Shown here piece after piece: positions 1-64,000 of a DNA stretch of 64,000 bases. The DNA lies in assembly GCA_029220445.1 (NCBI GenBank), contig GCA_029220445.1_3666.1; one strand, written 5' to 3'. A program made the translations under genes and the position numbers. Under the pieces are notes generated by a model, which was not told the origin of the DNA, made no database searches, and was given only the letters and a program-made list of their open reading frames with translations. Numbering within the stretch: the first letter of the stretch is position 1; each line of letters opens with the position of its first letter. Source of the DNA: a phage.

Positions 1-203
1 TCAGGGAATGCTCCCAAAGACTTCATGTCTGAGCCCTTGACAAATACAAGGTTTTGATCAAAAGCTTCTTGGGGATCAATCCGATACATATTTCGTAGAA
101 TATCGCTTACCTCCTCATCAAGAGGTGAGTATGCTGTGCACGTTTTTCCGATCAAGCTTTGAGAATCAGGGTATCCACCTGAAGTTTTAAAATAAACAAT
201 CAT
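1..203 (-). CDS. small protein of the acidic-tail paralog family (3' end cut by window edge)
   Basis: ATG at 203 (complement) preceded by GAGGTG; translation MIVYFKTSGGYPD...VFVKGSDMKSLGA shares the G-K...V.VKG.D...AGA core with ORFs 1821-2075, 2065-2292 and 5624-5857. Confidence 0.45.
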   Translation of the reverse strand, partial: MIVYFKTSGGYPDSQSLIGKTCTAYSPLDEEVSDILRNMYRIDPQEAFDQNLVFVKGSDMKSLGAFP

Positions 204-294
204 ATAGTATCACCTCTGGTAAGAGATTGGGATTCCTTTCCCACAAATAATTACAAATCTTCCTTATCGAGGAAGTATGCTAATCCAAGCAGGA

Positions 295-564
295 TTATTC
301 CTCTACAATCTCATACACATCAGGAGTTACAATCAACTCTTCTCCGTTACCCGGTGCAACAAACACCACCAAACCTTCAGGTGTGTGCTTTTTAGCCATC
401 TCGATAACATCTTCGCGCAGAGCTGGCTCCATCAGATCAAAACCTTCACCCAGGGCATCACTAACCACCTTCATATAGTCCACTGGTTGTGCTTCAACAA
501 TCATGCCTTCAACCAGTCCACAGTTTTTGTCTGCCAGCTCAGTTTTGAATAATTTAATTTTCAT
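295..564 (-). CDS. hypothetical small acidic protein ending ...YEIVEE
   Basis: 89-aa ORF in the tight minus-strand array; C-terminal EIVEE motif shared with neighbours. Confidence 0.5.
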   Translation of the reverse strand: MKIKLFKTELADKNCGLVEGMIVEAQPVDYMKVVSDALGEGFDLMEPALREDVIEMAKKHTPEGLVVFVAPGNGEELIVTPDVYEIVEE

Positions 565-701
565 TTAGAGGTCTCCTCAATTATTTGATATTAATAGCCG
601 TAACCTAACACATTAACTACAATTGCGATTGCAAACATAATTTCAAAGCATGCAATCTCTACATTTGGGACTAATTTCTTAATCACACCCATTGTAGCAC
701 C

Positions 702-1019
702 TCATTCTCCAAAGTCAATCTTTACTTTGCCTTTCCCCTTACCTTTCTTTCCACCACATTTAGCCAGCTGACGTGCTGCAACATCTACCATACGGTCAGT
801 TGCCTCGTAAGCATCACTGCCTTTAGCTTTGGCAATAACTTCTTTTCCAGAATTGTCAAAAATGAACGCCATAACTTCCTGGTGATCATTTTCAACTTTT
901 ACACTCACACGTGCATAGTTGGCAGAGGGGTGCAAACGCTCCAGCTTAGACATTTTGTGGGAAATGAAAGACACCATACCTTCAGTGATTTCTACGTTGC
1001 CAGTGATTTCAATTTGCAT
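702..1019 (-). CDS. ribosome hibernation promoting factor / RaiA-like protein (S30AE family)
   Basis: MQIEITGNVEITEGM...KLERL...VSVKVEN...GSDAYEATDRMVDVAARQLAK aligns by eye along its length with bacterial HPF/YfiA (MQLNITGNNVEITEAL...ARQLTK); AAGGAA Shine-Dalgarno upstream. Confidence 0.8.
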   Translation of the reverse strand: MQIEITGNVEITEGMVSFISHKMSKLERLHPSANYARVSVKVENDHQEVMAFIFDNSGKEVIAKAKGSDAYEATDRMVDVAARQLAKCGGKKGKGKGKVKIDFGE

Positions 1020-1101
1020 AACGTGTTCCTTTTAAAGAAGAGGGAACCAAACCCTCTTTGAAAACAATGATACTAAATCTGAAGCGTTGTGTCAACAGTT
1101 T

Positions 1102-1392
1102 TTACAGATTGTTGTCGATAGTATTTAAAATATCTACAGCAAGATCTGCCATTTTTCGAACATACTCTGCAAACTCAACAGGATCCTTGATCAAAGAATT
1201 TACAGGGTCGTACCCTAGAGCGTTCAAAATGGCTGCAGCATCTACAACCTTTTCATCATTTGCAAAGATCTCTCCGTCAAACTTATAGGTCCATTTTGAG
1301 TCAATCTTGGCAGGGCATGGCTGGTCCATGCTTGTTACACCATCGTCTTTAACCTCTCCTGCGTTATCAATATTCAGAACTAAATCCATCAT
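1102..1392 (-). CDS. hypothetical acidic protein
   Basis: 96-aa ORF packed between neighbours on the same strand. Confidence 0.45.
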   Translation of the reverse strand: MMDLVLNIDNAGEVKDDGVTSMDQPCPAKIDSKWTYKFDGEIFANDEKVVDAAAILNALGYDPVNSLIKDPVEFAEYVRKMADLAVDILNTIDNNL

Positions 1393-1409
1393 AGTGGCAC
1401 CTCACTGTT

Positions 1410-1808
1410 TCAGTTTAGCTTTTCTTCAACAACCCCATAGCTTGGGACAGAATCAAGAGCTTTCTGGTTTAAAAGTGGTGTAGCAGAATCTGCAAACGGT
1501 GTCCAAGTTTTTGTTCTGGAATTCCAGTAATGCTTCACTCTGGAATCTGGATGCACTATAACAAAAACTTTTTCACTTGTCAACACATTAATTTCTTCTA
1601 CACCCTTGCTGATAATTTCTCCGTCATAGCCCCCAGTCTGGTATCCTTCGTACCAGGTTCTTGCATAGGCATAGCCAGCCTGCCAGCATGCAGCCTCCTC
1701 CGAGGTGGAGACTACGTAGAAGTCCTTCTCAAATTCCGGAATACGCCCTTGCTTTACGCTCCAAGCTCCGCGAATTTTCATTGTAACTTTGAACAGTTTA
1801 TTTTTCAC
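1410..1808 (-). CDS. hypothetical protein (C-terminus ...GVVEEKLN)
   Basis: 132-aa ORF, same strand, short intergenic gaps. Confidence 0.5.
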   Translation of the reverse strand: MKNKLFKVTMKIRGAWSVKQGRIPEFEKDFYVVSTSEEAACWQAGYAYARTWYEGYQTGGYDGEIISKGVEEINVLTSEKVFVIVHPDSRVKHYWNSRTKTWTPFADSATPLLNQKALDSVPSYGVVEEKLN

Positions 1809-1820
1809 AACGGTTACCCA

Positions 1821-2075
1821 TCACAGCTCTACAATATCTGCATCTGACCCTACCCCAAAGGCATAATAGGACTCTTCCCCGAAATAATATTCAGGTGCAC
1901 CAGCGGTGATCAGGTCTGATCCTAAGATAAACACCACGTTGTGGCCTACATAACTGTGATGTTGCCGCACAGGATCATCCCACGGCAACCCTTCAAAGTA
2001 TACCGCAGGGACGACCTTTCCTTTCAGGAAGGATTGCCCCAAGTAGACGTTAGAATCAAGAATTTTAACCTTCAT
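1821..2075 (-). CDS. small protein of the acidic-tail paralog family
   Basis: MKVKILDSNVYLGQ...GSDLITAGA...DIVEL; paralogous to 2065-2292 and 5624-5857. Confidence 0.5.
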   Translation of the reverse strand: MKVKILDSNVYLGQSFLKGKVVPAVYFEGLPWDDPVRQHHSYVGHNVVFILGSDLITAGAPEYYFGEESYYAFGVGSDADIVEL

Positions 2076-2292
2076 GATCGTCCTCCACTATCTCTACATC
2101 CTCACCTAGGGCAAAGTTGTAGGTCCACTGACTGTCAAAGCATTCCTGAGATGCACCAGCGGCAATAAGATCTGCCCCTTTTATTTTTAAAAGGTCAGGG
2201 TAATCTTCGTTAGGGACAGCAGTAAACACTTTCCCCACTAAAGGCTCCTGACCAATATAGAATCTTGAATCTAAAACTTTAACTTTCATCAA
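2065..2292 (-). CDS. small protein of the acidic-tail paralog family
   Basis: MMKVKVLDSRFYIGQ...KGADLIAAGA...EIVEDDHEG; tandem with 1821-2075. Confidence 0.5.
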   Translation of the reverse strand: MMKVKVLDSRFYIGQEPLVGKVFTAVPNEDYPDLLKIKGADLIAAGASQECFDSQWTYNFALGEDVEIVEDDHEG

Positions 2293-2576
2293 CGGTCTCC
2301 ATCAGGTGGTTGTGGGACGTAAACACTGTTACGAATATCGTCCGCAGTATAGTAATAAGTGTCTCCAACCCTATCTCTGGCTGCAATGTACTCTGCTATA
2401 CCAATAAGTGCCATTGATTTGGTGGCGTATCTTCCCCACTCGTTAGCTCCCCAGTAGAATTTAGACCAATAGGGAATAAGACCGAACAAATATACCTTTT
2501 GACGAACTTCCCAGTAAGTGCCTTTCCCGACAAGTTTAAACTCAACTTCACCACTGTTAATCTTTTTCATTATCAA
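2289..2576 (-). CDS. hypothetical protein
   Basis: 95-aa ORF with 4-nt overlaps to both neighbours. Confidence 0.45.
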   Translation of the reverse strand: MIMKKINSGEVEFKLVGKGTYWEVRQKVYLFGLIPYWSKFYWGANEWGRYATKSMALIGIAEYIAARDRVGDTYYYTADDIRNSVYVPQPPDGDR

Positions 2577-2869
2577 TCTCCCTCTACCGTGGTCGGATTG
2601 TCAGTAAGAAATTGAGCATTAGCTGGAGGCACACCTGACATTTTCCACACGACCATAAGTTTGTAACCAGGCACTCTATTAAGCGCAGATCGAGTAGAGT
2701 TTGTGCACGTATACTTTCGCTTTCCAAACCCGTTCTCCATCATAATCCAGTACCCAGTATCTTTGTCACCAGGTATTGGTAGACCACCTTCATCAACCCA
2801 CTGAATGGACCACGGCACGATGGCTACAGCTTTATATTTAAACTTTTTAAACCACTCAAAAAGTTTCAT
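2573..2869 (-). CDS. hypothetical protein
   Basis: 98-aa ORF, overlapping stop/start with neighbours. Confidence 0.45.
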   Translation of the reverse strand: MKLFEWFKKFKYKAVAIVPWSIQWVDEGGLPIPGDKDTGYWIMMENGFGKRKYTCTNSTRSALNRVPGYKLMVVWKMSGVPPANAQFLTDNPTTVEGD

Positions 2870-3054
2870 AATTCAGCCTCGCTTGGCAACTCTTCCACCT
2901 TAACATGCCGAAAAGTGTTACCGTAATGGTTGATCCATGACATCAGCTCACTTTCTTGCTCTTCCTCTGGGATGAACTCTCGAATACTGACAAGTTTTAA
3001 GAAAACCCAATCACAATCTGCACCCATTCTACCAGACAGACAATAGTGCTTCAT
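2866..3054 (-). CDS. hypothetical protein
   Basis: 62-aa ORF in operon-like array. Confidence 0.4.
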   Translation of the reverse strand: MKHYCLSGRMGADCDWVFLKLVSIREFIPEEEQESELMSWINHYGNTFRHVKVEELPSEAEL

Positions 3055-3073
3055 AAAAACCCTCCATCCTGGT

Positions 3074-3274
3074 TTAGAATACTGCCTCTTTTAATGATCC
3101 AAGGAGCAGCAGGTGTGAAATCTGATCCACATCCATGGTAGATTCAATCTCCTCTTTTTTGAAAGGTTCTCGGCAAAACAGTACTACATTTGGGTTTTCG
3201 CTACGCACTATATAATACAGATCGTTCAAATCATTCTCATAGTAGGTATTAAATTTAAGAATTTTGTCACTCAT
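3074..3274 (-). CDS. hypothetical protein
   Basis: 66-aa ORF. Confidence 0.4.
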   Translation of the reverse strand: MSDKILKFNTYYENDLNDLYYIVRSENPNVVLFCREPFKKEEIESTMDVDQISHLLLLGSLKEAVF

Positions 3275-3558
3275 TTTCTAATCCTCTTCTTAGATTTTTG
3301 TGCAGAAACGCTTTCTGCAATACGAGACAGGCGTTCTTCTGAAGCTTTACCTACCCCAGGTTTCTTGAGCGGGTTATCTTTATGACCGCAATCCAATTGG
3401 ATGCTAGATACCTCCCCAACCTTGTAAGTCAATTCTAACAAAAGGTTGTCGTCCTTGTCAAATGTTTTTACGATAAATTTTTTATCGTCCTCCTGAACTT
3501 CATACCTAGTACCTGCAGTATACAGCATGGTGCCATCAGTGTAGGATATCCAAATCAT
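3271..3558 (-). CDS. hypothetical protein
   Basis: 95-aa ORF with basic C-terminus. Confidence 0.45.
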   Translation of the reverse strand: MIWISYTDGTMLYTAGTRYEVQEDDKKFIVKTFDKDDNLLLELTYKVGEVSSIQLDCGHKDNPLKKPGVGKASEERLSRIAESVSAQKSKKRIRK

Positions 3559-3902
3559 TGCACCTCCTTCTGCTGCAACAGCATTAACTCTTTGTTGGAA
3601 ATCTTTACTGCTGTCTTTATTGTTCCATCTTCACGGAACCACGACCAGAATTCTACAGTGTCACCACTATCAAGCAAGGCATGACCATGGTAAAAATCCT
3701 TGTCCTTAGACAGTTTCTCATCTATATCTGCATCGACACACTCGTGATCCATAGCATTTTGCCTGAATGCATCGGTTATGCCAATGCATGCCTTGCTCTC
3801 AAGACTGGTATATCCGATATCTTTTAATTCAGTTTCCCAAGTCCAGTATCCTACAAAAGCCACAACAGCTACCCACATTAATATCGATTTAATCTTTGAC
3901 AT
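3555..3902 (-). CDS. hypothetical membrane-anchored protein
   Basis: N-terminal hydrophobic segment ILMWVAVVAFVGYW. Confidence 0.45.
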   Translation of the reverse strand: MSKIKSILMWVAVVAFVGYWTWETELKDIGYTSLESKACIGITDAFRQNAMDHECVDADIDEKLSKDKDFYHGHALLDSGDTVEFWSWFREDGTIKTAVKISNKELMLLQQKEVQ

Positions 3903-3962
3903 TCTCTCTACCTCTTTCTTAATTTGTTTAATTATGGCACATCCTTTGTGCCTTGTTGCACA

Positions 3963-4424
3963 CTACTTAAACAACAGTTCAAAATAGTGCAAAATTAACA
4001 GAAGTTGAATTACGCCTAGCACAACAGCAAGTATGTTAATCTTAGAATCAAAAAACTTCTTAACTTTTACCCTAAAAGGTTCCTTAATGTCCTTTACGAT
4101 CCTATCTATAGATGACCTCATATCCCTGATTACCATCCTGAACATTAAAGACGGATGATCCCTCTCTGTAACGGAATCGAAAACATACTCTCTTTGATCA
4201 CAAGGGCCGCCAGCTCTGCGTATTAACCTCTCCACAGAGACCTCGTACGACACACCTGTAACGTAATCATCTATGACAAGGAGTGACGGGTCTTTATCGT
4301 CCAAGGGTATCAAAGTTATCTTTCCAGATTTTGTTAAAATTTCTCCTTTTTCAAGTAAGGTGTACCAATGCTCTCTGCCAAGACTGTTGAGGCACGTTTT
4401 TACATATTTAACAAACATCGTCAC
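3963..4424 (-). CDS. hypothetical protein with C-terminal transmembrane anchor
   Basis: 153-aa ORF ending ILAVVLGVIQLLLILHYFELLFK. Confidence 0.45.
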   Translation of the reverse strand: MTMFVKYVKTCLNSLGREHWYTLLEKGEILTKSGKITLIPLDDKDPSLLVIDDYVTGVSYEVSVERLIRRAGGPCDQREYVFDSVTERDHPSLMFRMVIRDMRSSIDRIVKDIKEPFRVKVKKFFDSKINILAVVLGVIQLLLILHYFELLFK

Positions 4425-4606
4425 CCCTCATCGCACGTCTGATATAACCACTCTATAAAATCTTGATACCATTCGCCCTCTGAGCGCTCCGTAGGCCAAT
4501 AATCTTCACCCTCTCGTGCATTAAAATCTGAGTATTCAACTTTCCACTCCTTTACCAGCTCGTGGAGAAGGTTTTCAGCCTGCTCTAAAGATTTATTTTT
4601 TGCCAT
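4421..4606 (-). CDS. hypothetical protein
   Basis: track ORF 4421-4624 begins at TTG; ATG at 4606 (MAKNKSLEQ...) follows AAGGAGA. Confidence 0.4.
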   Translation of the reverse strand: MAKNKSLEQAENLLHELVKEWKVEYSDFNAREGEDYWPTERSEGEWYQDFIEWLYQTCDEG

Positions 4607-4825
4607 TGCTGTCTCCTTTTTCAAGATAGTTATACATCAGAACTGCACCACCTAAGATGGCTACCAGTAACAATACCCCAGATAGCATCTCAATAAACAT
4701 GGCTTGAAACACTGGAAGGTCTCCCTAAATTAACGCACCATTTTAAATACATGCTCTTTTCCCATAAAGGTGCCTGGCTAAGATCTGCGTAGAACGCAAT
4801 CTCTTTAAGAACAGTATAAACAGTT

Positions 4826-5062
4826 TTAGGTGCGGTCTCCATCCCTACTCTCCTTTTTCTCCTTACGGATATTCTTGTAGTAATCAACTAGGCACATTAT
4901 TACAATGAAGATAACAATAGGCCAAAAAGGTGCAGCAGTGATGATGGTGATAAAATCATCAAACTCCACCTTTCGTCTAGCTAAGATGCATACACCTGTC
5001 AAGAATACCGCTGTTATAACGGCTATTACCAGGTAACCTATTAGCACAGCATTTATACTCAT
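4826..5062 (-). CDS. small integral membrane protein
   Basis: 78 aa with two long hydrophobic stretches and a basic C-terminus. Confidence 0.4.
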   Translation of the reverse strand: MSINAVLIGYLVIAVITAVFLTGVCILARRKVEFDDFITIITAAPFWPIVIFIVIMCLVDYYKNIRKEKKESRDGDRT

Positions 5063-5093
5063 TAGTCCTCCCTTTTGTAGGTTAAATTATATA

Positions 5094-5627
5094 CTACAGA
5101 TGGTTGCTTATGGTGTCAAGAAAATTATCTCGTTCTTTCTCGGAGTTTTCACGGGTGTAGCTGAAAAACATATCTAGAATAACCTTATTGATATATTCCA
5201 GCTCCTCTGTGTTCAGGTACTTAGCAGGATCTACAATGACATCCCAAATATCATACAGACCACACTCATGATATCCATAACGCCACTCAATTGTCAAGCT
5301 GAGCGGCAAATCTTTACCGTCACAAACAACCTTCCATCTACATATGTTGGTATCTGGGCGTATCTGTGCACGGTATACCTGTACAAAATCCAATTTGAAT
5401 TTGAGGTATTCGTCATGCAATTTAAGCACAAAGCTCTCGATTTGTGGAGACACTTTTGCAGCAAACTGTGCGTATTTGTATTTGCACTGGATGATCTTTC
5501 TGCGTTTTGCAGTTAAATTTTTTGCCGCCAGTTGTTCTTCAGTGTATCTCCACCTACGATCAACAAACGCAACAGGGTCTTTGTCCCCATAGAGGTCTTC
5601 CCAGTTAATCAGAAGCATACCTGTCAC
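5094..5627 (-). CDS. hypothetical protein
   Basis: 177-aa ORF. Confidence 0.5.
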   Translation of the reverse strand: MTGMLLINWEDLYGDKDPVAFVDRRWRYTEEQLAAKNLTAKRRKIIQCKYKYAQFAAKVSPQIESFVLKLHDEYLKFKLDFVQVYRAQIRPDTNICRWKVVCDGKDLPLSLTIEWRYGYHECGLYDIWDVIVDPAKYLNTEELEYINKVILDMFFSYTRENSEKERDNFLDTISNHL

Positions 5628-5857
5628 TCCTCCACAACTTCAAGGCCTTTACCGCCTCGCTCTGGCAGATTACTTAAAGATAGGTAATACATATAATCAG
5701 GAGAGATCCTGCCAGACTCTGCACCTGCAGATAGTAAATCTTTTCCCTTAACCATGACAACATTATCGTTTGCAGATAGTCGTTTTGCTTCCACAATTTT
5801 ACCAACGCAGTCAACCAAGGAAGGGTACCCTAAATCTGTAAGAAATTTAACTTTCAT
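5624..5857 (-). CDS. small protein of the acidic-tail paralog family
   Basis: MKVKFLTDLGYPS...KGKDLLSAGA...GLEVVEE. Confidence 0.5.
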   Translation of the reverse strand: MKVKFLTDLGYPSLVDCVGKIVEAKRLSANDNVVMVKGKDLLSAGAESGRISPDYMYYLSLSNLPERGGKGLEVVEE

Positions 5858-5896
5858 GCTACCTCCTACTTCTACCGTCCCTGGTAAGATAAATTA

Positions 5897-6295
5897 TTAC
5901 TGAACAAAGCGCGGAGCTGGGAAGGATAACTCTTCTAAAGAGAAGATTTCATTCCCCACAATCCATGTTGCAGGATCATCTGGGTTGACTGGATAGATAA
6001 TCATCACCTCGTCAGTGTTACATACCCGCTTTTTACCTGTGGAGTCATCAGCAACCAGCATGCGCGGTTCTTCAGAAATGCACAGGTAGCCTCCTCGGCC
6101 CACTGTTCCTTCCACAGGGTCTTGCCCTTTGATCACGATGATTATCTTCTCTCCTGAGGCGATATTACCTTGCACACTCACCGTTTGACCAACCTTGGAT
6201 GTGCCAATCTTAGTGACTTCGAACATTACATCCCTAATTACTGTTGCATAATCGCCAGACACTTTCTTACCTTCTTTAGTGATCTCAATCTTCAT
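5897..6295 (-). CDS. hypothetical protein
   Basis: 132-aa ORF. Confidence 0.5.
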   Translation of the reverse strand: MKIEITKEGKKVSGDYATVIRDVMFEVTKIGTSKVGQTVSVQGNIASGEKIIIVIKGQDPVEGTVGRGGYLCISEEPRMLVADDSTGKKRVCNTDEVMIIYPVNPDDPATWIVGNEIFSLEELSFPAPRFVQ

Positions 6296-6564
6296 ACACT
6301 GGGCTCCTTAAATGAATCTATGTAATCAATTAAATCCCAAGCATCCCTATGACCTGTCAGAGGGTATACTTCTCCAAGAGGGATCATAGCAATAAGTCTA
6401 TCAAAAACCCAATCTGGACGCAACATTTTATGGTGATACTCCCACTCACCTTCTACAGACTTTTTCTGAGTGATCAGGATCTCTGTGTAGTGTTTCGCCT
6501 GTCTTGAGTAGATTGAGAATGACTTGTACATAAATGGCCCCCTCTTGTTGAAAACAAAATACAC
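6292..6564 (-). CDS. hypothetical protein
   Basis: 90-aa ORF. Confidence 0.45.
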   Translation of the reverse strand: MYFVFNKRGPFMYKSFSIYSRQAKHYTEILITQKKSVEGEWEYHHKMLRPDWVFDRLIAMIPLGEVYPLTGHRDAWDLIDYIDSFKEPSV

Positions 6565-6566
6565 TA

Positions 6567-6881
6567 CTACCAGGTCACTGTCAAGTAGGCAACTGTGTTA
6601 TTTTTCTCCGGAGAGATGCCAACAACATCCACCTGCAGGCCTCCTGCCCTCAAATCCCCAACAATGTGTGGGAAGTAGTCTGAGAGATGCGAGGGTAGAT
6701 TTATCGAAAATCCGCATCCCAGAAAGCCTGCTAACGCTTTATTTTGTATCTCCCCTACAATCGCATCATAAATGGAGTTAAGCTCGTCAGGGAGCGTTAC
6801 AGGACGTTTTAGCGCTAACTGGTGTAATTTGTCCTTAGCACTCATTTTCATTTCAGGTCTACCTCTGGTGGTGCCAACCAC
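6567..6881 (-). CDS. hypothetical protein
   Basis: 104-aa ORF. Confidence 0.45.
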   Translation of the reverse strand: MVGTTRGRPEMKMSAKDKLHQLALKRPVTLPDELNSIYDAIVGEIQNKALAGFLGCGFSINLPSHLSDYFPHIVGDLRAGGLQVDVVGISPEKNNTVAYLTVTW

Positions 6882-7381
6882 ATAAATGGCGGCAAGCCTA
6901 AACGGTTTTTCTTATCCCACACAAAATATGCATATGCTTGCCCGTCAGTTCTACCATTTGATTGAAATGACGGACGCTTAGATATTGTGATCACAGTGGT
7001 AGGTGCATTATCAAGCCACCATTCAAATCTGGCTTTGCTTTCCAGAAAATTAAGACGTAAAAGCATAATAACTACGTCAGCATCTTTCAACGCCTTGTCT
7101 ACAAACTCACGAGCTAAGCTGTATGGTGGGTTGGTGATAATACAGTCAACATGGTTGTATTCTGTATTCAGATAGTCAACACCTTCTTGGATTTCTCCCC
7201 ATGCAGATCCTAACGGCATACGGGAGTAGAACACACCTGAGGCACTATTCCTGCAAGGCTCTAAGTAGGTCCAGTCTTCTGGGAACGGAATAAGGTCATA
7301 CAGCCCTTCTGCACACCACTCCGGTGTCACATACTCATCGTAGGCGTTACGTTGTTCATCAGGTTTTCTAGCACAAGTCAT
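6848..7381 (-). CDS. small DNA N6-adenine methyltransferase-like protein
   Basis: DCIITNPPYS catalytic motif (NPPY) in a 177-aa protein. Confidence 0.6.
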   Translation of the reverse strand: MTCARKPDEQRNAYDEYVTPEWCAEGLYDLIPFPEDWTYLEPCRNSASGVFYSRMPLGSAWGEIQEGVDYLNTEYNHVDCIITNPPYSLAREFVDKALKDADVVIMLLRLNFLESKARFEWWLDNAPTTVITISKRPSFQSNGRTDGQAYAYFVWDKKNRLGLPPFMWLAPPEVDLK

Positions 7382-7432
7382 GCAAATCTCCAGATCATAA
7401 AAGCCCTCCGAAGAGGGCTTTAGAATTAATGT

Positions 7433-8482
7433 TTAAACTTCTTCGACAATTCCTGCACCCAGGATTTTTTCATTGAGCTCTTTTGCTGTTTTAATAATAT
7501 TATCTACCAGACGCTTGCGAGTCTTATCTTTCACCTTAACCTCTTCACCGCCGTTCAGAGTAGTCTTCAATTGAGACAGAATATCCTGAAGTTCAACGAC
7601 AGAGAATCTCTGCAGATCTTCTGAAGTAATCTCACCCAGGGCAATTCGGACGGTCTCGCCACTTTCCATCTGCAGATTCAGGAACACAGTGTGAACATCA
7701 CCTTTCGAACCACCCGCTTTTGCAGATTCAACAGCATGAACTAACTCATCTAAAGATGTGCACTGGTGAATCTCCGGAAGACCTGCTTCACCTAACACGC
7801 CTTCTTCATCACCTTTTGCCAGAAGCTTTTTCGGTTTTTGTCCGTTCTGGATGCGTTGTATGTTGCCTTCATCCAGAATAATAGCTCCAGTGCGTGCTGC
7901 CAGCTCTTCTCCGTCCAACCACACTTCGCCACCAGCTGTGATGGATGCGATCTCATCTTCTGTCAGCACCCCACCGTAGTATTTTTCGATTAAGCGTTCG
8001 AAATGTTTTTTCCAGTAGCTGACCTGAGTATTCATGTTCACACCGTTACCATAAGTGCCACCTTGGTAGTAGTGGAACATAAACTCTGTGTCCGGAGCCA
8101 CAGTGCGTTCTTTGCAACCCAGCCATAAGATTGTTCCCGCAGAGCAGCACATCCCTTCAGCATGTGCAACAACGCTTGCCTGAGACTCGCGGAATGCCTG
8201 CAGATAAGCCATTGCAATGTTCACGCAACCCCCAGGACTATTGATGATCACCCGAATGCTTTCTTCCGGCTGAGCCATACGGATCGTCTGCAGACGAGAC
8301 ATATGATCTTGTAAGTCTTCCAAATCGTCGATATAAAGAACGTGGTCAACAACTGGTGTTGGGTAGCTGTATGTTTCCATAATACCACCCGGCATACCGA
8401 ACATTTTATTACTCATAGGTTCGAAACCGTTCTGTTTTTCTTTCATGCCGTGTACCATGGTGCTACGAGGTGTTAAATTCAT
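7433..8482 (-). CDS. ClpP-like serine peptidase with C-terminal extension
   Basis: IRVIINSPGGCVNIAMAYLQAF...HAEGMCCSAGTILW matches the ClpP/S14 active-site region; about 150 aa of extra C-terminus ending GIVEEV. Confidence 0.7.
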   Translation of the reverse strand: MNLTPRSTMVHGMKEKQNGFEPMSNKMFGMPGGIMETYSYPTPVVDHVLYIDDLEDLQDHMSRLQTIRMAQPEESIRVIINSPGGCVNIAMAYLQAFRESQASVVAHAEGMCCSAGTILWLGCKERTVAPDTEFMFHYYQGGTYGNGVNMNTQVSYWKKHFERLIEKYYGGVLTEDEIASITAGGEVWLDGEELAARTGAIILDEGNIQRIQNGQKPKKLLAKGDEEGVLGEAGLPEIHQCTSLDELVHAVESAKAGGSKGDVHTVFLNLQMESGETVRIALGEITSEDLQRFSVVELQDILSQLKTTLNGGEEVKVKDKTRKRLVDNIIKTAKELNEKILGAGIVEEV

Positions 8483-8542
8483 GAGAAATCCTTAATATTG
8501 GAAGTTGAAAGCTATTTATTTAAACCTGATTCACATTTACCT

Positions 8543-8854
8543 TTATTTAGCAATCACTATAGAGTACTTACGATTGTCAGAAGCATCGCAGCTCAATGAT
8601 TGCCAGTCTACCACATACCACGTATCATTGTCAACAATCACTTTATCGCCTGTTCTGTAGCAGGTGCTGCTTTCAATAATCCGAGACTCGATAAAGAATC
8701 TGTGTCGGCGCTCACGTAGCAACGCTAAGTTGATTATATTGCCACCACTGTCCTTGATCCATACATTCTTGGATCCTTTATATGCCAGAATTGTCTCGCC
8801 GTTATAGACAAACAGGCAGTATATTTTATTTAGTTTCTCTTGTATTGTGGCCAT
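8543..8854 (-). CDS. hypothetical protein
   Basis: 103-aa ORF. Confidence 0.45.
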   Translation of the reverse strand: MATIQEKLNKIYCLFVYNGETILAYKGSKNVWIKDSGGNIINLALLRERRHRFFIESRIIESSTCYRTGDKVIVDNDTWYVVDWQSLSCDASDNRKYSIVIAK

Positions 8855-8957
8855 ACTATCTCCTTCTCCTTGTCTTGTCCGATAATAATATCTAAAGCTT
8901 ACCTGTTTGTCAACAACTGTTTTAGATATTTAAGGGTGGAATAACCACCCTTCTGTA

Positions 8958-9746
8958 TTACTCGGAAACAGGGGTCCAAATATGATTTGCACGATCCTCT
9001 ATAAGATTGAGAGCAATCTGACGACCCAACCCGGAACGAACGACATCGTCTGGACTATCAAAGCTGATCATTCCAACCTCGGGATCTGGATGACGAGTAA
9101 AGAAATCCGTCACCCATGCAAGGCCAGATTTACCAGGGATGTCACGTTGGCTATTATCGCCCATAATTACAAGGGTGGCCTGATCAGAGATCCTTGTGAT
9201 AATTGACAACATTTCTTCAGGGTTAGTTTGCTGTGCCTCGTCAATCAGGACAAAGCATCGCTCATCGAAACTACGACCACGAATGCTTTCAACCTCACAA
9301 ATCTCGATACGGCTGTTCTGACCGTCTCCCAGCATTGCGGCAAAAGCACCTTTGCCAACACGACGACAAATCGTGTCCATCATGCTTCGAAGATAGGGCC
9401 ACAGTTTCTGCATTGCATTTCCAGGTTTAAATCCTGAAGTCTTTCCTGTCTGAACGTAAGGACGTGCAACAATGATCTTATCAATCTCGTTCTTACGCAG
9501 AAGATCACCTGCATATGCAGATGCCATGAATGTCTTACCGGATCCAAACACACCGTTTACAATAATAATCTTACGTGACCCTAGATAATCAAGATACTTT
9601 TGCTGCTTCTTATTCATTGGTCTGAGAGCTGGAGCGGTGTGCTCTCTTTCGTCAGCAAATTTCTCAGCAGCCTTACGCAGGCGATCAGATTTGCGAGCCT
9701 CTCTAGCCTCATCACGCATGCGTTTTGTTTCTTTAGCTCGACCCAT
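8958..9746 (-). CDS. phoH: PhoH-like ATPase
   Basis: Walker A GVFGSGKT and characteristic PhoH core (IVARPYVQTGKTSGFKPG, VLIDEAQ). Confidence 0.85.
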   Translation of the reverse strand: MGRAKETKRMRDEAREARKSDRLRKAAEKFADEREHTAPALRPMNKKQQKYLDYLGSRKIIIVNGVFGSGKTFMASAYAGDLLRKNEIDKIIVARPYVQTGKTSGFKPGNAMQKLWPYLRSMMDTICRRVGKGAFAAMLGDGQNSRIEICEVESIRGRSFDERCFVLIDEAQQTNPEEMLSIITRISDQATLVIMGDNSQRDIPGKSGLAWVTDFFTRHPDPEVGMISFDSPDDVVRSGLGRQIALNLIEDRANHIWTPVSE

Positions 9747-9784
9747 GTTGGTACTCCTTTCAGATTGAGATGTGCCAAGTACTT

Positions 9785-10135
9785 TTACTGCAACAGTTTT
9801 TCAATAGCCGCTTCCATGCTGCTTGCAACAGCCTGAACTCGGATATTCATCTCTTCTTGGTGGATCAGCTCCTTAAGCTCTTTAATGGTAAATTCTTTAG
9901 AGAAACCTTCCACCATAATCTTGTGCAAGGCTTCTTGCGTGTCTACTTGCAAGAACTTTTCCAGTTTGTTGGCAGAGGCTTCTAAATCAGCCCGAATACG
10001 AGGGTCATCTGTGCGATTCAGCATTAGACGTAAGCCATCGAGATTAGTAGAAATAGCGTCTGCATGTTGAGTAACTAACCGTGGCAAAATGAGATCTACA
10101 AACTTATTAGCCAAATCGATACGTTCTTGTGTCAC
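9785..10135 (-). CDS. hypothetical protein
   Basis: 116-aa helical ORF. Confidence 0.45.
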   Translation of the reverse strand: MTQERIDLANKFVDLILPRLVTQHADAISTNLDGLRLMLNRTDDPRIRADLEASANKLEKFLQVDTQEALHKIMVEGFSKEFTIKELKELIHQEEMNIRVQAVASSMEAAIEKLLQ

Positions 10136-10307
10136 TGTTGCACCCCCTCTTCATCCTCATGATATTTCTTTTCGCGCTTGTGTTTTTTCTTAAGCTCAAG
10201 CGCAATCTCTTTTTTGTACGCCTTCTTCAAGGCTTTTTTAGCCATTTGGCACCTCCTCTGCTTTCATTACGCTAATTATAACCAACTTAACAAAGCTTTG
10301 TCAACAA

Positions 10308-10781
10308 TTAGTCAACCTGAACCCAACCATCTGCTGCCTTTTTAAACATTCTTTGGTTATCACTACCTCTGAAGGGTTTTTTGGTGGGGTTATCTTTTTC
10401 GTACTTACCATCCATAATGTAATCGACACTATCTTTAATGTAATCGGGAACCTCTTCAAACAAATACCCTGTGTACACCCAGATAGTTTTTGTGTTGCCG
10501 AAGTGTTCACGGATAGCGCGAATGATCGAGTACATACCATCAATATTGTAAGGCGCTAAAGGTTCGCCACCGCATAATGTAACGCCAGTAATGTGTTTCG
10601 GCTCTATAGAGTGAAGTATGCTCTCAATAGTGTCATTTGTTAACGGTTCCCCTTTAGCTGGTGACCAAACACTTTTGTTTTGGCAACCGACGCAGTGATG
10701 TGGGCAACCAGAACAGAACACCGTTGTCCTAATGCCTGGGCCGTCAACCATGCTACACTCTATAATATTAACAACATTCAT
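10308..10781 (-). CDS. nrdG: anaerobic ribonucleotide reductase activating protein (radical SAM)
   Basis: N-terminal Cys cluster VFCSGCPHHCVGC typical of NrdG activases; sits next to nrdD. Confidence 0.85.
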   Translation of the reverse strand: MNVVNIIECSMVDGPGIRTTVFCSGCPHHCVGCQNKSVWSPAKGEPLTNDTIESILHSIEPKHITGVTLCGGEPLAPYNIDGMYSIIRAIREHFGNTKTIWVYTGYLFEEVPDYIKDSVDYIMDGKYEKDNPTKKPFRGSDNQRMFKKAADGWVQVD

Positions 10782-11014
10782 TCCTTATCCTCTTTTAGGT
10801 AAGGATATTCAGGCCCACAATAAGCTCTATCCAAGAAAACAGCTTCTTCCCCTCTGGAATCAGTAGATCTATAATACCCATCACCATGGTAACTAACGAA
10901 CCAGTGGCACCCATCATCGCTTTCTACTGTTGTGGCTCTGTCCGAATGAAAGATAATTTCGTAATCCTTACCGAATGTAAACCATCTGTTAGCTTTTACA
11001 CAGACACCTATCAT
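10778..11014 (-). CDS. hypothetical protein
   Basis: 78-aa ORF overlapping nrdG start by 4 nt. Confidence 0.4.
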   Translation of the reverse strand: MIGVCVKANRWFTFGKDYEIIFHSDRATTVESDDGCHWFVSYHGDGYYRSTDSRGEEAVFLDRAYCGPEYPYLKEDKE

Positions 11015-11165
11015 AAGGAACCTCTCTTCTGTGATGTGCTTCTATTCAAGATAAACCTATAAAAGTCCATTTGATGAAGCCGTATAACTTTTTATACTTA
11101 CGCTTCAGTGCTAACAATTTTATCTTGATTTTCTTGATAGATTTCCGCATTTCGACCCCTTATGC

Positions 11166-11282
11166 TTATAAGTACTCCGCATCGCATTCAGGGCAATGAC
11201 AAATAAAATCGTCCAGTGCCTTGCACCAACGAAGATTGCAACGACAACCACACTTGCAAATTTTATAAATACCTGATGACAT
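11166..11282 (-). CDS. 38-aa cysteine-rich small ORF (possible zinc-binding peptide)
   Basis: ATG at 11282 preceded by GGAGGTG; MSSGIYKICKCGCRCNLRWCKALDDFICHCPECDAEYL has 8 Cys and 1 His; below the 60-aa track cutoff. Confidence 0.3.
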   Translation of the reverse strand: MSSGIYKICKCGCRCNLRWCKALDDFICHCPECDAEYL

Positions 11283-11334
11283 ACTGCACCTCCTTAGTTA
11301 ATAGCATGTTTAAGATATGCATATCTTTCTACAA

Positions 11335-12462
11335 TCATTTACCACAAATCTTCTTGTATACCTCTTCTACCGTGTCAAACACTTCAGGCCTGTAGTAGAA
11401 AAACTCAGTGCTACCGTCAAATTTTACAGGAAAGTTTATTTTATACTTGCTGAAGGCCTTATGCACAGATTTTTCTAAATCTGCCATGTTTTGAGTTGAT
11501 CCTTCCCACGTTTTCGCCAGGTAGAGATCATAAATACCTGCCCCTGCCCTTTTGGCACTTTTCAATATCCTATCTTTTCTCTCTTCGACACTGACGCTAA
11601 TACCGATCTTCATAAGTGTTGGTACTTCTAAGTCATCAACCATAATGTAAAGTTTGCCGTGATTGTACGATAAAAAGCCGTAGTTAGCACATCTAGGGCA
11701 CCCATGTCCTTGCTTGAGCCTAATAGGAGCAGGAGACCATTCATAATCACAAATCTTACATCTACATAATACTTTTGCACTACCGTTTTTAATTTTTCCA
11801 AGCACTTTAATACTTGGATTGACAACCTTTATATGCCCTACCCATTCCACATGGGATCTCTTTGCATTGCCTTTACATCTAGGACACCCATGCCCTCGTT
11901 TAAGATGGGATGGTCTTGCTAGCCATTCATGACTGCAAATTTTGCATCGTGCCAATACTGGTGTATCGCTATTTTTAACTCTTTCTACTATTTCAATATA
12001 TGTATTTTTCTTCGTTATGTCCTCGACCCACTCGGTATGGGCTATAGCTCTGCTTTGTGCGAATTTTAGCTTGCCGCATCTAGGGCACCCATGTCCTTGT
12101 TTAAGAAGATAAGGCATTGCTGACCATTCATGACTGCAAATTTTGCAGCGGCACGGCACTTTTGTTCTGCAGCTTATTATTTCTCCAATCACTTCGACAT
12201 AAGGATTGACCTCTTGGATAACATTCAACCACTCCTTGTGTGGTATAATGTGGCTTTGTGCCATTTTTAGCTTTCCACATTCCCGGCAGCCTCGTCCTGC
12301 AAGGTGTTGGTGGGTAGCTTGTTCAAATTCTCCATGATATGGGCAGATAATTATAACCTTGGTGCAGGCATTTACATACTCAACCTTAGAGTAATCATAC
12401 TTATCTCCATGAACTGCTTTTGCCTTCTTTATAAACTCATCTGTTGTAAGTTTTCTGGACAC
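11335..12462 (-). CDS. free-standing putative homing endonuclease: three zinc-ribbon repeats plus C-terminal GIY-YIG/T5orf172-like domain
   Basis: three repeats of CxICxHEW...KxGHGCPRC; C-terminal LYIMVDD...KIGIS...ERKDRI resembles a GIY-YIG core; inserted between nrdG and nrdD. Confidence 0.6.
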   Translation of the reverse strand: MSRKLTTDEFIKKAKAVHGDKYDYSKVEYVNACTKVIIICPYHGEFEQATHQHLAGRGCRECGKLKMAQSHIIPHKEWLNVIQEVNPYVEVIGEIISCRTKVPCRCKICSHEWSAMPYLLKQGHGCPRCGKLKFAQSRAIAHTEWVEDITKKNTYIEIVERVKNSDTPVLARCKICSHEWLARPSHLKRGHGCPRCKGNAKRSHVEWVGHIKVVNPSIKVLGKIKNGSAKVLCRCKICDYEWSPAPIRLKQGHGCPRCANYGFLSYNHGKLYIMVDDLEVPTLMKIGISVSVEERKDRILKSAKRAGAGIYDLYLAKTWEGSTQNMADLEKSVHKAFSKYKINFPVKFDGSTEFFYYRPEVFDTVEEVYKKICGK

Positions 12463-12528
12463 TGCTGAACCTTCTTAGCTCTAATCTTTGAACTAAGTGT
12501 GCCACATCCTTGTGGCTTTTGTCAAGTA

Positions 12529-14652
12529 TCAGCAACCACAACTTCCGTAGTGCTTAACCCGTTCTATAACTTCCGCTTGCTTACCTTTATTGTAAGGACG
12601 GGAGTTAGGACTGGAAAGGTATCCAGACACTCTTCGGATCACTGAGATATATTGTTCATCGTGGCATCCGCACGCAGGGCAGCAGAACCCTTTAGCTGTT
12701 GCACTGAACTCACCAGAGAAACCACACTTGAGACATTTATCCACAGGTTGGTTAATACCAAAATACATAATGTGTTTATACCCGAAGTCAACAAGAGCCT
12801 CTAAAGCATCAAGGTTGTTTTTCAGGTTAGGTGTCTCTACGTATCCGATGTTGCCACCGGAGGAGATCATAGCAAAACCTTCCTCATACTCCCACTTATC
12901 AAAAGGAGAGCTATTGATCCATACTGGCTGATGGAAACTGTTGGTGAGATATTCATGCTCGTGCTTTAACACTTCTGGATATTCACGATCCAGACAGGTT
13001 GCAGCTTTATAGCATAGACTCTCAGAAGGAGTGCCGTACAAGCTAAATGCTAGTCTACTTTCCTTCTTGTATCGCTCACAAGCATCTCTCATGTGCTGAA
13101 GGATTCCAAGAGCTAAAGCCTTGTCACCTTCTCTGCCCAAAATCTGACAGGTTTCATACACACCAATGTACCCAATGCTGATGGAAGCGTACCCGTCATA
13201 GAAGAGTTTATCAATACTCTCTTCAGGGTCCAGGCGAGCAAGAGCGCCTTCACACCACATGATAGGGTTCTGCCCTGCCTTTGTCCCTTTTAGACGATTA
13301 ACCCTTACAAGGTGAGCCTCGTATGCAAGATCCAGGTATTCGTCAAGAACTGCAAAGAAATCAACACCTTCCGTTTTAGCTTTTGCCGCAATCATTGGCA
13401 GGTTAAGGCTAACAACGCCTAAGTTAAATCTGCCAAGGTATTTCTCCTCGCCTGTTTCCAAGTCATTGTATTTGCTAAGAAAACTCCGGCAACCCATGCT
13501 CGTTACTTTACCATCTGTCGAGCCTGTCACTTTACGATTTAGTGGAACAGAAACAAAGTCAGGATAAATCCGCTCTGCAGAGCATTCCAGAGCTAATCGT
13601 TTCAAATCATAGTTAGGATCTCCAGGGTTCATGTTGACACCCTCTTCTAGGAAGAACAACACTTTAGGGAACACAGGTGTGATACGTTCTTCACCAAGAC
13701 CCATTTTGTGGACTTTCAAGTAGTTTTTGGTAATCATTCTACCAAAGACTGAGGTGTCCAGACCTAAACTTAATGTGATGAATGGGGTTTGCCCGTTGAC
13801 AGAAGTTAACGTATTGATTTGATAGAGCAAAGTCTGCATGCTGTCAAATACGTCTTTATCTGTCATCTGCATTGCAACAGTCTCAGCATCTGGCAACCAA
13901 TGTTCCTGGCAAAATTTAAGGTTCTTCTCATAAGTCGCCTCAGCATACTGTGCCAGATAATGATCAATATGGCTCATAGTCTGACCCCCATATTGAGCAC
14001 TAGCTACCGCACTAGAGATTTGGCTAAGGATTGTTGTTGCAACCCCTATTGACTTCGGCTTACTGACATGGGCGTTACCAATGTTGAATCCGTTTTCCAA
14101 CATATCTGGATAATTTACCAAACAACAGTTTGTTAACGGACTGATCAAGTAGTCAAGATCATGCACATGGATGAAGCCTTTATTGTGCTCTTCTGAGACA
14201 CGGTCTGGCAGGATCTGTGTTGATGCAAGGTGTTTGCTAAGGATGCCTGCAAGCAGGTCACGATGAGTGTGTACATGATTGGTAGGCTTATTTGCGTTTT
14301 CTTTTGTAAATTCATCACAAGTTCGATCCAAGAAGCCACTAATATCTGCAAGCAGTTTTCCACCTGCCTCTCTGTTATTATCTCTTGTCTGTCTATACTG
14401 GATGTATTCTCTGGCTGCACATTTTAAACCCATATCCATAAGAGCATCTTCAACAAGGATATGGATATTTTTTACAGAGATCGTGCACTGGTCGGTTGGT
14501 AGATTGTTAGCAACAACTTCATTAACCGCACAAGCGATCCGGTAAGCTTCTTCTTCAGTATGTCCAGACTCAAGTAAGGCGGACTCTGCCGCCTTGATCA
14601 CCTTAATTCCGTTATAGACCTCTTCTCTACCGTCCCGTTTTACAACTTTCAC
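12529..14652 (-). CDS. nrdD: anaerobic ribonucleoside-triphosphate reductase (class III)
   Basis: C-terminal CxxC zinc site and glycyl-radical motif RVSGYL; 707 aa. Confidence 0.9.
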   Translation of the reverse strand: MKVVKRDGREEVYNGIKVIKAAESALLESGHTEEEAYRIACAVNEVVANNLPTDQCTISVKNIHILVEDALMDMGLKCAAREYIQYRQTRDNNREAGGKLLADISGFLDRTCDEFTKENANKPTNHVHTHRDLLAGILSKHLASTQILPDRVSEEHNKGFIHVHDLDYLISPLTNCCLVNYPDMLENGFNIGNAHVSKPKSIGVATTILSQISSAVASAQYGGQTMSHIDHYLAQYAEATYEKNLKFCQEHWLPDAETVAMQMTDKDVFDSMQTLLYQINTLTSVNGQTPFITLSLGLDTSVFGRMITKNYLKVHKMGLGEERITPVFPKVLFFLEEGVNMNPGDPNYDLKRLALECSAERIYPDFVSVPLNRKVTGSTDGKVTSMGCRSFLSKYNDLETGEEKYLGRFNLGVVSLNLPMIAAKAKTEGVDFFAVLDEYLDLAYEAHLVRVNRLKGTKAGQNPIMWCEGALARLDPEESIDKLFYDGYASISIGYIGVYETCQILGREGDKALALGILQHMRDACERYKKESRLAFSLYGTPSESLCYKAATCLDREYPEVLKHEHEYLTNSFHQPVWINSSPFDKWEYEEGFAMISSGGNIGYVETPNLKNNLDALEALVDFGYKHIMYFGINQPVDKCLKCGFSGEFSATAKGFCCPACGCHDEQYISVIRRVSGYLSSPNSRPYNKGKQAEVIERVKHYGSCGC

Positions 14653-14927
14653 TTTTTCTCTCCAAAACCATTCTTAACAAAAGAGATGAAATCGTCGGCA
14701 CCGCCTATATGGACACTTTCAAGATTGCTTTCTAAGAAGATCTGCGGCAACGTTCTGGGTACGATTGGACTGCACTTCTCAATAAGCTCTTCTTTTGTGT
14801 AACCCTCGCCAAGTGTCTTATATACAAAAGGCAGACCTTTACTGACTGCAAATTCTTTTGCTCTTACACAATGTGGGCAGTTATCTTTACCGTAAATAAT
14901 AAAGAAAAAAGATTTTTCACAGCTCAT
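14649..14927 (-). CDS. glutaredoxin-like redoxin
   Basis: CPHCVRAKEF active site in a 92-aa protein between nrdD and nrdB. Confidence 0.75.
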   Translation of the reverse strand: MSCEKSFFFIIYGKDNCPHCVRAKEFAVSKGLPFVYKTLGEGYTKEELIEKCSPIVPRTLPQIFLESNLESVHIGGADDFISFVKNGFGEKK

Positions 14928-14930
14928 GTA

Positions 14931-16019
14931 TTAAAACTCCCAAATTTCTTCTTCAGCGTCATTAACAGTTGTGTTGACGCGGTAGTCAGTGTTCGACATT
15001 TCTTGGTTCGCCGTCTGTTGCAATGAAGGTTTCATCCACACCTGCATAAACGGTAGAGGGTCCTTTGTTGGCGGCACAAAGTCTTTGTCGATGCCGTAGT
15101 AATCATAAATCGGTGAGCAGTTATAGTCAACCCATTCTTTAAGCAACGGTGAGTTAAGACCTATAATCGCTCTTCCTTCGCTGAAAATATAGTCACTCCA
15201 ACCGTACTCTTTGGTTCGTACTTCATCAAGAATCTCTTTTAACTCCCCTTTTATCTCAAGGAAGCTTTTCTCCCATGCTGGATCATTAAGCAGGATATCA
15301 ATGATGGCAAAATCACCTTTCGAGTGTAGCATTTCGTCAAGCATGATTTTTTGAACAAGCTGCGCCACCTGAACAAAAATACCCTGTTCAGCTACTGCGA
15401 AAGTGCATGCAAAACTTGCAATAAACTCAATACTTTCCAGAGCTAAAAGTGCAAAAAGCGCTCTAAGAATGCATTTCCGCACAATATCTTCTTCAACACT
15501 AGAAGGATCCAGTCGGTATTTTGCACCAATAACCTCAAGCTCTTGCATGTACTTGACAATAACGCCAGATCTGCTCAGAACGTTTTGGTTTTCCTGAATC
15601 TCTTCTATAATCTCACGGGCATTGGGGAGGCATTGTCTAACAATCTCTGAGTAAGTTAGTGCGTGAAGAACTTCAATCTCTGACTGTTTCATCAATAGAG
15701 TGAAAAGCTCACTATTAGTGATGAATGGTGAAAAGAGGCAGATGATCGATCTTGCCGCAACGCTATCAGCCTCCCATTGCCACATCAAGGTCTGCACCAT
15801 TACATCATAAGTTGACTTGGAGCATGTTACAAAATCTGAAATAGATTGCGACAAATCCACTTCATCCTCTGCCCAGTCTTGTTCTTTTTGTTTTTTGTAC
15901 AGTTCGAACAGTTGTGGATATTTTTTGTTGATAGAGTCGTACATACCCATTTGCTGTCCCAGAAACAGCGGATAGTCACCAGTTTTATGAGCGGTGTTCT
16001 CAGCATTAAATACAGCCAT
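14931..16019 (-). CDS. nrdB: ribonucleotide reductase class Ia beta subunit
   Basis: ferritin-like R2 fold motifs; start moved to ATG at 16019 (MAVFNAENT, GAGGT upstream) from the track's 16079. Confidence 0.9.
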   Translation of the reverse strand: MAVFNAENTAHKTGDYPLFLGQQMGMYDSINKKYPQLFELYKKQKEQDWAEDEVDLSQSISDFVTCSKSTYDVMVQTLMWQWEADSVAARSIICLFSPFITNSELFTLLMKQSEIEVLHALTYSEIVRQCLPNAREIIEEIQENQNVLSRSGVIVKYMQELEVIGAKYRLDPSSVEEDIVRKCILRALFALLALESIEFIASFACTFAVAEQGIFVQVAQLVQKIMLDEMLHSKGDFAIIDILLNDPAWEKSFLEIKGELKEILDEVRTKEYGWSDYIFSEGRAIIGLNSPLLKEWVDYNCSPIYDYYGIDKDFVPPTKDPLPFMQVWMKPSLQQTANQEMSNTDYRVNTTVNDAEEEIWEF

Positions 16020-16057
16020 TATTCTACCTCTAAAATGGGGCCGAAGCCCCTTTAAAA

Positions 16058-18373
16058 TTATAGTGCACAGCTTTCGCAATACGGATCTTCAACTGAACTA
16101 TCTGCAATCAAAGGATAGTTCTTTCTGGTTTCATCTTCAGCCTGTTTCTTGGCATGAAGTTCCTCTGCCAAGGAGTCACCCGCACCAACCCTGGAGTTTA
16201 AATAATACCATGTCTTCATTCCGAATTTAGTGGCACGGATAAGGTACCCTAGCTGCTCCTTCATTGAAATTTTACCATCTTTCAACTTGGTGTAGTCTAT
16301 GTATAAATCCGCGCTGATTGCCTGACCTGTAAATTTTTGAATCACAGCATACATATCGATCATGTCGTTAGTATCAACGTCCCAAGCCGAGGTGTAATAC
16401 TCTTTCAACTCATCATAGTCAGGAACGATAAACAGCACCTGCCCTTGTGGCGACTTTTTAAAGATAATGTGCTCACGGACAGGATAAACCCCGTTAGTGG
16501 TGTTTGTTGCCAGCGAAGAGCTTTCATTAGGCATATATGCTTCAAGAACGCTATTACGTAGCCCACCATTTTCAATGATTTCTTTACGTAACCCTTCCCA
16601 ATCCTGTTTAAGAGAAGGATCTTTCACCACGCTATCGACCTCTTTGTTATAGGTGTCGATTGGTAACCAACCCTCCGGGTATTTTGTTTTATGCATCCAC
16701 TCACAGACACCACGCTCTTTTGCCAATCGTAAACTTGCCTTATGCAAACTGTAGCTGTGAAGTTCTGCAAGATCGTGAACAAGCTGTTTACTTTCAGGAG
16801 ATCCGTAAGTAACCTTGTGGCTGGCAATAAAATGTGCAACATTGGTAAGGCCAACTCCGATGGATCTGCGTTTTTTAACAGTGCTCTCCATATTTTCATA
16901 CGGATATGTCATGATTTCCATAACATTGTCAATCATAAGCACCGTGTAATATGCAACATCCTCATACTCCTCTGGGGTAACCCTTCCGGCTACAAGGGAT
17001 GACAGGAAGCACAATGCAACTTCGCCATCATCAACATCGTGCTTGAAGATATTACGCATATCTGAATAGCCTTTTGTCGGGAGGGCTATTTCTGCACACA
17101 GGTTACTTGAATAGATCACATCTTTAAAAGGTGTATGTCTATTCATCTCATCTGTCCAATATACGTACAGTCTTCCCACCTCGGTACGCTGCGTGATCAG
17201 CTCAACAGCAAGATCTCTAGCTCGGATCCATGTTTTAGGAATACTGTCATCTTTAGCGATACGATCAACCTCTGCATCAAACTCCTCCATAGACATGGTG
17301 AAGATACCCTCATGCAGTTGAGGAGCGTGCTTATAAGAAACAAGCATCCAATCTAAATTCTTAGCCACACGGTTGATAAACGACCTATTAATACCGATGG
17401 AGTAGTCCATGGTGTTGATTCTTTTTGAAGCAACAGTCATAGGGTTTCTCAAACGGATTAGCTCATCAATCTGCGGGTCCAGTGCAAGGAATGATACTGT
17501 TGCAGAACCGCCACGTGATTGTTGTCTGTTCTCCTTAACACCAGCATCAATACCTCGATAATATGGAATCTTACCCATATGTTTAATAGTGTTACCACGA
17601 ACACCATCGCCTGCAGATCTTGAGGATAAGTAGTAGCCGATACCTGCTTGGTTAACCGTCATTGTGTACGCAACTTCACGTGCCACACCAATAGATTTTG
17701 CTGTATCGTCAGCTTTTATTACACAACAAGATGCATACCCTGTCTTACCTGTGCGCAGCCCGTTTAAGTACGGTGTCGGGGCATTGATCTTTAAGTCGGA
17801 CAGATAAGTGTATAATTTTACAACATCGTTGATACGACGTTCTTTCGGCATATTCTTCATGACAGCCATTGCTATCCCCATAAACATCATCTGGGGAGAT
17901 TCAAACAAGGTGTCTTTAAGAGTATCCTTGATCCCGTATTTGTCGCGAAACTGTTTAAGGACTGCATAGCCATAACCGAGATCTTTACTGTGGTCAATAA
18001 CAGCGTCTAAAGTGTTTAGCTCGGTAAAGCTATAACCCATATCCTCCCAATAACCTTTCTCAACCATGTCATTGTAAAATGATGGTAAGGAAGGGATCTT
18101 TGTAAACCCTCCAAAAGCCTCTTTATAGATCTGACCAATAAGAACACGACCAGCCATACGGGAATGTGCTTCGTCTTTACGGCTAACACAAGAGTCTATA
18201 ATAGCTTGGTTAACTTCTTTGGTTGTACATCCATCATACAACCGCTTGTAGGCATCCAGTGCAATATGTGACCAATTGCCGTTACCGTCGTCACCGAAAA
18301 TAGCTGCCTTATTTAAACGTTCTGGATCGAATGCCACTTCACATCCGTTGCTTTTAATTACCTTGGTGATCAA
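16058..18373 (-). CDS. nrdA: ribonucleotide reductase class Ia alpha subunit
   Basis: 771 aa; ATP-cone-like N-terminus, NLCAEIALPT active-site loop, C-terminal redox cysteines. Confidence 0.9.
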   Translation of the reverse strand: MITKVIKSNGCEVAFDPERLNKAAIFGDDGNGNWSHIALDAYKRLYDGCTTKEVNQAIIDSCVSRKDEAHSRMAGRVLIGQIYKEAFGGFTKIPSLPSFYNDMVEKGYWEDMGYSFTELNTLDAVIDHSKDLGYGYAVLKQFRDKYGIKDTLKDTLFESPQMMFMGIAMAVMKNMPKERRINDVVKLYTYLSDLKINAPTPYLNGLRTGKTGYASCCVIKADDTAKSIGVAREVAYTMTVNQAGIGYYLSSRSAGDGVRGNTIKHMGKIPYYRGIDAGVKENRQQSRGGSATVSFLALDPQIDELIRLRNPMTVASKRINTMDYSIGINRSFINRVAKNLDWMLVSYKHAPQLHEGIFTMSMEEFDAEVDRIAKDDSIPKTWIRARDLAVELITQRTEVGRLYVYWTDEMNRHTPFKDVIYSSNLCAEIALPTKGYSDMRNIFKHDVDDGEVALCFLSSLVAGRVTPEEYEDVAYYTVLMIDNVMEIMTYPYENMESTVKKRRSIGVGLTNVAHFIASHKVTYGSPESKQLVHDLAELHSYSLHKASLRLAKERGVCEWMHKTKYPEGWLPIDTYNKEVDSVVKDPSLKQDWEGLRKEIIENGGLRNSVLEAYMPNESSSLATNTTNGVYPVREHIIFKKSPQGQVLFIVPDYDELKEYYTSAWDVDTNDMIDMYAVIQKFTGQAISADLYIDYTKLKDGKISMKEQLGYLIRATKFGMKTWYYLNSRVGAGDSLAEELHAKKQAEDETRKNYPLIADSSVEDPYCESCAL

Positions 18374-18678
18374 TTTGCTTCCTCCACTTCATTAACGTAT
18401 TTATCAAGGCAGGTATCAGTATCTTGCTGGATAAAGGTATCCTCTTCTACAGAGATATTTATAATTTTACCTGTATACTCGTCATAATAAACATCATCAT
18501 ACATTTTAATATCGTTTGTCAGGCCGTTGAACCAAAGCCAACCAACATACTCTGCCCGACTTGCAAAACCAAGATCCTTCCACTTGGAGTTATGACTCAT
18601 CTTCACCACCTTAGCTTTCAATACCGAATAATTTTTCCAGGCGATGCAGATCTTCAAAATTGAAAGGTTCATCAACAA
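18370..18678 (-). CDS. hypothetical protein
   Basis: 102-aa ORF overlapping nrdA start. Confidence 0.4.
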   Translation of the reverse strand: MLMNLSILKICIAWKNYSVLKAKVVKMSHNSKWKDLGFASRAEYVGWLWFNGLTNDIKMYDDVYYDEYTGKIINISVEEDTFIQQDTDTCLDKYVNEVEEAN

Positions 18679-19111
18679 TATGAATATCTTCAGCCTTTTC
18701 AGATTGTTTTGTATACTTTCTTACATTAACACGATCCTCTACAGGGATATCATACGGAAGATCTTGAACAAGCATTGCCTCACCGGGTGCTTTATCTACA
18801 TCTAAAATATCTACACCGTTATACATTTGCGGGTATCTAAAGTCTGCACGCATGACACCAGCAAATACATCTGCCTTTCGATAATGTGTTGGCTTATTTT
18901 TGCATCGAACGTTTTTTCCACGAAGAACATCAATACTTTTTAAATCAAACCCTACGGCAAAGAGTGCAGCTCGGAGACCGTTTCGTGTGCGAACGTTAAA
19001 CCCGGGAACGGTAGATAGGAAATCCAAAGTAACTGAAATAAATGTCTTTTTAGGAATCATAACATTACTCATATCTGTCTCCATTTCTGGCTCACTAACA
19101 AAGTGAGCCAT
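18611..19111 (-). CDS. hypothetical protein
   Basis: 166-aa ORF; true start may be internal because of overlap. Confidence 0.45.
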   Translation of the reverse strand: MAHFVSEPEMETDMSNVMIPKKTFISVTLDFLSTVPGFNVRTRNGLRAALFAVGFDLKSIDVLRGKNVRCKNKPTHYRKADVFAGVMRADFRYPQMYNGVDILDVDKAPGEAMLVQDLPYDIPVEDRVNVRKYTKQSEKAEDIHIVDEPFNFEDLHRLEKLFGIES

Positions 19112-19170
19112 TATTATAGATTATCTGATACTATTAGTCAACACAAAAGTTACCTATCGCTGTGATAGGA

Positions 19171-20154
19171 TTAACCTTTCACGAAGTGGTTATTAAGCAG
19201 TTGTCTGTGCTGAACCCACCCACAAAAGTTGGCAGACCAGAATTTACCATCACGGTCTTGATGGGTTACACCTTCCTGCCAAGTACTGATGTCTTGTGTG
19301 ATTTCACATGAAGACAGGTAGTAGTTTAAACGTTCCATTGCGTTATCGTGATCCATAGGTGTTGCCTGGTGCTCGTAAGGGCTTGCATGAATACGATCCC
19401 CACCAATCAATTTTTTAGCCACACTGTCTGCCTTTTCAAACGTGCTGTCAATATTTCGATAAGATACTTGTGCACAGCAACTAGCACTGATAGACAGAGC
19501 TTCTTTAGTATCGAGAATGCAGAGCTTTCCTTCTGTGTCACGCACAGCGTAGTTAAACTCTCCGTCCAAATAAACGTGCTCTACATATGGGGTGTGCCAT
19601 TGACCCGGTTTAAGGATTTCAGGAGTGCTATTCCCAAGAGCCTCCCACATACAATTAGCCAACATCTGAATCGTAGGATCCGCATCGTGCCAGCAACGGA
19701 GGTGGAAAAAATTGTTCCACTCGGTGCTTGTTACAACTGTTTTCATGCGCTGAAAAGGCTCCACTAAGCGGTTACATACTTGCTTATGGTAACCAGCAAG
19801 TGCGAACTTCTCTGCATGCCAAGCGGCGTTTTTTGCAGCCTCTTTCCAAAACTCTTCAGGAGTTAGCTCCATGTCAGTGTACTCTACACGGATCTTTTGA
19901 TCGTGTTCCCCACCATCCTCCATTCCTCGCTTATTTACACCGAAGCGAACTGGCATTGCCGGATTCTCCACAATCTGTTGCAGCATCTTGCCGACAGGTA
20001 CTGCACGGGAAGACATGGCGTTTCGGCTGAACACTCGGTGCGTCATAAGCTCTGAGTGAATAATTCGAGGATACTCTAGTTCAAAAGTGGTGATACGCTT
20101 ACCTTTCTCGGAAATGCTGTCAGCAATAATCTTTGCAGTGCACAGTTTTAGCAT
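19171..20154 (-). CDS. thyX: flavin-dependent thymidylate synthase
   Basis: ThyX signature RHRxxxxxxxS present as THRVFSRNAMSSRA. Confidence 0.85.
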   Translation of the reverse strand: MLKLCTAKIIADSISEKGKRITTFELEYPRIIHSELMTHRVFSRNAMSSRAVPVGKMLQQIVENPAMPVRFGVNKRGMEDGGEHDQKIRVEYTDMELTPEEFWKEAAKNAAWHAEKFALAGYHKQVCNRLVEPFQRMKTVVTSTEWNNFFHLRCWHDADPTIQMLANCMWEALGNSTPEILKPGQWHTPYVEHVYLDGEFNYAVRDTEGKLCILDTKEALSISASCCAQVSYRNIDSTFEKADSVAKKLIGGDRIHASPYEHQATPMDHDNAMERLNYYLSSCEITQDISTWQEGVTHQDRDGKFWSANFCGWVQHRQLLNNHFVKG

Positions 20155-20354
20155 TATTTAGCTCTCCTTGTTTTAATTTTGGAAATTTCGTCTGGGTTTA
20201 TGTTGGCCTTAAATGCAAGGTATCTGTTGAACATGTCAGAGCACATATCTTGGGTGATCCTAGAGGCATACACTAGCTTACCTCCCAGATCATACACCTC
20301 TAGCCAGTCACCGTATCTGACTACAGGATCGCCACCTTTAGAACATCTGCCCAT
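20154..20354 (-). CDS. hypothetical protein
   Basis: 66-aa ORF. Confidence 0.4.
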   Translation of the reverse strand: MGRCSKGGDPVVRYGDWLEVYDLGGKLVYASRITQDMCSDMFNRYLAFKANINPDEISKIKTRRAK

Positions 20355-20355
20355 T

Positions 20356-20949
20356 TCAAATACCTTCTAAAAACTTTCCTATTTTATACCAGCTATTAGC
20401 GGTATAGTCAACACTGACCTTTAACTCCTCGAATTGCTCATAAGGCGTATCTTTTAGGATTTTAATAACTTCAGGTCGTGAAGCGAATTGGTTCAGGTAT
20501 TCATGCCTGTCATCAATTATAACATCTACAGCCACATTTCCTTTGAAATGTGTGGCGTAGAAGCCGTGGCCCTGGGTGTGATCGTCCAGATCCATAAAAT
20601 CACTGGTCCAACGCTTTAAGAACCTTGATTTAGATGCAAGGTGGCCTTTCTTGCATACCGAGATAAATGCAAGCTTGTGACCACGAGCCACCAAATCTTT
20701 CATAACCTCAATAGCCCCCTCTTCAGGCTTAAGGAAGTCGTAGAGGAACGGGTCACTCCAGAAATCAAAAGGCCCTATGATGTTTTCTTTGGGGCGATCA
20801 GGCCAATACTTCGACAGATCGTAATACATTAGCCCATTAGAAGGTTTAGCGACTGTCTTACTGGCTGGACCATACAAACGCTCCAACCACTCCCACCATG
20901 CTGTTCCTGAATCTACCAGTGTCAAATCTACATCAATTCCGATTAACAT
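20356..20949 (-). CDS. HAD-family 5'(3')-deoxyribonucleotidase-like phosphatase
   Basis: HAD motif I IGIDVDLTL and motif IV VIIDDR. Confidence 0.6.
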   Translation of the reverse strand: MLIGIDVDLTLVDSGTAWWEWLERLYGPASKTVAKPSNGLMYYDLSKYWPDRPKENIIGPFDFWSDPFLYDFLKPEEGAIEVMKDLVARGHKLAFISVCKKGHLASKSRFLKRWTSDFMDLDDHTQGHGFYATHFKGNVAVDVIIDDRHEYLNQFASRPEVIKILKDTPYEQFEELKVSVDYTANSWYKIGKFLEGI

Positions 20950-21557
20950 TCTTCTTGGGCCTCTTTAGCATCAATATACTTGCACACAATCTCCGATGCA
21001 CACTCCCAAGGTGCACCTTCAGGGTTTACAACATCAAACTCAACCCCTTTTATTCCGTTCTTTTCCAGACTTAGATAGGTTCTGGAATCATTTCCCCAGT
21101 CATATCCTACACGGTGAATACGGAACAACAACAGATCTCCACCTGTGCTGTATGCGTACTCGCTAAGGCATGCCAGCTCCTCTTTGAATCCACCATCGGA
21201 GTAAACAATAACCCCTTTACTTTCAGGAAAATCTTTCTTCAAAGATGCGACTGCGGCTTTACCGAAAGCATCTTCACCAAAGATAGGTTTAATCAGATTT
21301 TCACTACAATGGATCATCCATTTTCGCGGAGAAACATGCTTGCCGTCTATCATTAAGAAAGGGCAAGGCTCTTCTTTGTAGTGGCGGTCATAAAGTGCAT
21401 TCCAGAGTTGAGGAGTTACACCAGCTGCCTTAATTGCCACACTGAAGAGCATTTCCTTAACCTCACGGTGGTGTGAGTTAGGAATAGCTTCCAACAAGAG
21501 ATCTGCAATGTGATCCTTACCACTGCTGGGTGGGGCGTTAAGAACAATAATATCCAT
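20943..21557 (-). CDS. deoxynucleoside monophosphate kinase
   Basis: N-terminus MDIIVLNAPPSSGKDHIADLL resembles the P-loop start of T4-type dNMP kinase. Confidence 0.65.
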   Translation of the reverse strand: MDIIVLNAPPSSGKDHIADLLLEAIPNSHHREVKEMLFSVAIKAAGVTPQLWNALYDRHYKEEPCPFLMIDGKHVSPRKWMIHCSENLIKPIFGEDAFGKAAVASLKKDFPESKGVIVYSDGGFKEELACLSEYAYSTGGDLLLFRIHRVGYDWGNDSRTYLSLEKNGIKGVEFDVVNPEGAPWECASEIVCKYIDAKEAQEEC

Positions 21558-21760
21558 TAAAAACCTCCGTGGTATTCTTCAACTGCATCAATAATACTTT
21601 TACACTTATCTACCAGCTCGTTAGCCACTACAGCATCGTCTTCCCAAACAGCCTCCTCAATCTGATCAAGCAATGATCGCATCTTACTCATCATTTCTGG
21701 GATAAAGTTTTCTGAAAAGCTGTCTGGAATTGTTAACTCTAGTGTCATTTCGGTCTCCAA
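21557..21760 (-). CDS. hypothetical acidic protein
   Basis: 67-aa ORF. Confidence 0.4.
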   Translation of the reverse strand: METEMTLELTIPDSFSENFIPEMMSKMRSLLDQIEEAVWEDDAVVANELVDKCKSIIDAVEEYHGGF

Positions 21761-21775
21761 TCATACTATGCGTTA

Positions 21776-22234
21776 TTAGAAGTTTGTTTTTACACGTCCC
21801 TTCTCATCAACCTCGTTGTTAGCTAAAAGCGTTACAAAGTCTGTGAAACGAACATGAAGAACCCTTTTCTTATCAAGGTATCCTAAAGCCACCCCTGAGA
21901 AATTTAGCATCAAAGGGGCTAAAGAAGCTCTGGCACTGAAATGCTGTTGTTCTACCCTTCCAACACCCTTAGTGTAGGATGGGTTAAGATTGTAAGTTCT
22001 GAATCCCAGTTTTGTTGGAGCTTTAGAATTAAAAACGACTTTATAGCGTTTCTTACTCAACTTATGCTCCAGGATAAGCATTCCCTTATCACCTTTGATA
22101 AGTTGAAAATCTGTAAAGTGCTCTTTTAAGACGAAAGGTAGTGCCAGTCCCATCGCCTGTCCTCTTTGTACCGCTGTCTCACCAAAAGCTTTTGCATCAG
22201 TAAGTTCTTTGGTCAAGTCTATGCTTTTGATCAT
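21776..22234 (-). CDS. hypothetical protein
   Basis: 152-aa ORF. Confidence 0.45.
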   Translation of the reverse strand: MIKSIDLTKELTDAKAFGETAVQRGQAMGLALPFVLKEHFTDFQLIKGDKGMLILEHKLSKKRYKVVFNSKAPTKLGFRTYNLNPSYTKGVGRVEQQHFSARASLAPLMLNFSGVALGYLDKKRVLHVRFTDFVTLLANNEVDEKGRVKTNF

Positions 22235-23015
22235 ACCTGGTCTCCAAAATGTATTGTAGTTCTTTCTTACCTATACTCTTCATTCCAGCAGTCTTACCTG
22301 CTTCTTCTTGAAAAGAAGAATAGCATTCAGCAAACACTCTGTCAACACCGTTAACTAAAGATTTTATGAAATATGTTGATTCTTCAGATTTTGGGTCATC
22401 ATCCCCCAATACTTTTCCAGCATTATACCCAACACGTCTTACACAGAAGTCGTAGTCATCTGGTGTGCTAAAAGAAAATAACTTATTCTCTCCAATCTCT
22501 ACAGGATCCCTATTGCACGCCTTTTTCTCCCAAATTTGGAAAACACATGGCACGTCATAAGGTTTGCCATTAAGTAAAAACGAATTCTTAGGGCACCTTT
22601 CGCTGTAGACAAGGTGCATCGACATGTCCAGTTTGTTTGCAAAAAATATTTTTTCAAATGTCCGTGGCAAGATGAAGGCTATAGCCCCTCCAAGCTCTAG
22701 CAATGATGCACAATGGTTAAAGAATTTGCAAGCTAAGGATGAATTCTTGCCAAATGGTGGGTTACCTATGAAGACATCTGCCTTGGGATGCACCTCCAAG
22801 AAGTTTGCCTGAATGCACGGTGTTGGTCCTTCAAATTCAGGATCTGGTACTAAATCGTACGACAGTATCTCTGAAAATAGTTTTGAAAAAGAACCCCTTC
22901 CAGCAGAAGGCTCAACGTATGCACAATTCCCATACTTATCTTTTACTTTACCAACAAGATATTCTGCATACTCAGGGTTTGTGTAATATTTGTCGTTGGA
23001 CTCTTTCTTACTCAA
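22197..23015 (-). CDS. DNA N6-adenine methyltransferase
   Basis: YYTNPEYAEYLV N-terminal motif, SAM-binding EPSAGRGSF, catalytic FIGNPPF. Confidence 0.65.
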   Translation of the reverse strand: MSKKESNDKYYTNPEYAEYLVGKVKDKYGNCAYVEPSAGRGSFSKLFSEILSYDLVPDPEFEGPTPCIQANFLEVHPKADVFIGNPPFGKNSSLACKFFNHCASLLELGGAIAFILPRTFEKIFFANKLDMSMHLVYSERCPKNSFLLNGKPYDVPCVFQIWEKKACNRDPVEIGENKLFSFSTPDDYDFCVRRVGYNAGKVLGDDDPKSEESTYFIKSLVNGVDRVFAECYSSFQEEAGKTAGMKSIGKKELQYILETRYDQKHRLDQRTY

Positions 23016-23060
23016 AGTGCCTCCAAAAGGAAAAGGGAGGCTTGCGCCTCCCTATACTTG

Positions 23061-24044
23061 TTAGATTATCTGAATCAGGGTGTTTTTCATCTCTTCTCTG
23101 GTACGGATGTTGTTACGATCACGAACAACAGATCCACAACCTTCACAGCGGTATGTTTTAAATGCACTCAGCTGAGTATATGCCAAAGCTTCTTCCTCGT
23201 GAAGGTGTTCTCCACCACAGCGTGGGCAACGAACCTTTGGCTCCTCGTCCTGGTAGTACAATGACATGTTTGGGTGCTGCTTAGCAAACGGGCGAGCCAG
23301 CAAATACAGTCCTTCCAGAGACAGGATATCACCAACATTATACTCACGCATCTGTTTAAATGCCTCAAGATCACCATGGACACACTTGATCCACATTTCA
23401 AATGTGTGATCAATCAGTTTCTGTCGGGCCAGTTGGAAGTATTTGCATGCATACTCCAAAGTGTTTGCATTCAAACGAAATGCCTTTTTGATCATTTTAA
23501 GGGTGTCAACATCTTTGTAGGGGCTTGTTGGAGGCAACCCGTGAAATGCAAATCGTTGGTTGGCCCACCCGCAGTCAAAACCTGAATTGTGGGCTACTGC
23601 GACATCGCATTTATCCAGATAATACCACAAATCCTGAATCAATTCGAGATCATTGTGAATATCCTCATCCCACATTTTGTAATCAGGAAGAGCGCAGTCA
23701 ACCACACTAGGACTGTCTAACCACTTACCTGCGAAAGTTAGCATGTAGGGCATAATTTCAATACCGCAGGTTTGAATGTTGGTCTTATAGTGCCCAAAGA
23801 ACCAGCCGTTTGTTGGAGATGTCTCTGTATCATACACCCAAACTTTAGCACCTTTGTGCTCTTCAAGGAAGCGCTCCGTTGCTTCTCCTACAATCTCTGA
23901 CATATTCTCTTGTGCACGTTTAAGCTGTAGTCGGATCCAGCTCTCACGTGACTCACGGCCTAAAAATTCACGAGCAATTTGTCTATTAGTGTATCCCTGT
24001 TGCTTTAGTGTTAAAATTTGCTCAAGAGTTAACTTTGTCATCAT
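23061..24044 (-). CDS. DEDDh-type 3'-5' exonuclease with N-terminal HTH and C-terminal zinc ribbon
   Basis: VYDTETS (exo motif I), AHNSGFD (motif III H..D), CPRCGG...CEGCG at the C-terminus. Confidence 0.6.
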   Translation of the reverse strand: MMTKLTLEQILTLKQQGYTNRQIAREFLGRESRESWIRLQLKRAQENMSEIVGEATERFLEEHKGAKVWVYDTETSPTNGWFFGHYKTNIQTCGIEIMPYMLTFAGKWLDSPSVVDCALPDYKMWDEDIHNDLELIQDLWYYLDKCDVAVAHNSGFDCGWANQRFAFHGLPPTSPYKDVDTLKMIKKAFRLNANTLEYACKYFQLARQKLIDHTFEMWIKCVHGDLEAFKQMREYNVGDILSLEGLYLLARPFAKQHPNMSLYYQDEEPKVRCPRCGGEHLHEEEALAYTQLSAFKTYRCEGCGSVVRDRNNIRTREEMKNTLIQII

Positions 24045-24056
24045 CGTTAAGATTCC

Positions 24057-24278
24057 TTAGTAAAACTGAAGAATGTCTTTTAAAGCGAAGTCACGATATT
24101 CGCCCTTGTCTACATCGAAGGCACGCATCAACCACTGCTCTTCTTTATGATACTCTGTAGAGCCAAACCATAAATTAGGCTCAGTAACGCAGCGATCTGC
24201 AACAACACCTTTCCAGTTACGGTATTTCATCCTGATCAGAACTGAATCGCAAGGATTGAATACCTTTTTCATCCCCAT
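24057..24278 (-). CDS. hypothetical protein
   Basis: 73-aa ORF overlapping the next gene; coding status uncertain. Confidence 0.35.
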   Translation of the reverse strand: MGMKKVFNPCDSVLIRMKYRNWKGVVADRCVTEPNLWFGSTEYHKEEQWLMRAFDVDKGEYRDFALKDILQFY

Positions 24279-24822
24279 AGAAATCTCTCTCCTCAGTTTT
24301 CTTTATAAACTCCTGCATGTAGAACTCAATAGCCTCATGCTTGGTGCACTCCGGATTAATGACAAGATTGAGATCTGATTCTGCTCGTGCAATGATCGTA
24401 GCTTTAGAGCATCTCCTCAAGAACTTTGTCATATCATCTCTGTAGTTTTTGTGGAGCGGGAAGTCGCTGTAGTCTTTCTCCAAATAGTCAGCCATCCGGC
24501 GCAACGCCTCTGATAAACTGCAATCTGTATACTCGTTACAGTATTTCATCCAGTATTTAAGCACATACCCCTCAAAGGTATTAGTGCATTGGGACAAAAC
24601 ACCCCTGCAACGACCAGTCAGATGGTCATGATCCAAACAAGGCTTACGAAGTGGCTCGCACAAGATAGGATCAAGACCATCCTGCTCCTCTGACAATTCT
24701 TTTCGAAAGTTGGCTATGTCCTTAGAATCTTTTAACCACCCGTTATGAACGGGGGCTTTGACAGCTTTCTTTCTTATTTTACGCTTTGCGATAATCCCTC
24801 CAGATGCGCCCTGCCTATCCAA
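24217..24822 (-). CDS. endonuclease VII-like Holliday junction resolvase
   Basis: CLDHDHLTGRCRGVLSQCTN matches the T4 endo VII catalytic and zinc motif HLDHDH..G..RGLLC..CN. Confidence 0.8.
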   Translation of the reverse strand: MDRQGASGGIIAKRKIRKKAVKAPVHNGWLKDSKDIANFRKELSEEQDGLDPILCEPLRKPCLDHDHLTGRCRGVLSQCTNTFEGYVLKYWMKYCNEYTDCSLSEALRRMADYLEKDYSDFPLHKNYRDDMTKFLRRCSKATIIARAESDLNLVINPECTKHEAIEFYMQEFIKKTEERDFYGDEKGIQSLRFSSDQDEIP

Positions 24823-25403
24823 TAAGCATCTGCGAGATCGGCCTTACCTTGTACCAAATTGATCCCATCTAGGAACCCAGGTTCAGATACTTCGCAGGCC
24901 TTAACCATCAACTTTTTATCCATCGTAACAGGTTTCTTCACAGTATGCTCTTTACCTGTCTTTTTGTCAAGCTTTTTCTTCTCCTCGAAAGCAAGTTCCT
25001 CAGGAAGATGACCACGAGCAAACTTTTTGGCAGTTGTTGGTGTCACTGTGTGGACCTTAAACAGGCCGTCATTTTCACAATCAGCTAAGGCATCCCAAAG
25101 CATAACTTCAAGACCGTAAAACAACCCAGCCAGTTCACGTGTGGCATCCCCGCGTGATCCAAAGGAAAGCCCTTCCATAACTACAGTGTCAACGCCGTGC
25201 GTGTGGATATAATATCTGACCTGTTTGCAGATCCAGTCAATACGCTCAGCAGCTGTTGCAAAAGAAACCGTCCCTGGTTTCTTCTCTTTTGCAGATGAGC
25301 TTTGAGTTCGTAACACAACCTTATGAACAGGCTTTCCATCGTCCCATACAACGCAAGCTGTGTGTGTCAACGACTGGTCTATGGATAATAGACGCTCTCT
25401 CAT
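24774..25403 (-). CDS. RuvC-like resolvase
   Basis: LSIDQSLTHTACVVW, VMEGLSFG and DAYWIGRAHL align by eye to RuvC motifs (IDPG..TGY, IEQ.F, DA.AIA..H). Confidence 0.6.
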   Translation of the reverse strand: MRERLLSIDQSLTHTACVVWDDGKPVHKVVLRTQSSSAKEKKPGTVSFATAAERIDWICKQVRYYIHTHGVDTVVMEGLSFGSRGDATRELAGLFYGLEVMLWDALADCENDGLFKVHTVTPTTAKKFARGHLPEELAFEEKKKLDKKTGKEHTVKKPVTMDKKLMVKACEVSEPGFLDGINLVQGKADLADAYWIGRAHLEGLSQSVK

Positions 25404-25735
25404 GCTTCCTCATCCTCCTCTCCTTCATCAGGAGCATAAGCCTTATCTTTGAACAATACGAGAGAGCAAAGCTTAACATCTGTTTCCACACTGGTGAACA
25501 TGCATAACCGCTCGCCCTCAATCAGCTCACAATCCTCTTTTAAAACAGCAGACCATACACGGTCATCTGCGTAATCATCCGTGTACAGGATGTATGAAAT
25601 GGTGTCATCTTCATACAACCGCCACATACCTGTGGCAACAACGAATGTATTTTTTGTTTTAAGTGTCCCTGTTGTGTGATCATCCTCAAAAACAGCTTCC
25701 ATAATTGCGTTATCTACAGAATTTTTAGTCATCAA
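25400..25735 (-). CDS. hypothetical acidic protein
   Basis: 111-aa ORF. Confidence 0.45.
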   Translation of the reverse strand: MMTKNSVDNAIMEAVFEDDHTTGTLKTKNTFVVATGMWRLYEDDTISYILYTDDYADDRVWSAVLKEDCELIEGERLCMFTSVETDVKLCSLVLFKDKAYAPDEGEEDEEA

Positions 25736-26871
25736 ATTGCTCCAACATTTCTAAGAACGTTAACAAGTTTTGTTTGATCATTGAATGTTCGCTTCATATA
25801 CAAACAGTCAAAAATTATACTCATCCATTGACCTACGGAGATTCTACGATCAATACCATTGAAGTCAGTATACTTAACAACACCTTTCGGGAACCACTTC
25901 TTGTACTGATCAATAATAGCCACCCACATCTCCTTTGGAGTGCTGCACTGAGACAGTAGGTAGAATGCTGAGGCATCTCCGAACTTACCCTTACCGATAA
26001 GTCCTTGATACGGCTTGATGTTGTCAGCAGAGTCACCACACAGCATTTGGTATCCGAAGAACAGCATTCCGTAACCACCAACCTCTCCATTAGGCTTCAT
26101 GAAGATGTTCCCCATACCGTTATCGATCAGCATAGGGGTTTCCCTTACAAAATCTCCCTTATCGTTTCGCATGGGATCGAACACAAGCCCCGGTAGTGTT
26201 CTTTGGTCCTTATCAATAGAGATAATAAACTTGTTGAACTTACCTGTTTTTTGGTAGTGGTTCCAACCTTCAAATTGCTGGATAGCTAACCAGTCATCAG
26301 CCTCGATACCGTTGATCACTTGAGCATTATACTGCTTTTGGAGATACTGTCTTGCATCTTCAAGCAGCAGTGGTCGAAGAGTATTGTTACGGTTGGCTTT
26401 ATATCTTTCCGGCATGGGAAGATCTAGTCTGAAATTACCTGTGCCTCCAAGTACCCCCACGCACCGATCTTCCGGAATACCGAGATAATTAAGGACTGCA
26501 TTAGCTTTACACTTAATTGTGTGCAAGCAATTCTCTACAGGATCAGGGGTTTGGATATCCAAGACATCGAAATCTTCTCGTGTCCACGGAATAAACTCCT
26601 TGCCAGCCTTTTTACATGCAGCTTCACGGTTGGTATTCTCAGCTTTTAACCAACCACCAACGGTGTTCTTCTGCCGCCCCCAGAACTCTGTTCGTGTTTT
26701 AAACATCTTCTTACGTCCGGAGGCTTTGTGTGTTACCTCAATTGTCCTTTTTTCACAACTTGCTGCAGCTTGATATGCAACCTGATCGAAGTCATAATAA
26801 ACTATAGCGTCAGGTTCAAGAAGATCAGCCAGACAATCTATGGACTCAATAAGTGGATATTCTCTACTCAA
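25732..26871 (-). CDS. 5'-3' exonuclease / flap endonuclease (FEN family)
   Basis: VINGIEADDWLA (FEN GxEADD motif) and LCGDSADNIKPYQGLIGKG (H3TH GDxSDNIPG.GIG motif). Confidence 0.8.
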   Translation of the reverse strand: MSREYPLIESIDCLADLLEPDAIVYYDFDQVAYQAAASCEKRTIEVTHKASGRKKMFKTRTEFWGRQKNTVGGWLKAENTNREAACKKAGKEFIPWTREDFDVLDIQTPDPVENCLHTIKCKANAVLNYLGIPEDRCVGVLGGTGNFRLDLPMPERYKANRNNTLRPLLLEDARQYLQKQYNAQVINGIEADDWLAIQQFEGWNHYQKTGKFNKFIISIDKDQRTLPGLVFDPMRNDKGDFVRETPMLIDNGMGNIFMKPNGEVGGYGMLFFGYQMLCGDSADNIKPYQGLIGKGKFGDASAFYLLSQCSTPKEMWVAIIDQYKKWFPKGVVKYTDFNGIDRRISVGQWMSIIFDCLYMKRTFNDQTKLVNVLRNVGAI

Positions 26872-27172
26872 AGACCCTCCTGTTAGTTATTCTGCAAGAT
26901 GGTTGGATGCTGTAATGGAATGCATCATCACTTTCTGCAATAAGTGACTCAACATCCCAATACTTTTCAAAAAGGAACGGATTAGAACCCCAGTGATGAG
27001 TTATTTTCATCAAGGAGTCTGGTATCAGATAACCAGAGATCTTAACTACATCGCCAGGTTGAATTGTGTTTTCATGAAGGTTGCTTGCCTTCTTCAGGAT
27101 CATACCTTTATGATTCTCGTTTGCATACAACTGGACAATATCTTTATCTTCAACAATAAAAATTTTAAGCAT
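26864..27172 (-). CDS. hypothetical protein
   Basis: 102-aa ORF. Confidence 0.4.
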   Translation of the reverse strand: MLKIFIVEDKDIVQLYANENHKGMILKKASNLHENTIQPGDVVKISGYLIPDSLMKITHHWGSNPFLFEKYWDVESLIAESDDAFHYSIQPSCRITNRRVFE

Positions 27173-27231
27173 ATCTAGTTCTCCTGGTTTATAAATATCT
27201 GAACGATAATATCAGATTAATAACACTTTTG

Positions 27232-27525
27232 TCAAGACTTTTTAGTCTTTCTTGGAGAGCTTTTTGTTGATCTTTTCCTTTTGTGGTAGATTCCAAGTGC
27301 AGCGTTTTCTTGGGCGCACGTTTTAACAGTTCTCAGACAAGAACTTTCAGCTTTAGGCAGGTTTAACTCCCACCAACCAAGCCAGTAAAGTTCTGATTCA
27401 GACAACTGCTCAGATTCAGCCTTCCGATACAAGGTTCGCATACCTCTGATGATATCGTCCAGAGGTGTATCGAATACAAAAGCTGTCTTATCGAATTTCT
27501 CTTTTACAGGTCTCTTAGCCATCAA
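27232..27525 (-). CDS. hypothetical basic protein
   Basis: 97-aa ORF with lysine/arginine-rich C-terminus. Confidence 0.4.
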   Translation of the reverse strand: MMAKRPVKEKFDKTAFVFDTPLDDIIRGMRTLYRKAESEQLSESELYWLGWWELNLPKAESSCLRTVKTCAQENAALGIYHKRKRSTKSSPRKTKKS

Positions 27526-27979
27526 GGTAACCCTCTATCCACGAAAAGTCAGTCTTCCATTCTGGAACTTTACTAAGCTCACGCCACTCTGCAAAGCAGT
27601 CTCGGTAATACGCCTCTGCCATACCTTTGGTGATCTTATTCACCTTAGCCAACTGATTAACTGCCTGAGCATACTTTCCACGGATATTTGCTAACCCAGG
27701 ATGCACCGATGTGTGACAATCTGGGCACAACGCTATCAGTCCGACAAGCCGGATCACTCCCTCTTCGAAAGTGTAAAGTTCATGGCACTCCACTGGATGT
27801 TTGCTACCTTTACCGCCGCACACCTCACAAGTGTAGTTGGCTTCTCTATAGCACTTCTTACGGATCTTATCCCACTCACTCTTCTTCACAGCGTTTCGGA
27901 GGTTATTATACCAAGCTGTTTCTGGGATCAATTGCACAATAAGCCTGCGTTCAGACTTCATTAAACGTCCGTCTTCCAC
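27515..27979 (-). CDS. HNH endonuclease-like protein
   Basis: CEVCGG...VECHELY...ALCPDCHTSVH fits the HNH CxxC...H...LCxxCHxxxH arrangement. Confidence 0.55.
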   Translation of the reverse strand: MEDGRLMKSERRLIVQLIPETAWYNNLRNAVKKSEWDKIRKKCYREANYTCEVCGGKGSKHPVECHELYTFEEGVIRLVGLIALCPDCHTSVHPGLANIRGKYAQAVNQLAKVNKITKGMAEAYYRDCFAEWRELSKVPEWKTDFSWIEGYLDG

Positions 27980-27988
27980 GTATCCTCC

Positions 27989-28195
27989 TCATTCAAAGAA
28001 ATGGGTGCGAGGGCAGGAACCTGCCTCACCTTGTTTCACAAGTTCGTAGAGCTCACCTTGGCTTGTCTCATAAAGGCAAATACGTTTACCATTGTCCCGA
28101 TATACATCGACAAGATACGCTGTTTCACCTGCAAACACGACACCACAGGCCAGACATGCTGCCATGAACAAAATTGCCAACAGAAAATCTTTCAT
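27989..28195 (-). CDS. small secreted or membrane-anchored protein
   Basis: N-terminal signal-like segment MKDFLLAILFMAACLACGVVFAGE in a 68-aa ORF just downstream of the endolysin. Confidence 0.45.
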   Translation of the reverse strand: MKDFLLAILFMAACLACGVVFAGETAYLVDVYRDNGKRICLYETSQGELYELVKQGEAGSCPRTHFFE

Positions 28196-28258
28196 GGTTA
28201 AACCCTCCTAAACATTTTATGAGGTAAAAATACCACGTCCGTGTGGTTATGTCAATGA

Positions 28259-28729
28259 TCAATCAAGGACAACACCGCCTGCCTTTTTAAACACCTCGAT
28301 CAACTTCTCAATCTTCTGTTCATGCTGACCATATCCAGCACCAGGTAACGAAGCCCAGCGGGAACGGCATTTATGGATAGCCTCGTGGATACGCCCTTCG
28401 TCAATGTCAGCGAGAGCCTTGCACTCACGGATCAGTTGCAACGCAATCTTGTCCTGACTGGCAGGGCCAAAATCTGGTAATCCTAACTGTTTCATATAGT
28501 GTTTAGCAAACTTCTCCAAAACCTGGTAACGCCCAGCAGCGGAGGAGGTAAGTTTAGCATTTAGCTTAACGTAAACACCGGGGTGCTTGCTGTAATCGCT
28601 GAACAGCTTGCCGCCGACTATGACATCGTACCCCCGATCCTTGGTAGGTTGTCTACCATTATCTGTGCCTTCCGAATATGCGATCATATCCAAGAAAGCT
28701 TTTCGTTGAACATTTTTATCAAGTTTCAT
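28259..28729 (-). CDS. endolysin, lambda R-type lytic transglycosylase
   Basis: near-identical blocks to phage lambda R: NVQRKAFLDMIAYSEGTDNGRQ, GYDVIVGG, WASLPGAGYGQ. Confidence 0.9.
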   Translation of the reverse strand: MKLDKNVQRKAFLDMIAYSEGTDNGRQPTKDRGYDVIVGGKLFSDYSKHPGVYVKLNAKLTSSAAGRYQVLEKFAKHYMKQLGLPDFGPASQDKIALQLIRECKALADIDEGRIHEAIHKCRSRWASLPGAGYGQHEQKIEKLIEVFKKAGGVVLD

Positions 28730-28852
28730 TTTTCATACTCTCCAGTTTACTCATAACTAACCCGATCAACAACACTGCATAGTGTGGTTATGTAGGTGCC
28801 AATTGAAAACCATCATTCAATTGGTTACCGTTACCTACTAGACCTTCCTACA

Positions 28853-30118
28853 TTATTCCAGCACCTCCCAAGTTTCTGGATTAAGATTGCGGAATGCGAT
28901 ACCCACAGGGAATTGAGGCACACCGTCCACCGTACGCTGTTGGAATTTTATCGTGATAAATTTGCCAACATATGAGCAGCATTTTTCGTAGTTCCTTACG
29001 GCAAAAGTGCCTTTCATTTTGCATTTGCATTGTGTCCCATCTTTCTCTTCGCAGATAAGAACACCTTCCCCGTTTTTATCTTTTTCAACACCGATCACTT
29101 TTGCTTCAACATCGGTGAACAGTTTCCACTTGAGCAGATCAGTAGAGCGTTGACCGTATTCGTAGGTGCCACGGAAGTTACGAATAATAGATCCTTCATA
29201 ACCTTCCTGCATGTACTGTCCGATGGAGTTGCGAACCTCTTCCTCGTTGTAGGCGATCTTGAAAGGAACACCCTCGACGTTGGTGAGATGGTTAACTTCA
29301 CAATAATCAATAACTTCCTGAAGATTTGTGGCCCGATCTTCCCAGCGATGGATGCAATCAGGAACATCGAACACCATCAGTTTCAGGTCATAAGAGCAGT
29401 AACCTCCATACCGATCAGAATCACGGACAGGTTCTTCATAAACCGGATGATCAACCTTGTTGAAGTCTTTCCATGTCTCCTCTCCGGCCTTGATCGCTTT
29501 CTCACGGCGTTTTATGTCTGCCATGAAATCCTTATCAATTTCTTTCTCAATGTCTTCCAGACTACGCCATTTCTTAACGAGGGAGGTTATTTTCTGCAAC
29601 GGTAAACCGTGAATGTAGAACTCCCCATCAAATTCATCAAAGCCTGTTTCTTCATGCAGGTCTTGTAGCTCACGGAGGATGTTACCTTTCGGCTCATACA
29701 CTTTGTTACCGCGAGAGATGAATTTAGGTACACCGTCTACGAATTTGACAAAGCAACGGTTCCCGTCAAGTTTGTGTTGCAGGTGGCATGGATACACAAT
29801 AGCGTGTGGTTTTTTCGAAGCATCTTGCGCCAGCATAGGTGAAATGTCAATGGCCTCAAGGTCTTCGACATTTTCTTTGTAACCCAGCCGGACTTGCTTT
29901 TCCCATTTAGACTGCGCCTCTAAAACAGCTTGTTCTTCTGCTGTAGTTTCGTTGGATCGCCCGATGTTTTTGGCTTCACATTTTGTGGTTTTTGATTGTA
30001 CAGCGCCACCAACCCTGCCGAACACAACAATAACCTCGTTGCCGCTTGTATCTACTTTCCACATCTGGATGGACCCGTCTTTATTGCGAGCATAAAGTGT
30101 TGTTTTGAATTGATGCAT
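28853..30118 (-). CDS. ATP-dependent DNA ligase
   Basis: adenylation motif I HKLDGNR (KxDGxR), EGSIIRN (motif IV) and LLKWK (motif V). Confidence 0.8.
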   Translation of the reverse strand: MHQFKTTLYARNKDGSIQMWKVDTSGNEVIVVFGRVGGAVQSKTTKCEAKNIGRSNETTAEEQAVLEAQSKWEKQVRLGYKENVEDLEAIDISPMLAQDASKKPHAIVYPCHLQHKLDGNRCFVKFVDGVPKFISRGNKVYEPKGNILRELQDLHEETGFDEFDGEFYIHGLPLQKITSLVKKWRSLEDIEKEIDKDFMADIKRREKAIKAGEETWKDFNKVDHPVYEEPVRDSDRYGGYCSYDLKLMVFDVPDCIHRWEDRATNLQEVIDYCEVNHLTNVEGVPFKIAYNEEEVRNSIGQYMQEGYEGSIIRNFRGTYEYGQRSTDLLKWKLFTDVEAKVIGVEKDKNGEGVLICEEKDGTQCKCKMKGTFAVRNYEKCCSYVGKFITIKFQQRTVDGVPQFPVGIAFRNLNPETWEVLE

Positions 30119-30387
30119 TACTCTACCTCTTCCTTAAAAATTTTAAACATCTCTTCTTTACTCATTACCAACCAGTCACCCATAAAATCAACAAGCCAAT
30201 CACCCTGGTACAAGACTAGGTTACCAAACGGCTCTACAAGCTCACACATACGACGAAGATCTCTGGTCCGAACAGGTGACGATGTAAACACACCTGTATC
30301 AATCCACCGTTGCAGATCAGATACTGATGAAGAGCTTCCGTCAAACTGGTGTGCTTCTACAGGTTTAGCAAGATTAAATAACGGCAT
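30118..30387 (-). CDS. hypothetical protein
   Basis: 89-aa ORF. Confidence 0.4.
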   Translation of the reverse strand: MPLFNLAKPVEAHQFDGSSSSVSDLQRWIDTGVFTSSPVRTRDLRRMCELVEPFGNLVLYQGDWLVDFMGDWLVMSKEEMFKIFKEEVE

Positions 30388-30682
30388 TGCAGTCCTCCTT
30401 CTCTAATAGGTCTTTTATCGGGTAAACAAGCAGGTGTGGATCGTAATAATTTATAGTTTTATTCTGCCACACTATGAACTTAATTACAACTAAATTTACC
30501 ACATCTTTATCTCCATGTAGTCCAACACACAGATTTGTCCATATTTTGTGGTTGAATACTTTGCTGTCGATGTAGATCTTAGTGTCAAACTTATCCTCTA
30601 TCCTACCTATAAATTTAACCAATTCTTTCATCTGATCTCCAAACACAGCATCGTTTTCAAGATCTCTGGAGTGCTTGTACAT
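30374..30682 (-). CDS. hypothetical protein
   Basis: 102-aa ORF. Confidence 0.4.
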   Translation of the reverse strand: MYKHSRDLENDAVFGDQMKELVKFIGRIEDKFDTKIYIDSKVFNHKIWTNLCVGLHGDKDVVNLVVIKFIVWQNKTINYYDPHLLVYPIKDLLEKEDCNAVI

Positions 30683-30745
30683 AACTTTCTACCTCACTTG
30701 CATACTTTCCGAAACAAGTAAAGCCGGGTAATCCCGGCTATGTTG

Positions 30746-31459
30746 TTAAATATACTCTGTTACATCCTTGAAGCTCGAAGGCTTCATAATCTTACCTTTA
30801 TTGTCAAGGAATATGATAACTTTATTACCGTTGTAGAATTCTTCCTTGGCAACAAAACCTTCATATCGACCATCAAAGCGTCGTTCAAGATCTTTAATCT
30901 CCAACTCGATTAGTTGTTCAGCAGGCATATCTGCACTGGCACCGTGTGAATACCGTAGATGGTTGACCCGTGCAAACTTGCTGTCATTCGATTTGAGAAC
31001 CTTACGCATCATCCCGCACACATCGCCGCGAAGCTGGAACAGCAAAGCTGTTGACAACTCTGCTAAGCGGTAAGCAGACGCTCTTTGCTTAGAGGTGTTT
31101 TTCGCAGCGATCAGTGTATCATAGAACTCGCCGATCTTGAACTTAATACCTCGCGGATTATCAAACAGGTTTGACCACTTTTCGTGATTATCATTAACAA
31201 GATAAGCGGCATAACTTGTGACAACGTGAAGATCGCAGGCCTCTTTTAGCAGGTGATCTCCACCATCACCTTTCTCCAGCTCTTCCAAAACCTCATTGAA
31301 CTCTTCCTCAATGAAGCTAAGCTGTAATTCGAATGGTGTGTATGATTTTTTCACTTTAGCTGCCACACGGTTCCAGTTTTCCACCCAATTGGCAGACCAA
31401 AGGTAGTTTTCAGGCTGAGACAGTTTTTCCAGGTTGTCGATCAGTTTAGTATTCAGCAT
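30746..31459 (-). CDS. hypothetical protein, possibly MazG-like nucleotide pyrophosphohydrolase
   Basis: EEEFNEVLEELEKGD...LLKEACDLHVV resembles the MazG ExxE...ExxD metal-binding helix pair; weak. Confidence 0.4.
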   Translation of the reverse strand: MLNTKLIDNLEKLSQPENYLWSANWVENWNRVAAKVKKSYTPFELQLSFIEEEFNEVLEELEKGDGGDHLLKEACDLHVVTSYAAYLVNDNHEKWSNLFDNPRGIKFKIGEFYDTLIAAKNTSKQRASAYRLAELSTALLFQLRGDVCGMMRKVLKSNDSKFARVNHLRYSHGASADMPAEQLIELEIKDLERRFDGRYEGFVAKEEFYNGNKVIIFLDNKGKIMKPSSFKDVTEYI

Positions 31460-31472
31460 TAAAGGTCTCCTT

Positions 31473-32234
31473 TTAAAGTTCCATAAAGTTTTCTACAGTT
31501 TCAATAAATGCTTTATCAGAGAAAGCGTCAACAGCACCGTTAAACCATACAGGGATCCCGCGATCCTCATATTGATAAAGGTCGCTACGTGAAATGCCAC
31601 TTCCATCTGCACTCTGCGAATCATACTTGTTTACAATCAGCAGTTTTGTTCCTTTACAAGTAGCAGGAAACAATTCCCAGTTAAAATTAATAACTGTGTT
31701 AGAACAACCCACTAGGATCACCATATCATTGCTGGTGAGAGATGTCAACAGGTCATACATGTCTGTATACTTAGGAGCAACCTCACCGAAGAACACTACA
31801 TTGGGCTTAACCCAAGTATACTTGCCTGTATCTACCTCCGTGTATCCGATATTTTTAATTACATCATTACCTTCAGCATCTTCGTAGGTGATTTCAGGCA
31901 AATACCCGTGGACATGTAAAATATCTTCATGTTTTACACCAGCACGCTCCAGCAAATCATCTACATTGGTGGTAAGGTTGATCACACGACCAGACCAGCG
32001 GGAATACCACTCAGCGATCCGAAGATGTGCAAGGTTAGGATCAACACTGCCCAGAGCTACACGACGTGCATTGTAAAAGTCATGCACCTTATAGTAGTTC
32101 TTGGCAAAGGTGTGGATGTTGCACACCTCATCGATGCTGAAATTCTCCCACATTGCAGTGCTACCAGATCGGAAGGTGGGAATACCAGATTCTGCGCTCA
32201 AACCAGCACCAGAAATAACAATAAGTCGTCGCAT
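31473..32234 (-). CDS. Sir2-family (sirtuin-like) NAD-dependent enzyme
   Basis: GAGLSAESGIPTFR, TTNVDDLLERAG, catalytic HG (LHVHGYL), VFFGE; lacks the CxxC zinc ribbon. Confidence 0.85.
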   Translation of the reverse strand: MRRLIVISGAGLSAESGIPTFRSGSTAMWENFSIDEVCNIHTFAKNYYKVHDFYNARRVALGSVDPNLAHLRIAEWYSRWSGRVINLTTNVDDLLERAGVKHEDILHVHGYLPEITYEDAEGNDVIKNIGYTEVDTGKYTWVKPNVVFFGEVAPKYTDMYDLLTSLTSNDMVILVGCSNTVINFNWELFPATCKGTKLLIVNKYDSQSADGSGISRSDLYQYEDRGIPVWFNGAVDAFSDKAFIETVENFMEL

Positions 32235-32242
32235 AAATGTCC

Positions 32243-32593
32243 TTAGTAGATGTTTTGTTTGATCTCTATTCCAAACTTCTTGAATGAGTCAGCAGCAAGC
32301 ATAAATTTACGAGCTGCCGATGGATTAGAAGTATGCACGAAAATAATCACGTTGTCAATAAGTGGTGGCTTTCCGAATACAAGTTTCTCCTCTAGCGCAG
32401 AGAAGCAGTCGTACCCTTCAAGAACTTCACCTAGATCATTGTCAAAATACCATTCAGATACGCGTCTGTAGAGCTTTCTCTTATCATTAAGAAAATCCAT
32501 AAATTCAGAAGAATTCTTTAGCCACAGAGCGTCTGGGAGTCCATAATCTGACGGATCTCTAAAATCATCAAGCCACACAATCCACTTCTTCAT
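32243..32593 (-). CDS. hypothetical protein with CheY-like receiver (flavodoxin-fold) resemblance
   Basis: ATG at 32593 forms an ATGA overlap with the RNA ligase stop; IVWLDDF and VSEWYFDNDLGEV resemble receiver-domain blocks, with Glu at the phospho-acceptor position. Confidence 0.4.
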   Translation of the reverse strand: MKKWIVWLDDFRDPSDYGLPDALWLKNSSEFMDFLNDKRKLYRRVSEWYFDNDLGEVLEGYDCFSALEEKLVFGKPPLIDNVIIFVHTSNPSAARKFMLAADSFKKFGIEIKQNIY

Positions 32594-33525
32594 TGCATAT
32601 AGTCCTCGTTGTGGAAATAGCAGTCCAGTATCTCGCGACGCTCCTGCTCTAATAAGCAATTCCACACATCTTCTGTATAGTTGCTACGAATAAATTTTAC
32701 CATACCGTAAAACTCCTCGTCAACACGTTTAAAAATATCGTCATCCCAAATCTTCCATGCTTTACCTCTCATTACGGCCTTCCGTGCCAAATAGTATGGA
32801 GACTTGATCTTCAGCTGCAGGTCATAAGGGCAGTAAGGCTTACGGATCATATACCCTTCGCCCCTTGTTTCTGCAGCTAATTCTTTTGCATAGCTGAACG
32901 GGATTTCACGCACAGTGTGAGGACGTTTTGCACCAAGGTATTTGGCAATCCCATCTAAAGCTGCTTCTGGTAGCATTATTCCAGAATCATTATATCTGCA
33001 ACCTATCAAATATGCGCCATGGTCTTCTTGAACAATATGCGGATCTGAAGGGTGACAAATTTCAAACATGAATGTCATGTTTTCATTGCCCATAACCTTC
33101 TTGATAAGATCTAAATTACCACATTGCTCTTGGATGGTTTCCTTTGCAAGGTTACAATATGGAGAATCAAGAGACCCGGTTGTTGAGAACAATAGTTCAC
33201 CTTTATGAGATGATACCACACCGAGGAATCCGTTCTTTTTCTCTACCGCAGTAACAAGTTTACTGTCCGGTAGGTTGGTGGAGTTTTCTCCTAAGTTGAA
33301 TACTTTTGTGAAAGGCCATGCCACAACATTCCCCTCATTGCCAACAACAATACCTCGGCACTCCAGTAAACGCGGAGACAAATGCCACAGATTGTTGTAG
33401 AATACTTTTCTGGCATATTTATAGATCTTTAATCCAAGATCTGGATAATACCGACTGGTTACAAGACCTTTGTCTACTAGGTCATCTGCATTAAAATACT
33501 TCATCATACGTTCCTCATTTGTCAT
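32590..33525 (-). CDS. RNA ligase (Rnl2-like nucleotidyltransferase)
   Basis: EKKNGFLGVV (motif I KxNG), FMFEI (motif IV), GEGYMIRKPYCPYDLQLKIKS matching T4 Rnl2 EGYVLKP...IKCK. Confidence 0.75.
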   Translation of the reverse strand: MTNEERMMKYFNADDLVDKGLVTSRYYPDLGLKIYKYARKVFYNNLWHLSPRLLECRGIVVGNEGNVVAWPFTKVFNLGENSTNLPDSKLVTAVEKKNGFLGVVSSHKGELLFSTTGSLDSPYCNLAKETIQEQCGNLDLIKKVMGNENMTFMFEICHPSDPHIVQEDHGAYLIGCRYNDSGIMLPEAALDGIAKYLGAKRPHTVREIPFSYAKELAAETRGEGYMIRKPYCPYDLQLKIKSPYYLARKAVMRGKAWKIWDDDIFKRVDEEFYGMVKFIRSNYTEDVWNCLLEQERREILDCYFHNEDYMQ

Positions 33526-33568
33526 TTTGTCAGTCTATCCTGCCACACAAATAACCTAGTGTCAACAC

Positions 33569-33597
33569 TTGAAATTAACAAAACAGTTAGGTATACT
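33569..33597 (+). promoter_or_regulatory. sigma70-type promoter TTGAAA-N17-TATACT
   Basis: hexamers at 33569-33574 and 33592-33597 in the divergent intergenic region; GGAGGA SD and ATG at 33626 follow. Confidence 0.5.
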
Positions 33598-33625
33598 ATC
33601 ATTAAAATTAAAACGGAGGATTGCT

Positions 33626-34036
33626 ATGTCTAAAATGCTATATATCGTGCGTGGTCTGCCAGGGTCTGGCAAATCAACACTGGCAAATGCGCTATCTTTA
33701 GAAGGTCTGTATCCACATTTTGAGAACGACATGTTCTGGTATGACGATGACGGCAATTACAACTGGGATGCAAGTAAAGTAACACTCGCAGCAAAATGGT
33801 GCAAAGATAACGTAGAAGATATGATGAGTATGGGATACGACCGTATCGTGGTAAGTAATACGTTTACAAAAGAAAAACATGTGCAGGAATATGTTGACAT
33901 GGCAATCAGTCATGGGTATAGTTATACCGTGATCGTGGTTGAAAACCGCCACGGTAATAAAAGCATTCATGATGTTCCAGACAAGGTTGTGGATCGTATG
34001 GAACGCCAGCTTAAAAACTGCATTAAACTTAAATGA
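33626..34036 (+). CDS. P-loop polynucleotide 5'-kinase-like protein
   Basis: MSKMLYIVRGLPGSGKSTLA resembles the N-terminus of the T4 Pnk kinase domain; start taken at ATG 33626 rather than the track's TTG 33569. Confidence 0.65.
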   Translation: MSKMLYIVRGLPGSGKSTLANALSLEGLYPHFENDMFWYDDDGNYNWDASKVTLAAKWCKDNVEDMMSMGYDRIVVSNTFTKEKHVQEYVDMAISHGYSYTVIVVENRHGNKSIHDVPDKVVDRMERQLKNCIKLK

Positions 34037-34043
34037 GGAATGT

Positions 34044-34598
34044 ATGAAATACTTTGTAACAAGCGACACACACTTTCTCCACCAGCGGGTCATGGAGTTT
34101 GATTCATGTCAAAAACACAGATCTCAGTATGATCACAATCTTGACAGTATGAATGCGGGAATCATCGCCGAGTGGAACTCTGTTGTGTCACCTGCAGACA
34201 CTGTGTTCCACTTGGGAGATATTGCGTGCACTAATGATAAGAATATCAACAAATTACTTCCAGATATTCTAGATATGTTGAACGGACATATTATTCTTGT
34301 TCGTGGCAACCATGACACAAGGACGACTGTCAGAATTATGAAAGAGTTCTATCACGAGGTTGTAGATTATTACGAGCTTCGCCACAACAAGAATTTGATC
34401 TGTATGAGCCATTACCAATTTGCAAAGTGGAACAGAAAGCCTCACGGATCAGTCCAACTGTTCGGTCATGCTCACGGAACCACACAACAGTTGTTTGGCA
34501 GGCAGCTTGATGTCGGTTGGGATGTGTGGGGGAGACTCTTACCATTAGAAGAGGCATACCGTACTGCAATGAGTTTTGATATTGACAGCAGGGAGTAA
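34044..34598 (+). CDS. calcineurin-like metallophosphoesterase (putative 2',3'/3'-phosphatase)
   Basis: MKYFVTSDTHFLH, HLGDIA, LVRGNHDT, GHAH metallophosphatase motifs; start at ATG 34044 with GAGGAA SD. Confidence 0.8.
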   Translation: MKYFVTSDTHFLHQRVMEFDSCQKHRSQYDHNLDSMNAGIIAEWNSVVSPADTVFHLGDIACTNDKNINKLLPDILDMLNGHIILVRGNHDTRTTVRIMKEFYHEVVDYYELRHNKNLICMSHYQFAKWNRKPHGSVQLFGHAHGTTQQLFGRQLDVGWDVWGRLLPLEEAYRTAMSFDIDSRE

Positions 34599-34645
34599 TC
34601 CCTGCTATTTTAAAGAAAATTGCCACACAAGGAGAATCAGGAGAT

Positions 34646-34996
34646 ATGAAAGATGGGGATAAGCTGCTATATCTTAAAGTCCCCCTTGAAATACTGTCTA
34701 TGTCAAAAGTTTTGAATGACACAACTGGGGAGGTTGTTGTTCTTGACTTGTATGACAAGATCGTATACTGCTACCTGCACAACTGGTATAAACTTGGAGG
34801 AAATTCACGCTTCACACCCAGCACAAGGAAAATTGCAGCAGATGTTGGGATAAAGAAAACAAAAGCAGCAGCGTGCGTTAAAACTTTAGAATGTGCAGGA
34901 TTGGTTGAAACATCCACACAGGGGAGAGGTAAAAGATGCACATTTTCCAAAGTTTTGCCACCAGAAAAAGTTATTCGAATGTCAACAACTGGTTAG
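34646..34996 (+). CDS. winged-helix DNA-binding protein
   Basis: STRKIAADVGIKKTKAAACVKTLECAGLVE helix-turn-helix segment; gene ends 76 bp before the operator array. Confidence 0.5.
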   Translation: MKDGDKLLYLKVPLEILSMSKVLNDTTGEVVVLDLYDKIVYCYLHNWYKLGGNSRFTPSTRKIAADVGIKKTKAAACVKTLECAGLVETSTQGRGKRCTFSKVLPPEKVIRMSTTG

Positions 34997-35071
34997 ACCA
35001 GTAAAAACTTAAATATCTGTACTATAAGGATTCGTATGTTTTATGTTCGCTCTGGAACAGAGGTTAGTAAC

Positions 35072-35152
35072 TGTCCGTGATACGGACACTACTGTCCGTC
35101 ACGCGGACACATCTGCCCGTAATACGGACACTAACTGTCCGTGATACGGACA
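35072..35152. repeat. four phased 17-bp palindromic sites TGTCCGT-N3-ACGGACA (operator or iteron array)
   Basis: copies at 35072-35088, 35093-35109, 35114-35130, 35136-35152; copies 1 and 4 identical, 2 and 3 each one mismatch; spacing 21, 21, 22 bp. Confidence 0.7.
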
Positions 35153-35639
35153 CATAAAGAATATAACTAAAATAACTAAATAATAAAAAATAAAAGATCT
35201 AGTACTTATGGTACTAAAGTACATATACTTAACTTATGTAGAATATACTAGATCCTAAGTACCATGTTTTAAATTTATTACTTACTGTAGGTAGTGTCGG
35301 CCCTTCATTGGCACTCGCCTACGAGGGGCGAGATGCCGGGCCTCCGTAGTGCACACATGCAGGTCTGTTAACATGTGTGGGAGCGAAGCGATAGCGCAGG
35401 CCAAAGGCCGAGCACTAATGTGGACCACCGACGAAAGCTTGCCAGCGCCGTAAGGAGTCGGTTGAGAGCCTCCCGCGCGAGTTTGGATAAAGTTTATGTG
35501 TGGAAACGGACAATGAGGCCCCTAAATCGCTCCACAGCCATATAAACTATACCAAGTAAGGCAATCGCACCAGTTTGATAGAAAAGCTCGTTACAAAGCG
35601 ATACAGTGAGTTTTTCTATAACTTGAAGAGGAGGCAGCT

Positions 35640-36218
35640 ATGAGTCCACGCAAAGATGACCGTGAAAAGATTGCAAAACGTTATCAGAATGAAGAACAGA
35701 TGGAGAAAACTTTCAAGTGGAAGCCAGGTTTCCAGCGTAATCATTCTAACGCTCGTGATCGTAAGCATCCGGATAAGTGGTTAACACCGCCAAATGATGG
35801 CATGCAGGTTGGTGATGAGAAGGAGCTGTCACCTGGAAAAGATGGCAACTACATTCGCACTAAGGAAGCAGGTCCAAAGGATGACAGCTATCTTGTAGAT
35901 AAGGTTCTTGATGGTATTGATGTAGATGTTGACACTGCACGAAACCTTTTTCTTGGTTGGTATCGTACAGGGTTTTTCGACATCAAGGCGATTCGTCGTG
36001 TTTGTGATATTAAAAAGTCTGCCTATGATGATGACTCTCTACATCGCACTCTGAGACAATACTCAGAGAGATACGGTCATCCAGTTATCACTCTTGACGA
36101 TATTAACGAAGTGATGTATCATGCAGAGGTTGTTGCAGGTAGATTCGGTGATGCATATCTCGGTATTCTTTCTGCAAAAGATGAGGTGATGTTAAATAAA
36201 ATTTACTATGAACGCTGA
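35640..36218 (+). CDS. hypothetical protein
   Basis: 192-aa ORF with GAGGAGG SD. Confidence 0.5.
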   Translation: MSPRKDDREKIAKRYQNEEQMEKTFKWKPGFQRNHSNARDRKHPDKWLTPPNDGMQVGDEKELSPGKDGNYIRTKEAGPKDDSYLVDKVLDGIDVDVDTARNLFLGWYRTGFFDIKAIRRVCDIKKSAYDDDSLHRTLRQYSERYGHPVITLDDINEVMYHAEVVAGRFGDAYLGILSAKDEVMLNKIYYER

Positions 36219-36228
36219 GGAGCGCTTA

Positions 36229-36417
36229 ATGAACAACCCGGTAGCAAAGAACTGTAATAAGTTCAACAAGTCTGCAATTCACACTGACAGGAAAAAGAGC
36301 TGGTCTCCTGACATTGACGAGGAGCTTGAGAGTTACTTTGAAGACCTGGTCACTAATGCAGATGAGGTTGCGATTAAAGAATACGCAGACAGGAAGGATA
36401 AGGCCGGAATCTGTTGA
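36229..36417 (+). CDS. hypothetical acidic small protein
   Basis: ATG at 36229 with GAGGAG SD 7 nt upstream; the track's 36208 start overlaps the previous gene. Confidence 0.4.
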   Translation: MNNPVAKNCNKFNKSAIHTDRKKSWSPDIDEELESYFEDLVTNADEVAIKEYADRKDKAGIC

Positions 36418-36442
36418 CAAAAATAGTGTTACCTGATAAGAT
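36414..36442 (+). promoter_or_regulatory. sigma70-type promoter TTGACA-N17-TAAGAT
   Basis: consensus -35 with exact 17-bp spacer upstream of gene 36494. Confidence 0.5.
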
Positions 36443-36493
36443 CTGCAATATGATGTGATGCAATTTTAACTTACGAGGTCTACAGGTAATGCT

Positions 36494-36736
36494 ATGTTTA
36501 AGGTTAAGCTCGTTTTTCGTTCCATGAATGAGGATTATTTAGAAGATGAAGGTGAATTTCGTGCACTGGATGATGCAATAGATTTTGCCAACGACTTAGC
36601 TTGTATGAATACAGGTTATGGGCTATGTTGTTGGGATGGTGGTGTTCAGATCGGTGATAGCAAGATCTTCTACTTCTACCCTGAGCCTGATAACAAACAA
36701 ATTAAGTATGTTTTATTTATTTGTGCTTTACAATGA
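36494..36736 (+). CDS. hypothetical protein
   Basis: 80-aa ORF. Confidence 0.45.
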   Translation: MFKVKLVFRSMNEDYLEDEGEFRALDDAIDFANDLACMNTGYGLCCWDGGVQIGDSKIFYFYPEPDNKQIKYVLFICALQ

Positions 36737-36755
36737 GGTTGTTTTCGTGTATCAT
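36727..36755 (+). promoter_or_regulatory. sigma70-type promoter TTTACA-N17-TATCAT
   Basis: hexamers at 36727-36732 and 36750-36755; would start a transcript entering the GC-rich island. Confidence 0.45.
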
Positions 36756-36759
36756 GATT

Positions 36760-37020
36760 AATATCCAATTTAAAGATGAATTTGATGGCTTTATCTCTGG
36801 ATGCTTTGAAACAGGGTTCGGAGAAGGCTGAGTTCCCCTTAGAGGGCTTGATAGTGCACCACACTTAAAATGGTAGGGGCAGCCAGCACATGACGATGTG
36901 ACCCCAGCCAACCTGTAACAAGGTCGAGCCGAAGCGCGGGTAATAGGCCTCTGGTAACCCACTTGTTGGGTCTTGCTGGTCCAGGACGCTGGACAAGTCG
37001 CAGGGAATACCACCCTGCGG
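36760..37020 (+). ncRNA. candidate structured non-coding RNA (GC-rich ORF-free island)
   Basis: about 260 nt with GC content clearly above the flanks, several perfect hairpins (e.g. CGCAGGG-7nt-CCCTGCG at 36999-37019, GTCCAG-GACG-CTGGAC), own upstream promoter; the only ORF (36717-37058 minus) is low-complexity. Confidence 0.3.
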
Positions 37021-37025
37021 CGAAC

Positions 37026-37054
37026 TTGACAATCAGTATTTGCTATGATAAAAT
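37026..37054 (+). promoter_or_regulatory. sigma70-type promoter TTGACA-N17-TAAAAT
   Basis: consensus -35, 17-bp spacer, AT-rich -10; GGAGGAA SD and ATG 37083 follow. Confidence 0.55.
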
Positions 37055-37082
37055 CCACCTATCACGTGATAATGGAGGAAAC

Positions 37083-37421
37083 ATGGCGGATACAACTAAA
37101 AAGCGTCGCCGTAGAGGCAGACCTCTGAAAGAGGAGTCCAACGCCATTCAGCTAGAGAAGAACATCCTTGATATGAAGGAATCTTTTATAGCGATGGTTC
37201 CAGAAGCTCACAAAGTTTTAAGAGAGCTGATGTTGGACCCGAAAACCAAACAAAATATTCGTCAAAGCATTGCAGAGTATGTTCTTGATAAGGCAGACCG
37301 AATGCAGGAAGAATATGATGAGATGTTTGGTGAAGAGGAAGAGGTGGTAGTGGAAGAGGCTGAAAAACCAGCACCTTTTATGCCATTTACTACAGAAATA
37401 CAGCCTGTTAGCAATAGCTAA
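37083..37421 (+). CDS. hypothetical protein with AT-hook-like basic N-terminus
   Basis: MADTTKKRRRRGRPLKEE contains an RGRP AT-hook core; acidic C-terminal half. Confidence 0.5.
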   Translation: MADTTKKRRRRGRPLKEESNAIQLEKNILDMKESFIAMVPEAHKVLRELMLDPKTKQNIRQSIAEYVLDKADRMQEEYDEMFGEEEEVVVEEAEKPAPFMPFTTEIQPVSNS

Positions 37422-37430
37422 AATATTTTC

Positions 37431-37459
37431 TTGACAAACTTTGCTTAACAGTGTAATAT
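37431..37459 (+). promoter_or_regulatory. sigma70-type promoter TTGACA-N17-TAATAT for the tRNA cluster
   Basis: consensus -35 at 37431-37436, -10 at 37454-37459, about 60 bp upstream of the first tRNA. Confidence 0.55.
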
Positions 37460-37517
37460 TGTAAACATGGTCTCCCACCTTTTCTGGCGGCTAAGGTGTA
37501 AAAGAAAGCCACCCAGT

Positions 37518-37592
37518 GCCCTGTTAGCTTAGTGGATAAAGCAGCGGCCTTCTAAGCCGTTGACACTGGTTCGAGTCCAGTACGGGGTGCCA
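37518..37592 (+). tRNA. tRNA-Arg (anticodon TCT)
   Basis: manual fold: 7-bp acceptor, D arm GCTT/AAGC, anticodon loop CTTCTAA with U33, T loop TTCGAGT, encoded CCA. Confidence 0.8.
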
Positions 37593-37596
37593 AATT

Positions 37597-37683
37597 GGGG
37601 AGTTATCCCGTAGAGGTAGCGGTGTAGACTGTAAATCTATTGTCATTGCGACTCGGGTGGTTCGACTCCACCACTCCCCACCA
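37597..37683 (+). tRNA. tRNA-Tyr (anticodon GTA), class II with long variable arm
   Basis: perfect 7-bp acceptor GGGGAGT/ACTCCCC, anticodon loop CTGTAAA, T loop TTCGACT, encoded CCA. Confidence 0.8.
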
Positions 37684-37797
37684 AATTTATATTTTTAGAT
37701 GCATAAATAATACAGATAATGGCATTGATATTTATCGTCGTTTATACTAGTCACTAACTGCTCGAAAATCAGTGTCATTATCAGTATAATTTATAAA

Positions 37798-37888
37798 GGA
37801 GGGTAGGGAGCAATGGTGCTCAAGCGGTCTTGAAAACCGTCCCGTTGAGGATGACTCGATGATGGTTCGATTCCATTACTCTCCGCCA
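37798..37888 (+). tRNA. tRNA-Ser (anticodon TGA), class II with long variable arm
   Basis: acceptor GGAGGGT/ACTCTCC, anticodon loop CTTGAAA, 20-nt variable arm, T loop TTCGATT, encoded CCA. Confidence 0.75.
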
Positions 37889-37986
37889 CATTGTTGACCT
37901 TGTAATTAAGCGAAAGCCGGAAGCAGAACCGGATTATCAAATGTTACAGTCGTCATCGCCGACTAGCAACATGGTCAACATACTGA

Positions 37987-38083
37987 GCTAGGTAAGCCCT
38001 TTGGCAAGGGCGAGGATTTTTAATCCTGAAAATAGACGAGGTAGTCGTTGAATACATAGGTGGTTCGATTCCATCACCTAGCA
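37987..38083 (+). tRNA. tRNA-like element with aberrant anticodon arm (possible Lys-UUU variant or pseudo-tRNA)
   Basis: perfect 7-bp acceptor GCTAGGT/ACCTAGC, canonical D arm and T arm, but the anticodon-arm position is a 5-bp stem with a 5-nt loop TTTTA (or 4-bp stem with loop TTTTTAA) and about 30 extra nt precede the T arm; no encoded CCA. Confidence 0.35.
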
Positions 38084-38090
38084 CCTTTTT

Positions 38091-38166
38091 GCTGATGTAG
38101 CACAATCGGTAGTGCAATTGATTTGTAATCAATAGGTTGTAGGTTCAAGTCCTGCCATCAGCACCA
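38091..38166 (+). tRNA. tRNA-Thr (anticodon TGT)
   Basis: perfect acceptor GCTGATG/CATCAGC, anticodon loop TTTGTAA, T loop TTCAAGT, encoded CCA. Confidence 0.8.
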
Positions 38167-38167
38167 A

Positions 38168-38242
38168 GGCCCTGTAGCTGGAAGGTTCAAGCAAGCGACT
38201 CATAATCGCCAGACGGTGGTTCAATTCCACCCAGGGCCACCA
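38168..38242 (+). tRNA. tRNA with CAT anticodon (Met or lysidine-modified Ile)
   Basis: perfect acceptor GGCCCTG/CAGGGCC, anticodon loop CTCATAA, T loop TTCAATT, encoded CCA. Confidence 0.8.
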
Positions 38243-38253
38243 AATAGTAAATA

Positions 38254-38330
38254 CTCCGCGTAGCTCAGCTTGGTAGAGCGCCTGATTTGGGATCAGGAGG
38301 TCGAGTGTTCGAATCACTCCGTGGAGACCA
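38254..38330 (+). tRNA. tRNA-Pro (anticodon TGG)
   Basis: acceptor CTCCGCG/CGTGGAG, anticodon loop TTTGGGA with G37, T loop TTCGAAT, encoded CCA. Confidence 0.8.
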
Positions 38331-38376
38331 CTTTCAGTTATACTTTAAACATATACAAACAAAAGGAACCTTTAAA

Positions 38377-38646
38377 ATGTATACACTTAAAATTGTAGAG
38401 CGTGTAAATCCAACTCATACCGTAGATTTTCGTGACGATTTCAATCCTCTGGCTGTAAATCTTCGAGAGTCATATCATGAACTCAGCTGCGATGCAGTGG
38501 TGGTCTTTTTTGAAGACAACTCTGAAGGGGCGGTAGCTTGTGTTGTTGATAGTGAGCAGAAGTTTTATATTTACAGAGATGTAGATGCATACTTGATGAA
38601 TGAAAATGCAGTTACTGTTAGAATCATCCACCGAGTGCCTCGATAA
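38377..38646 (+). CDS. hypothetical protein
   Basis: ATG at 38377 (MYTLKIVERV...) after AAGGAA; the track's 38287 start lies inside tRNA-Pro. Confidence 0.45.
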   Translation: MYTLKIVERVNPTHTVDFRDDFNPLAVNLRESYHELSCDAVVVFFEDNSEGAVACVVDSEQKFYIYRDVDAYLMNENAVTVRIIHRVPR

Positions 38647-38702
38647 GTATTAGTCTCCTTTTAGTTAGTTTCGATCTATTTAGGTTACTCAATTTTAACC
38701 CG

Positions 38703-38733
38703 CCCCGTTAGCTGTATAGCTGCGGGGTTTTTT
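38703..38733 (+). terminator. rho-independent terminator
   Basis: GC-rich stem (CCCCG...CGGGG with inner AGCT pairing) followed by TTTTTT. Confidence 0.6.
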
Positions 38734-38751
38734 CGTTTCTGGAGCCTTAAA

Positions 38752-39150
38752 ATGATTTCAGTTTTAACATGGCTGAGTAGGTATAGAGGGATCATAAAAG
38801 GTTTAGTTTTTGCAGCTGCGATAGGTACAGCTTATCTTGGAGCCGTGTATTGGTTTAACTCTAAGCTTAATGATGCCTACCAAGAAGGTGTGTCAGCAAC
38901 AGAGTTAAAGTGGGAACGGATCCTTGATCAGCAACAAAAGCAGGCCGACAAAATTAAAATGGGCCACGCAGAGGAGGTTAAAAACCTTGAAAAATCCCTT
39001 TCTGACCTGCAGGATAAATTAAATATGGCTGAGAAGGCAGGTAAAGAAAAGCAGATTATTTACCTCCAATCACCTGAGGGTAAGAAGTCAACACTCCCTG
39101 ATCAGCTTATAGATATTTATAATGAGAGTATTAATCAGGAGGGTCGATGA
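38752..39150 (+). CDS. i-spanin (Rz-like inner-membrane spanin)
   Basis: N-terminal transmembrane helix followed by a charged coiled-coil-like region; stop overlaps the next start (ATGA). Confidence 0.6.
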   Translation: MISVLTWLSRYRGIIKGLVFAAAIGTAYLGAVYWFNSKLNDAYQEGVSATELKWERILDQQQKQADKIKMGHAEEVKNLEKSLSDLQDKLNMAEKAGKEKQIIYLQSPEGKKSTLPDQLIDIYNESINQEGR

Positions 39151-39434
39151 GAGTTGCTGCACTGTTTATTGTGTGCTTGTTATTGTGTGGGTGTGCAACC
39201 AGCGTTGAGAGAGAATACAAGATTGACCCTCCAGATGTAGGAAGGTTGATTGTTAAACCCCCGGAAGGTGCCATGAAACCACCTGCTAAAGCTATACCTT
39301 TAAAGAAAGGTGCGCCAGATGCGGTGAATTCTGGCATTATGAGGGATAATAATCTGTCTTGTAGCAATGATAGAGCTAAATTGATCATTTTGCAAGACTA
39401 TATTAGAACACTGTTTCCAAAGGAGAGAGGTTAA
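39147..39434 (+). CDS. o-spanin (Rz1-like outer-membrane lipoprotein)
   Basis: signal peptide with lipobox-like LLLCGC, proline-rich mature region, second conserved Cys near the C-terminus. Confidence 0.6.
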   Translation: MRVAALFIVCLLLCGCATSVEREYKIDPPDVGRLIVKPPEGAMKPPAKAIPLKKGAPDAVNSGIMRDNNLSCSNDRAKLIILQDYIRTLFPKERG

Positions 39435-40981
39435 TGTCTAAGATTTACGGACCGTGTTCTGAAAAGCAGAAGATGATCCTAGAAAACGATGCAGATATTT
39501 TGGTAATCGGCGGTGCCGCAGGGTCTGGCAAGTCGTTCCTCTTGCAGTTGATGCCGCTTAAAATTATTGATGACCCCCACAGCTCTGTGGTTATGTTCCG
39601 AAGAACAACCCCGCAGTTGGAAGGTGAGGGTGGACTATGGCCTAAAGCAGTAGCTATTTATAGTGATCTGCCTGAAAACATTAAGCCAAAGTTTAGAGAG
39701 AAGGATCATAAGTTCATTTTTCCACGGTTTGATCCGAGCACTGGCAAGTGGGATAGAAGCAAAAAGGGAGCTGTTGTAAAATACTGCCACATGGAGTATG
39801 TACAAGATAAGCTTAACCATCAGGGGCTTGAGTACACCATGGTTTGCTTCGATGAGGGCACGCAGTTCGAATGGGAGCAGATAGACTATCTGATGTCTCG
39901 TCTGCGATCTCAGTCAAAGTATCCATCAAGAATGGTTATCAGCTGTAACCCCGATTCAGAACACATGCTTGCCAAACTGGTTAGATGGTGGTTGGACGAT
40001 GAAGGGTATCCAGATCCGGAGAAATGCGGTAAGAAAAGATATTTTATCCGACGCGACGGTGAATTTATATGGGGAGACTCTAAAGAAGAGTTGATAGAGA
40101 AATACACCACGGTTAACGGACTGGGTGTGGAGATCAAGCCAAGACCGTTGTCATTCTCGTTTATAGGCGCAACAATATTCGATAATCCTGTCTGCTTAAG
40201 AGACAACCCAGAATACCTTGCTTTCCTTGAAGGTCTGCCGGAACTGGAAAAAGCTCAACTTCTTCATGGTAACTGGTTTGCAAAGCCTGAGGGTGCAAAC
40301 TATTTTCAAAGATCTTTCCTTCGTGATGCCGATAGAGTACCCCTTGGATCAGTATCTTGCAGGGCATGGGATAAGGCAGGAACCGAGAGAACTTCCGGTA
40401 ATAAATTTCCTGACTTTACCGCCAGTATTAAGGTAAGTAAAGATAGCGACGGCTTTTATTACCTGTCCGGTGATTATTGTCCTGAGAACGTGGATGACGG
40501 GAGGTATTCCACAGGTCTGGAAGGCAAGTTCTGTAAAAAGGCTGGTGAACGAGATGTGATCATCAGGAAACAGGCGCAGTTTGATGGTGATGATTGCATA
40601 ATCGTATTCTCTGTGGACCCTGGTCAGGCAGGTAAGAGTGAGTTCTTAACCTCATCCAGATCCTTGCTCGCCGAAGGGTTCAGGGTTGAAGAAGACCCAA
40701 TGCCTTCCAACAAATCTAAACTGACAAGGTTCTCACCTTTTGCCAATCTTGCACAACAAGGAATGGTGAGGATTGTAAAATCCAGTTTCCATCCTGATAC
40801 TCTGGAAGCATTTCTGACTGAACTTGAAAAATTCAACGGGGAAAGATCAACATTTAACAGAAAAGACGACTGGGCAGACTGTGTAGCTTCTGCGATTAAT
40901 TTCCTGGAGAAAGAGGAGGTAGCACTTCCTTGTGTGATTCCATCAATCTCATCACCTTCTATGTTCAAGCGTTTTATCTAA
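39434..40981 (+). CDS. terminase large subunit
   Basis: Walker A VIGGAAGSGKS near the N-terminus, 515 aa, immediately upstream of the portal gene. Confidence 0.85.
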   Translation: MSKIYGPCSEKQKMILENDADILVIGGAAGSGKSFLLQLMPLKIIDDPHSSVVMFRRTTPQLEGEGGLWPKAVAIYSDLPENIKPKFREKDHKFIFPRFDPSTGKWDRSKKGAVVKYCHMEYVQDKLNHQGLEYTMVCFDEGTQFEWEQIDYLMSRLRSQSKYPSRMVISCNPDSEHMLAKLVRWWLDDEGYPDPEKCGKKRYFIRRDGEFIWGDSKEELIEKYTTVNGLGVEIKPRPLSFSFIGATIFDNPVCLRDNPEYLAFLEGLPELEKAQLLHGNWFAKPEGANYFQRSFLRDADRVPLGSVSCRAWDKAGTERTSGNKFPDFTASIKVSKDSDGFYYLSGDYCPENVDDGRYSTGLEGKFCKKAGERDVIIRKQAQFDGDDCIIVFSVDPGQAGKSEFLTSSRSLLAEGFRVEEDPMPSNKSKLTRFSPFANLAQQGMVRIVKSSFHPDTLEAFLTELEKFNGERSTFNRKDDWADCVASAINFLEKEEVALPCVIPSISSPSMFKRFI

Positions 40982-40984
40982 GTG

Positions 40985-41013
40985 TTGCCAATCTTAATTA
41001 GATGTGGTAGAAT
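40985..41013 (+). promoter_or_regulatory. candidate sigma70-type promoter TTGCCA-N17-TAGAAT
   Basis: hexamers at 40985-40990 and 41008-41013 between terminase and portal. Confidence 0.4.
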
Positions 41014-41030
41014 AGAGTAATCGGAGATAC

Positions 41031-41056
41031 TAGCCCTCTAACACGAGGGCTATTTT
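41031..41056 (+). terminator. hairpin with T tract (terminator or leader attenuator)
   Basis: 8-bp stem TAGCCCTC/GAGGGCTA with 6-nt loop followed by TTTTGTT, downstream of the terminase stop and of the candidate promoter. Confidence 0.4.
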
Positions 41057-41083
41057 GTTATACTGTTTTGAGGGGTAAAGCTT

Positions 41084-42640
41084 GTGTCCAAAAAGAACCG
41101 CAGGAAACACAACGCCACAGCCAAAACTGTGAATAAATCTGGGAACGCAGGCGCACCAACTCATAATGTTCGTATGAGTGAGATCGGTTCTGGCGCACTT
41201 TCCCAAATTATGGCAGAATCGCAATCTATGATGGTTGAGGAATTGCGTTGGCCTCAGCTGATTGCCACAGTGGAGACTATGAAATGTGATTCCACAGTTG
41301 CTACTGCCTTAGATACAAAATATGTTTTCATCACGAAAGCATTCAATGATTTTAAGATCCTTTATAATGTTAAAAGTGAAGACTCTAAGAAAGCTGCTGA
41401 GCTTATAGAGTATTCTTTGCGTAATTTGGCAAACCAACAAACTCTTCGAGATATTGCAAGAAGCGCAGCTACCTTTAACGAGTATGGTTTTTCACTGTTT
41501 GAGAAAGTATACCGCAGAGAGAAAGAAGGTAAATATGCCGGGATGCTTCTTATTGATAAAATTGCATTCCGACCTCAGGCCAGTTTGTCCAGATCAGAGC
41601 CGTTTGTCTTTGACAAGAATAGTAGAACACTGACAGGTATTTATCAGTCACCTAATGCATTTCTAAACACTCAGAATGCACGCTGGGCTGGACCTCTTGC
41701 TGCAATGCCTTCAAAAGGCTTTAATGAGCCTGAAATTTTCATCCCTGCTAAAAAGCTTATGCTCATGACCCTGTCAGGAACAGAATCTAACCCTGCAGGT
41801 GTGTCACCGATGATAGGTTGCTACAGATCTTTCCGTGAGAAAGTTCTGATTGAAAACCTTGAGGTTGTTGGCTGTTCCAAAGACCTTGGTGGTGTGCTTG
41901 AGCTGAAAATTCCTTCCAATATTTTGAACAAGGCCAGCATTGACCCGAATTCAATGGAAGGGAGAATGGTTGCAGACCTTATGCTTGACGCAGCAAACGC
42001 CCATAGTGGTGAGCAAAGTTTCTTTATACTTCCGTCTGATAGAGATAAGTCTGGTAAAGAGCTTTACTCCATGACCCTGAAGGGGGTTGACGGTATGGGT
42101 AAGCAATATTCCACTAAAGATTTGATCGATGCCCGTAAGAAGGCGATTCTTGACCGTTTCGGTGCTGGCTTTATTAACCTCGGTAACGATAACGTTGGAT
42201 CCTTCTCTCTGTCTGAGTCAAAACAGTCTATCCATGGTCATTTTGTTCAGCGTGATATAGATATTATCACTGAAGCCTTCAATAAGGATCTTATTCCACA
42301 GCTTCTGGCATTGAATGGTATCATCCTTGAAGATGATGATATGCCTAAACTGAAACCTGGTCTGATTGAAGAGGTGGACATGGAGAGCTTCTCCAAGTTT
42401 GTCCAGAGGATCGGTGCTGTAGGTTACTTGCCAAAAACTCCTGCAGTAATTAATAAGATTCTTGAAGTAGGCGGGTTTGATGAAAGATTTGACGAGGACA
42501 TGGATCAGGAAGAGCTGATGAAGCTCTTGGGCCAGGACATCAGTAGGGCTGGTGATGGAATGGCTGCAGGATCCACTGGTAACGGCACTTCTAAGATGTC
42601 ATCAACCAGAGATAATTCCATATCCAACATGGAAAATTAA
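41084..42640 (+). CDS. portal protein
   Basis: 518-aa protein directly after the large terminase; GTG start with GAGGGG SD; acidic C-terminus. Confidence 0.7.
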   Translation: MSKKNRRKHNATAKTVNKSGNAGAPTHNVRMSEIGSGALSQIMAESQSMMVEELRWPQLIATVETMKCDSTVATALDTKYVFITKAFNDFKILYNVKSEDSKKAAELIEYSLRNLANQQTLRDIARSAATFNEYGFSLFEKVYRREKEGKYAGMLLIDKIAFRPQASLSRSEPFVFDKNSRTLTGIYQSPNAFLNTQNARWAGPLAAMPSKGFNEPEIFIPAKKLMLMTLSGTESNPAGVSPMIGCYRSFREKVLIENLEVVGCSKDLGGVLELKIPSNILNKASIDPNSMEGRMVADLMLDAANAHSGEQSFFILPSDRDKSGKELYSMTLKGVDGMGKQYSTKDLIDARKKAILDRFGAGFINLGNDNVGSFSLSESKQSIHGHFVQRDIDIITEAFNKDLIPQLLALNGIILEDDDMPKLKPGLIEEVDMESFSKFVQRIGAVGYLPKTPAVINKILEVGGFDERFDEDMDQEELMKLLGQDISRAGDGMAAGSTGNGTSKMSSTRDNSISNMEN

Positions 42641-42695
42641 AAATTATCAACACAGGGGGTTGCAAAACCTCCTTTGGCGTGATAAAATAATCCAC

Positions 42696-43127
42696 ATGGG
42701 GAATAATATGCCACAGGAAGAAATGATTTCCTACGAAATCATCTACGAGCCTGACACTAAAGATGCTCACGGTGAGTGGATGAGTAAAGACACCATCAAA
42801 AAGGCTAAAGATAACTGGGACGCAGCATACGCCGCAGGCCTAGTTTCTGAGAACCTTTTCCACTTGACCTCTACAGATGCTTTCACCATTGAAAAAACGT
42901 GGATTCAAGAAGAGTTTGATGTTGTAGTAATTGGCACTGAGCAGGTCATCAAGGCTGGCTCTTGGGTTGCTAAAGTTAAATACCATAATCCTGAACTATG
43001 GGAAGCTAAGAAGGCTGGCATTGTTGGTGGCCTAAGCATTCAGGCAACAGGTAATGTTGATGAAGAAACTGGTGAAATTACCAACGTAAACTTCGGGATC
43101 AGTGTTGTAGAAGAGGGCAATGAATAA
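42696..43127 (+). CDS. hypothetical head-module protein
   Basis: ORF between portal and scaffold; start at ATG 42696 or 42708 with no clear SD. Confidence 0.4.
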   Translation: MGNNMPQEEMISYEIIYEPDTKDAHGEWMSKDTIKKAKDNWDAAYAAGLVSENLFHLTSTDAFTIEKTWIQEEFDVVVIGTEQVIKAGSWVAKVKYHNPELWEAKKAGIVGGLSIQATGNVDEETGEITNVNFGISVVEEGNE

Positions 43128-44104
43128 TGTCTGAAAAAACGATTACTATTAAAGAGAAGGGGATTGCCCTGTGCCACAAGGCGCAAGGCTATAGCGCTAA
43201 CAATAGACCTGTATCTCTTTTGATGAAGAGTGATCTTAAGCCTGAGCAGTTAACAGACGATATTGTTAAGGCACTTCGCCAAGTTACTGTGGAGCTTAGT
43301 TTTGAAGAATACCTGCGTCGTTTCTTCGATATGTGGTATGATGATGCTAAAGCACTTGCACACATGCTTGGTTTTGAGATTGAAGAGGAGGCTTGGGCTA
43401 AAGAGCATCCTGATTGGGAATGGGCGCAAGCTGACGCAGAGTCTTGTATTGCATGGCTGGAAGAGCGTTGTGATAACGTGACCATTCATAAGGCTGCAAA
43501 AGAAGGCAAGCAGCTTAGTGTGGTAGATCAGTACAGCCTGTTAAAAACACAACAGATTTTTGAACAAGTAACCGCTGATCTCTTCGATAAAGAAGGGAAC
43601 CTGATCAAGGCGGTACAGGAACCTGCTGAGGTGGATAAAACTACCGAGGTGGATGATGTTGCAAAATCCGCAAATACCGAGGAGAATCCGGTGGACGTAA
43701 CCAAAACTAAAGAGTATCTGGATCTGCTGAAGCAAGTAGAAGAGCTGAAAGCAACCCAGAGTAAAGCTGAAGAAATCATCAAGGCCCAGGTTGAAGTTGA
43801 AAAAGCTAAAATGCTGACTAAGGCTCAAGCTTTAAGCTTTGTTGGTGAAGAAGATCACGCAACCCTGGTTGACTTCATGCTGGAAAAAGCTAACGAACCT
43901 ATCGTAGCTATGCTGGAGAAAGCTCAAGCAAAAATTGAAGAGCTGGAAGCAGAGGTGCATAAAACTAAAGAAGAGTTTGCCACCACTGAACATGGTAATG
44001 ATGGCGAACCTGTTGTGGATGATATTGCAAAATCCGCAGAAGAAATTCTTGCTGAAAACGTTGCAAAAGCACTTGCTCGTGCACGTGCAGAATCTAACAA
44101 ATAA
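43127..44104 (+). CDS. putative scaffolding protein
   Basis: acidic, helix-rich 325-aa protein with internal repeats (DDVAKSA / DDIAKSA), located before the capsid gene. Confidence 0.5.
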   Translation: MSEKTITIKEKGIALCHKAQGYSANNRPVSLLMKSDLKPEQLTDDIVKALRQVTVELSFEEYLRRFFDMWYDDAKALAHMLGFEIEEEAWAKEHPDWEWAQADAESCIAWLEERCDNVTIHKAAKEGKQLSVVDQYSLLKTQQIFEQVTADLFDKEGNLIKAVQEPAEVDKTTEVDDVAKSANTEENPVDVTKTKEYLDLLKQVEELKATQSKAEEIIKAQVEVEKAKMLTKAQALSFVGEEDHATLVDFMLEKANEPIVAMLEKAQAKIEELEAEVHKTKEEFATTEHGNDGEPVVDDIAKSAEEILAENVAKALARARAESNK

Positions 44105-44124
44105 GACATTAACGGGGGAAATAA

Positions 44125-44514
44125 ATGATTACCGCTCAATATTCTGATATCGTGCTCGGCAAAGTTGATTCTAGCGATGCTGGCTACAATTTTAAAGAGA
44201 TGGAAATTACACTGACAGAGCACCATCATGCTGGTACTGTTGTAACAAAAACTGGCACTATCGCTAACGATGATGGCTCAGACGTTTATGGCGTTCTCGT
44301 AGACCGAGCTCTGGTAAAAGATGCAGGAAAAGTTCATCTCGCTGAGCCTCTGCAAACAGGTCAGAAATATAAACTGGTTGTTGCAGTTCATGGTGTTACC
44401 TTTGCAAAAGATAAGCTGCTGGGGTCTAACGGTGAAGCAGCTAAGCAGGCTGTTCTTGAAAAGCTGGAAGCTCTGGGTAACAAAGTTCACGTCCAGACTC
44501 TTGGTGAAGAGTAA
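44125..44514 (+). CDS. hypothetical head protein (possible decoration protein)
   Basis: 129-aa ORF between scaffold and major capsid genes. Confidence 0.45.
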   Translation: MITAQYSDIVLGKVDSSDAGYNFKEMEITLTEHHHAGTVVTKTGTIANDDGSDVYGVLVDRALVKDAGKVHLAEPLQTGQKYKLVVAVHGVTFAKDKLLGSNGEAAKQAVLEKLEALGNKVHVQTLGEE

Positions 44515-44562
44515 GTCCTAAATTGTTCGGGAAAATATTTAAGTTTTACTTTGGAGAAATAA

Positions 44563-45570
44563 ATGATTACTCGTAAAGATGAATTTGGCATTGTTGATTT
44601 AGGTGCTACTCTGGACCTTGTTCCGCGTCAATTCCGCCTGATTACTGGTATGGATCTGTTCGAAACTCGTCTCGGCACCTCAACAATTGCTCAGATCGAG
44701 CGTGTTGATGAAGTTGTAACAGACATTCCGGCACGCCGTCGTGGTGGTGAGCGTAACTACGTTGGTAATGAACGTGCTCAGGTTAAAAACCTGAACATCC
44801 CGTTCTTCCCTCTGGATAAAGGCATCACTGCTGCAGATGTTCAGAACTTCCGTCGTTACTTCACTCCTGATGCTCCGAAAACTGTTCAGGACGTAGTAAC
44901 CCGCGTTGTTCGCCGTATCCGTGTTTCCCATGAAGCACTGCGTGAGAAAGCGCTGTTCCAGGCTATTCTGGGTAAATCCTATGCACCTGGTGACGCTACC
45001 TGCCAGTATGACTACTACACTCTGTGGGGTGTGGATCAGAAGTCTGTTGAGATTGACCCTGCAAAAGCAGATCAGGACCCCATGGAGGTTCTGGAAGAAG
45101 CTCGTCTGCACATCGCACTGCAAGCTGGTGATAACGCAGCTGGCTATCGCATCGTAGCCCTGTGCTCACCGGAGTTCTTCAGTGCTGTTACCCATCACCC
45201 GCTGGTAGAACTGGCATACACCTATTACGGCTCTGCTCAGGAACCTCTGCGTCGCCGTCTGGGTGCGGGTGGTCAAGACAGCGTATACCGTGTGTTTGAG
45301 CATAAAGGTATCACCTTTATCGAAGATATCTCTGGCAATATTCCTAAGAAAGAGGCTCGCATCCTGCCGATGGGTATTGATCAGATGTTCCAGCTGCACT
45401 TTGCTCCGGCAGACGATGTTAACGAAGCAAACACTCCAGCACAGGAACTGTATATGTGGTATAAACACTCTGCATACCTGCGTGAAGAGAAGATTGAATC
45501 TGAAACTTCCATGCTGGCAGTTAACACCCGTCCAGAGCTGGTTGTTAAAGCAACTCTGAAAAGTGAATAA
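44563..45570 (+). CDS. major capsid protein
   Basis: 335-aa ORF with highly-expressed-gene codon usage, after scaffold and decoration genes, followed by a strong terminator. Confidence 0.65.
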   Translation: MITRKDEFGIVDLGATLDLVPRQFRLITGMDLFETRLGTSTIAQIERVDEVVTDIPARRRGGERNYVGNERAQVKNLNIPFFPLDKGITAADVQNFRRYFTPDAPKTVQDVVTRVVRRIRVSHEALREKALFQAILGKSYAPGDATCQYDYYTLWGVDQKSVEIDPAKADQDPMEVLEEARLHIALQAGDNAAGYRIVALCSPEFFSAVTHHPLVELAYTYYGSAQEPLRRRLGAGGQDSVYRVFEHKGITFIEDISGNIPKKEARILPMGIDQMFQLHFAPADDVNEANTPAQELYMWYKHSAYLREEKIESETSMLAVNTRPELVVKATLKSE

Positions 45571-45594
45571 TCACTAAGGTGATTCATCCCATAT

Positions 45595-45622
45595 GGGGAG
45601 GGGGTTCTCCCCTCCCCTTTTT
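45595..45622 (+). terminator. rho-independent terminator
   Basis: 9-bp G/C stem GGGGAGGGG/CCCCTCCCC with 5-nt loop followed by TTTTT. Confidence 0.65.
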
Positions 45623-45650
45623 ATTTATTAGGGTTTAACAGGAGTGTCCC

Positions 45651-46478
45651 GTGAAGAGAGCTGTATATCCAGTCGAGTATGATCCTCTATTAAGAGTTTT
45701 CAACAATCAGTTAAGTTTTTATCAATTTTTATCACAATACAATCCAGAAATCAATGTTGGTTTATCAGCCCTGCTGCCACCAACAGAATTCGTTATTGGC
45801 AGTGTTCACTATCCGTGCAGAACGATTGTAGACTTCTTCGAGAAGATTGCAAAACACACAGGCCTGCCAATTGATACTGGTATCTCAACTATTCGTATGG
45901 GTGTTATTCTTCTGTTCTTCACAGAGAACCTTGATGAAAGCACTTTAACACTGCAAAGCGGTGATGTCAATATCACACTCACCCCGTCAGTGTTTAAAGA
46001 GGTAGATGCGGCTTTCCAAGTTTCCGTGGCAGAGGGCCATCTATGGGACCCTGTAGGGATGCCTAAAAAAGTGACCATAAACGATGAGCAATGCAACATT
46101 GTTTATGAAGAAGATACCCAAACTTTCACCATTGAGTGGCCTAAGAAACGTTCTCAGGTTGTAAATCTTGGACTGGTCTCTACGATAGCTCCACCGCCTG
46201 AACCAGAGCCGGAGCCACCTGTAGGTCCTACTGAACCTGGTGGTGACGGTGAAGTTACTGTAGCAGATCCGCAAGATGTGACTGTATCCTCTTCCTCATT
46301 TGTAGCCGTTGAGAATAAGGATGAAATCCTTAAACAGGCCGCAGATCTTAACAACGAAGATGACAAAAGTGGTTCAAAAGATGCACTCCAAACCTTCGCT
46401 AAAGAGTACGGTGTTACCTTAAGTAAGGCAAAAACTTTCCAAAATATGATGAAAGATTTTGAGGCTGCACTGGCATAA
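45651..46478 (+). CDS. hypothetical virion protein with Pro/Glu linker
   Basis: 275 aa containing a PPPEPEPEPPVGPTEPGGDGE linker. Confidence 0.45.
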   Translation: MKRAVYPVEYDPLLRVFNNQLSFYQFLSQYNPEINVGLSALLPPTEFVIGSVHYPCRTIVDFFEKIAKHTGLPIDTGISTIRMGVILLFFTENLDESTLTLQSGDVNITLTPSVFKEVDAAFQVSVAEGHLWDPVGMPKKVTINDEQCNIVYEEDTQTFTIEWPKKRSQVVNLGLVSTIAPPPEPEPEPPVGPTEPGGDGEVTVADPQDVTVSSSSFVAVENKDEILKQAADLNNEDDKSGSKDALQTFAKEYGVTLSKAKTFQNMMKDFEAALA

Positions 46479-46537
46479 TTTTGTTAAGGCCCCTTCCAAA
46501 TCAGGAATGGGGCTTTATTTTTACGAGGTATTTTCAA

Positions 46538-47158
46538 ATGGCATGGTATGAAGATGAAGAGATTATCCCGTCACCGCCTAACCATGATGGTGTAGTCGAT
46601 ACCCCAGAAGAACCACCAAAAGAAGATCCTGTGCCTCCGGAACCTGATCCAGACCAACCTCTTATTGATATTATGAGGTTATTGCTTGGCAATGTTGATG
46701 AGGAAACTCTCCCTGATGAGGTAATTAAAACATTCCTTGACATGGAGAAGTTGAAACTAAATTATCCGGCAGATCCTGATAAGCTACCGCTGCTTAAGTA
46801 CAATGTTCTTGTGCAACTTGTGCGGTGGCTGATGATGCAGGAAGTGTCCAGTGGTAATGCAAGTATAACTTCCCGTCTGGAAAAAATAGGTGATGAGACC
46901 ATAGAGATTCGTGGTGGATCTTCCTACGCCCAATGGAAGGATTTTCTTGATTGGCTGCTGGCACACCCAGACTATGTAGATTCTGAGTTAGATGCTTACA
47001 GCAGAATGATTATCATTGGTGGTGTTCGTGTAGACGAAGGAATTCGGGTTAAATTTAATGAAAACAGCAACGGACCGTTCGATGTCCAGGGGATTACACC
47101 TATCAGTGGTCTAAATAACCAACCTCCTCGCCACCCAAGACGCAAACGCAGTTTTTAA
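46538..47158 (+). CDS. hypothetical virion protein
   Basis: ATG at 46538 (MAWYEDEEI...); proline-rich acidic N-terminal region. Confidence 0.45.
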   Translation: MAWYEDEEIIPSPPNHDGVVDTPEEPPKEDPVPPEPDPDQPLIDIMRLLLGNVDEETLPDEVIKTFLDMEKLKLNYPADPDKLPLLKYNVLVQLVRWLMMQEVSSGNASITSRLEKIGDETIEIRGGSSYAQWKDFLDWLLAHPDYVDSELDAYSRMIIIGGVRVDEGIRVKFNENSNGPFDVQGITPISGLNNQPPRHPRRKRSF

Positions 47159-47164
47159 AAATTG

Positions 47165-47193
47165 TTGCTTTTGATGCATCTTTGTGGTAAAAT
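47165..47193 (+). promoter_or_regulatory. sigma70-type promoter TTGCTT-N17-TAAAAT
   Basis: hexamers at 47165-47170 and 47188-47193 upstream of gene 47212. Confidence 0.45.
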
Positions 47194-47211
47194 ACATTAG
47201 TGAGGGATATA

Positions 47212-47670
47212 ATGCTAAAGGTTAAATGTCAAACAAGGTTCAACCTAAAGCGTTTAGATCGCTTCTACAAAGAGCTTGTGAGACTTGAAAGTAAAACAAT
47301 AACCTACGGCTTTTATGACGAACCTCACCCGTCAGGCTTAAATATGGCAACATTGGCAGCCATTCACAACTTCGGTTGGAACGGGCTGCCTGTTCGCAAT
47401 TTCATGGAGACAGCTTTTGCATTTCATAGTACTCAACTACAGACCTTGACAGAAAAATTGTTGAGAGCTATGGCTAGGGGATCGAGTGCAGAGGCTATTC
47501 TTAAGCAGATGGGGGACACAGGGGCCAAAGCTATCCAGTTTGTTATTGAGGCTGGGCAGTTTAGTAATCCTACTGTTAGCGAGCAGTGGGCACAAGAGAA
47601 AGGCTTCAACGAGGCTATGCGGCATTACGATGTGCTGCTTGAATCTGCAACCTTTAAAATCGGACAGTAA
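47212..47670 (+). CDS. hypothetical virion protein
   Basis: ATG at 47212 after GAGGG; the track's start at 47200 is GTG. Confidence 0.45.
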   Translation: MLKVKCQTRFNLKRLDRFYKELVRLESKTITYGFYDEPHPSGLNMATLAAIHNFGWNGLPVRNFMETAFAFHSTQLQTLTEKLLRAMARGSSAEAILKQMGDTGAKAIQFVIEAGQFSNPTVSEQWAQEKGFNEAMRHYDVLLESATFKIGQ

Positions 47671-47686
47671 AAATAAGGGGGGTTGA

Positions 47687-48112
47687 GTGGCAGCAGGTTA
47701 TAAGCTGATAGGAAAGAACAGACTAATACCTCGTAAAACATTCAAAGGTCGCCACAGAGTGTATAACAAAACAGTTGGTGGCCCTTTTGCCAACGAGGGG
47801 TTAGAACTTGAGTATGAAGAGTTTGATGTCTTAGAGTGTGTTGTGCAGCCGTTGACAGGAAGGGCAGCTAAAGATTACTCCTCCCAGATAAATCCTGAGG
47901 GTGACAGACAGTACGAGGCTTTTACAGTTTACTCCTCAACCAAGTTGTATAGTCCAGACGAAGGAACATATGCAATGGCTGATCAAATTCAACTGCCTGA
48001 CATCCGTGGTGACCTGAAGTGGTTTACCGTTTTAAAATGTGATGCTTATGTCACGTCTGGTGGTGGAAGATATAGATTTTTTGTGGTAGAAGAGCCTGAA
48101 GGAGAAAACTGA
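47687..48112 (+). CDS. hypothetical virion protein
   Basis: 141-aa ORF, GTG start. Confidence 0.45.
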   Translation: MAAGYKLIGKNRLIPRKTFKGRHRVYNKTVGGPFANEGLELEYEEFDVLECVVQPLTGRAAKDYSSQINPEGDRQYEAFTVYSSTKLYSPDEGTYAMADQIQLPDIRGDLKWFTVLKCDAYVTSGGGRYRFFVVEEPEGEN

Positions 48113-48663
48113 TGGAAGCTTTCGAAAAAGTTTTTTCTGATCTTGAAACAACCATCGCTAAGCTTGTCAAGGTTGCCACAGGAAGAACTGTAGTTCTGGC
48201 AGAAAGCTCTACCATACCGAAGCCGGAAGGTGAGTTTGTACTTTTGCAAACCCTGGCGATCAATCCCACCACTTGGGAAGATAATGAGTTTCAAGATGCG
48301 GAAGGTAATGCTTACGTCACCCACAGTTACACTGTTACTTATCTGTTAACAGCTTATCGCGGCAGGGCATATGCTGCACTTAGCAGAGTATTGCAAGCAA
48401 TAAACCTTCCAATGTTTTATGACAAGTATTTCCCTCTGGGATCGTGCTTTGCCTACTCTAACAATTCAACAATCTCACCTCAAAGAGTGCCGTTGAATAA
48501 GCAGACGTATGAAAATAGAGCCACGGTAATGCTGACATTTAACGTAAGGTTTGTTGAGACAGACATTGGGGCTTTTGAGGATCTTCAGGGAATTAAGGCT
48601 GAAATAACCACACACTTCCCTTCACCCAATTCTGATAAATCGGTTACAGACAGTGGTCAGTAA
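48112..48663 (+). CDS. hypothetical virion protein
   Basis: 183-aa ORF; start overlaps previous stop (ATGA). Confidence 0.45.
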   Translation: MEAFEKVFSDLETTIAKLVKVATGRTVVLAESSTIPKPEGEFVLLQTLAINPTTWEDNEFQDAEGNAYVTHSYTVTYLLTAYRGRAYAALSRVLQAINLPMFYDKYFPLGSCFAYSNNSTISPQRVPLNKQTYENRATVMLTFNVRFVETDIGAFEDLQGIKAEITTHFPSPNSDKSVTDSGQ

Positions 48664-48735
48664 TCGTTATAATTGTGTAGTGTAATGATTACACTGCGTG
48701 TTTGATATCCGTGCACAGATATTAAGAGGAAACAA

Positions 48736-50112
48736 ATGCCATATTTAGATAAAGTGGTAGATGTTACAGTTAACCTCGGAACCCAACCTATTGACACTGT
48801 AGGTTTCGAAACTCCCCTGTTCATCGCTATCCACAACAACTTTACTGAGCGAGCTCGCGTATATGCGGAGCTGGATCAGATGGTGGAAGATGGTTTCGCA
48901 CAAGGCTCTGCAGCGTATGAGTTTGCAGCAAAAGCTTTTGGTGGTGTATTCCCTCCACAATATGTTATGATCGGCAGACAGGCCAAAGAAAAAACCACTG
49001 TAGATTTTAAAGGTATTGCTGCCGCAGCTGATACCGATGTAGTAATGACTATTGCAAAAGGTGGCTACAATACCTCTTTGATAGTTCCTATCTCTGGTGG
49101 GACAGCTGCAACTCAGATCGCAGAGTTCATGAAGACTAAAATCGAAGCAGATGATAACTTGGACGATATCACTGTAGCGGCTGAAGACGGTGTTATCACC
49201 ATCACTGGTGACTGCACTGTAGGTTATCATACTGGTAACTATACAATTAAAAATATCGCCAATGCTGAAAAACCTTCTACAGTAGTTGATAAGATCAATG
49301 CTGAGCGGGACAATTGGTACTTCCTGTGCCATGAAGACCACACCGACATTGAAGCATGTGCTAAGTGGGCTCAGGCCAACTACAAGCTGCACGTCTACTC
49401 TACTGCAGAAGATGTGACTGGCAAAGATAGTAACATCGCTACCAAACTGAAAGCTGCACAATATGACAGTGTTGGCATGTACGATCCTCGTGCAGATAAG
49501 GACTTCCCGGAGGGTGGTATCATAGGTGCTATGGCATCCAACGATCCGTCCTACGGCGACAGCTTGCACTTAAAACAGATGCCAGGTGTGATTGCACCGT
49601 CTCTGACTTTAACTCAGCGTATGGCTATTTGGGAAAACCACGTTAACTTCTACAGAATGATTAACGGTGTTGGCGCTTTCTGGGAAGGTAAGTGTGCTTC
49701 AGGTCAGTATGCAGACGCTATTCGTTTTGCACACTGGATCAAGTTCAGATCTGAAGAATCTATGTTTGGGTACATGCATCGTCGCTCCAACATGGGTTTA
49801 AGCATGAAGATGTCTGATGATGATCTTCCGGTTATCAAGTCTGTCCTGATGAACAACCCAATCAACACTGGCATTAAGAATGGTGCGATCCTGACAGGTT
49901 TTGACGAAGACAACAATGTGTTCTACGACCCGATCATCACAGTTCCTAAACGTGCAGAGATTCCAACCAATCAGTTAGCTGCTCGTGTTCTGGAAGGTGT
50001 GAAAGTAGAACTGGTGTATAACAACGCCCTGCACTTCGTTCGTATCCGGATCAACGTCCTTCTGGACAAAGTTGGTTCTAAATCCACCAATGCTGTTGCA
50101 ATGACTGAATAA
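48736..50112 (+). CDS. major tail protein (tail sheath-like or large tail tube protein)
   Basis: 458-aa ORF with highly-expressed codon usage, first gene of the tail module and followed by a 157-aa tube-like protein. Confidence 0.55.
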   Translation: MPYLDKVVDVTVNLGTQPIDTVGFETPLFIAIHNNFTERARVYAELDQMVEDGFAQGSAAYEFAAKAFGGVFPPQYVMIGRQAKEKTTVDFKGIAAAADTDVVMTIAKGGYNTSLIVPISGGTAATQIAEFMKTKIEADDNLDDITVAAEDGVITITGDCTVGYHTGNYTIKNIANAEKPSTVVDKINAERDNWYFLCHEDHTDIEACAKWAQANYKLHVYSTAEDVTGKDSNIATKLKAAQYDSVGMYDPRADKDFPEGGIIGAMASNDPSYGDSLHLKQMPGVIAPSLTLTQRMAIWENHVNFYRMINGVGAFWEGKCASGQYADAIRFAHWIKFRSEESMFGYMHRRSNMGLSMKMSDDDLPVIKSVLMNNPINTGIKNGAILTGFDEDNNVFYDPIITVPKRAEIPTNQLAARVLEGVKVELVYNNALHFVRIRINVLLDKVGSKSTNAVAMTE

Positions 50113-50122
50113 GGAAGACTAG

Positions 50123-50596
50123 ATGGAAACTCAAATTTTAACTCCTTATGCTTATGATCCTAAAAAGGTCAAACTGTATCTGATGCAGCAGCGTGTCACT
50201 GGCTTCGCTGCTGACACCAAGATCGTTGTTTCAAGAAACGAAGACAACATCTACCCTCACGTTGGTGTGGATGGCGAAATGTCTGCTGCCCTGTCTCGTA
50301 ACCAATCTGGTGTTATGACTGTATCTTTGCAGAACACTTCTGTATGGAACGCTTACCTTTCTGACTGGCAGAAACAGGCATCGATTACTGGCCTGGTATT
50401 CTTCCCGGTTCTGCTGGAAGGTAGCCAGGGCCCTGGTATTTCCACAATTGGTTGGATCCAGAAACAGCCTGACCTGACTTACGGAACCGAAGTAGGTCAG
50501 CTGGACTGGGATATCGGTATTCTGGATGCATGGCTCAACCGTGATAACATCACTGGTGCTCTTACTGGCCTCGCAGGTCTTGCAGGTATTATCTAA
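50123..50596 (+). CDS. tail tube-like protein
   Basis: 157-aa ORF between major tail gene and chaperones, followed by a strong terminator. Confidence 0.5.
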   Translation: METQILTPYAYDPKKVKLYLMQQRVTGFAADTKIVVSRNEDNIYPHVGVDGEMSAALSRNQSGVMTVSLQNTSVWNAYLSDWQKQASITGLVFFPVLLEGSQGPGISTIGWIQKQPDLTYGTEVGQLDWDIGILDAWLNRDNITGALTGLAGLAGII

Positions 50597-50613
50597 GGGC
50601 ACACTTTAGCATA

Positions 50614-50639
50614 AGCCTCACCTTCGGGTGGGGCTTTTT
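50614..50639 (+). terminator. rho-independent terminator
   Basis: 9-bp stem AGCCTCACC/GGTGGGGCT with TTCG loop followed by TTTTT. Confidence 0.65.
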
Positions 50640-50686
50640 GCTTTTATGGTTTTGACACACGTTCTTGAATTGCTTGAAAGGTTAAA

Positions 50687-50715
50687 TTGACAATGCACCA
50701 TAATCATGGTAAAAT
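50687..50715 (+). promoter_or_regulatory. sigma70-type promoter TTGACA-N17-TAAAAT
   Basis: hexamers at 50687-50692 and 50710-50715 upstream of the chaperone gene. Confidence 0.55.
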
Positions 50716-50758
50716 ACACAAATATGGTGCACAACATGACTAATAAGGATGCTATAAA

Positions 50759-51232
50759 ATGGCTATAAACTTTAGACCTACAACAGAGATTGATTTAGCA
50801 GGGCACAACTTTGTGATCACCCACTGGGGACCGATGAAAGCAATGAAAAACATGCCTAAAATCGGTAAGATTGTGGCTGTCCCGCTAGGTGCTATCGGTG
50901 GATCTATTATCTCAGGCGGTCAGAACATGGCAGAGGTCCTTCCTACAGCTCTGGCTTACCTGTTCCAAGAACTTGATGATAACTCTATTGAAGAGCTATT
51001 TAAAATCTTGTTCGAAGATATTACCGTAGATGGTGTGGATAAGCTTAACCCGGATGTTGTGTTTGCAGGGCATCTGCTGGAGATGATTAAGCTGGCAGGT
51101 AAGGTTCTGGAGGTTAACTACGGCTGTTTTTTCACACAAGACGGTTTAGGAAGCCTTCTGGAGATGTTACAGCAGATGGGTATGATTCAGCAGGTGAACA
51201 ACCTGGATCAGACTCAGGAAGAGCAGGAATAA
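50759..51232 (+). CDS. tail assembly chaperone (G-like, zero-frame product)
   Basis: 157-aa acidic ORF immediately upstream of the tape measure gene; AAGGAT SD. Confidence 0.6.
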   Translation: MAINFRPTTEIDLAGHNFVITHWGPMKAMKNMPKIGKIVAVPLGAIGGSIISGGQNMAEVLPTALAYLFQELDDNSIEELFKILFEDITVDGVDKLNPDVVFAGHLLEMIKLAGKVLEVNYGCFFTQDGLGSLLEMLQQMGMIQQVNNLDQTQEEQE

Positions 51233-51492
51233 GCAAGGTTGTTGTGAGGGCCAGTGAGTGGGCAGCCAAGAACAGTTCACTCAACTGGTTCGACTTTCTT
51301 TGGTGCAGGGTGCTCAAGAATTTCAAAGGGGAAAATTTTGAATCGCTAAATCTTGCAGATATGGCGTATTTCCTGAAGCTCTGTGAGTATCTTGATATCG
51401 AAGAATTCCTAGATACCGTCCAAAACAGGGAAATGGAGCGGGAGCAGAAGGCTGCCGCAGCTGCTGCGAAAGCTAAGCGCAGGAGAGGATAA
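50759..51492 (+). CDS. tail assembly chaperone frameshift product (GT-like, -1 shift at 51127-51133)
   Basis: slippery heptamer T TTT TTC in the zero frame; the -1 frame is open from the slip site to the stop at 51492. Confidence 0.5.
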
Positions 51493-51546
51493 TCTAAGGG
51501 CCGGATTCCTTTTCTGGGATCTGGCCCTTTTTATTATGAGGAAACC

Positions 51547-53883
51547 ATGGCTACAAACAAAATAGTTGCCACAACAGTCAACAAGATTGGCTTTGAGATA
51601 GAGAACTCCTCCTACAAAAAAGCTGTAGAGAAAATTCGCAGTATTGGGAGGGAGTTCAGGAAACTGGGCGAGGATTTTAACTCAGCCAACCCCATGAGTA
51701 GATGGCAGGCGGTAGCTGTTAAAACCCAGCAGACAATGCAGAGGGTTGCCAGACAGCAATCTCAGGCAAATGCTAAACTGCACAGAGAGAGCGTAGCACA
51801 GGCCAAGAAAGAGGCTGCAGTAAGGGCTGCAATAGAACGTAGGGAGAATGCGAGACGTAAACAAGCTGTAGGTAATCTTACCGCTAAAAATCCAGAAATG
51901 GCTAGGATGCGTAAGTTCTACCAGCAGCAAGCTAAAGAGGCCAAAAAGGCTGCCAAATCTGCACCAGTGTCTTACGGTGGTTATAAGGCACCTAAGGCAA
52001 GAGTTTTGGCTAATGCCAAATCTTTCAAATATATCCCCGGTAACCCTAATATGGGTGGTGTGGCTTCCGACCCTAACCTTGTGAAAGCTCAGACAGCCGC
52101 TATGAATCGTTATCATAGACAGCTAAGAAGAGACAGTAAAGCTGGTATGGATAATAGGCTTATGTCGGATCGTGAGGCAAGGAGAACCCACCTCTACAAC
52201 TCCGCGATAAGACTTTCTGCCAAGTATGGGGCCGGATTCCGTGGAAGCTTGCCAGGATACTCAGAGTTAGAGTCCAGGTTTGCTCGCGGGGAGATGAAGA
52301 AGTCAACCTTTAACGCCCACCTGTCAGCGCTGCAGTCTGGGTTTAAAAGCGCCACCAGTCAAACGCTTACACTAGGCGATGCCATGAGAGACTTACGTAG
52401 ATCTGTTATTAATGCAACAGCTGCGTATACAGCTTTTTCTGGATTTGCTGCGGTTAACAGATCCGGTCACATGATGGAGGGGGCAAGTGCTGCTCTTACT
52501 GCTGTTACTGGAGATCCAAACAAAGCCAACAGTGAGGTTGCGTTTGTCCAGCAAGAGGCTATGCGTCTTGGTTTTGATCTCAAATCTGGTCTTCAAGGTT
52601 ACGCCCAGATGTCGGTAAACGCCAAAAACCAGATGACAAATCAGGAAGTGCATGAGCTGTTTTCTGCATACTCCCAGTATGCTGCTGCTTATGGTGCCGA
52701 TGAGGTAAAATACCAGCGCGGTATTATGGCAATCCAACAGATGCTTGGCAAGGGACAAGTAATGTCCGAGGAACTGAAGCAACAGCTTGCTGAAGCATTG
52801 CCTGGTGCATACGAACCTTTTATCAAGGCCACCAAAGAGGCTTTTGGTCTTTCTGAACTCTCCATGGATCAGTTCATGGATATGATGAAGAAAGGCGAGG
52901 TTAAAACAGCCAAGATCATGAAGTATGTGGCTAAGTACATGAACGAGGCATCTGCAGCTGGTTATGAAAGAATGCAGAAGTCTAACGTGCTGGCAGAAAA
53001 CAGACTGAAAACCTTTATCGAACTGACTCGTCAGAAACTGTTCACCCGTTGGTCTGACGAACTAACAGAGTTCTATTATACACTAATCCGCACTGGTGAG
53101 ACTCTGCAATTTGTGTGGGATGCCTCTGGTGATTTTGTTAGCGGGTTTGTGAGAGGCCTTAACTGGGTAGTTGGTGAACTAAACAACACTATAGTCAAGA
53201 TCCGCATGTTTTTCCTTGAATGGGGGATTAAATGGGGGTTCATAACAGCCAAGACGAAGGAATATTCTGAAGAGCTTCATGACACCTTTAGCTATGCTAA
53301 ATGGGCAGGGTTTGCTGCTGCCATCATGCTGGTCGTCAACGCCCTAACAAAAGGTTTTGTCATGGCATCTATGCTTGTAAAAACCTTTAAATTCCTTAAC
53401 TCTCTAAGGGGTGCAGCTGGAGCAGCGGGTGCCGCTACTACAGAAGGATCTGGTGGTGGAGCTCCGGCAGGAAAAGGTGGAGGTGGCCTCAAGACACCTG
53501 GTGGCAAAGTTGGTCTGCTCGGTAAGCTGGGCATTATCGGTACAATACTAAGCGCCGGGGAATTATTTAATGACCGTTACAACCCACTAAGTGAAAGAAA
53601 TCAGCAGCTGGATACTATCAGCGATATGATTCGCAAAGATATCATATCGGGAGGTAACGGGTTTGTTAATCCTTTGGACACCTTACCGGGCGGGACTCTT
53701 CCGTTGCCGGGTGGCCCTGGTTTTGCTTCTCAATTAAGAACTATGGAAATGCTACCTTTAGAGATCAGTGATGGGAAAATCACGATTTCAATAGATGAGG
53801 GTGAGTTTAACAAAATATTTGATGCAAAACTTGAGTGGGAGAACAATAAAGATATCAACTTCATGTCTACCGACCTTTGGTAA
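51547..53883 (+). CDS. tail tape measure protein
   Basis: 778 aa, helical N-terminal half, Gly-rich segment GAAGAAGAATTEGSGGGAPAGKGGGG, positioned after the chaperone pair. Confidence 0.75.
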   Translation: MATNKIVATTVNKIGFEIENSSYKKAVEKIRSIGREFRKLGEDFNSANPMSRWQAVAVKTQQTMQRVARQQSQANAKLHRESVAQAKKEAAVRAAIERRENARRKQAVGNLTAKNPEMARMRKFYQQQAKEAKKAAKSAPVSYGGYKAPKARVLANAKSFKYIPGNPNMGGVASDPNLVKAQTAAMNRYHRQLRRDSKAGMDNRLMSDREARRTHLYNSAIRLSAKYGAGFRGSLPGYSELESRFARGEMKKSTFNAHLSALQSGFKSATSQTLTLGDAMRDLRRSVINATAAYTAFSGFAAVNRSGHMMEGASAALTAVTGDPNKANSEVAFVQQEAMRLGFDLKSGLQGYAQMSVNAKNQMTNQEVHELFSAYSQYAAAYGADEVKYQRGIMAIQQMLGKGQVMSEELKQQLAEALPGAYEPFIKATKEAFGLSELSMDQFMDMMKKGEVKTAKIMKYVAKYMNEASAAGYERMQKSNVLAENRLKTFIELTRQKLFTRWSDELTEFYYTLIRTGETLQFVWDASGDFVSGFVRGLNWVVGELNNTIVKIRMFFLEWGIKWGFITAKTKEYSEELHDTFSYAKWAGFAAAIMLVVNALTKGFVMASMLVKTFKFLNSLRGAAGAAGAATTEGSGGGAPAGKGGGGLKTPGGKVGLLGKLGIIGTILSAGELFNDRYNPLSERNQQLDTISDMIRKDIISGGNGFVNPLDTLPGGTLPLPGGPGFASQLRTMEMLPLEISDGKITISIDEGEFNKIFDAKLEWENNKDINFMSTDLW

Positions 53884-53895
53884 TAAACTGTGCAG

Positions 53896-53919
53896 GGGGG
53901 CTCCGGCCCCCTTTATTTT
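53896..53919 (+). terminator. rho-independent terminator
   Basis: GGGGGC/GCCCCC stem with TCCG loop followed by TTTATTTT. Confidence 0.6.
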
Positions 53920-53926
53920 ATCGGTG

Positions 53927-53955
53927 TTGTAAAAACGGCTATTTTATGATACAAT
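53927..53955 (+). promoter_or_regulatory. sigma70-type promoter TTGTAA-N17-TACAAT
   Basis: hexamers at 53927-53932 and 53950-53955 upstream of the distal tail genes. Confidence 0.5.
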
Positions 53956-53988
53956 ATCTAGATGGTATCGGAGTGTCCTGGAGAGGTT

Positions 53989-54873
53989 ATGCCAAGCAAT
54001 ATAGTTGATGAAAAAGACCTGTACAAGCCTCAAGAGGTTAAATCTCCAAAGGCTGAAAAGGCAGAGCAGCAAACTGAAAGCGATGTAAAGTACACTATGT
54101 TTGTCAGCGGTCTTAACTATGGCGGTCGCAATACGGAGATGAAGGGTAAAAACTTTACTAACGATCTTGCCATTATCTTCGATCAGGTTGAGAATTACTC
54201 TTTCAAACATTCTGTTGATAAGACTGGGTTTGCGGTGGAAGATAAATCTACCCTGTCAGACCACGCTGTAATTAAAGATGGTGTATTTTCTTTTACTGGT
54301 AGGGTAAATACATCCCCACACATAATTTATGAGCAAAACTACATTGATAGGAATACTGACTCTAAAAACCCTGCAGCATCTATGCGACCAGGCGCTGCAT
54401 TGGAGGCTTTGACTGAGATTATCAATAAGCGACAGTTGGTTTCTTTGGTTACCGAGGAGAGACTTCTTGAGAACTACATCATAACCAGTCTTTCTGCCAA
54501 CAAGTCTGTTGGTGAAGGCGCTGCAATGGTGTTTGATGTAGAGCTTACAGAGTTCCGCACATTCTACTTGAATAAGGTTGTTAATGCAACTGTATACAGC
54601 AATCCTAAGAAAGTAGGCAAAACCCAGCAAAAAGGTGCTGTCAACGACTGTAAGAATGGCAGTAACGTGGGTAACAAGAGGGACACAGGAGCATTCGCAG
54701 ACACTGCATCCACAAACGCTGCAGAGGAGTGGCAGCCATACAAATCTATGATGTGGACAGATGAAAACGGTGTTACCCAATCGGCTGCGGATTGGTATTA
54801 TCAGGAATATGGAAGACCTTCTACCATAGTCCCATCTGAGCAGGGAAACTACAACAAAGTTAACGGGAAATAA
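53989..54873 (+). CDS. tail or baseplate protein
   Basis: ATG at 53989 with GGAGAGG SD (alternative in-frame ATG at 53962 lies 7 nt after the -10 element). Confidence 0.5.
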   Translation: MPSNIVDEKDLYKPQEVKSPKAEKAEQQTESDVKYTMFVSGLNYGGRNTEMKGKNFTNDLAIIFDQVENYSFKHSVDKTGFAVEDKSTLSDHAVIKDGVFSFTGRVNTSPHIIYEQNYIDRNTDSKNPAASMRPGAALEALTEIINKRQLVSLVTEERLLENYIITSLSANKSVGEGAAMVFDVELTEFRTFYLNKVVNATVYSNPKKVGKTQQKGAVNDCKNGSNVGNKRDTGAFADTASTNAAEEWQPYKSMMWTDENGVTQSAADWYYQEYGRPSTIVPSEQGNYNKVNGK

Positions 54874-54885
54874 GGGGAGCGTATA

Positions 54886-55266
54886 ATGGAGCTTAAAGAT
54901 TGGTGCATAATCACCTTTGTGTGGGACATTGACGGCTTTCCTGACCAAACCATGCGTGTTGTTTTAGACAATGAAACGTATGAAATGCGTATGCAATGGA
55001 ATGAGAGGGATGAGTCCTGGTGGTTATCTCTTGGTCCAGTAGGTGATAGCCCTTTAGTAACCAGAAAAGTAACAGCTTGTCAAGATATTTTAGACGGACT
55101 GCATTACAGAGATGATTTACCGAAAGGAAGACTGATGGTGCTGTCGTTTAAAGACGATCAATATTGGGGTAGAGTTGGAAGATATAACCTTGGGGCGAGA
55201 TCTGAGCTACAACTTGTATACGGCACCCCGGTTGATCTTTACAAGGAACAGCAAGGGTTAGAATAA
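54886..55266 (+). CDS. hypothetical tail protein
   Basis: 126-aa ORF with AAGGGGAG SD. Confidence 0.45.
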   Translation: MELKDWCIITFVWDIDGFPDQTMRVVLDNETYEMRMQWNERDESWWLSLGPVGDSPLVTRKVTACQDILDGLHYRDDLPKGRLMVLSFKDDQYWGRVGRYNLGARSELQLVYGTPVDLYKEQQGLE

Positions 55267-56270
55267 TGGCAGAGTACAGACGTAGAACATGGCGATTATT
55301 GTTTGGTCGTCCGGTAGGGCATGGTGGTAAATCAAAAACCAATATCCCAAAATCTGTTGAAAAGAAAGGGGAGAGTGATTCCGGAGTTTATGAAGTTAGC
55401 TCAGACACTGGTGCTGCCAATATAGAGTTTGACATACAAAAGGACAATACCAAAGAGCCAAACAAAGGTTATGTGACAGTTTACAACCTGTCTGACGATA
55501 CAGTTAACTATCTGGATATGCATCAGGCTGATGCCCTTGCAGTTATGTTTGAGGCTGGCTATGATGATGAGAACCAGTTAATATTCTCCGGAACTGTGGA
55601 GTTTGTTGAAGACAGATGGGAAGGTCCGACCAGAAAAACTAAGTTCATCTTCGGGGATGGCACTGAGAACATCATTAAGTGCCAAAGCACAAGATCTTAT
55701 CAGAAAGGCACACCTCTGAACTCTGTGCTTAATGACCTGCTGAAGGATATGAACTTGCCAAAAGGTAGGGTTGTTGGTTTTGGAAACCAGACTTTGCAAT
55801 ACTCTATGGCTTTCTCTGGAAACACTGCAGAGAACCTCCGCAGGTTTGCAAGGCTGACCAACTCCACATTTAGCGTTCAGGATGGGGCTTTGTATTGGAC
55901 CAAGGTTGGAAAAAGGTTCAAAGACTCTGTGTTTGAAATAAGTGCAGAGTCTGGGATGCACGGATCTCCTACCCCTAAAAACCCAGAACCTGCTAAAAAA
56001 CGAAAAGCTAAAGCTGCTGCCAAAGGTGGTTCGACATCTAAAAAGAAAAAGAAAAACCCGAGAGAGGATGTTGGCCTTACTGTAACCACATGCCTTAACG
56101 GAGCTATCCTCCCAGAGTCCACTATTTATCTTAAAAGCAAGCAATATACAGGATTCTATAAGGTGATCACGGTGCATCATAAGGGCACCATAGAAGGAGG
56201 TGATTACACTACAGAGCTTGGCCTTGGGGAAACAGTGGGTGGAGTTGTTGACAAAACTGAGGAGGTATAA
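55266..56270 (+). CDS. tail or baseplate protein
   Basis: 334-aa ORF with a lysine-rich low-complexity insert. Confidence 0.5.
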   Translation: MAEYRRRTWRLLFGRPVGHGGKSKTNIPKSVEKKGESDSGVYEVSSDTGAANIEFDIQKDNTKEPNKGYVTVYNLSDDTVNYLDMHQADALAVMFEAGYDDENQLIFSGTVEFVEDRWEGPTRKTKFIFGDGTENIIKCQSTRSYQKGTPLNSVLNDLLKDMNLPKGRVVGFGNQTLQYSMAFSGNTAENLRRFARLTNSTFSVQDGALYWTKVGKRFKDSVFEISAESGMHGSPTPKNPEPAKKRKAKAAAKGGSTSKKKKKNPREDVGLTVTTCLNGAILPESTIYLKSKQYTGFYKVITVHHKGTIEGGDYTTELGLGETVGGVVDKTEEV

Positions 56271-56947
56271 TGGCAATAAATAGGAAAGATGCTGCTGTAA
56301 GATCCTTTATAGAAAAAATAATGAGGGACTACCACACCAGTATCAGGGCCAGAGTTGTCAGTGTTGACTACAGTATACCTTCTGCAGCCGTGCAGCCAAT
56401 AGCTGAAACTACGTTTGATGACGGAGATGTGGAGAGATACCCTCTTATCTATGACGTTCCAATTCAGGTGATGTCTGCAAACAGCGGAAAGGCAAGGTTA
56501 ACACTTCCTATTAAGGCTGGAGATGTTGTAGGATTACAGTTTTCAGAGAGAAATGAAAACAATAACGACGATCAACAAACTCACGGCCTGTTTCCAGGGT
56601 GGGCAATCACCTCTGTCCATTCAGACTCAAACGCTTTACAGATCGATCCTGATAACGTAGAGTTATGGAATGATAGGGTTTATTTTAAACTGACACCTTC
56701 TGGAGATTTTGAGCTTCAAACACCTGGTGGGACACTACGGTGCGACAGCAGCGGGGAGTTCTCTTTTACTAACGGGGCTGCCAATTTGCGAGCTGCTGTG
56801 GATGGAAATATCAGAATGAATGGTGCCACAATAGACCCGTCTGGTAGAATTATAACTGCTGCAGGTGTGGATTTGGATTCATTCTATGCAGAATATAAAG
56901 GTCATACCCACTCTTGCCCTGATGGCGAGACAAGTGGACCGCACTAA
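56270..56947 (+). CDS. baseplate or tail protein
   Basis: 225-aa ORF; start overlaps previous stop. Confidence 0.5.
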   Translation: MAINRKDAAVRSFIEKIMRDYHTSIRARVVSVDYSIPSAAVQPIAETTFDDGDVERYPLIYDVPIQVMSANSGKARLTLPIKAGDVVGLQFSERNENNNDDQQTHGLFPGWAITSVHSDSNALQIDPDNVELWNDRVYFKLTPSGDFELQTPGGTLRCDSSGEFSFTNGAANLRAAVDGNIRMNGATIDPSGRIITAAGVDLDSFYAEYKGHTHSCPDGETSGPH

Positions 56948-56959
56948 TAGAGGGCTTTC

Positions 56960-57676
56960 ATGGCTACGCTTTATAGTGATATATTGATGGACCCACAGAC
57001 AGGCGATTTGGCGATAGACAAAGGTCTTGAGTTGATAGATTCAAACCAGGTAAGTCTGCGCCAGCGCTTGTGGATGAGGTTTAATACGTGGAAGGGGAGC
57101 TGGTACTTTGACGAGTTGTTTGGCTTCCCTTATATGGACTTTCTCAGTAAGAAGGTCATGAAGACTGTTCTTGATAACAAGATTATGGAAGTGGCAAGAC
57201 AAGAGCCGGATGTGCTAAACATCATAAACTTCCAGTCTACCATGGATCGAAGATCGAGAACATACCAAGCGTTCTTTGAGGTTGTTACCAAAGAGAACGA
57301 GATTGTAAGGCTGGCTTTCGTAGGTCTTGATCAGTTCACCTACCCACAGCCTGATTCTGGGACAACCTCTCTCTGTGATGATGAGGGTTGGATTAAGTGG
57401 GCTAATAAACTGTACTATCTGATCAACTTCAGATTGCCTAGAACCGGAGATGCCACATGGTGGAACCAGTATGCTGGTCCTGAGATGGAAAACCCGATCC
57501 CTGTAGGCTCTCTGTTGACTCAGGATAAAGATCTGCTGATGACTGAGGCAGAACAAACCATTAACCGCAATACCTGGACGCTTGCTCCAGATGAGCGCGA
57601 ATACTCTGGTGTTATTGCTACCTCCAATGATGAGGCTATTGCCAACCAGTCTGGTCGTGCTATTGATGTTAACTAA
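56960..57676 (+). CDS. baseplate or tail protein
   Basis: 238-aa ORF. Confidence 0.45.
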   Translation: MATLYSDILMDPQTGDLAIDKGLELIDSNQVSLRQRLWMRFNTWKGSWYFDELFGFPYMDFLSKKVMKTVLDNKIMEVARQEPDVLNIINFQSTMDRRSRTYQAFFEVVTKENEIVRLAFVGLDQFTYPQPDSGTTSLCDDEGWIKWANKLYYLINFRLPRTGDATWWNQYAGPEMENPIPVGSLLTQDKDLLMTEAEQTINRNTWTLAPDEREYSGVIATSNDEAIANQSGRAIDVN

Positions 57677-57685
57677 GGAGAAATC

Positions 57686-58354
57686 ATGGCTGTAGCTTAT
57701 CCTACAATACCAATTCCAGATCTTGAAGATGCAGAAACAGTCCTGAGTGATGACTTCTTGGTTGTCAACCAGACTGATGGGACAAGAAAGGCTAAGATTG
57801 ACGATGTTGTCAACGATCTTAGTATTACTAAGATAGTCTATTTCACAGAGGGTGGTTATCTTAAGAGCAAGAAGGACTTTGCTTATGACCCAGAGACTAA
57901 GCGCTACTACACGTGGAACGGGGATTATCCTAAAATAATCCTCCCAGACTCCACTGTAGAGGGTGCTGGGGGCGTGTCTGCAAATGCATGGTCTGTTTTT
58001 GGTGAGCTTGCTGCAACTTCTTCTGGCAGAATAGTTGATTACGGATCTATCGGCGGTCAGCTTGATATGGATCTTGAAGTTGCGGATACCTTTAAGGTTC
58101 GACTAACTTCAAATACCACAATCTCTTTTGAAAATCAAACAGAAGGTCTTGAAGGGGTGGCGAGAACTATAACCGTATGCATTACTCAGACCTCTGGCGG
58201 CAACAAAGTCTATTGGCCTGGTAATGTTAAATGGTCCTACGGAAGAGATCCTATCCTAACATTTACAGCTGGTGCAACAGATATTTTCAAGTTGGAAACC
58301 TACGACAACGGGTTAACTTGGTACGGGGCACTGATTATCGCAGGAGCTATCTAA
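57686..58354 (+). CDS. tail protein
   Basis: 222-aa ORF; N-terminus MAVAYPTIPIPDLEDAETV resembles the N-terminus of the downstream fiber (MADIKVVRIESLPATTAVT). Confidence 0.45.
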   Translation: MAVAYPTIPIPDLEDAETVLSDDFLVVNQTDGTRKAKIDDVVNDLSITKIVYFTEGGYLKSKKDFAYDPETKRYYTWNGDYPKIILPDSTVEGAGGVSANAWSVFGELAATSSGRIVDYGSIGGQLDMDLEVADTFKVRLTSNTTISFENQTEGLEGVARTITVCITQTSGGNKVYWPGNVKWSYGRDPILTFTAGATDIFKLETYDNGLTWYGALIIAGAI

Positions 58355-58355
58355 G

Positions 58356-60953
58356 ATGCGTATTCAACATAACATTGATAACGTATTTCAGATGATTGAG
58401 GGGCACAGGAAGTGCCTCGATAACAACACAGGTATTACCAACACCCCTATACAAAATAAGCTAGTAAACCCGGATGGTCTTATAGCTGCAGGGTGGGCAG
58501 GTAATAAGATAAATAATGATTGGGCAATGCATGAGTCCCAAGCTGTGTTGATTCTGGGATACATTGAAGCATACAGGGCATCGAAAAGCGATTTCTATCT
58601 GGATAGGGCAAAAGATGCTTGGGAAGCTTACAATAGCCATCTTCTGGGTGCATATGCAGTAGAAAGTAAAATGCAAAGATTGTCCCACTACCCTCTATCC
58701 ACAGATGGGGTTCCATCACATGGTGGGTTTAAAGATGTGGTGGTGTCTTTTACCAACGGTAGAGGAAAAATCCCAGCTGGATCTCCGACATGGGGGGAAT
58801 ACCTTGACAAGGCATTCCAAGCGTATAACGGTGTGTTAGGAAGAAACACTGTAGACTCTGATGTTTACGGTGGCACAGATGCTAACCCAGATTGGACAAC
58901 ATCCGGATTAAGTTGGTGGGTTGAGTGGTACATAGCATGGGATGGTAACCGCTATTGGGCTAACGGTAGCATAGCCGACAGTGGTCATACGTCTGTAGAG
59001 TTCGGCACAATCCAATTACAAGATAAGGGTGTTACAGGCAGCCACAAGGTGACCTATTGTGTAAGATTACCTCAAGAGCAGGGCGGATCGGTGATACCTG
59101 CAGGATCCCCTGTAATTGTAAATCCTATAAACGTGGTTGCAGATAATCAGGCCCCAGAGTTGGACGGGGAAGAAATGTGGTGTGACGCTTGTTATCAACT
59201 CTACACCTTGACAGGTGAGGAAAAGTATTACACCGCGTTTGAACAGTCTTACAACAAATTGCTTAATTTCAGTGATATAAACGCCTACGACAAACTGTTT
59301 AGGAAGACCACGTTGATTAAGGCACCGTTTACAGATGGTACTTGCCTTGTTGCAGGAACAGTTCCTGCCATGAGCAGGGACAGTGACGGGTATATCAATT
59401 TTAGAATGAACGCACGCCAGCCTTGCGAAATAATTCAAAAAGGGACTACATACAAAATAGGCAGAGATGCTGAAATTGTTATGAATTTCGGAGGAGAAGG
59501 GGTTCTGTTCCAGCCACATTTCATCCTTAATGATGGCAACAATAACAAAAAACAGTACAGGATAGGGGTTCCTTTTGGAGGGGCAGAGGTAACAGAAATA
59601 GTTGCCAAGGTTACTGATTTCGTAGAGGTAGTTGGTAAAGACGGTAATCCGTATCTCTTACCTAAAGAGGAAAACATTGCCGTAAGCGGTGGCGCGAGTG
59701 TCAGTATGCAGTACGATACCGACATTTACAACCACTCTGACAACTTCACCCGTTGTAATATAGCAAGAGGTAAAGTAACTTTCAATTTTGGAAGAGAGAT
59801 TTCTTTAAACTCAGTAACTTATCGATCAGATGATGAGATGGTAAGGGTCAAATTTCTTGACAAAGATAGGTGGTTATGGTATGCTGATCTATATGCCACT
59901 AATGGACAATGGATAACAGAAACTCTTACTCTAGGAGACTTCAAACTAGATCCGACACAACCTCATCACACCGAAGAAGAGATTAAACCTTTCTTTGCTA
60001 ATCCTAAGGGGCTCACCTCTGTAGATTTCAGCCTAAGCGACAGACAGATAGGTAATGGCTTGTTTGATCTGTACTGCGTAAACACGCTGCCGCAGTTCTA
60101 TATTGCAGATAGGGATGCTTATCTAATATGGTTTAGCGTATGGATGGCAAGCAAGACAGAATCAACCGCTAAGGTTGGTGATTGCTATGTCAGAAACTAC
60201 AAGCAAGGTGCATACAGGCACACACCGGGTGTGTTCCCTGCCGGAAAGGTGATAGATAAGGAAAACTATCTCTTAGAGGAAAAGCCAAATTGGCCCTACC
60301 CTGGCATGCAATACCCAGCAGTATACTGCATGGGTGCAGAAAACATAGATCGCCATAGATTGTCAAATACAATAGGCTTTCTGTATGACGCTCAAGTCTG
60401 GTATAATAATACATTTAAGACAGAGGGTCCAGTTGCCTCGCGTTATGTATGGCAGAGAGGTAATGAAGGGCTGACTGGTTGGTGGGAGATGGTAGATAAC
60501 TCTAAGCTCCAGTCAAGATCTTTTGTTGCTGCGTGCCGCACAATATATGAGCTCAAGAAACATAAAGAACCTGTTGATGAAAGACTATTCCTGTTCTGCC
60601 AGAAATGGGCATGGTTCCTCAATAGATTCCAGTCATCTCATTCAGGAAATCTACCTACAGACTTTAACACCTCTGGGGGATATTCTTATCAGGACAGAGG
60701 AGACAGGATGTGGGTGGTAGGTGAATGGCTTGCAGGTTGCTGCTGGCTAGGTCTGTGCGGGTATTCAGAGACAATACCTCAAATAGACATTGTTGTAGAA
60801 GCCTGTATGAAGCTACTGCAAAAGCACCACTTCATCAATGGGGATAATGTTTTAAACGGCTGCTGGGCAGTTTCTGATCCGGTGGGCTATCACTCTGGCG
60901 AAATCCTTCGCGGTCTGGGCCTTTATGCTCAATACCGTGGATTGTACCTTTAA
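58356..60953 (+). CDS. large tail protein, possibly enzymatic (depolymerase-like)
   Basis: 865 aa, Trp/Tyr-rich, precedes the tail fiber. Confidence 0.55.
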   Translation: MRIQHNIDNVFQMIEGHRKCLDNNTGITNTPIQNKLVNPDGLIAAGWAGNKINNDWAMHESQAVLILGYIEAYRASKSDFYLDRAKDAWEAYNSHLLGAYAVESKMQRLSHYPLSTDGVPSHGGFKDVVVSFTNGRGKIPAGSPTWGEYLDKAFQAYNGVLGRNTVDSDVYGGTDANPDWTTSGLSWWVEWYIAWDGNRYWANGSIADSGHTSVEFGTIQLQDKGVTGSHKVTYCVRLPQEQGGSVIPAGSPVIVNPINVVADNQAPELDGEEMWCDACYQLYTLTGEEKYYTAFEQSYNKLLNFSDINAYDKLFRKTTLIKAPFTDGTCLVAGTVPAMSRDSDGYINFRMNARQPCEIIQKGTTYKIGRDAEIVMNFGGEGVLFQPHFILNDGNNNKKQYRIGVPFGGAEVTEIVAKVTDFVEVVGKDGNPYLLPKEENIAVSGGASVSMQYDTDIYNHSDNFTRCNIARGKVTFNFGREISLNSVTYRSDDEMVRVKFLDKDRWLWYADLYATNGQWITETLTLGDFKLDPTQPHHTEEEIKPFFANPKGLTSVDFSLSDRQIGNGLFDLYCVNTLPQFYIADRDAYLIWFSVWMASKTESTAKVGDCYVRNYKQGAYRHTPGVFPAGKVIDKENYLLEEKPNWPYPGMQYPAVYCMGAENIDRHRLSNTIGFLYDAQVWYNNTFKTEGPVASRYVWQRGNEGLTGWWEMVDNSKLQSRSFVAACRTIYELKKHKEPVDERLFLFCQKWAWFLNRFQSSHSGNLPTDFNTSGGYSYQDRGDRMWVVGEWLAGCCWLGLCGYSETIPQIDIVVEACMKLLQKHHFINGDNVLNGCWAVSDPVGYHSGEILRGLGLYAQYRGLYL

Positions 60954-60957
60954 CATA

Positions 60958-60977
60958 GGGGGCTGTTTGCCCCCTTT
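60958..60977 (+). terminator. hairpin, weak putative terminator
   Basis: GGGGGC-TGTTT-GCCCCC followed by only TTT. Confidence 0.35.
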
Positions 60978-60988
60978 CAGGAGAAAGA

Positions 60989-63900
60989 ATGGCTGATATT
61001 AAAGTTGTCAGAATCGAATCTCTTCCTGCCACTACCGCAGTGACAGAGGATGATTACCTGGTTGTTCAACAACCAGACCTGACCCGTCGTGTAAAAATTG
61101 GCGATGTTGTCCATGTGGATGGGACTGTTTCTCATGTAATCTCCTTTAAGGAAGGTGGTAAGTTAAACGGCCCAATGGATTTTGCCTACTTCGAAGAGGA
61201 AGACCTCTACCTGCGTTGGAAAGGCGAATTTCCACACACTGTTCCTGCACTATCTTCACCGTACTCCGATGGTGGGATTACTGACGCTGCATGGATGGTA
61301 TATACTGACCCGTCCCTAAGGGAGGAGCTGGAATCTACCATTGGCGCATCTATGATCATGACAGCTGAAGGGCAGTCTGTCCAGGATGTAATGGATGTTA
61401 CTGTTCAGACAGCTAACGATGCTAAAGCCCTTGCACAGCGTGTAGATTTTGGTACGGTGCACACTGTAGGTGATGTTATTCACCTTGATAACTTTGTGGG
61501 TCCTGCAGTTATTGAAGAGGGAAGAACCACCAACTACCCTTCTGTAGCAGCTGGTGAAAAATTTCTGAACGGTGTGGTATCTCGTCGTGATACTACAACT
61601 ATTGATGGTATTTTCCGTGGAGCTACCTCCGGAGCTATGTATACCATCGCAGTAACCAACGGTGTAGCGACAACAAAAAGAATAGCACTTCGTGATGAAT
61701 TTAAACGCCTGGAGGCAAACAACCCAACAAGAACAGTTATCCGTGCTGGAGATGATTTAAACACGGCAGGGTACTTGCAGCTTGATGCAACAGGCCGTTG
61801 GGGTATGTGGAACCAACAAACAGCCTCGTGGCAACCTCTTGCTATAGAGCAAGGCGGTACAGGGGCCAGAGATGCCGCTGGAGTCCGTATCAATATCGGG
61901 GCTTTCTATAAGCAACGTGCAGCCCTTGAGCCAAATTTCAATATCAATAACTTGACTGGTAATCAGGATGGTGTATACTACCAGCCAATGACTGCTTATG
62001 CAACTGAGGCAAATGGTTACCCTGCAGGTTCTGGTGCTGGTCACTTGATTGTTTGGCAGAACAATGCTAACGGAGGTACAGGTTGTCGTCAGGAATACTA
62101 TCCATTCTCTAACGTAGATGTTTGGTATTTGAGAACCTATCAGGCCAACACAAATCAGTGGACTGCATGGCAGCCGATGGTCAGACCTCGTAACGATGAT
62201 ACCTTCAGATCTCATATTGGCCTTGGTAAAAACAACTCGCCAGCCTTCGGGCACCTTTACTTAGCTCAATACTCTGGAGATGTTAAATCGGCCTCAGGTA
62301 TTCTCCATGGAGATAAATATAACACCGATGGTGTTCTTGAGCATGGCTATAGGATCTACTCTGAGGTAAGAAACGACAATAAGGCTTGGCTGACAATCCA
62401 CCTGCACAAAGGTGCAAAAGGATCTGAAACTCATAAATATTTAGGTTTCCGCGAAGACGGCGTATTAGACTGCCCTAAATATATGCAGGTTGGGGATCTT
62501 ACTGGTCAGCTGACAAACTGGGGTCTTGGAGAATGGATTCGTAGTTCAGGAGCAGAAAGAGGCTTCTGGGGGTCCAAGAAAGCCGCCAAGATGGTTATCT
62601 GGGATGGTGGGATGGACGAATCCGGTAACGGCACTCTGGAATGGGGTGTTTATAACAACCGGAAGGCCAAGTGGGAACCTCTACCTCAAGCCGCAGGTGG
62701 CACTGGGGCTACAACTTTAGCAGATGCTCAGAATCTGTTCAAAGTTCCTATAGCAGCAGGTGTGAAAGACTTCTTAACACTGCCAAGAACCGCAGGGATG
62801 GAAGATGGGAAATACTACCCGATCATCGTTAGAACAGATCCGTACTATGCTCCAGCAACTGGTACTGATATTACCATAGTTACCAGATCGTCATCTGGAA
62901 ATGACCCTATGAACTGTGCTACCTTACAGTGTCACTATAGAACTGGTGGTTGGACAGACAGAGGAGACTCTTTCTACGGGGTAGTAAATTTCTACCAGAA
63001 TGAAAAAGCACTTCTTGGGATGGTTGCTCCAACAAGGGGTAAACAAGAATATGTTGCTTTCTATGCAGAGGCGCGTGCTTTCCCTGTCAGCATATACGCA
63101 AGTAGAAATGTTGTCGAGGTGTTTACCAGGGAGCAAGATTACCAGGTTGGCTCTGTAACAGACAATCAGGACGGTGTTAAGTTCGTTGCACCTCTCCAGT
63201 CAGCAGATTTAAATCTGGCTGTTCTCGGAGATAACAATACCAACACCAGACCTATTGTTGACTTCAAAGGTACCTCTGGGTTCTACACTGGCGGCGGCAC
63301 ACAGTGGCACTATATAGGCACTGCTGAACGCTATGCGATAATGAGCAAAATGAACATGCCTAAAGTAGAGCTATGGGCTGACGGTTTTGACTATTTGTGC
63401 TACAGTGGTCCTAGAAAGGCGCTATTCTCTAACGCAGGATTCCAGTGTGCATCAGATGGAACAGAGGATCTAACTAACGGCACGTTTACCTCTAAATGCG
63501 GTAATGGTGCTGGCCTTAAAGGTCAAGCAGAGTTCAGGTCTACTCCAGAGGCTGGTCAAGTTATTGTTCGAGATGTTGTGGGCACAGCTCATAGATTCTA
63601 CAACTTCAATAAGGATGGTACTTTTTCAGCCCCAGGTGGTTTTGTATGTCATACTGGTGGAGACTGGAACAACCAGTTCGGGCCTAATAACCCGTCAAAA
63701 ATAATGGCTGGTAATGTTAACGGTCCACAAGATACCATGGTTGTAGGCGGGTTATCTGTAGGATTCTCGGGAAACTACGCTTTCCAGATTGCTGGCAGAC
63801 AAAGTAACTTATACACCAGGTCTATAGAAGGTGGTAATCACCATCCCTGGAATAAGGCTATGCAACACAGGGGTCAAGGTCTTGGTTCTTCAGACCTTAA

Positions 63901-64000
63901 CACCTATCACGGATTGTGGGAAGGTATTTACCATCAGCCTGTAAATAATGATGCAACATATGATCGTCATTATCCCGTAAATGAGGCCGGAACACTTATT
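60989..64000 (+). CDS. tail fiber protein (3' end beyond window)
   Basis: ATG at 60989 after AGGAGAAAG; frame read by eye stays open to the window end (over 1000 codons); Gly/Thr/Asn-rich with a GGTGA...RINIGA stretch. Confidence 0.65.
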   Translation, partial: MADIKVVRIESLPATTAVTEDDYLVVQQPDLTRRVKIGDVVHVDGTVSHVISFKEGGKLNGPMDFAYFEEEDLYLRWKGEFPHTVPALSSPYSDGGITDAAWMVYTDPSLREELESTIGASMIMTAEGQSVQDVMDVTVQTANDAKALAQRVDFGTVHTVGDVIHLDNFVGPAVIEEGRTTNYPSVAAGEKFLNGVVSRRDTTTIDGIFRGATSGAMYTIAVTNGVATTKRIALRDEFKRLEANNPTRTVIRAGDDLNTAGYLQLDATGRWGMWNQQTASWQPLAIEQGGTGARDAAGVRINIGAFYKQRAALEPNFNINNLTGNQDGVYYQPMTAYATEANGYPAGSGAGHLIVWQNNANGGTGCRQEYYPFSNVDVWYLRTYQANTNQWTAWQPMVRPRNDDTFRSHIGLGKNNSPAFGHLYLAQYSGDVKSASGILHGDKYNTDGVLEHGYRIYSEVRNDNKAWLTIHLHKGAKGSETHKYLGFREDGVLDCPKYMQVGDLTGQLTNWGLGEWIRSSGAERGFWGSKKAAKMVIWDGGMDESGNGTLEWGVYNNRKAKWEPLPQAAGGTGATTLADAQNLFKVPIAAGVKDFLTLPRTAGMEDGKYYPIIVRTDPYYAPATGTDITIVTRSSSGNDPMNCATLQCHYRTGGWTDRGDSFYGVVNFYQNEKALLGMVAPTRGKQEYVAFYAEARAFPVSIYASRNVVEVFTREQDYQVGSVTDNQDGVKFVAPLQSADLNLAVLGDNNTNTRPIVDFKGTSGFYTGGGTQWHYIGTAERYAIMSKMNMPKVELWADGFDYLCYSGPRKALFSNAGFQCASDGTEDLTNGTFTSKCGNGAGLKGQAEFRSTPEAGQVIVRDVVGTAHRFYNFNKDGTFSAPGGFVCHTGGDWNNQFGPNNPSKIMAGNVNGPQDTMVVGGLSVGFSGNYAFQIAGRQSNLYTRSIEGGNHHPWNKAMQHRGQGLGSSDLNTYHGLWEGIYHQPVNNDATYDRHYPVNEAGTLI

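Follow-up and report, generated by a model that had tools for sequence, protein, structure and literature searches.

Phages use tRNAs of their own to counter nucleases that cut tRNAs, namely PARIS AriB, retron PtuAB, OLD and Schlafen (PMC11464382, PMC12445682, PMC13056530, PMC10264068); in the case of AriB, Govande et al. (2025) screened 245 coliphage tRNAs and recovered tRNA-Lys genes. The resistant tRNAs, namely T5 tRNA-Lys against PARIS, phage tRNA-Tyr against retron-Eco7 PtuAB, phage tRNA-Thr against P2 OLD and the anticodon-loop variants of mycobacteriophages, are otherwise canonical and decoding, with 17-nt anticodon arms (PMC11464382, PMC12445682, PMC10264068). Like the element described here, they are encoded in tRNA clusters and their anticodon stem-loops differ from those of the host. 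Stable RNAs in or next to a phage tRNA cluster, as the element is, are also known from T4 (rnaC and rnaD, the species 1 and 2 RNAs). These two are tRNA-like and processed by RNase P. In the YrlA (Y RNA-like) RNA, both termini belong to a Ro-binding stem, and its tRNA-like module is closed where the acceptor of a tRNA would be open. YrlA RNAs are non-coding mimics of the tRNA acceptor/T-arm/D-arm module, present in enterobacteria and some phages (PMC4201824). Finally, tmRNA and the viral 3′ tRNA-like structures resemble the element as tRNA mimics whose acceptor/T domains are functional and in which a normal anticodon arm is missing, and class II tRNAs (Ser, Leu, Tyr, Sec) share with it a five-helix cloverleaf in which an additional stem-loop precedes the T arm, after the anticodon arm.

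The window analysed here is a stretch of 64,000 nucleotides (contig GCA_029220445.1_3666.1) from an rV5-like Vequintavirus. Its tRNA cluster comprises six tRNAs, and the element (37987-38083) is placed between tRNA-Ser and tRNA-Thr, starting 2 nt after the CCA of the preceding tRNA; tRNA-Thr starts at 38091, 7 nt past the discriminator of the element. Upstream of the cluster, a consensus scan found a sigma-70-like promoter at a site annotated as P(tRNA) in the rV5 record. Judged from its sequence, this site is the probable transcription start region of an operon that includes the element. The neighbouring genes are small unknown ORFs or proteins, a phosphoesterase, spanins, terminase and portal (Pfam, PHROGs). 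The promoter and the parts of the element are as follows:

37431..37459, plus strand: sigma-70-like promoter TTGACA-17-TAATAT upstream of the tRNA cluster (consensus match only)
37987..37993, plus strand: 5′ strand of the acceptor stem, GCUAGGU (DNA GCTAGGT), pairing with 38076-38082 (7/7 Watson-Crick)
37994..37995, plus strand: positions 8-9, AA; A8 is invariant (alignments A1, A2, A4), where tRNAs have U8
37996..38011, plus strand: D arm, GCCC / TTTGGCAA / GGGC; stem 98% paired, 3/4 pairs covary
38013..38027, plus strand: hairpin 1, 15 nt, in the place of the anticodon arm; its stem pairs covary
38028..38034, plus strand: 5′ junction motif GAAAAUA; GAAAA invariant in the family (A1, A2 columns)
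38035..38049, plus strand: hairpin 2, GACGA-GGUAG-UCGU plus U; variable in sequence and length across the family
38050..38058, plus strand: 3′ junction motif GAAUACAUA; AUAC invariant, AUACAUA nearly so (A1, A2); adjoined by the T stem
38059..38075, plus strand: T arm, GGUGG-UUCGAUU-CCAUC; one G.U pair in the window
38076..38082, plus strand: 3′ strand of the acceptor stem, ACCUAGC (DNA ACCTAGC), partner of 37987-37993
38083..38085, plus strand: discriminator A73 followed by CC; the DNA lacks the last A of CCA, and UUUUU comes next

Every feature that the sequence-only reading had described was found within 37987-38083: the perfect 7-bp acceptor stem (GCTAGGT/ACCTAGC), the D arm (GCCC/GGGC), the T arm (GGTGG-TTCGATT-CCATC) and some 30 extra nucleotides with a hairpin before the T arm, which are the 31 nt of the extra (variable) region, 38028-38058, with GACGA-GGTAG-TCGT. 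The two drawings that it gave for hairpin 1 (AGGAT-TTTTA-ATCCT, or a shorter stem with loop UUUUUAA) both fit the sequence, as AGGAU-UUUUA-AUCCU (5 bp and 5 nt) or AGGA-UUUUUAA-UCCU (4 bp and 7 nt); the minimum-energy fold closes U-A pairs in this hairpin and leaves a loop of 3-5 nt. Independent tools are in agreement: de novo folding returned the same five-way junction (-34.2 kcal/mol, z = -4.1), equalled by 0/200 shuffles, and ARAGORN called the element tRNA-???. With the Rfam tRNA model (RF00005), the element scores 35.5 bits, above the gathering score of 29, and is aligned with a 26-nt insertion in the variable region; five neighbouring tRNAs (Arg, Thr, Met, Pro) reach 60-77 bits with the same model. 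The structure of the element is far beyond chance.

The cloverleaf frame is present, with a 7-bp acceptor stem, a 4-bp D stem, a 5-bp T stem and the T-loop UUCRAUU, and these three helices covary. The D loop, UUUGGCAA, reads U14 U15 U16 G18 G19, and its G19 covaries with C56 of the T loop, at the L-shape elbow where G18 G19 of a tRNA pair with U55 C56. The arm in the anticodon position has 15 nt in the window; its length is 15 or 16 nt in 31/31 members, never 17, and it is not the canonical arm of 17 nt with 5 bp, a 7-nt loop, U33 and a purine at 37; when the tRNAs of the window are aligned to the Rfam tRNA model, their arms have 17 nt. As a control, U33 and a 7-nt loop were found in 125/137 genuine tRNAs from the same loci. 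The remaining 12, mainly tRNA-Ile(GAU) with C33, lack U33 or the 7-nt loop, so that the missing U33 is a weaker argument for non-decoding. Altered loops were also seen in neighbouring tRNAs of these phages. In the core, A8/U14 is invariant in the family in place of the reverse-Hoogsteen pair U8/A14: the D loop always begins with U, at the site of A14 in tRNAs, and this U matches A8. At the 3′ end, the window encodes ACC-U and most relatives UCCA. All six bona fide tRNAs of the window encode the full CCA, which within the cluster is missing from the element alone. The Vequintavirus, Avunavirus and phi92-like lineages encode only part of the CCA, which weakens models that need aminoacylation.

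The variable region, whose 31 nt in the window compare with 39-41 nt for most relatives, has invariant single-stranded flanks of 7-10 nt and is neither the 4-5 nt of class I tRNAs nor a stem-loop rising straight from the core, as in class II. The variable arm of class II tRNAs leaves 0-2 unpaired nucleotides at the core, whereas the flanks of the element are 7-9 nt and 9-10 nt long and invariant; class II tRNAs also have a 17-nt anticodon arm, in contrast to the 15-16 nt arm and A8/U14 of the element. An intron-containing tRNA, one of the identities offered by the sequence-only reading, does not explain the extra 31 nt, because they lie in the variable region and not in the anticodon loop. No Rfam intron model matched, the extra module is conserved in all relatives, and its excision would still leave a 15-nt arm and not the canonical tRNA that is restored when a group I intron leaves the anticodon loop. 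The selenocysteine tRNA was likewise rejected: the element has 7/5 rather than 8/5 helices and a D stem of 4 bp rather than 6, and the window copy has no UCA. With the Rfam tRNA-Sec model (RF01852), members with a UCA loop score 39-42 bits against a gathering score of 47, similar to tRNA-Ser and tRNA-Tyr.

The other known RNAs were also set aside. T4 rnaC has an A-rich linker AAAAAUAU, a 7-bp hairpin, an AAUAA linker and a tRNA-type T arm, which loosely recalls GAAAA-hairpin-AUACAUA-T arm, but it is 139 nt long, has no D arm with GG and carries a long helix in place of the D and anticodon arms. No homology to rnaC/rnaD was detected: our covariance model of the family (R1, defined below) has no match at T4 70908-71171, with only tRNA-Leu and tRNA-Thr scoring, at about 24 bits. 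The YrlA model (RF02553) has no match over the element; its sole match lies over tRNA-Met/tRNA-Pro and reaches 25 bits, where the gathering score is 69. ARAGORN found no tmRNA, there is no tag reading frame, and the length of hairpin 2 varies out of frame. Viral 3′ tRNA-like structures belong to the 3′ UTRs of RNA viruses, unlike the phage element, which is a free-standing small RNA gene.

The family modelled by R1 is defined by the tRNA frame, A8/U14, a hairpin 1 of 15-16 nt, GAAAA-hairpin-AUACAUA, the T arm and location in a phage tRNA cluster. The window copy has all of these and scores 103.8 bits (E about 2e-22). Members score 87-115 bits, with one match per phage, and the best ordinary tRNAs, which are class II tRNAs and tRNA-Cys, score at most 28 bits. 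More than 30 distinct variants come from five Vequintavirinae genera, phi92-like phages and uncultured phages, and the carriers are hundreds of rV5-like and phi92-like phages: in BLAST, the rV5 query matched 167 phage records, the Seuna/Mydo/Henuna queries 74-81 each and the phi92-like query 34. A host or prophage origin was set aside, with no match in 185,579 prokaryotic genomes. Descent from one tRNA isotype was also rejected, because no isotype stands out when the frame is compared with those of 90 co-resident tRNAs of the phages (about 11 for each of Tyr, Gln, Cys and Gly, against 19-49 for family members). The Rfam tRNA model misses most members at E <= 0.1, including the Seuna/Mydo and phi92-like copies, and no other Rfam family matches the window copy or divergent members. 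Depositors have labelled the element Lys, Stop, Asp|Gly or "OTHER", or left it without annotation, and the rV5 genome paper lists six tRNAs, the element not among them. Full-text literature searches retrieved no paper describing the element; the family is not previously described in the literature found.

The selection acting on this RNA was examined in three alignments (A1, A2 and A4) of 30-31 distinct homologues. Across these homologues, the acceptor, D and T stems are 98-100% paired, and 17-18 pairs carry two-sided changes. Overall, 91-99% of cells are paired, compared with 74-82% after shuffling (0/500 shuffles reach the observed value) and 33-48% when the partners are slid, and over the three alignments the number of pairs with two-sided changes is 12-18. 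The acceptor stem is paired in 100% of cells (31 sequences), with two-sided changes in 5/7 pairs, although C2-G71 is invariant and G1-C72 is present in 29/31; in a model-guided alignment, the T arm is 100% paired, with two-sided changes in 3/5 pairs. In hairpin 1, the first pair is A-U, G-C or G.U and the fourth A-U, U-A or C-G. Of 30 sequences, 19 have GC and 11 have UA at the elbow pair 19:56, which is unpaired in none and is G19:C56 in the window. In summary, purifying selection acts strongly on the structure of the element, and its functional gene encodes a stable tRNA-shaped RNA of about 97-100 nt, present in one copy per genome in phage tRNA clusters. That it is a conserved, selected, non-canonical tRNA-like RNA is very probable.

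These data bear on two simpler explanations. The first is a functionless, decaying tRNA pseudogene or recombination scar, which corresponds to the degenerate tRNA suggested from the window alone. The aberrant anticodon arm, the missing CCA in the window and the inconsistent annotation would fit such a remnant, as would the recombination of tRNA genes within clusters: V18 and O157 typing phage 4 have no intact copy and carry tRNA-Tyr/element chimeras instead, which also indicates that the element is dispensable in culture. However, neutral decay could not have left 98-100% pairing in stems whose sequences differ so much. Compensatory changes are found in all four frame helices and in the tertiary pair 19:56, in phages of six host genera, together with invariant non-tRNA motifs and strictly one copy per genome. 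Decay is hence refuted by the covariation, and we consider a functionless remnant very improbable. The second is that the segment encodes a small hypothetical protein, since short CDSs are annotated over the homologous segment in KE22, SSE121, Mydo, FENT2, NINP13076 and others, and a 59-aa ORF on the minus strand of the window overlaps the element. Here the substitutions are paired in the pattern of RNA helices and not codon-periodic, the lengths of hairpin 2 (14, 22 and 23 nt) differ by non-multiples of three, and the annotated ORFs vary in frame, strand and extent among records, which leaves a coding role with a negligible probability.

Selection keeps the complete "top half" of a tRNA, i.e., the 7-bp acceptor stem, the T arm, the D arm and the D-loop/T-loop elbow pair, and the bottom half is rebuilt into a 15-16 nt arm and a 31-41 nt module with GAAAA, a second hairpin and AUACAUA. 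In a single alignment (MAFFT or Infernal), only 66-68% of the cells of hairpin 2 pair. As types A and B of this hairpin are offset by one nucleotide and cannot be aligned, it was judged by folding each lineage against shuffles. A hairpin is found at this site in nearly every lineage, and 18/23 distinct versions are more stable than 93-100% of shuffles; the Av-05 version has compensatory changes (GACGG/CCGU). The loop of type B, GAAYUAACAGUA (12 nt), is conserved in many lineages, and the hairpin-2 types are spread over genera irrespective of taxonomy, like an exchangeable module. Kissing of the loops of hairpins 1 and 2 could be drawn from a 4-nt complement, UCCA/UGGA, in several type-A members, with one apparent compensation in 4MG (GCCA/UGGC); this complement is missing or buried in a stem in other members and is absent from type-B members.

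The rebuilt half raises the question of whether the tRNA frame could be a scaffold only, serving processing and stability, with the junctions and hairpins 1 and 2 binding a specific protein or RNA outside tRNA biology. Such an RNA would be the counterpart in nature of the "tRNA scaffold" used in the laboratory, the frame providing RNase P/CCA maturation and resistance to decay. Consistent with this, GAAAA, AUACAUA and, in many lineages, GAAYUAACAGUA are the most conserved unpaired nucleotides, the hairpin-2 types are distributed like swapped modules, and three lineages have not conserved the CCA tail. On the other hand, the 3′ junction motif has no antisense site within the 64-kb window (and 2 same-strand matches, where 4.7 are expected), Pfam and PHROGs searches of the neighbours gave no adjacent gene for a protein partner, and the hairpin 2 of the rV5 copy is minimal (5 bp), with a loop that differs within the genus (GGUAG versus AGCAG). 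Nor would a mere scaffold explain the invariance of C2-G71, the near-invariance of G1-C72 and the patterns of discriminator and loop. We regard the scaffold reading as unlikely.

We then considered the loop of hairpin 1 and the discriminator. Lysine identity requires A73 with U34 U35 U36 (PMC9976931, Table 1). In the drawing with 4 bp and 7 nt, the loop of the window reads U32 U33 U34 U35 U36 A37 A38, closed by A31-U39, and agrees with E. coli tRNA-Lys at 8/9 positions (A31-CUUUUAA-U39 versus A-UUUUUAA-U). A73, which is confined to the rV5 lineage, completes the bacterial Lys identity set (PMC9976931, Table 1); the set is present in this drawing and absent if the U-A closing pair forms. Since UUUUUAA and A73 copy the lysine set of E. 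coli, we kept as a rival that the rV5-lineage element is a chargeable, decoding tRNA-Lys(UUU), a nuclease-proof stand-in for the host tRNA-Lys targeted by PrrC/PARIS, analogous to T5 tRNA-Lys. Like the resistant tRNAs, the rV5 copy has an altered stem, here together with the Lys loop and A73, and AGGA/UCCU is unlike the host stem that AriB cuts between 40 and 41. ARAGORN finds no other tRNA-Lys in the window, the depositors of the BASEL collection annotate the element as tRNA-Lys, and non-canonical loops likewise occur in a minority of the genuine tRNAs of these phages.

Against this, the 15-nt arm is one base pair below every functional anticodon arm and preferably folds with a 3-5 nt loop, A8/U14 and the 31-nt variable region with its long single-stranded flanks are unlike class I or II tRNAs, the encoded CCA is lacking in this gene alone within the cluster, and the Rfam tRNA score is about half of that of the neighbouring tRNAs. 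In contrast to the resistant tRNAs, the arm is shortened, the core rebuilt and the loop not conserved among orthologues. Their loops are UUAUA, CAUCCA, CAGCCA, CCUCCA, CCGCCA, CUUCCA, CCUCAA and YAUCAAA, of UAU, UCC/GCC or UCA type and 5-6 nt when the stem is drawn with 5 bp, so that no anticodon is conserved; outside the rV5 lineage, the loop mimics no E. coli tRNA loop, and CAUCCA and YAUCAAA have no U33 and no exact host-loop match. As these orthologue loops are non-Lys, including UAU with U73 in the sister genus (a pairing that, in Av-05, fits no identity set), Lys decoding is not the conserved function. Of the earlier proposal of a divergent tRNA-Lys, the rV5 lineage may have the Lys loop, in the drawing with 4 bp, beside A73, and the short arm, the orthologues and the incomplete CCA disfavour it; we find a decoding tRNA-Lys improbable. 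More generally, with an arm one base pair too short, ordinary codon decoding on the ribosome is not expected, and the element is probably not used for decoding.

In the family, UUU with A73 is found in rV5 and UCA with U73 elsewhere. In Seuna/Mydovirus, NCC occurs with U73, G1-C72 and C2-G71. For glycine, the identity set is U73, G1-C72, C2-G71 and G3-C70 with C35 C36 (PMC9976931, Table 1), and the Gly-type set of the phage members is without G3-C70. These pairings of loop and discriminator by lineage suggest, at the level of sequence, a mimic tuned to different host tRNA identities.

Our best overall explanation, held tentatively and at slightly less than even confidence, is a conserved tRNA-shaped RNA acting as a non-decoding tRNA mimic; among the identities offered by the sequence-only reading, the tRNA-derived regulatory RNA comes closest to the evidence. 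Transcription from the cluster promoter would cover the element together with the tRNAs. Its 5′ end would then be released by RNase P, and its 3′ end by the RNase P cut at the downstream tRNA-Thr and 3′ trimming. The host CCA-adding enzyme may then complete the CCA, and the RNA would fold into an L shape. The mimic could occupy or titrate a factor that reads the acceptor/T-arm elbow, the discriminator and the loop nucleotides, the most plausible targets being a nuclease or toxin of host defence that acts on tRNAs, or else an aminoacyl-tRNA synthetase. This specific decoy mechanism is, in our view, rather doubtful, and a stoichiometric decoy would need high abundance. The loops outside the rV5 lineage, the lack of G3-C70 in the Gly-type set and the UAU/U73 pairing of Av-05 also speak against it. 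In addition, the invariant junction and the type-B loop GAAYUAACAGUA go beyond simple tRNA mimicry and point to an additional specific ligand.

A bolder version, which we hold to be quite unlikely, is a re-tunable identity mimic, in which a fixed, ribosome-incompetent chassis has its loop and discriminator reset in each lineage (Lys in rV5-like phages, Gly-type in Salmonella/Klebsiella/Cronobacter phages) to capture or jam a tRNA-directed weapon or enzyme of the host. Its targets could be, e.g., anticodon-arm nucleases such as PARIS/PrrC, or toxins that act at the acceptor end, such as TacT with its recognition of U73 and G71, and the conserved A-rich junction could serve as a trap or resistance element.

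tRNAs have recently become a main battlefield between phages and hosts, where PARIS, retron PtuAB, OLD, Schlafen and PrrC destroy them and phage tRNAs replace them. If the element is a mimic or decoy, RNA-based counter-defence would join replacement tRNAs and protein inhibitors, and the re-tunable mimic, if true, would be the first RNA decoy in this conflict. If it does decode, it would be a tRNA of a bacterial virus whose core is without precedent and whose anticodon arm is shortened. The carriers are several hundred sequenced phages of the type used in therapy (rV5-like, PVP-SE1-like, Klebsiella Mydovirus and phi92-like). The covariance model cleanly separates the family from tRNAs and can be used by annotators, and in genome reports for phage therapy, the labels "tRNA-Lys", "suppressor tRNA" or small hypothetical protein at this site call for caution.

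A tRNA-shaped RNA gene (the element) lies within the tRNA cluster of this rV5-like phage, in a 1-kb region with 100% identity to Escherichia phage FFH2 and 99.9% to rV5, two members of the genus Vequintavirus (Vequintavirinae). The cluster, as called by ARAGORN, and its upstream region are organized as follows.

Features of the tRNA cluster (window coordinates)
37431-37459: predicted sigma-70-like promoter upstream of the cluster, P(tRNA) of the rV5 record
37889-37986: spacer of 98 nt separating tRNA-Ser from the element
37987-38083, plus strand: the element
38168-38242: CAU-anticodon tRNA
Gene order, plus strand: Arg(UCU), Tyr(GUA), Ser(UGA), element, Thr(UGU), Met(CAU), Pro(UGG)

The tRNA-Thr gene begins 7 nt past the end of the element. 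The full CCA is encoded by all of the window's genuine tRNAs (6/6), and the element ends in A73-CC-U. Every structural feature listed in the sequence-only reading was found on direct inspection, and the tRNA finders and folding agreed with its description of an aberrant tRNA-like element. ARAGORN returned an unassignable "tRNA-???" (37987-38085), and the Rfam tRNA model aligned end to end at 35.5 bits (gathering score 29), an alignment that required 26 nt to be inserted in the variable region and a deletion within the anticodon stem; the scores of the Arg, Thr, Met and Pro tRNAs around it were 60-77 bits. Folded alone, the RNA forms a five-helix cloverleaf (-34.2 kcal/mol, z = -4.1) that none of 200 shuffles matched. 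The element is a real and unusual object.

The spacer at 37889-37986 also folds (-28.9 kcal/mol, z = -2.85 against shuffles), with a predicted long-range stem UUGUUGACC...GGUCAACA around two small hairpins, and may be a processing spacer or a further small RNA. The CAU-anticodon tRNA is recorded as tRNA-Met in rV5, Murica and JLBYU08; the BASEL records have it as tRNA-Ile (AUA, lysidine type). About 18 GenBank records labelled Campylobacter phage (MG065644-MG065682) are 99-100% identical to this phage across the cluster (37400-38400) and are unannotated; they are probably mislabelled or contaminating coliphage.

More than 30 distinct variants of the element came from phage records, IMG/VR and metagenomes, which were searched by BLAST and by pattern.

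Members of the element family
Vequintavirus
Avunavirus: Av-05
Seunavirus: PVP-SE1, SSE121, 4MG, GAP31, KE22, EspYZU15, FENT2, NINP13076
Mydovirus: KB57, Mydo, KNP2, KPP-1, Ro1, K54, others
Henunavirus: Erwinia Hena1, pEp_SNUABM_01
Justusliebigvirus (phi92-like): outra and about 30 others
Several unclassified contigs of about 150 kb

The element pattern had no match in 185,579 bacterial and archaeal species, represented by one genome each. All family copies lie within tRNA clusters, directly 3′ of another tRNA (a Thr or Ile-like gene in Vequintavirinae, Leu(UAA) in phi92-like phages and deeper contigs), often only 2 nt from its CCA. In Seuna- and Mydoviruses, this upstream tRNA (phage loci L006 719-794, L007 718-794, L009 651-726 and L010/L011/L012 651-725, in local coordinates) has a normal cloverleaf, an encoded CCA and a non-canonical anticodon loop without U33 (ACGAUUC, AAGAUUC, the 8-nt ACAGAUCC or the 6-nt ACGAUA); it is labelled Ile, Ser or nothing, and its forms with a 6-nt or 8-nt loop are '???' to ARAGORN.

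In phage V18, tRNA-Ser and the greater part of the element are lost in a deletion that fuses the tRNA-Tyr anticodon arm to hairpin 2 (the hairpin in the element's variable region) at its 3′ strand. In the resulting chimera (L074 ~655-745), the 5′ half of tRNA-Tyr runs on into that strand, followed by the T arm and acceptor 3′ strand of the element. O157 typing phage 4 (L075 ~650-730) carries a tRNA-Tyr-like gene ending in the element's T arm and acceptor 3′ strand, before which lies an unrelated insertion of ~140 nt. These chimeras reflect either recombination between cluster tRNA genes or assembly artefacts. If both assemblies are right, the intact element is dispensable for growth on laboratory hosts, as accessory or counter-defence genes typically are.

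Across 20 sequences, 98.9% of pair cells are paired, compared with 82.3 +/- 1.3% in shuffles (0/500 equal it) and 33-44% with slid partners, and 12 of the 22 pairs show two-sided changes. In 30-31 sequences, pairing reaches 100% in the acceptor stem (5/7 pairs covarying), 98% in the D stem (3/4) and 99-100% in the T stem, and the elbow pair G19:C56 is GC in 19 and UA in 11 and never unpaired, these counts being of sequences and not of independent events. Since the pair types are so varied (pair 3:70 occurs as C-G, A-U and U-A), neutral decay is ruled out; the earlier suggestion of a degenerate tRNA does not hold, and a pseudogene, refuted by the covariation, is highly improbable. The possibility that a small protein is encoded across the element is negligible, as it is refuted by the pattern of substitutions and indels. 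With a covariance model (R1) built from the family alignment, members reached 87-115 bits, against 28 bits for the highest-scoring ordinary tRNA, and each phage locus gave exactly one match. The tRNA frame, including its tertiary elbow, is under selection. The element is very probably a conserved, functional, non-canonical tRNA-like RNA, and the comparison shows it to be a selected, tRNA-framed RNA gene of predicted L shape within a tRNA operon.

The element departs from a tRNA in several respects. The anticodon arm of tRNAs is universally 17 nt; hairpin 1, which occupies its position, is 15 nt in Vequintavirus, Avunavirus, Henunavirus, phi92-like phages and deep contigs, 16 nt in Seuna/Mydovirus and 17 nt in no member. 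Drawn with a canonical 5-bp stem, it leaves a loop of 5 or 6 nt (UUUUA, UUAUA, AUCAA, CAUCCA and others), with position 31:39 being U-A, C-G or C.A across the family; drawn with a 7-nt loop, it has a stem of only 4 bp, so that under both drawings the arm lacks one base pair. Ordinary tRNAs carry U8 and A14; A8 and U14 are invariant in the family, as are U15, U16, G26 and A21. The variable region (31-41 nt) runs from an invariant GAAAA through 2-4 nt, hairpin 2 and 0-3 nt to AUACAUA touching the T stem, the phi92-like version being AAUACGAAA. Hairpin 2 is of free sequence and 14-23 nt in type A (rV5, Av-05 and part of Seuna/Mydo). In type B (Mydo, Seuna, Henuna and one deep contig), it has a covarying 3-4 bp stem (GCC/GGC, GUC/GAC, AGCG/CGCU) and a conserved 12-14 nt loop, GAAYUAACAGUA; the remaining forms are each lineage-specific. 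For 18 of the 23 distinct versions, its stability exceeds that of 93-100% of shuffles. The types are out of step with taxonomy, which suggests that hairpin 2 is a module exchanged between lineages. The encoded 3′ end is UCCA in most other genera, UACA in Av-05 and UCCC or UUCA in phi92-like phages.

As a control, 125 of the 137 distinct ARAGORN tRNAs of the same loci have U33 in a 7-nt loop; because the other 12, mainly tRNA-Ile(GAU) with C33 in several lineages, do not, an odd loop alone is no proof of non-decoding. These exceptions are consistent with the loop changes by which phage tRNAs are reported to escape nucleases (PMC10264068). The C33 tRNA-Ile(GAU) genes (loops CCGAUAA or UCGAUAA; L045 9354-9429, L048 8829-8904, L019 7645-7719, L066 4576-4651) recur in several Vequintavirinae and phi92-like clusters, and their C33, in place of the near-universal U33, may be an anticodon-nuclease evasion change; the control set also holds a C33 tRNA-Cys and a G33 tRNA-Pro.

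The hairpin-1 loop is constant within groups and differs between them, with YAUCAAA common to Erwinia, phi92-like and deep contigs despite differing stems. Close Mydo/Seuna copies differ solely at loop positions 2-3 and hairpin 2, and FENT2, K54 and the L053 copy differ only in alignment columns 33-34.

"Anticodon" (loop positions 3-5 of hairpin 1) and discriminator
Vequintavirus: UUU, A73
Avunavirus: UAU, U73 or C73
Seuna/Mydo: UCC or GCC, U73
Other lineages: UCA, U73

With hairpin 1 read as a 4-bp stem and 7-nt loop, the window copy carries the whole bacterial Lys identity set, A73 with U34 U35 U36 (PMC9976931 Table 1), a match lost if the closing U-A pair forms as in the minimum-energy fold, and its A-UUUUUAA-U nearly matches the E. 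coli tRNA-Lys arm A31-CUUUUAA-U39, present in 5,426/5,426 complete E. coli genomes. The Seuna/Mydo copies have the Gly set (U73, G1-C72, C2-G71, G3-C70, C35, C36; PMC9976931 Table 1) except G3-C70; C2-G71 is invariant in the family and G1-C72 occurs in 29/31 members. No identity set fitted the Avunavirus copy. These matches are suggestive, resting on few evolutionary events. They leave room for the divergent tRNA-Lys of the sequence-only reading, which in the rV5 lineage would be a nuclease-proof decoder. The short arm, A8/U14 and the rebuilt core, which are stronger arguments against decoding than the missing U33, disfavour this alternative and make it improbable. On balance, the element is somewhat more likely to be non-decoding.

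Near-identical genomes treat the element in five ways.

Annotation of the element
rV5: none
Murica: "tRNA-OTHER, Asp|Gly"
BASEL phages: "tRNA-Lys, AAA"
JLBYU08: "tRNA-Stop(tta)"
slur16: "tRNA-???(atcc)"

Copies in other genera mostly go without annotation, lie under small hypothetical CDSs or are called "tRNA-sup(tca)". The rV5 genome paper counts six tRNAs and is silent on the element (PMC3606486), full-text literature searches found no description, and Rfam 15 has no family for it. Class II tRNA, tRNA-Sec, tmRNA, YrlA and intron-bearing tRNA were rejected on class-membership features, the last having been among the earlier suggestions. In kind, the element is a phage-encoded tRNA-like RNA. 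Closest are T4 rnaC and rnaD, stable RNAs of a phage tRNA cluster whose function is not known; rnaC loosely shares the A-rich linker/hairpin/T-arm layout, but model R1 detected no homology in the T4 locus.

The 3′ half of rnaC, the T4 species-1 RNA (L044 1409-1547, minus strand), reads UAAAAAUAU-UGAGUAG-CGUCAA-CUACUUA-AUAA-CCGGG-UUCGAAU-CCCGG, in which an A-rich linker is followed by a hairpin of 7 bp and a 6-nt loop, a short AU linker and the T arm. The rnaC layout recalls the phi92-like GAAAAAUAU-GUUAGAC-CGCUUU-GUCUAAC-UAAAUAC..., with no homology by covariance model. Other, weak tRNA-like signals include unannotated cluster gaps scoring 34.9 and 38.6 bits with the Rfam tRNA model (L010 1087-1165, L042 469-547), called by neither ARAGORN nor depositors, and 14-15 bit R1 matches just downstream of the element in deep contigs (L058 6397-6517, L071 1592-1712, L057 2541-2639). 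A CUA-anticodon tRNA (ARAGORN 'Pyl', amber-suppressor-like; L058 7862-7934, L071 2791-2865) occurs in clusters of uncultured ~150 kb phages that also hold UCA-loop family members.

RNase P and 3′ trimming would mature the element, and its CCA would be completed. Probably not an ordinary decoder, it would work through its recognition as a tRNA, engaging a tRNA-binding factor by mimicry, by competition or as a decoy; the decoy mechanism is put forward tentatively. Given the current literature on tRNA conflict, tRNA-directed defence nucleases and toxins are the obvious candidate targets. PARIS AriB cleaves tRNA-Lys at 40/41 and is neutralized by T5 tRNA-Lys (PMC11464382), phage tRNA-Tyr, tRNA-Lys and tRNA-Thr rescue cells from PtuAB, AriB and OLD (PMC12445682), bacterial Schlafens cleave tRNA (PMC13056530) and TacT recognizes U73 and G71 (PMC9976931); none of these four papers mentions the element. 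That it is instead a tRNA-scaffolded module binding something outside tRNA biology is doubtful. Among the four earlier readings, a tRNA-derived regulatory RNA comes nearest to the evidence, its function being one that we infer. The structure and conservation of the element are solid and would surprise annotators of these phages, and its putative part in the tRNA arms race is timely and can be tested directly.

Follow-up and report, generated by a model that had tools for sequence, protein, structure and literature searches.

A conserved slippery heptamer and a predicted -1 ribosomal frameshift in the tail assembly chaperone gene of an rV5-like phage

The tail assembly chaperones G and GT of phage lambda have been described in a series of studies (Levin et al. 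1993; Xu, Hendrix & Duda 2004, 2013, 2014; summarised in PMC5009743). Two overlapping open reading frames are flanked by the major tail (tube) gene on one side and the tape measure gene on the other, and a -1 slip on a heptamer of the form X_XXY_YYZ near the 3' end of G yields a G-T fusion. The expected role of the pair is to supply G and GT in a fixed ratio, and neither product is expected in virions. The same gene layout, a predicted slip of the same kind and the same expectations apply to the locus described here, which lies in a 64,000-nucleotide stretch of phage DNA (contig GCA_029220445.1_3666.1 of assembly GCA_029220445.1; hereafter the window). Every sequence-level feature that defines the lambda-type G/GT class is found at this locus. 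Several features set it apart from lambda. The heptamer is U_UUU_UUC rather than G_GGA_AAG; the Pfam family of G (Phage_TAC_15) is not that of lambda G; Pfam offers no match for the T part, lambda T included; 33 codons overlap past the slip site; the tail is contractile; and terminator-like hairpins flank the gene pair, which also has a promoter-like site to itself.

A -1 slip on a T-rich heptamer, T_TTT_TTG, produces the E/E+E' proteins of phage P2. This pair, the subject of a 2002 study by Christie et al. that is cited in PMC5009743, consists of myophage tail chaperones whose genes stand between those for the tube (FII) and the tape measure (T). The comparison brings together different protein families and heptamers that differ in their last base.

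A nearer counterpart is found in the Felix O1-like Citrobacter phage Moogle, where the homologous site reads LEANFGSFF with an in-register TTTTTTC and GGAGG at the same upstream distance as in the window. In Moogle, 95 codons of open -1 frame lead up to the tape measure gene, and the site has been deposited as a joined 'tape measure chaperone' CDS. Similarity between the Moogle protein and the G of the window is too low for tblastn at E<1e-3, and the T extension of Moogle is shorter and only weakly alike. A 2025 paper proposes a TAC-N/TAC-NC -1 frameshift at a conserved GTTTTT in Vandenendeviridae (Pakpunavirus Adele) and Andersonviridae, clades that it calls structurally related to Vequintavirinae (PMC12846349). 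In the TAC section of that paper the argument is the same as the one made below, namely an uninterrupted -1 frame and an invariant poly-T near the 3' end of TAC-N, and there too the downstream 'hypothetical protein' is read as the C-terminal part of the long isoform. The analyses in that section deal with Vandenendeviridae and Andersonviridae loci and not with Vequintavirinae, and the likeness to the present locus is one of description. The arrangement is an ordinary and well-known one; the homologous site in Moogle is already annotated, and a proposal for sister families dates from 2025.

The phage of the window is an rV5-like myophage of the genus Vequintavirus, and rV5-like Escherichia phages, EdH4 and rV5_ev147 among them, match the region at 99.9% identity. 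All elements described from 50613 to 53883 lie on the plus strand. The tail sheath gene (48736-50112, phrog_205) is followed by the tail tube gene (50123-50596; KPP10_Orf10, phrog_280) and, 3' of it, by a terminator-like hairpin with a U tract (50613-50636; 10 pairs and then a T run), which is also predicted in the Gotham record. Next comes a sigma-70-like promoter at 50687-50715, with TTGACA, a 17-nt spacer, TAAAAT and a TG extension (11 of 12 positions match), annotated as P51 in the rV5 record DQ832317. Standard decoding of the following gene, 50759-51232, gives the short chaperone form G, of 157 amino acids and 17.3 kDa. G matches PF21822 (Phage_TAC_15) at E=2e-23, with 83.6 bits against a gathering cut-off of 22 and residues 15-129 aligned to positions 2-125 of the 127 in the model, and it matches phrog_3840 at E=8.6e-69; no solved structure with a sequence relationship to G was found. 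A small open reading frame follows, then a second terminator-like hairpin (51496-51529; 14 pairs and a U tract) between the predicted GT stop and the start of the tape measure gene, and then the gene for the 778-residue tape measure protein itself (51547-53883; PF20155, phrog_5255). Counterparts of the second hairpin with different stem sequences occur in other Vequintavirinae genera. Family searches place a Dit-like baseplate protein gene after the tape measure gene. The gene pair therefore sits in the classical G/GT chaperone position between the tube and tape measure genes, and the order of sheath, tube, chaperone, small ORF and tape measure, together with the PF21822 and phrog_3840 matches, supports the claim of the earlier note that this is a G/GT arrangement directly upstream of the tape measure gene.

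The slippery heptamer, TTTTTTC, occupies 51127-51133 on the plus strand, inside the zero-frame ORF 50759-51232. The surrounding codons read AAC TAC GGC TGT TTT TTC ACA (N Y G C F F T), and codons 123-125 of G are TGT (51125-51127), TTT (51128-51130) and TTC (51131-51133). This phasing puts the heptamer in the X_XXY_YYZ register needed for tandem -1 slippage, which allows the tRNA-Phe of both the P and the A site to pair anew in the -1 frame. No other heptamer in the G/T overlap is in register. After a TAA at 51115-51117, the -1 frame stays open from 51118 to its stop at 51490-51492 (124 codons) and reaches 86 codons beyond the zero-frame stop at 51230-51232, with an overlap of 115 nt; the +1 frame is closed 8 codons beyond that stop. 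Both the slippery T TTT TTC in the zero-frame chaperone ORF and the -1 frame open to 51492 had been claimed from the sequence beforehand, and all coordinates hold, with 86 codons counted in place of about 85. U_UU.U_UU.C belongs to the efficient Escherichia coli class of -1 motifs H_HH.U_UU.Y, which gives >0.1% frameshifting without stimulators and is used by IS elements (PMC4066793).

The proposed reading is that a programmed -1 frameshift at 51127-51133 very probably yields two tail chaperones, G of 157 residues and GT of 244. The predicted fusion, join(50759..51133, 51133..51492), has a mass of 27.1 kDa and would consist of 125 G residues and 119 new ones, the latter encoded by the -1-frame extension or T part (51133-51492, 119 codons and a stop; phrog_10409, E=1e-50).

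A heptamer of this kind may also arise by coincidence. The string TTTTTTC is not enriched in the window, where 18 copies occur as against 20.5 +/- 4 in shuffles, and the rate in the long ORFs of the window gives a 9% chance of any in-register X_XXY_YYZ in a 38-codon overlap, or 2% for the efficient E. coli classes. With a chance expectation of 2-9%, the single-sequence observation is suggestive and no more. The open -1 frame narrows the field: the long ORFs of the window contain 41 in-register heptamers, and only for the one at 51127 does the -1 frame extend at least 30 codons beyond the zero-frame stop.

The homologous locus was compared across 13 lineages with 28-55% identity in G. The lineages include Vequinta-, Seuna-, Henuna-, Avuna-, Mydo- and Certrevirus, A7_1, Phapecoctavirus and Justusliebigvirus-like phages, and further the Aeromonas Plateaulakevirus phiA009, Pseudaeromonas KLEP7 and the Rheinheimera Barbavirus Barba16S. 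An in-register slippery heptamer is present at homologous codons (NYG[C/P]FF) in all 13, and in all 13 the -1 frame is open for 74-98 codons beyond the G stop; the +1 frame is never open for more than 19. Eleven lineages use TTTTTTC, covering at least ten genera and reaching down to 28% protein identity, and in the phAPEC8 clade the heptamer is embedded in C_CCT_TTT_TTC. The other two lineages have canonical heptamers at the same place, GGGAAAG in Barba16S and CCCTTTT in KLEP7, and so one canonical heptamer has been swapped for another. TTTTTTC is also in register in 33 of 33 IMG/VR loci; these were retrieved by a peptide pattern containing 'FF', and they thus test codon choice rather than residue conservation.

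Aligned by codon, 24 unique G genes give a fraction of synonymously differing same-residue pairs of 0.57 in the upstream body of G and of zero (0/679) at the three heptamer codons. The Phe-Phe pair of the heptamer is always TTT TTC, and the codon before it always ends in T. Values of 0.35-0.38 are seen in the overlap, a reduction expected there because of dual coding. The conservation among relatives is decisive in placing the site, as judged by comparative sequence, far beyond chance.

These comparisons also bear on two other explanations. The first holds that a chance heptamer lies beside a chance open frame, or that a miscounted T run has split one true ORF. The chance rates given above are in its favour; against it stand a T6 run and two-frame layout found in more than 118 near-identical genomes and in all divergent lineages, and the conservation at protein level of the zero-frame end of G as well as of the -1-frame extension. 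In addition, none of the 73 database homologues of G, all of 149-159 amino acids, is an in-frame G-T fusion or an entry of fusion length, in a search that returned G-length proteins only and is silent on T-only entries. Coincidence or artefact is barely conceivable. The second explanation is slippage of RNA polymerase on the T6 run; the run is homopolymeric, and one added U in the mRNA would bring T in frame with G with no ribosomal shift. In bacteria, descriptions of transcriptional slippage concern stretches of about 9 A or T residues (PMC5009743), whereas the run here is exactly 6 in every relative with TTTTTTC. The GGGAAAG of Barba16S has no long homopolymer and yet is a classic ribosomal slip site, and the conserved register and 3' C (TTC, never TTT) matter for tRNA re-pairing and not for polymerase slippage. 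This makes a polymerase origin extremely improbable. A run that is always 6, the GGGAAAG of Barba16S and the agreement of the more than 118 genomes with the divergent lineages led to the rejection of polymerase slippage and of a miscounted T run alike.

The predicted frameshift product has a recognizable layout in its -1-frame part: an RFRKPSG motif at 51142-51162, a linker rich in Ser, Gly, Pro and Asp up to about 51228, a conserved domain at about 51229-51447 and a basic tail. The domain comprises about 70 residues (KNSSLxWFDYLWCR...DMxYLLKLxEYLD). The -1-frame products align across all lineages, with RFR(K/R)P 3-5 codons past the heptamer followed by a Ser/Gly/Pro-rich linker of variable length. 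The codons beneath the RFR motif usually read GGT TTC G(C/G) and in the window read GGT TTA GG; the zero-frame Phe is changed to Leu, and the -1-frame Arg is kept by way of AGG rather than CGN. By these sequence comparisons the -1 frame is protein-coding, and its RFR motif, upstream of 51244, is selected at the amino-acid level. Family searches add little. Pfam gave no family at E<=0.01 for the T extension of the window, and for seven diverse T extensions searched at E<=1 no family, lambda T included, exceeded its gathering score; NCBIfam gave no family for the T part, and the sole matches are PHROG families of unknown function.

Most public records instead treat the small ORF at 51244-51492, 82 codons from a GTG start and read here as the 3' part of GT, as an independent gene, in which case the heptamer would be irrelevant. 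The ORF is called on its own by CPT and other annotators, PHROGs keeps its product as an 82-residue family, and the GTG, with a weak AAGG 5 nt ahead of it, stands right where the conserved domain begins. However, this start is not conserved. A GTG ahead of the domain occurs in Vequintavirus only; in Henuna-, Mydo- and Certrevirus, phiA009, Barba16S and KLEP7 the first ATG, GTG or TTG lies inside the conserved domain, and there, as in A7_1, an independent product would start within the domain without a Shine-Dalgarno sequence. Annotated starts of the 'small ORF' are accordingly scattered over about 50 alignment columns, usually within the domain. The -1 frame is open over the 37 codons from 51244 back to the heptamer in 46 of 46 loci, despite changes in linker length that preserve the frame, and the selected RFR motif lies 5' of the proposed start. 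An independent gene would also leave the codon invariance of the heptamer unexplained. As the whole account of the T frame it is quite unlikely, even though the GTG with its upstream AAGG means that some independent T is possible in the phage of the window. The earlier claim that the second ORF is probably expressed only as a fusion gains indirect support from a domain that has no conserved start and from the RFR motif kept upstream of it. Three predicted peptides distinguish the products of the frameshift reading: VLEVNYGCFFHTR spans the frameshift junction and KPSGDVTADGYDSAGEQPGSDSGR comes from the GT linker, both in the -1 frame upstream of 51244, and VLEVNYGCFFTQDGLGSLLEMLQQMGMIQQVNNLDQTQEEQE is the C-terminal peptide specific to G in the zero frame.

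The sequence just 5' of the heptamer has attracted a different interpretation. The original rV5 record DQ832317 annotates ORF 50 from exactly the CTG at 51124-51126, which would give a T protein of about 122 residues by internal initiation, either alone or beside frameshifting as in IS911. The GGAGGT at 51109-51114, which is the ribosome binding site consensus quoted for rV5, would serve as the binding site, lying 9 nt upstream of the CTG. A single Shine-Dalgarno sequence has been reported both to initiate translation and to stimulate frameshifting in an IS element (PMC5009743). The counterpart of the CTG is ATG in Henunavirus loci (L005 and L023) and TTG in a Certrevirus-like locus (L029), but the codon is CTG in the window and in most relatives. 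Translation starts very poorly at CTG in E. coli. The codon is CCC, GAG or AAG in phages of the phAPEC8 clade, phiA009 and Moogle, which retain the heptamer and, for the most part, the Shine-Dalgarno-like element too. Moreover, an NTG at this position follows automatically from the Gly-Cys codon pair (GGN TGT). Internal initiation is very unlikely as the source of T, and at most it would be an additional minor route.

Under the frameshift reading, the GGAGG at 51109-51113 is a candidate stimulator of slippage, and a probable one to judge from its position and conservation. Stimulators of -1 frameshifting that resemble a Shine-Dalgarno sequence have a reported spacing of 9-14 nt 5' of the heptamer (PMC5009743), and GGAGG lies 13 nt 5' of the heptamer here. 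GGAG or GAGG is found at the same distance in 19 of 26 relatives, Moogle included, and is absent from the other 7, while the Glu codon that forms GGAGG is GAG in 17 of 21 sequences as against 27% GAG at other Glu codons of the same genes; both counts come from phylogenetically non-independent sequences. Because this part of G is not dual-coding, the GAG bias points to selection on the nucleotides.

The earlier note had also proposed a search for a downstream stimulatory pseudoknot, and here the outcome was negative in folding, consensus prediction, the comparison of 26 relatives and a shuffle-tested scan alike. RNAfold gave z = +0.7 for the 57 nt and z = -1.0 for the 100 nt 3' of the site in the window, no better than shuffles, and the mean z for 3' folding across 26 relatives was +0.2. 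The RNAalifold consensus of seven Vequintavirinae sequences reached -1.8 kcal/mol with a negligible covariation term of -0.04 kcal/mol. A crude scan for hairpins and H-type pseudoknots was matched by 58 and 44 of 300 shuffles, respectively, and Rfam gave no match above threshold, the only hit being a sub-threshold GcvB. With no significant 3' hairpin or pseudoknot, slippage efficiency may be low.

The upstream part of the site may be compared with the cassettes of E. coli dnaX and IS elements, in which an internal Shine-Dalgarno-like sequence lies 9-14 nt 5' of the heptamer (PMC5009743), and some IS elements share the U_UU.U_UU.C heptamer itself (PMC4066793, PMC5009743). A further part of such cassettes, the 3' stem-loop or pseudoknot 5-9 nt past the heptamer that dnaX and most IS elements also carry, is not detectable here. 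The Shine-Dalgarno-like element is also not universal among the relatives of the window.

The proposed sequence of events can be summarized as follows. Most ribosomes would stop at 51230-51232 and release the 157-residue G. A minority, carrying two tRNA-Phe on UUU (P site) and UUC (A site) at 51128-51133, would slip back by 1 nt so that the tRNAs re-pair on UUU UUU (51127-51132); reading in the -1 frame would resume at CAC (51133) and end at 51490-51492. The product would consist of the first 125 residues of G, RFRKPSG, the flexible linker rich in Ser, Gly, Pro and Asp, and the conserved domain of about 70 residues. Slippage would probably stem from the intrinsic shiftiness of U_UUU_UUC, possibly assisted by pairing of 16S rRNA with GGAGG, and 3' RNA structure is apparently not involved. 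By analogy with the G/GT pair of lambda and the E/E+E' pair of P2, a coat of G parts would form on the tape measure protein and the less abundant T domain would bring in the tube protein, with the tail thus built at a fixed G:GT ratio set by the efficiency of slippage. We infer from the sequence evidence above that the GT fusion is made, and likewise its level and its role.

None of about 80 public records of rV5-like and related phages contains a joined G-T CDS, and in these records the T part is a 'hypothetical protein', truncated or absent. One of the records originates from a phage-therapy cocktail project. The searchable literature yielded no description of a frameshift in rV5, Vequintavirus, PVP-SE1, Vequintavirinae or Stephanstirmvirinae, and the paper on the rV5 genome and proteome mentions neither frameshift nor chaperone. 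Chaperones are not expected in virions.

A bolder idea is that GGAGGT (51109-51114) has a dual use, stimulating the slip and also driving low-level initiation at the NUG 5' of the heptamer. If so, the phage would make three products, G, GT and free T; this proposal is speculative and on balance unlikely. A milder reading, in which a Shine-Dalgarno sequence and a heptamer without 3' structure form an ancient recoding signal, is more likely than dual use. Ounavirinae, Vequintavirinae, Stephanstirmvirinae and their relatives would all have received such a cassette by descent, and two lineages would have exchanged its heptamer for another canonical one.

The main value of the frameshift reading is for annotation, since it removes one 'unknown' gene and gives the correct 244-residue product. 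The addition to biology is modest: a single homologous slip site whose nucleotides are preserved over very deep divergence, with protein identity falling to 28%. With its two heptamer swaps, no 3' structure found and a probable 5' Shine-Dalgarno-like stimulator, the group of loci offers a natural series for structure-independent -1 frameshifting in E. coli.

About 10 nt 3' of the slippery TTTTTTC heptamer (51127-51133) in the tail assembly chaperone gene G, the codons GGT TTC (Gly-Phe) are almost invariant at the nucleotide level in 24 diverse G genes, with 0/253 and 3/213 synonymous differences at columns 160-161 of the codon alignment. The equivalent site in the window is 51142-51150, where the zero-frame Phe has been replaced by Leu, yet the RFR motif of the -1 frame is kept by means of an AGG codon. 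The two codons may be conserved as an element acting at the RNA level, although their near-invariance is best explained by dual coding, with RFR being the motif read in the -1 frame.

The original GenBank record of rV5 (DQ832317) carries an annotated 122-aa protein, ORF 50, at 1566-1934 of that record, which corresponds to window 51124-51492. Its annotated start is a CTG codon directly 5' of the T run, and it overlaps ORF 51 by 109 nt. The rV5 annotators noticed the long overlapping frame and missed the frameshift.

Among the database homologues of G, P0005-P0045 make up a clade of 154-aa proteins at about 74% identity, which come from contigs of 120-142 kb, largely from metagenome and Logan assemblies. 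In the phage collection a single record falls in the 60-80% identity band, and the clade probably represents an under-sampled genus of Vequintavirinae. The region is also matched by roughly 18-23 unannotated GenBank records titled 'Campylobacter phage' with C. jejuni as host (MG0656xx series, for example MG065646, MG065661 and MG065672), which share 99-100% identity over it with rV5-like E. coli phages. Campylobacter is an unexpected host here, and the label may stem from contamination or an error in naming.

Within the tRNA cluster (37518-38330) lies a 99-nt tRNA-like gene (37987-38085, + strand), to which ARAGORN assigns a four-base anticodon, 'atcc', and the type tRNA-???. It scores 35.5 bits against the Rfam tRNA model (gathering score 29), and its MFE fold (z = -3.7) is cloverleaf-like, with AGGAUU-UUU-AAUCCU as the anticodon arm and a long variable arm. 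Over 90 rV5-like records carry the gene with 100% conservation, labelled tRNA-OTHER or tRNA-Lys or left unannotated.

The pair formed by G and its -1-frame extension T has its own promoter-like site with a near-consensus extended -10 (50687-50715, + strand), and lies between two terminator-like hairpins with U tracts, one on its upstream side (50613-50636, + strand) and one between T and the tape measure gene (51496-51529, + strand); a terminator therefore separates the chaperone genes from the tape measure gene. The latter hairpin recurs, with differing stem sequences, in Seuna-, Henuna-, Avuna-, Mydo- and Certrevirus, A7_1 and phiA009, and in the same comparison of relatives is absent from the phAPEC8 and Justusliebigvirus clades. 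Partial termination at this hairpin may set the ratio of chaperone to tape measure protein.
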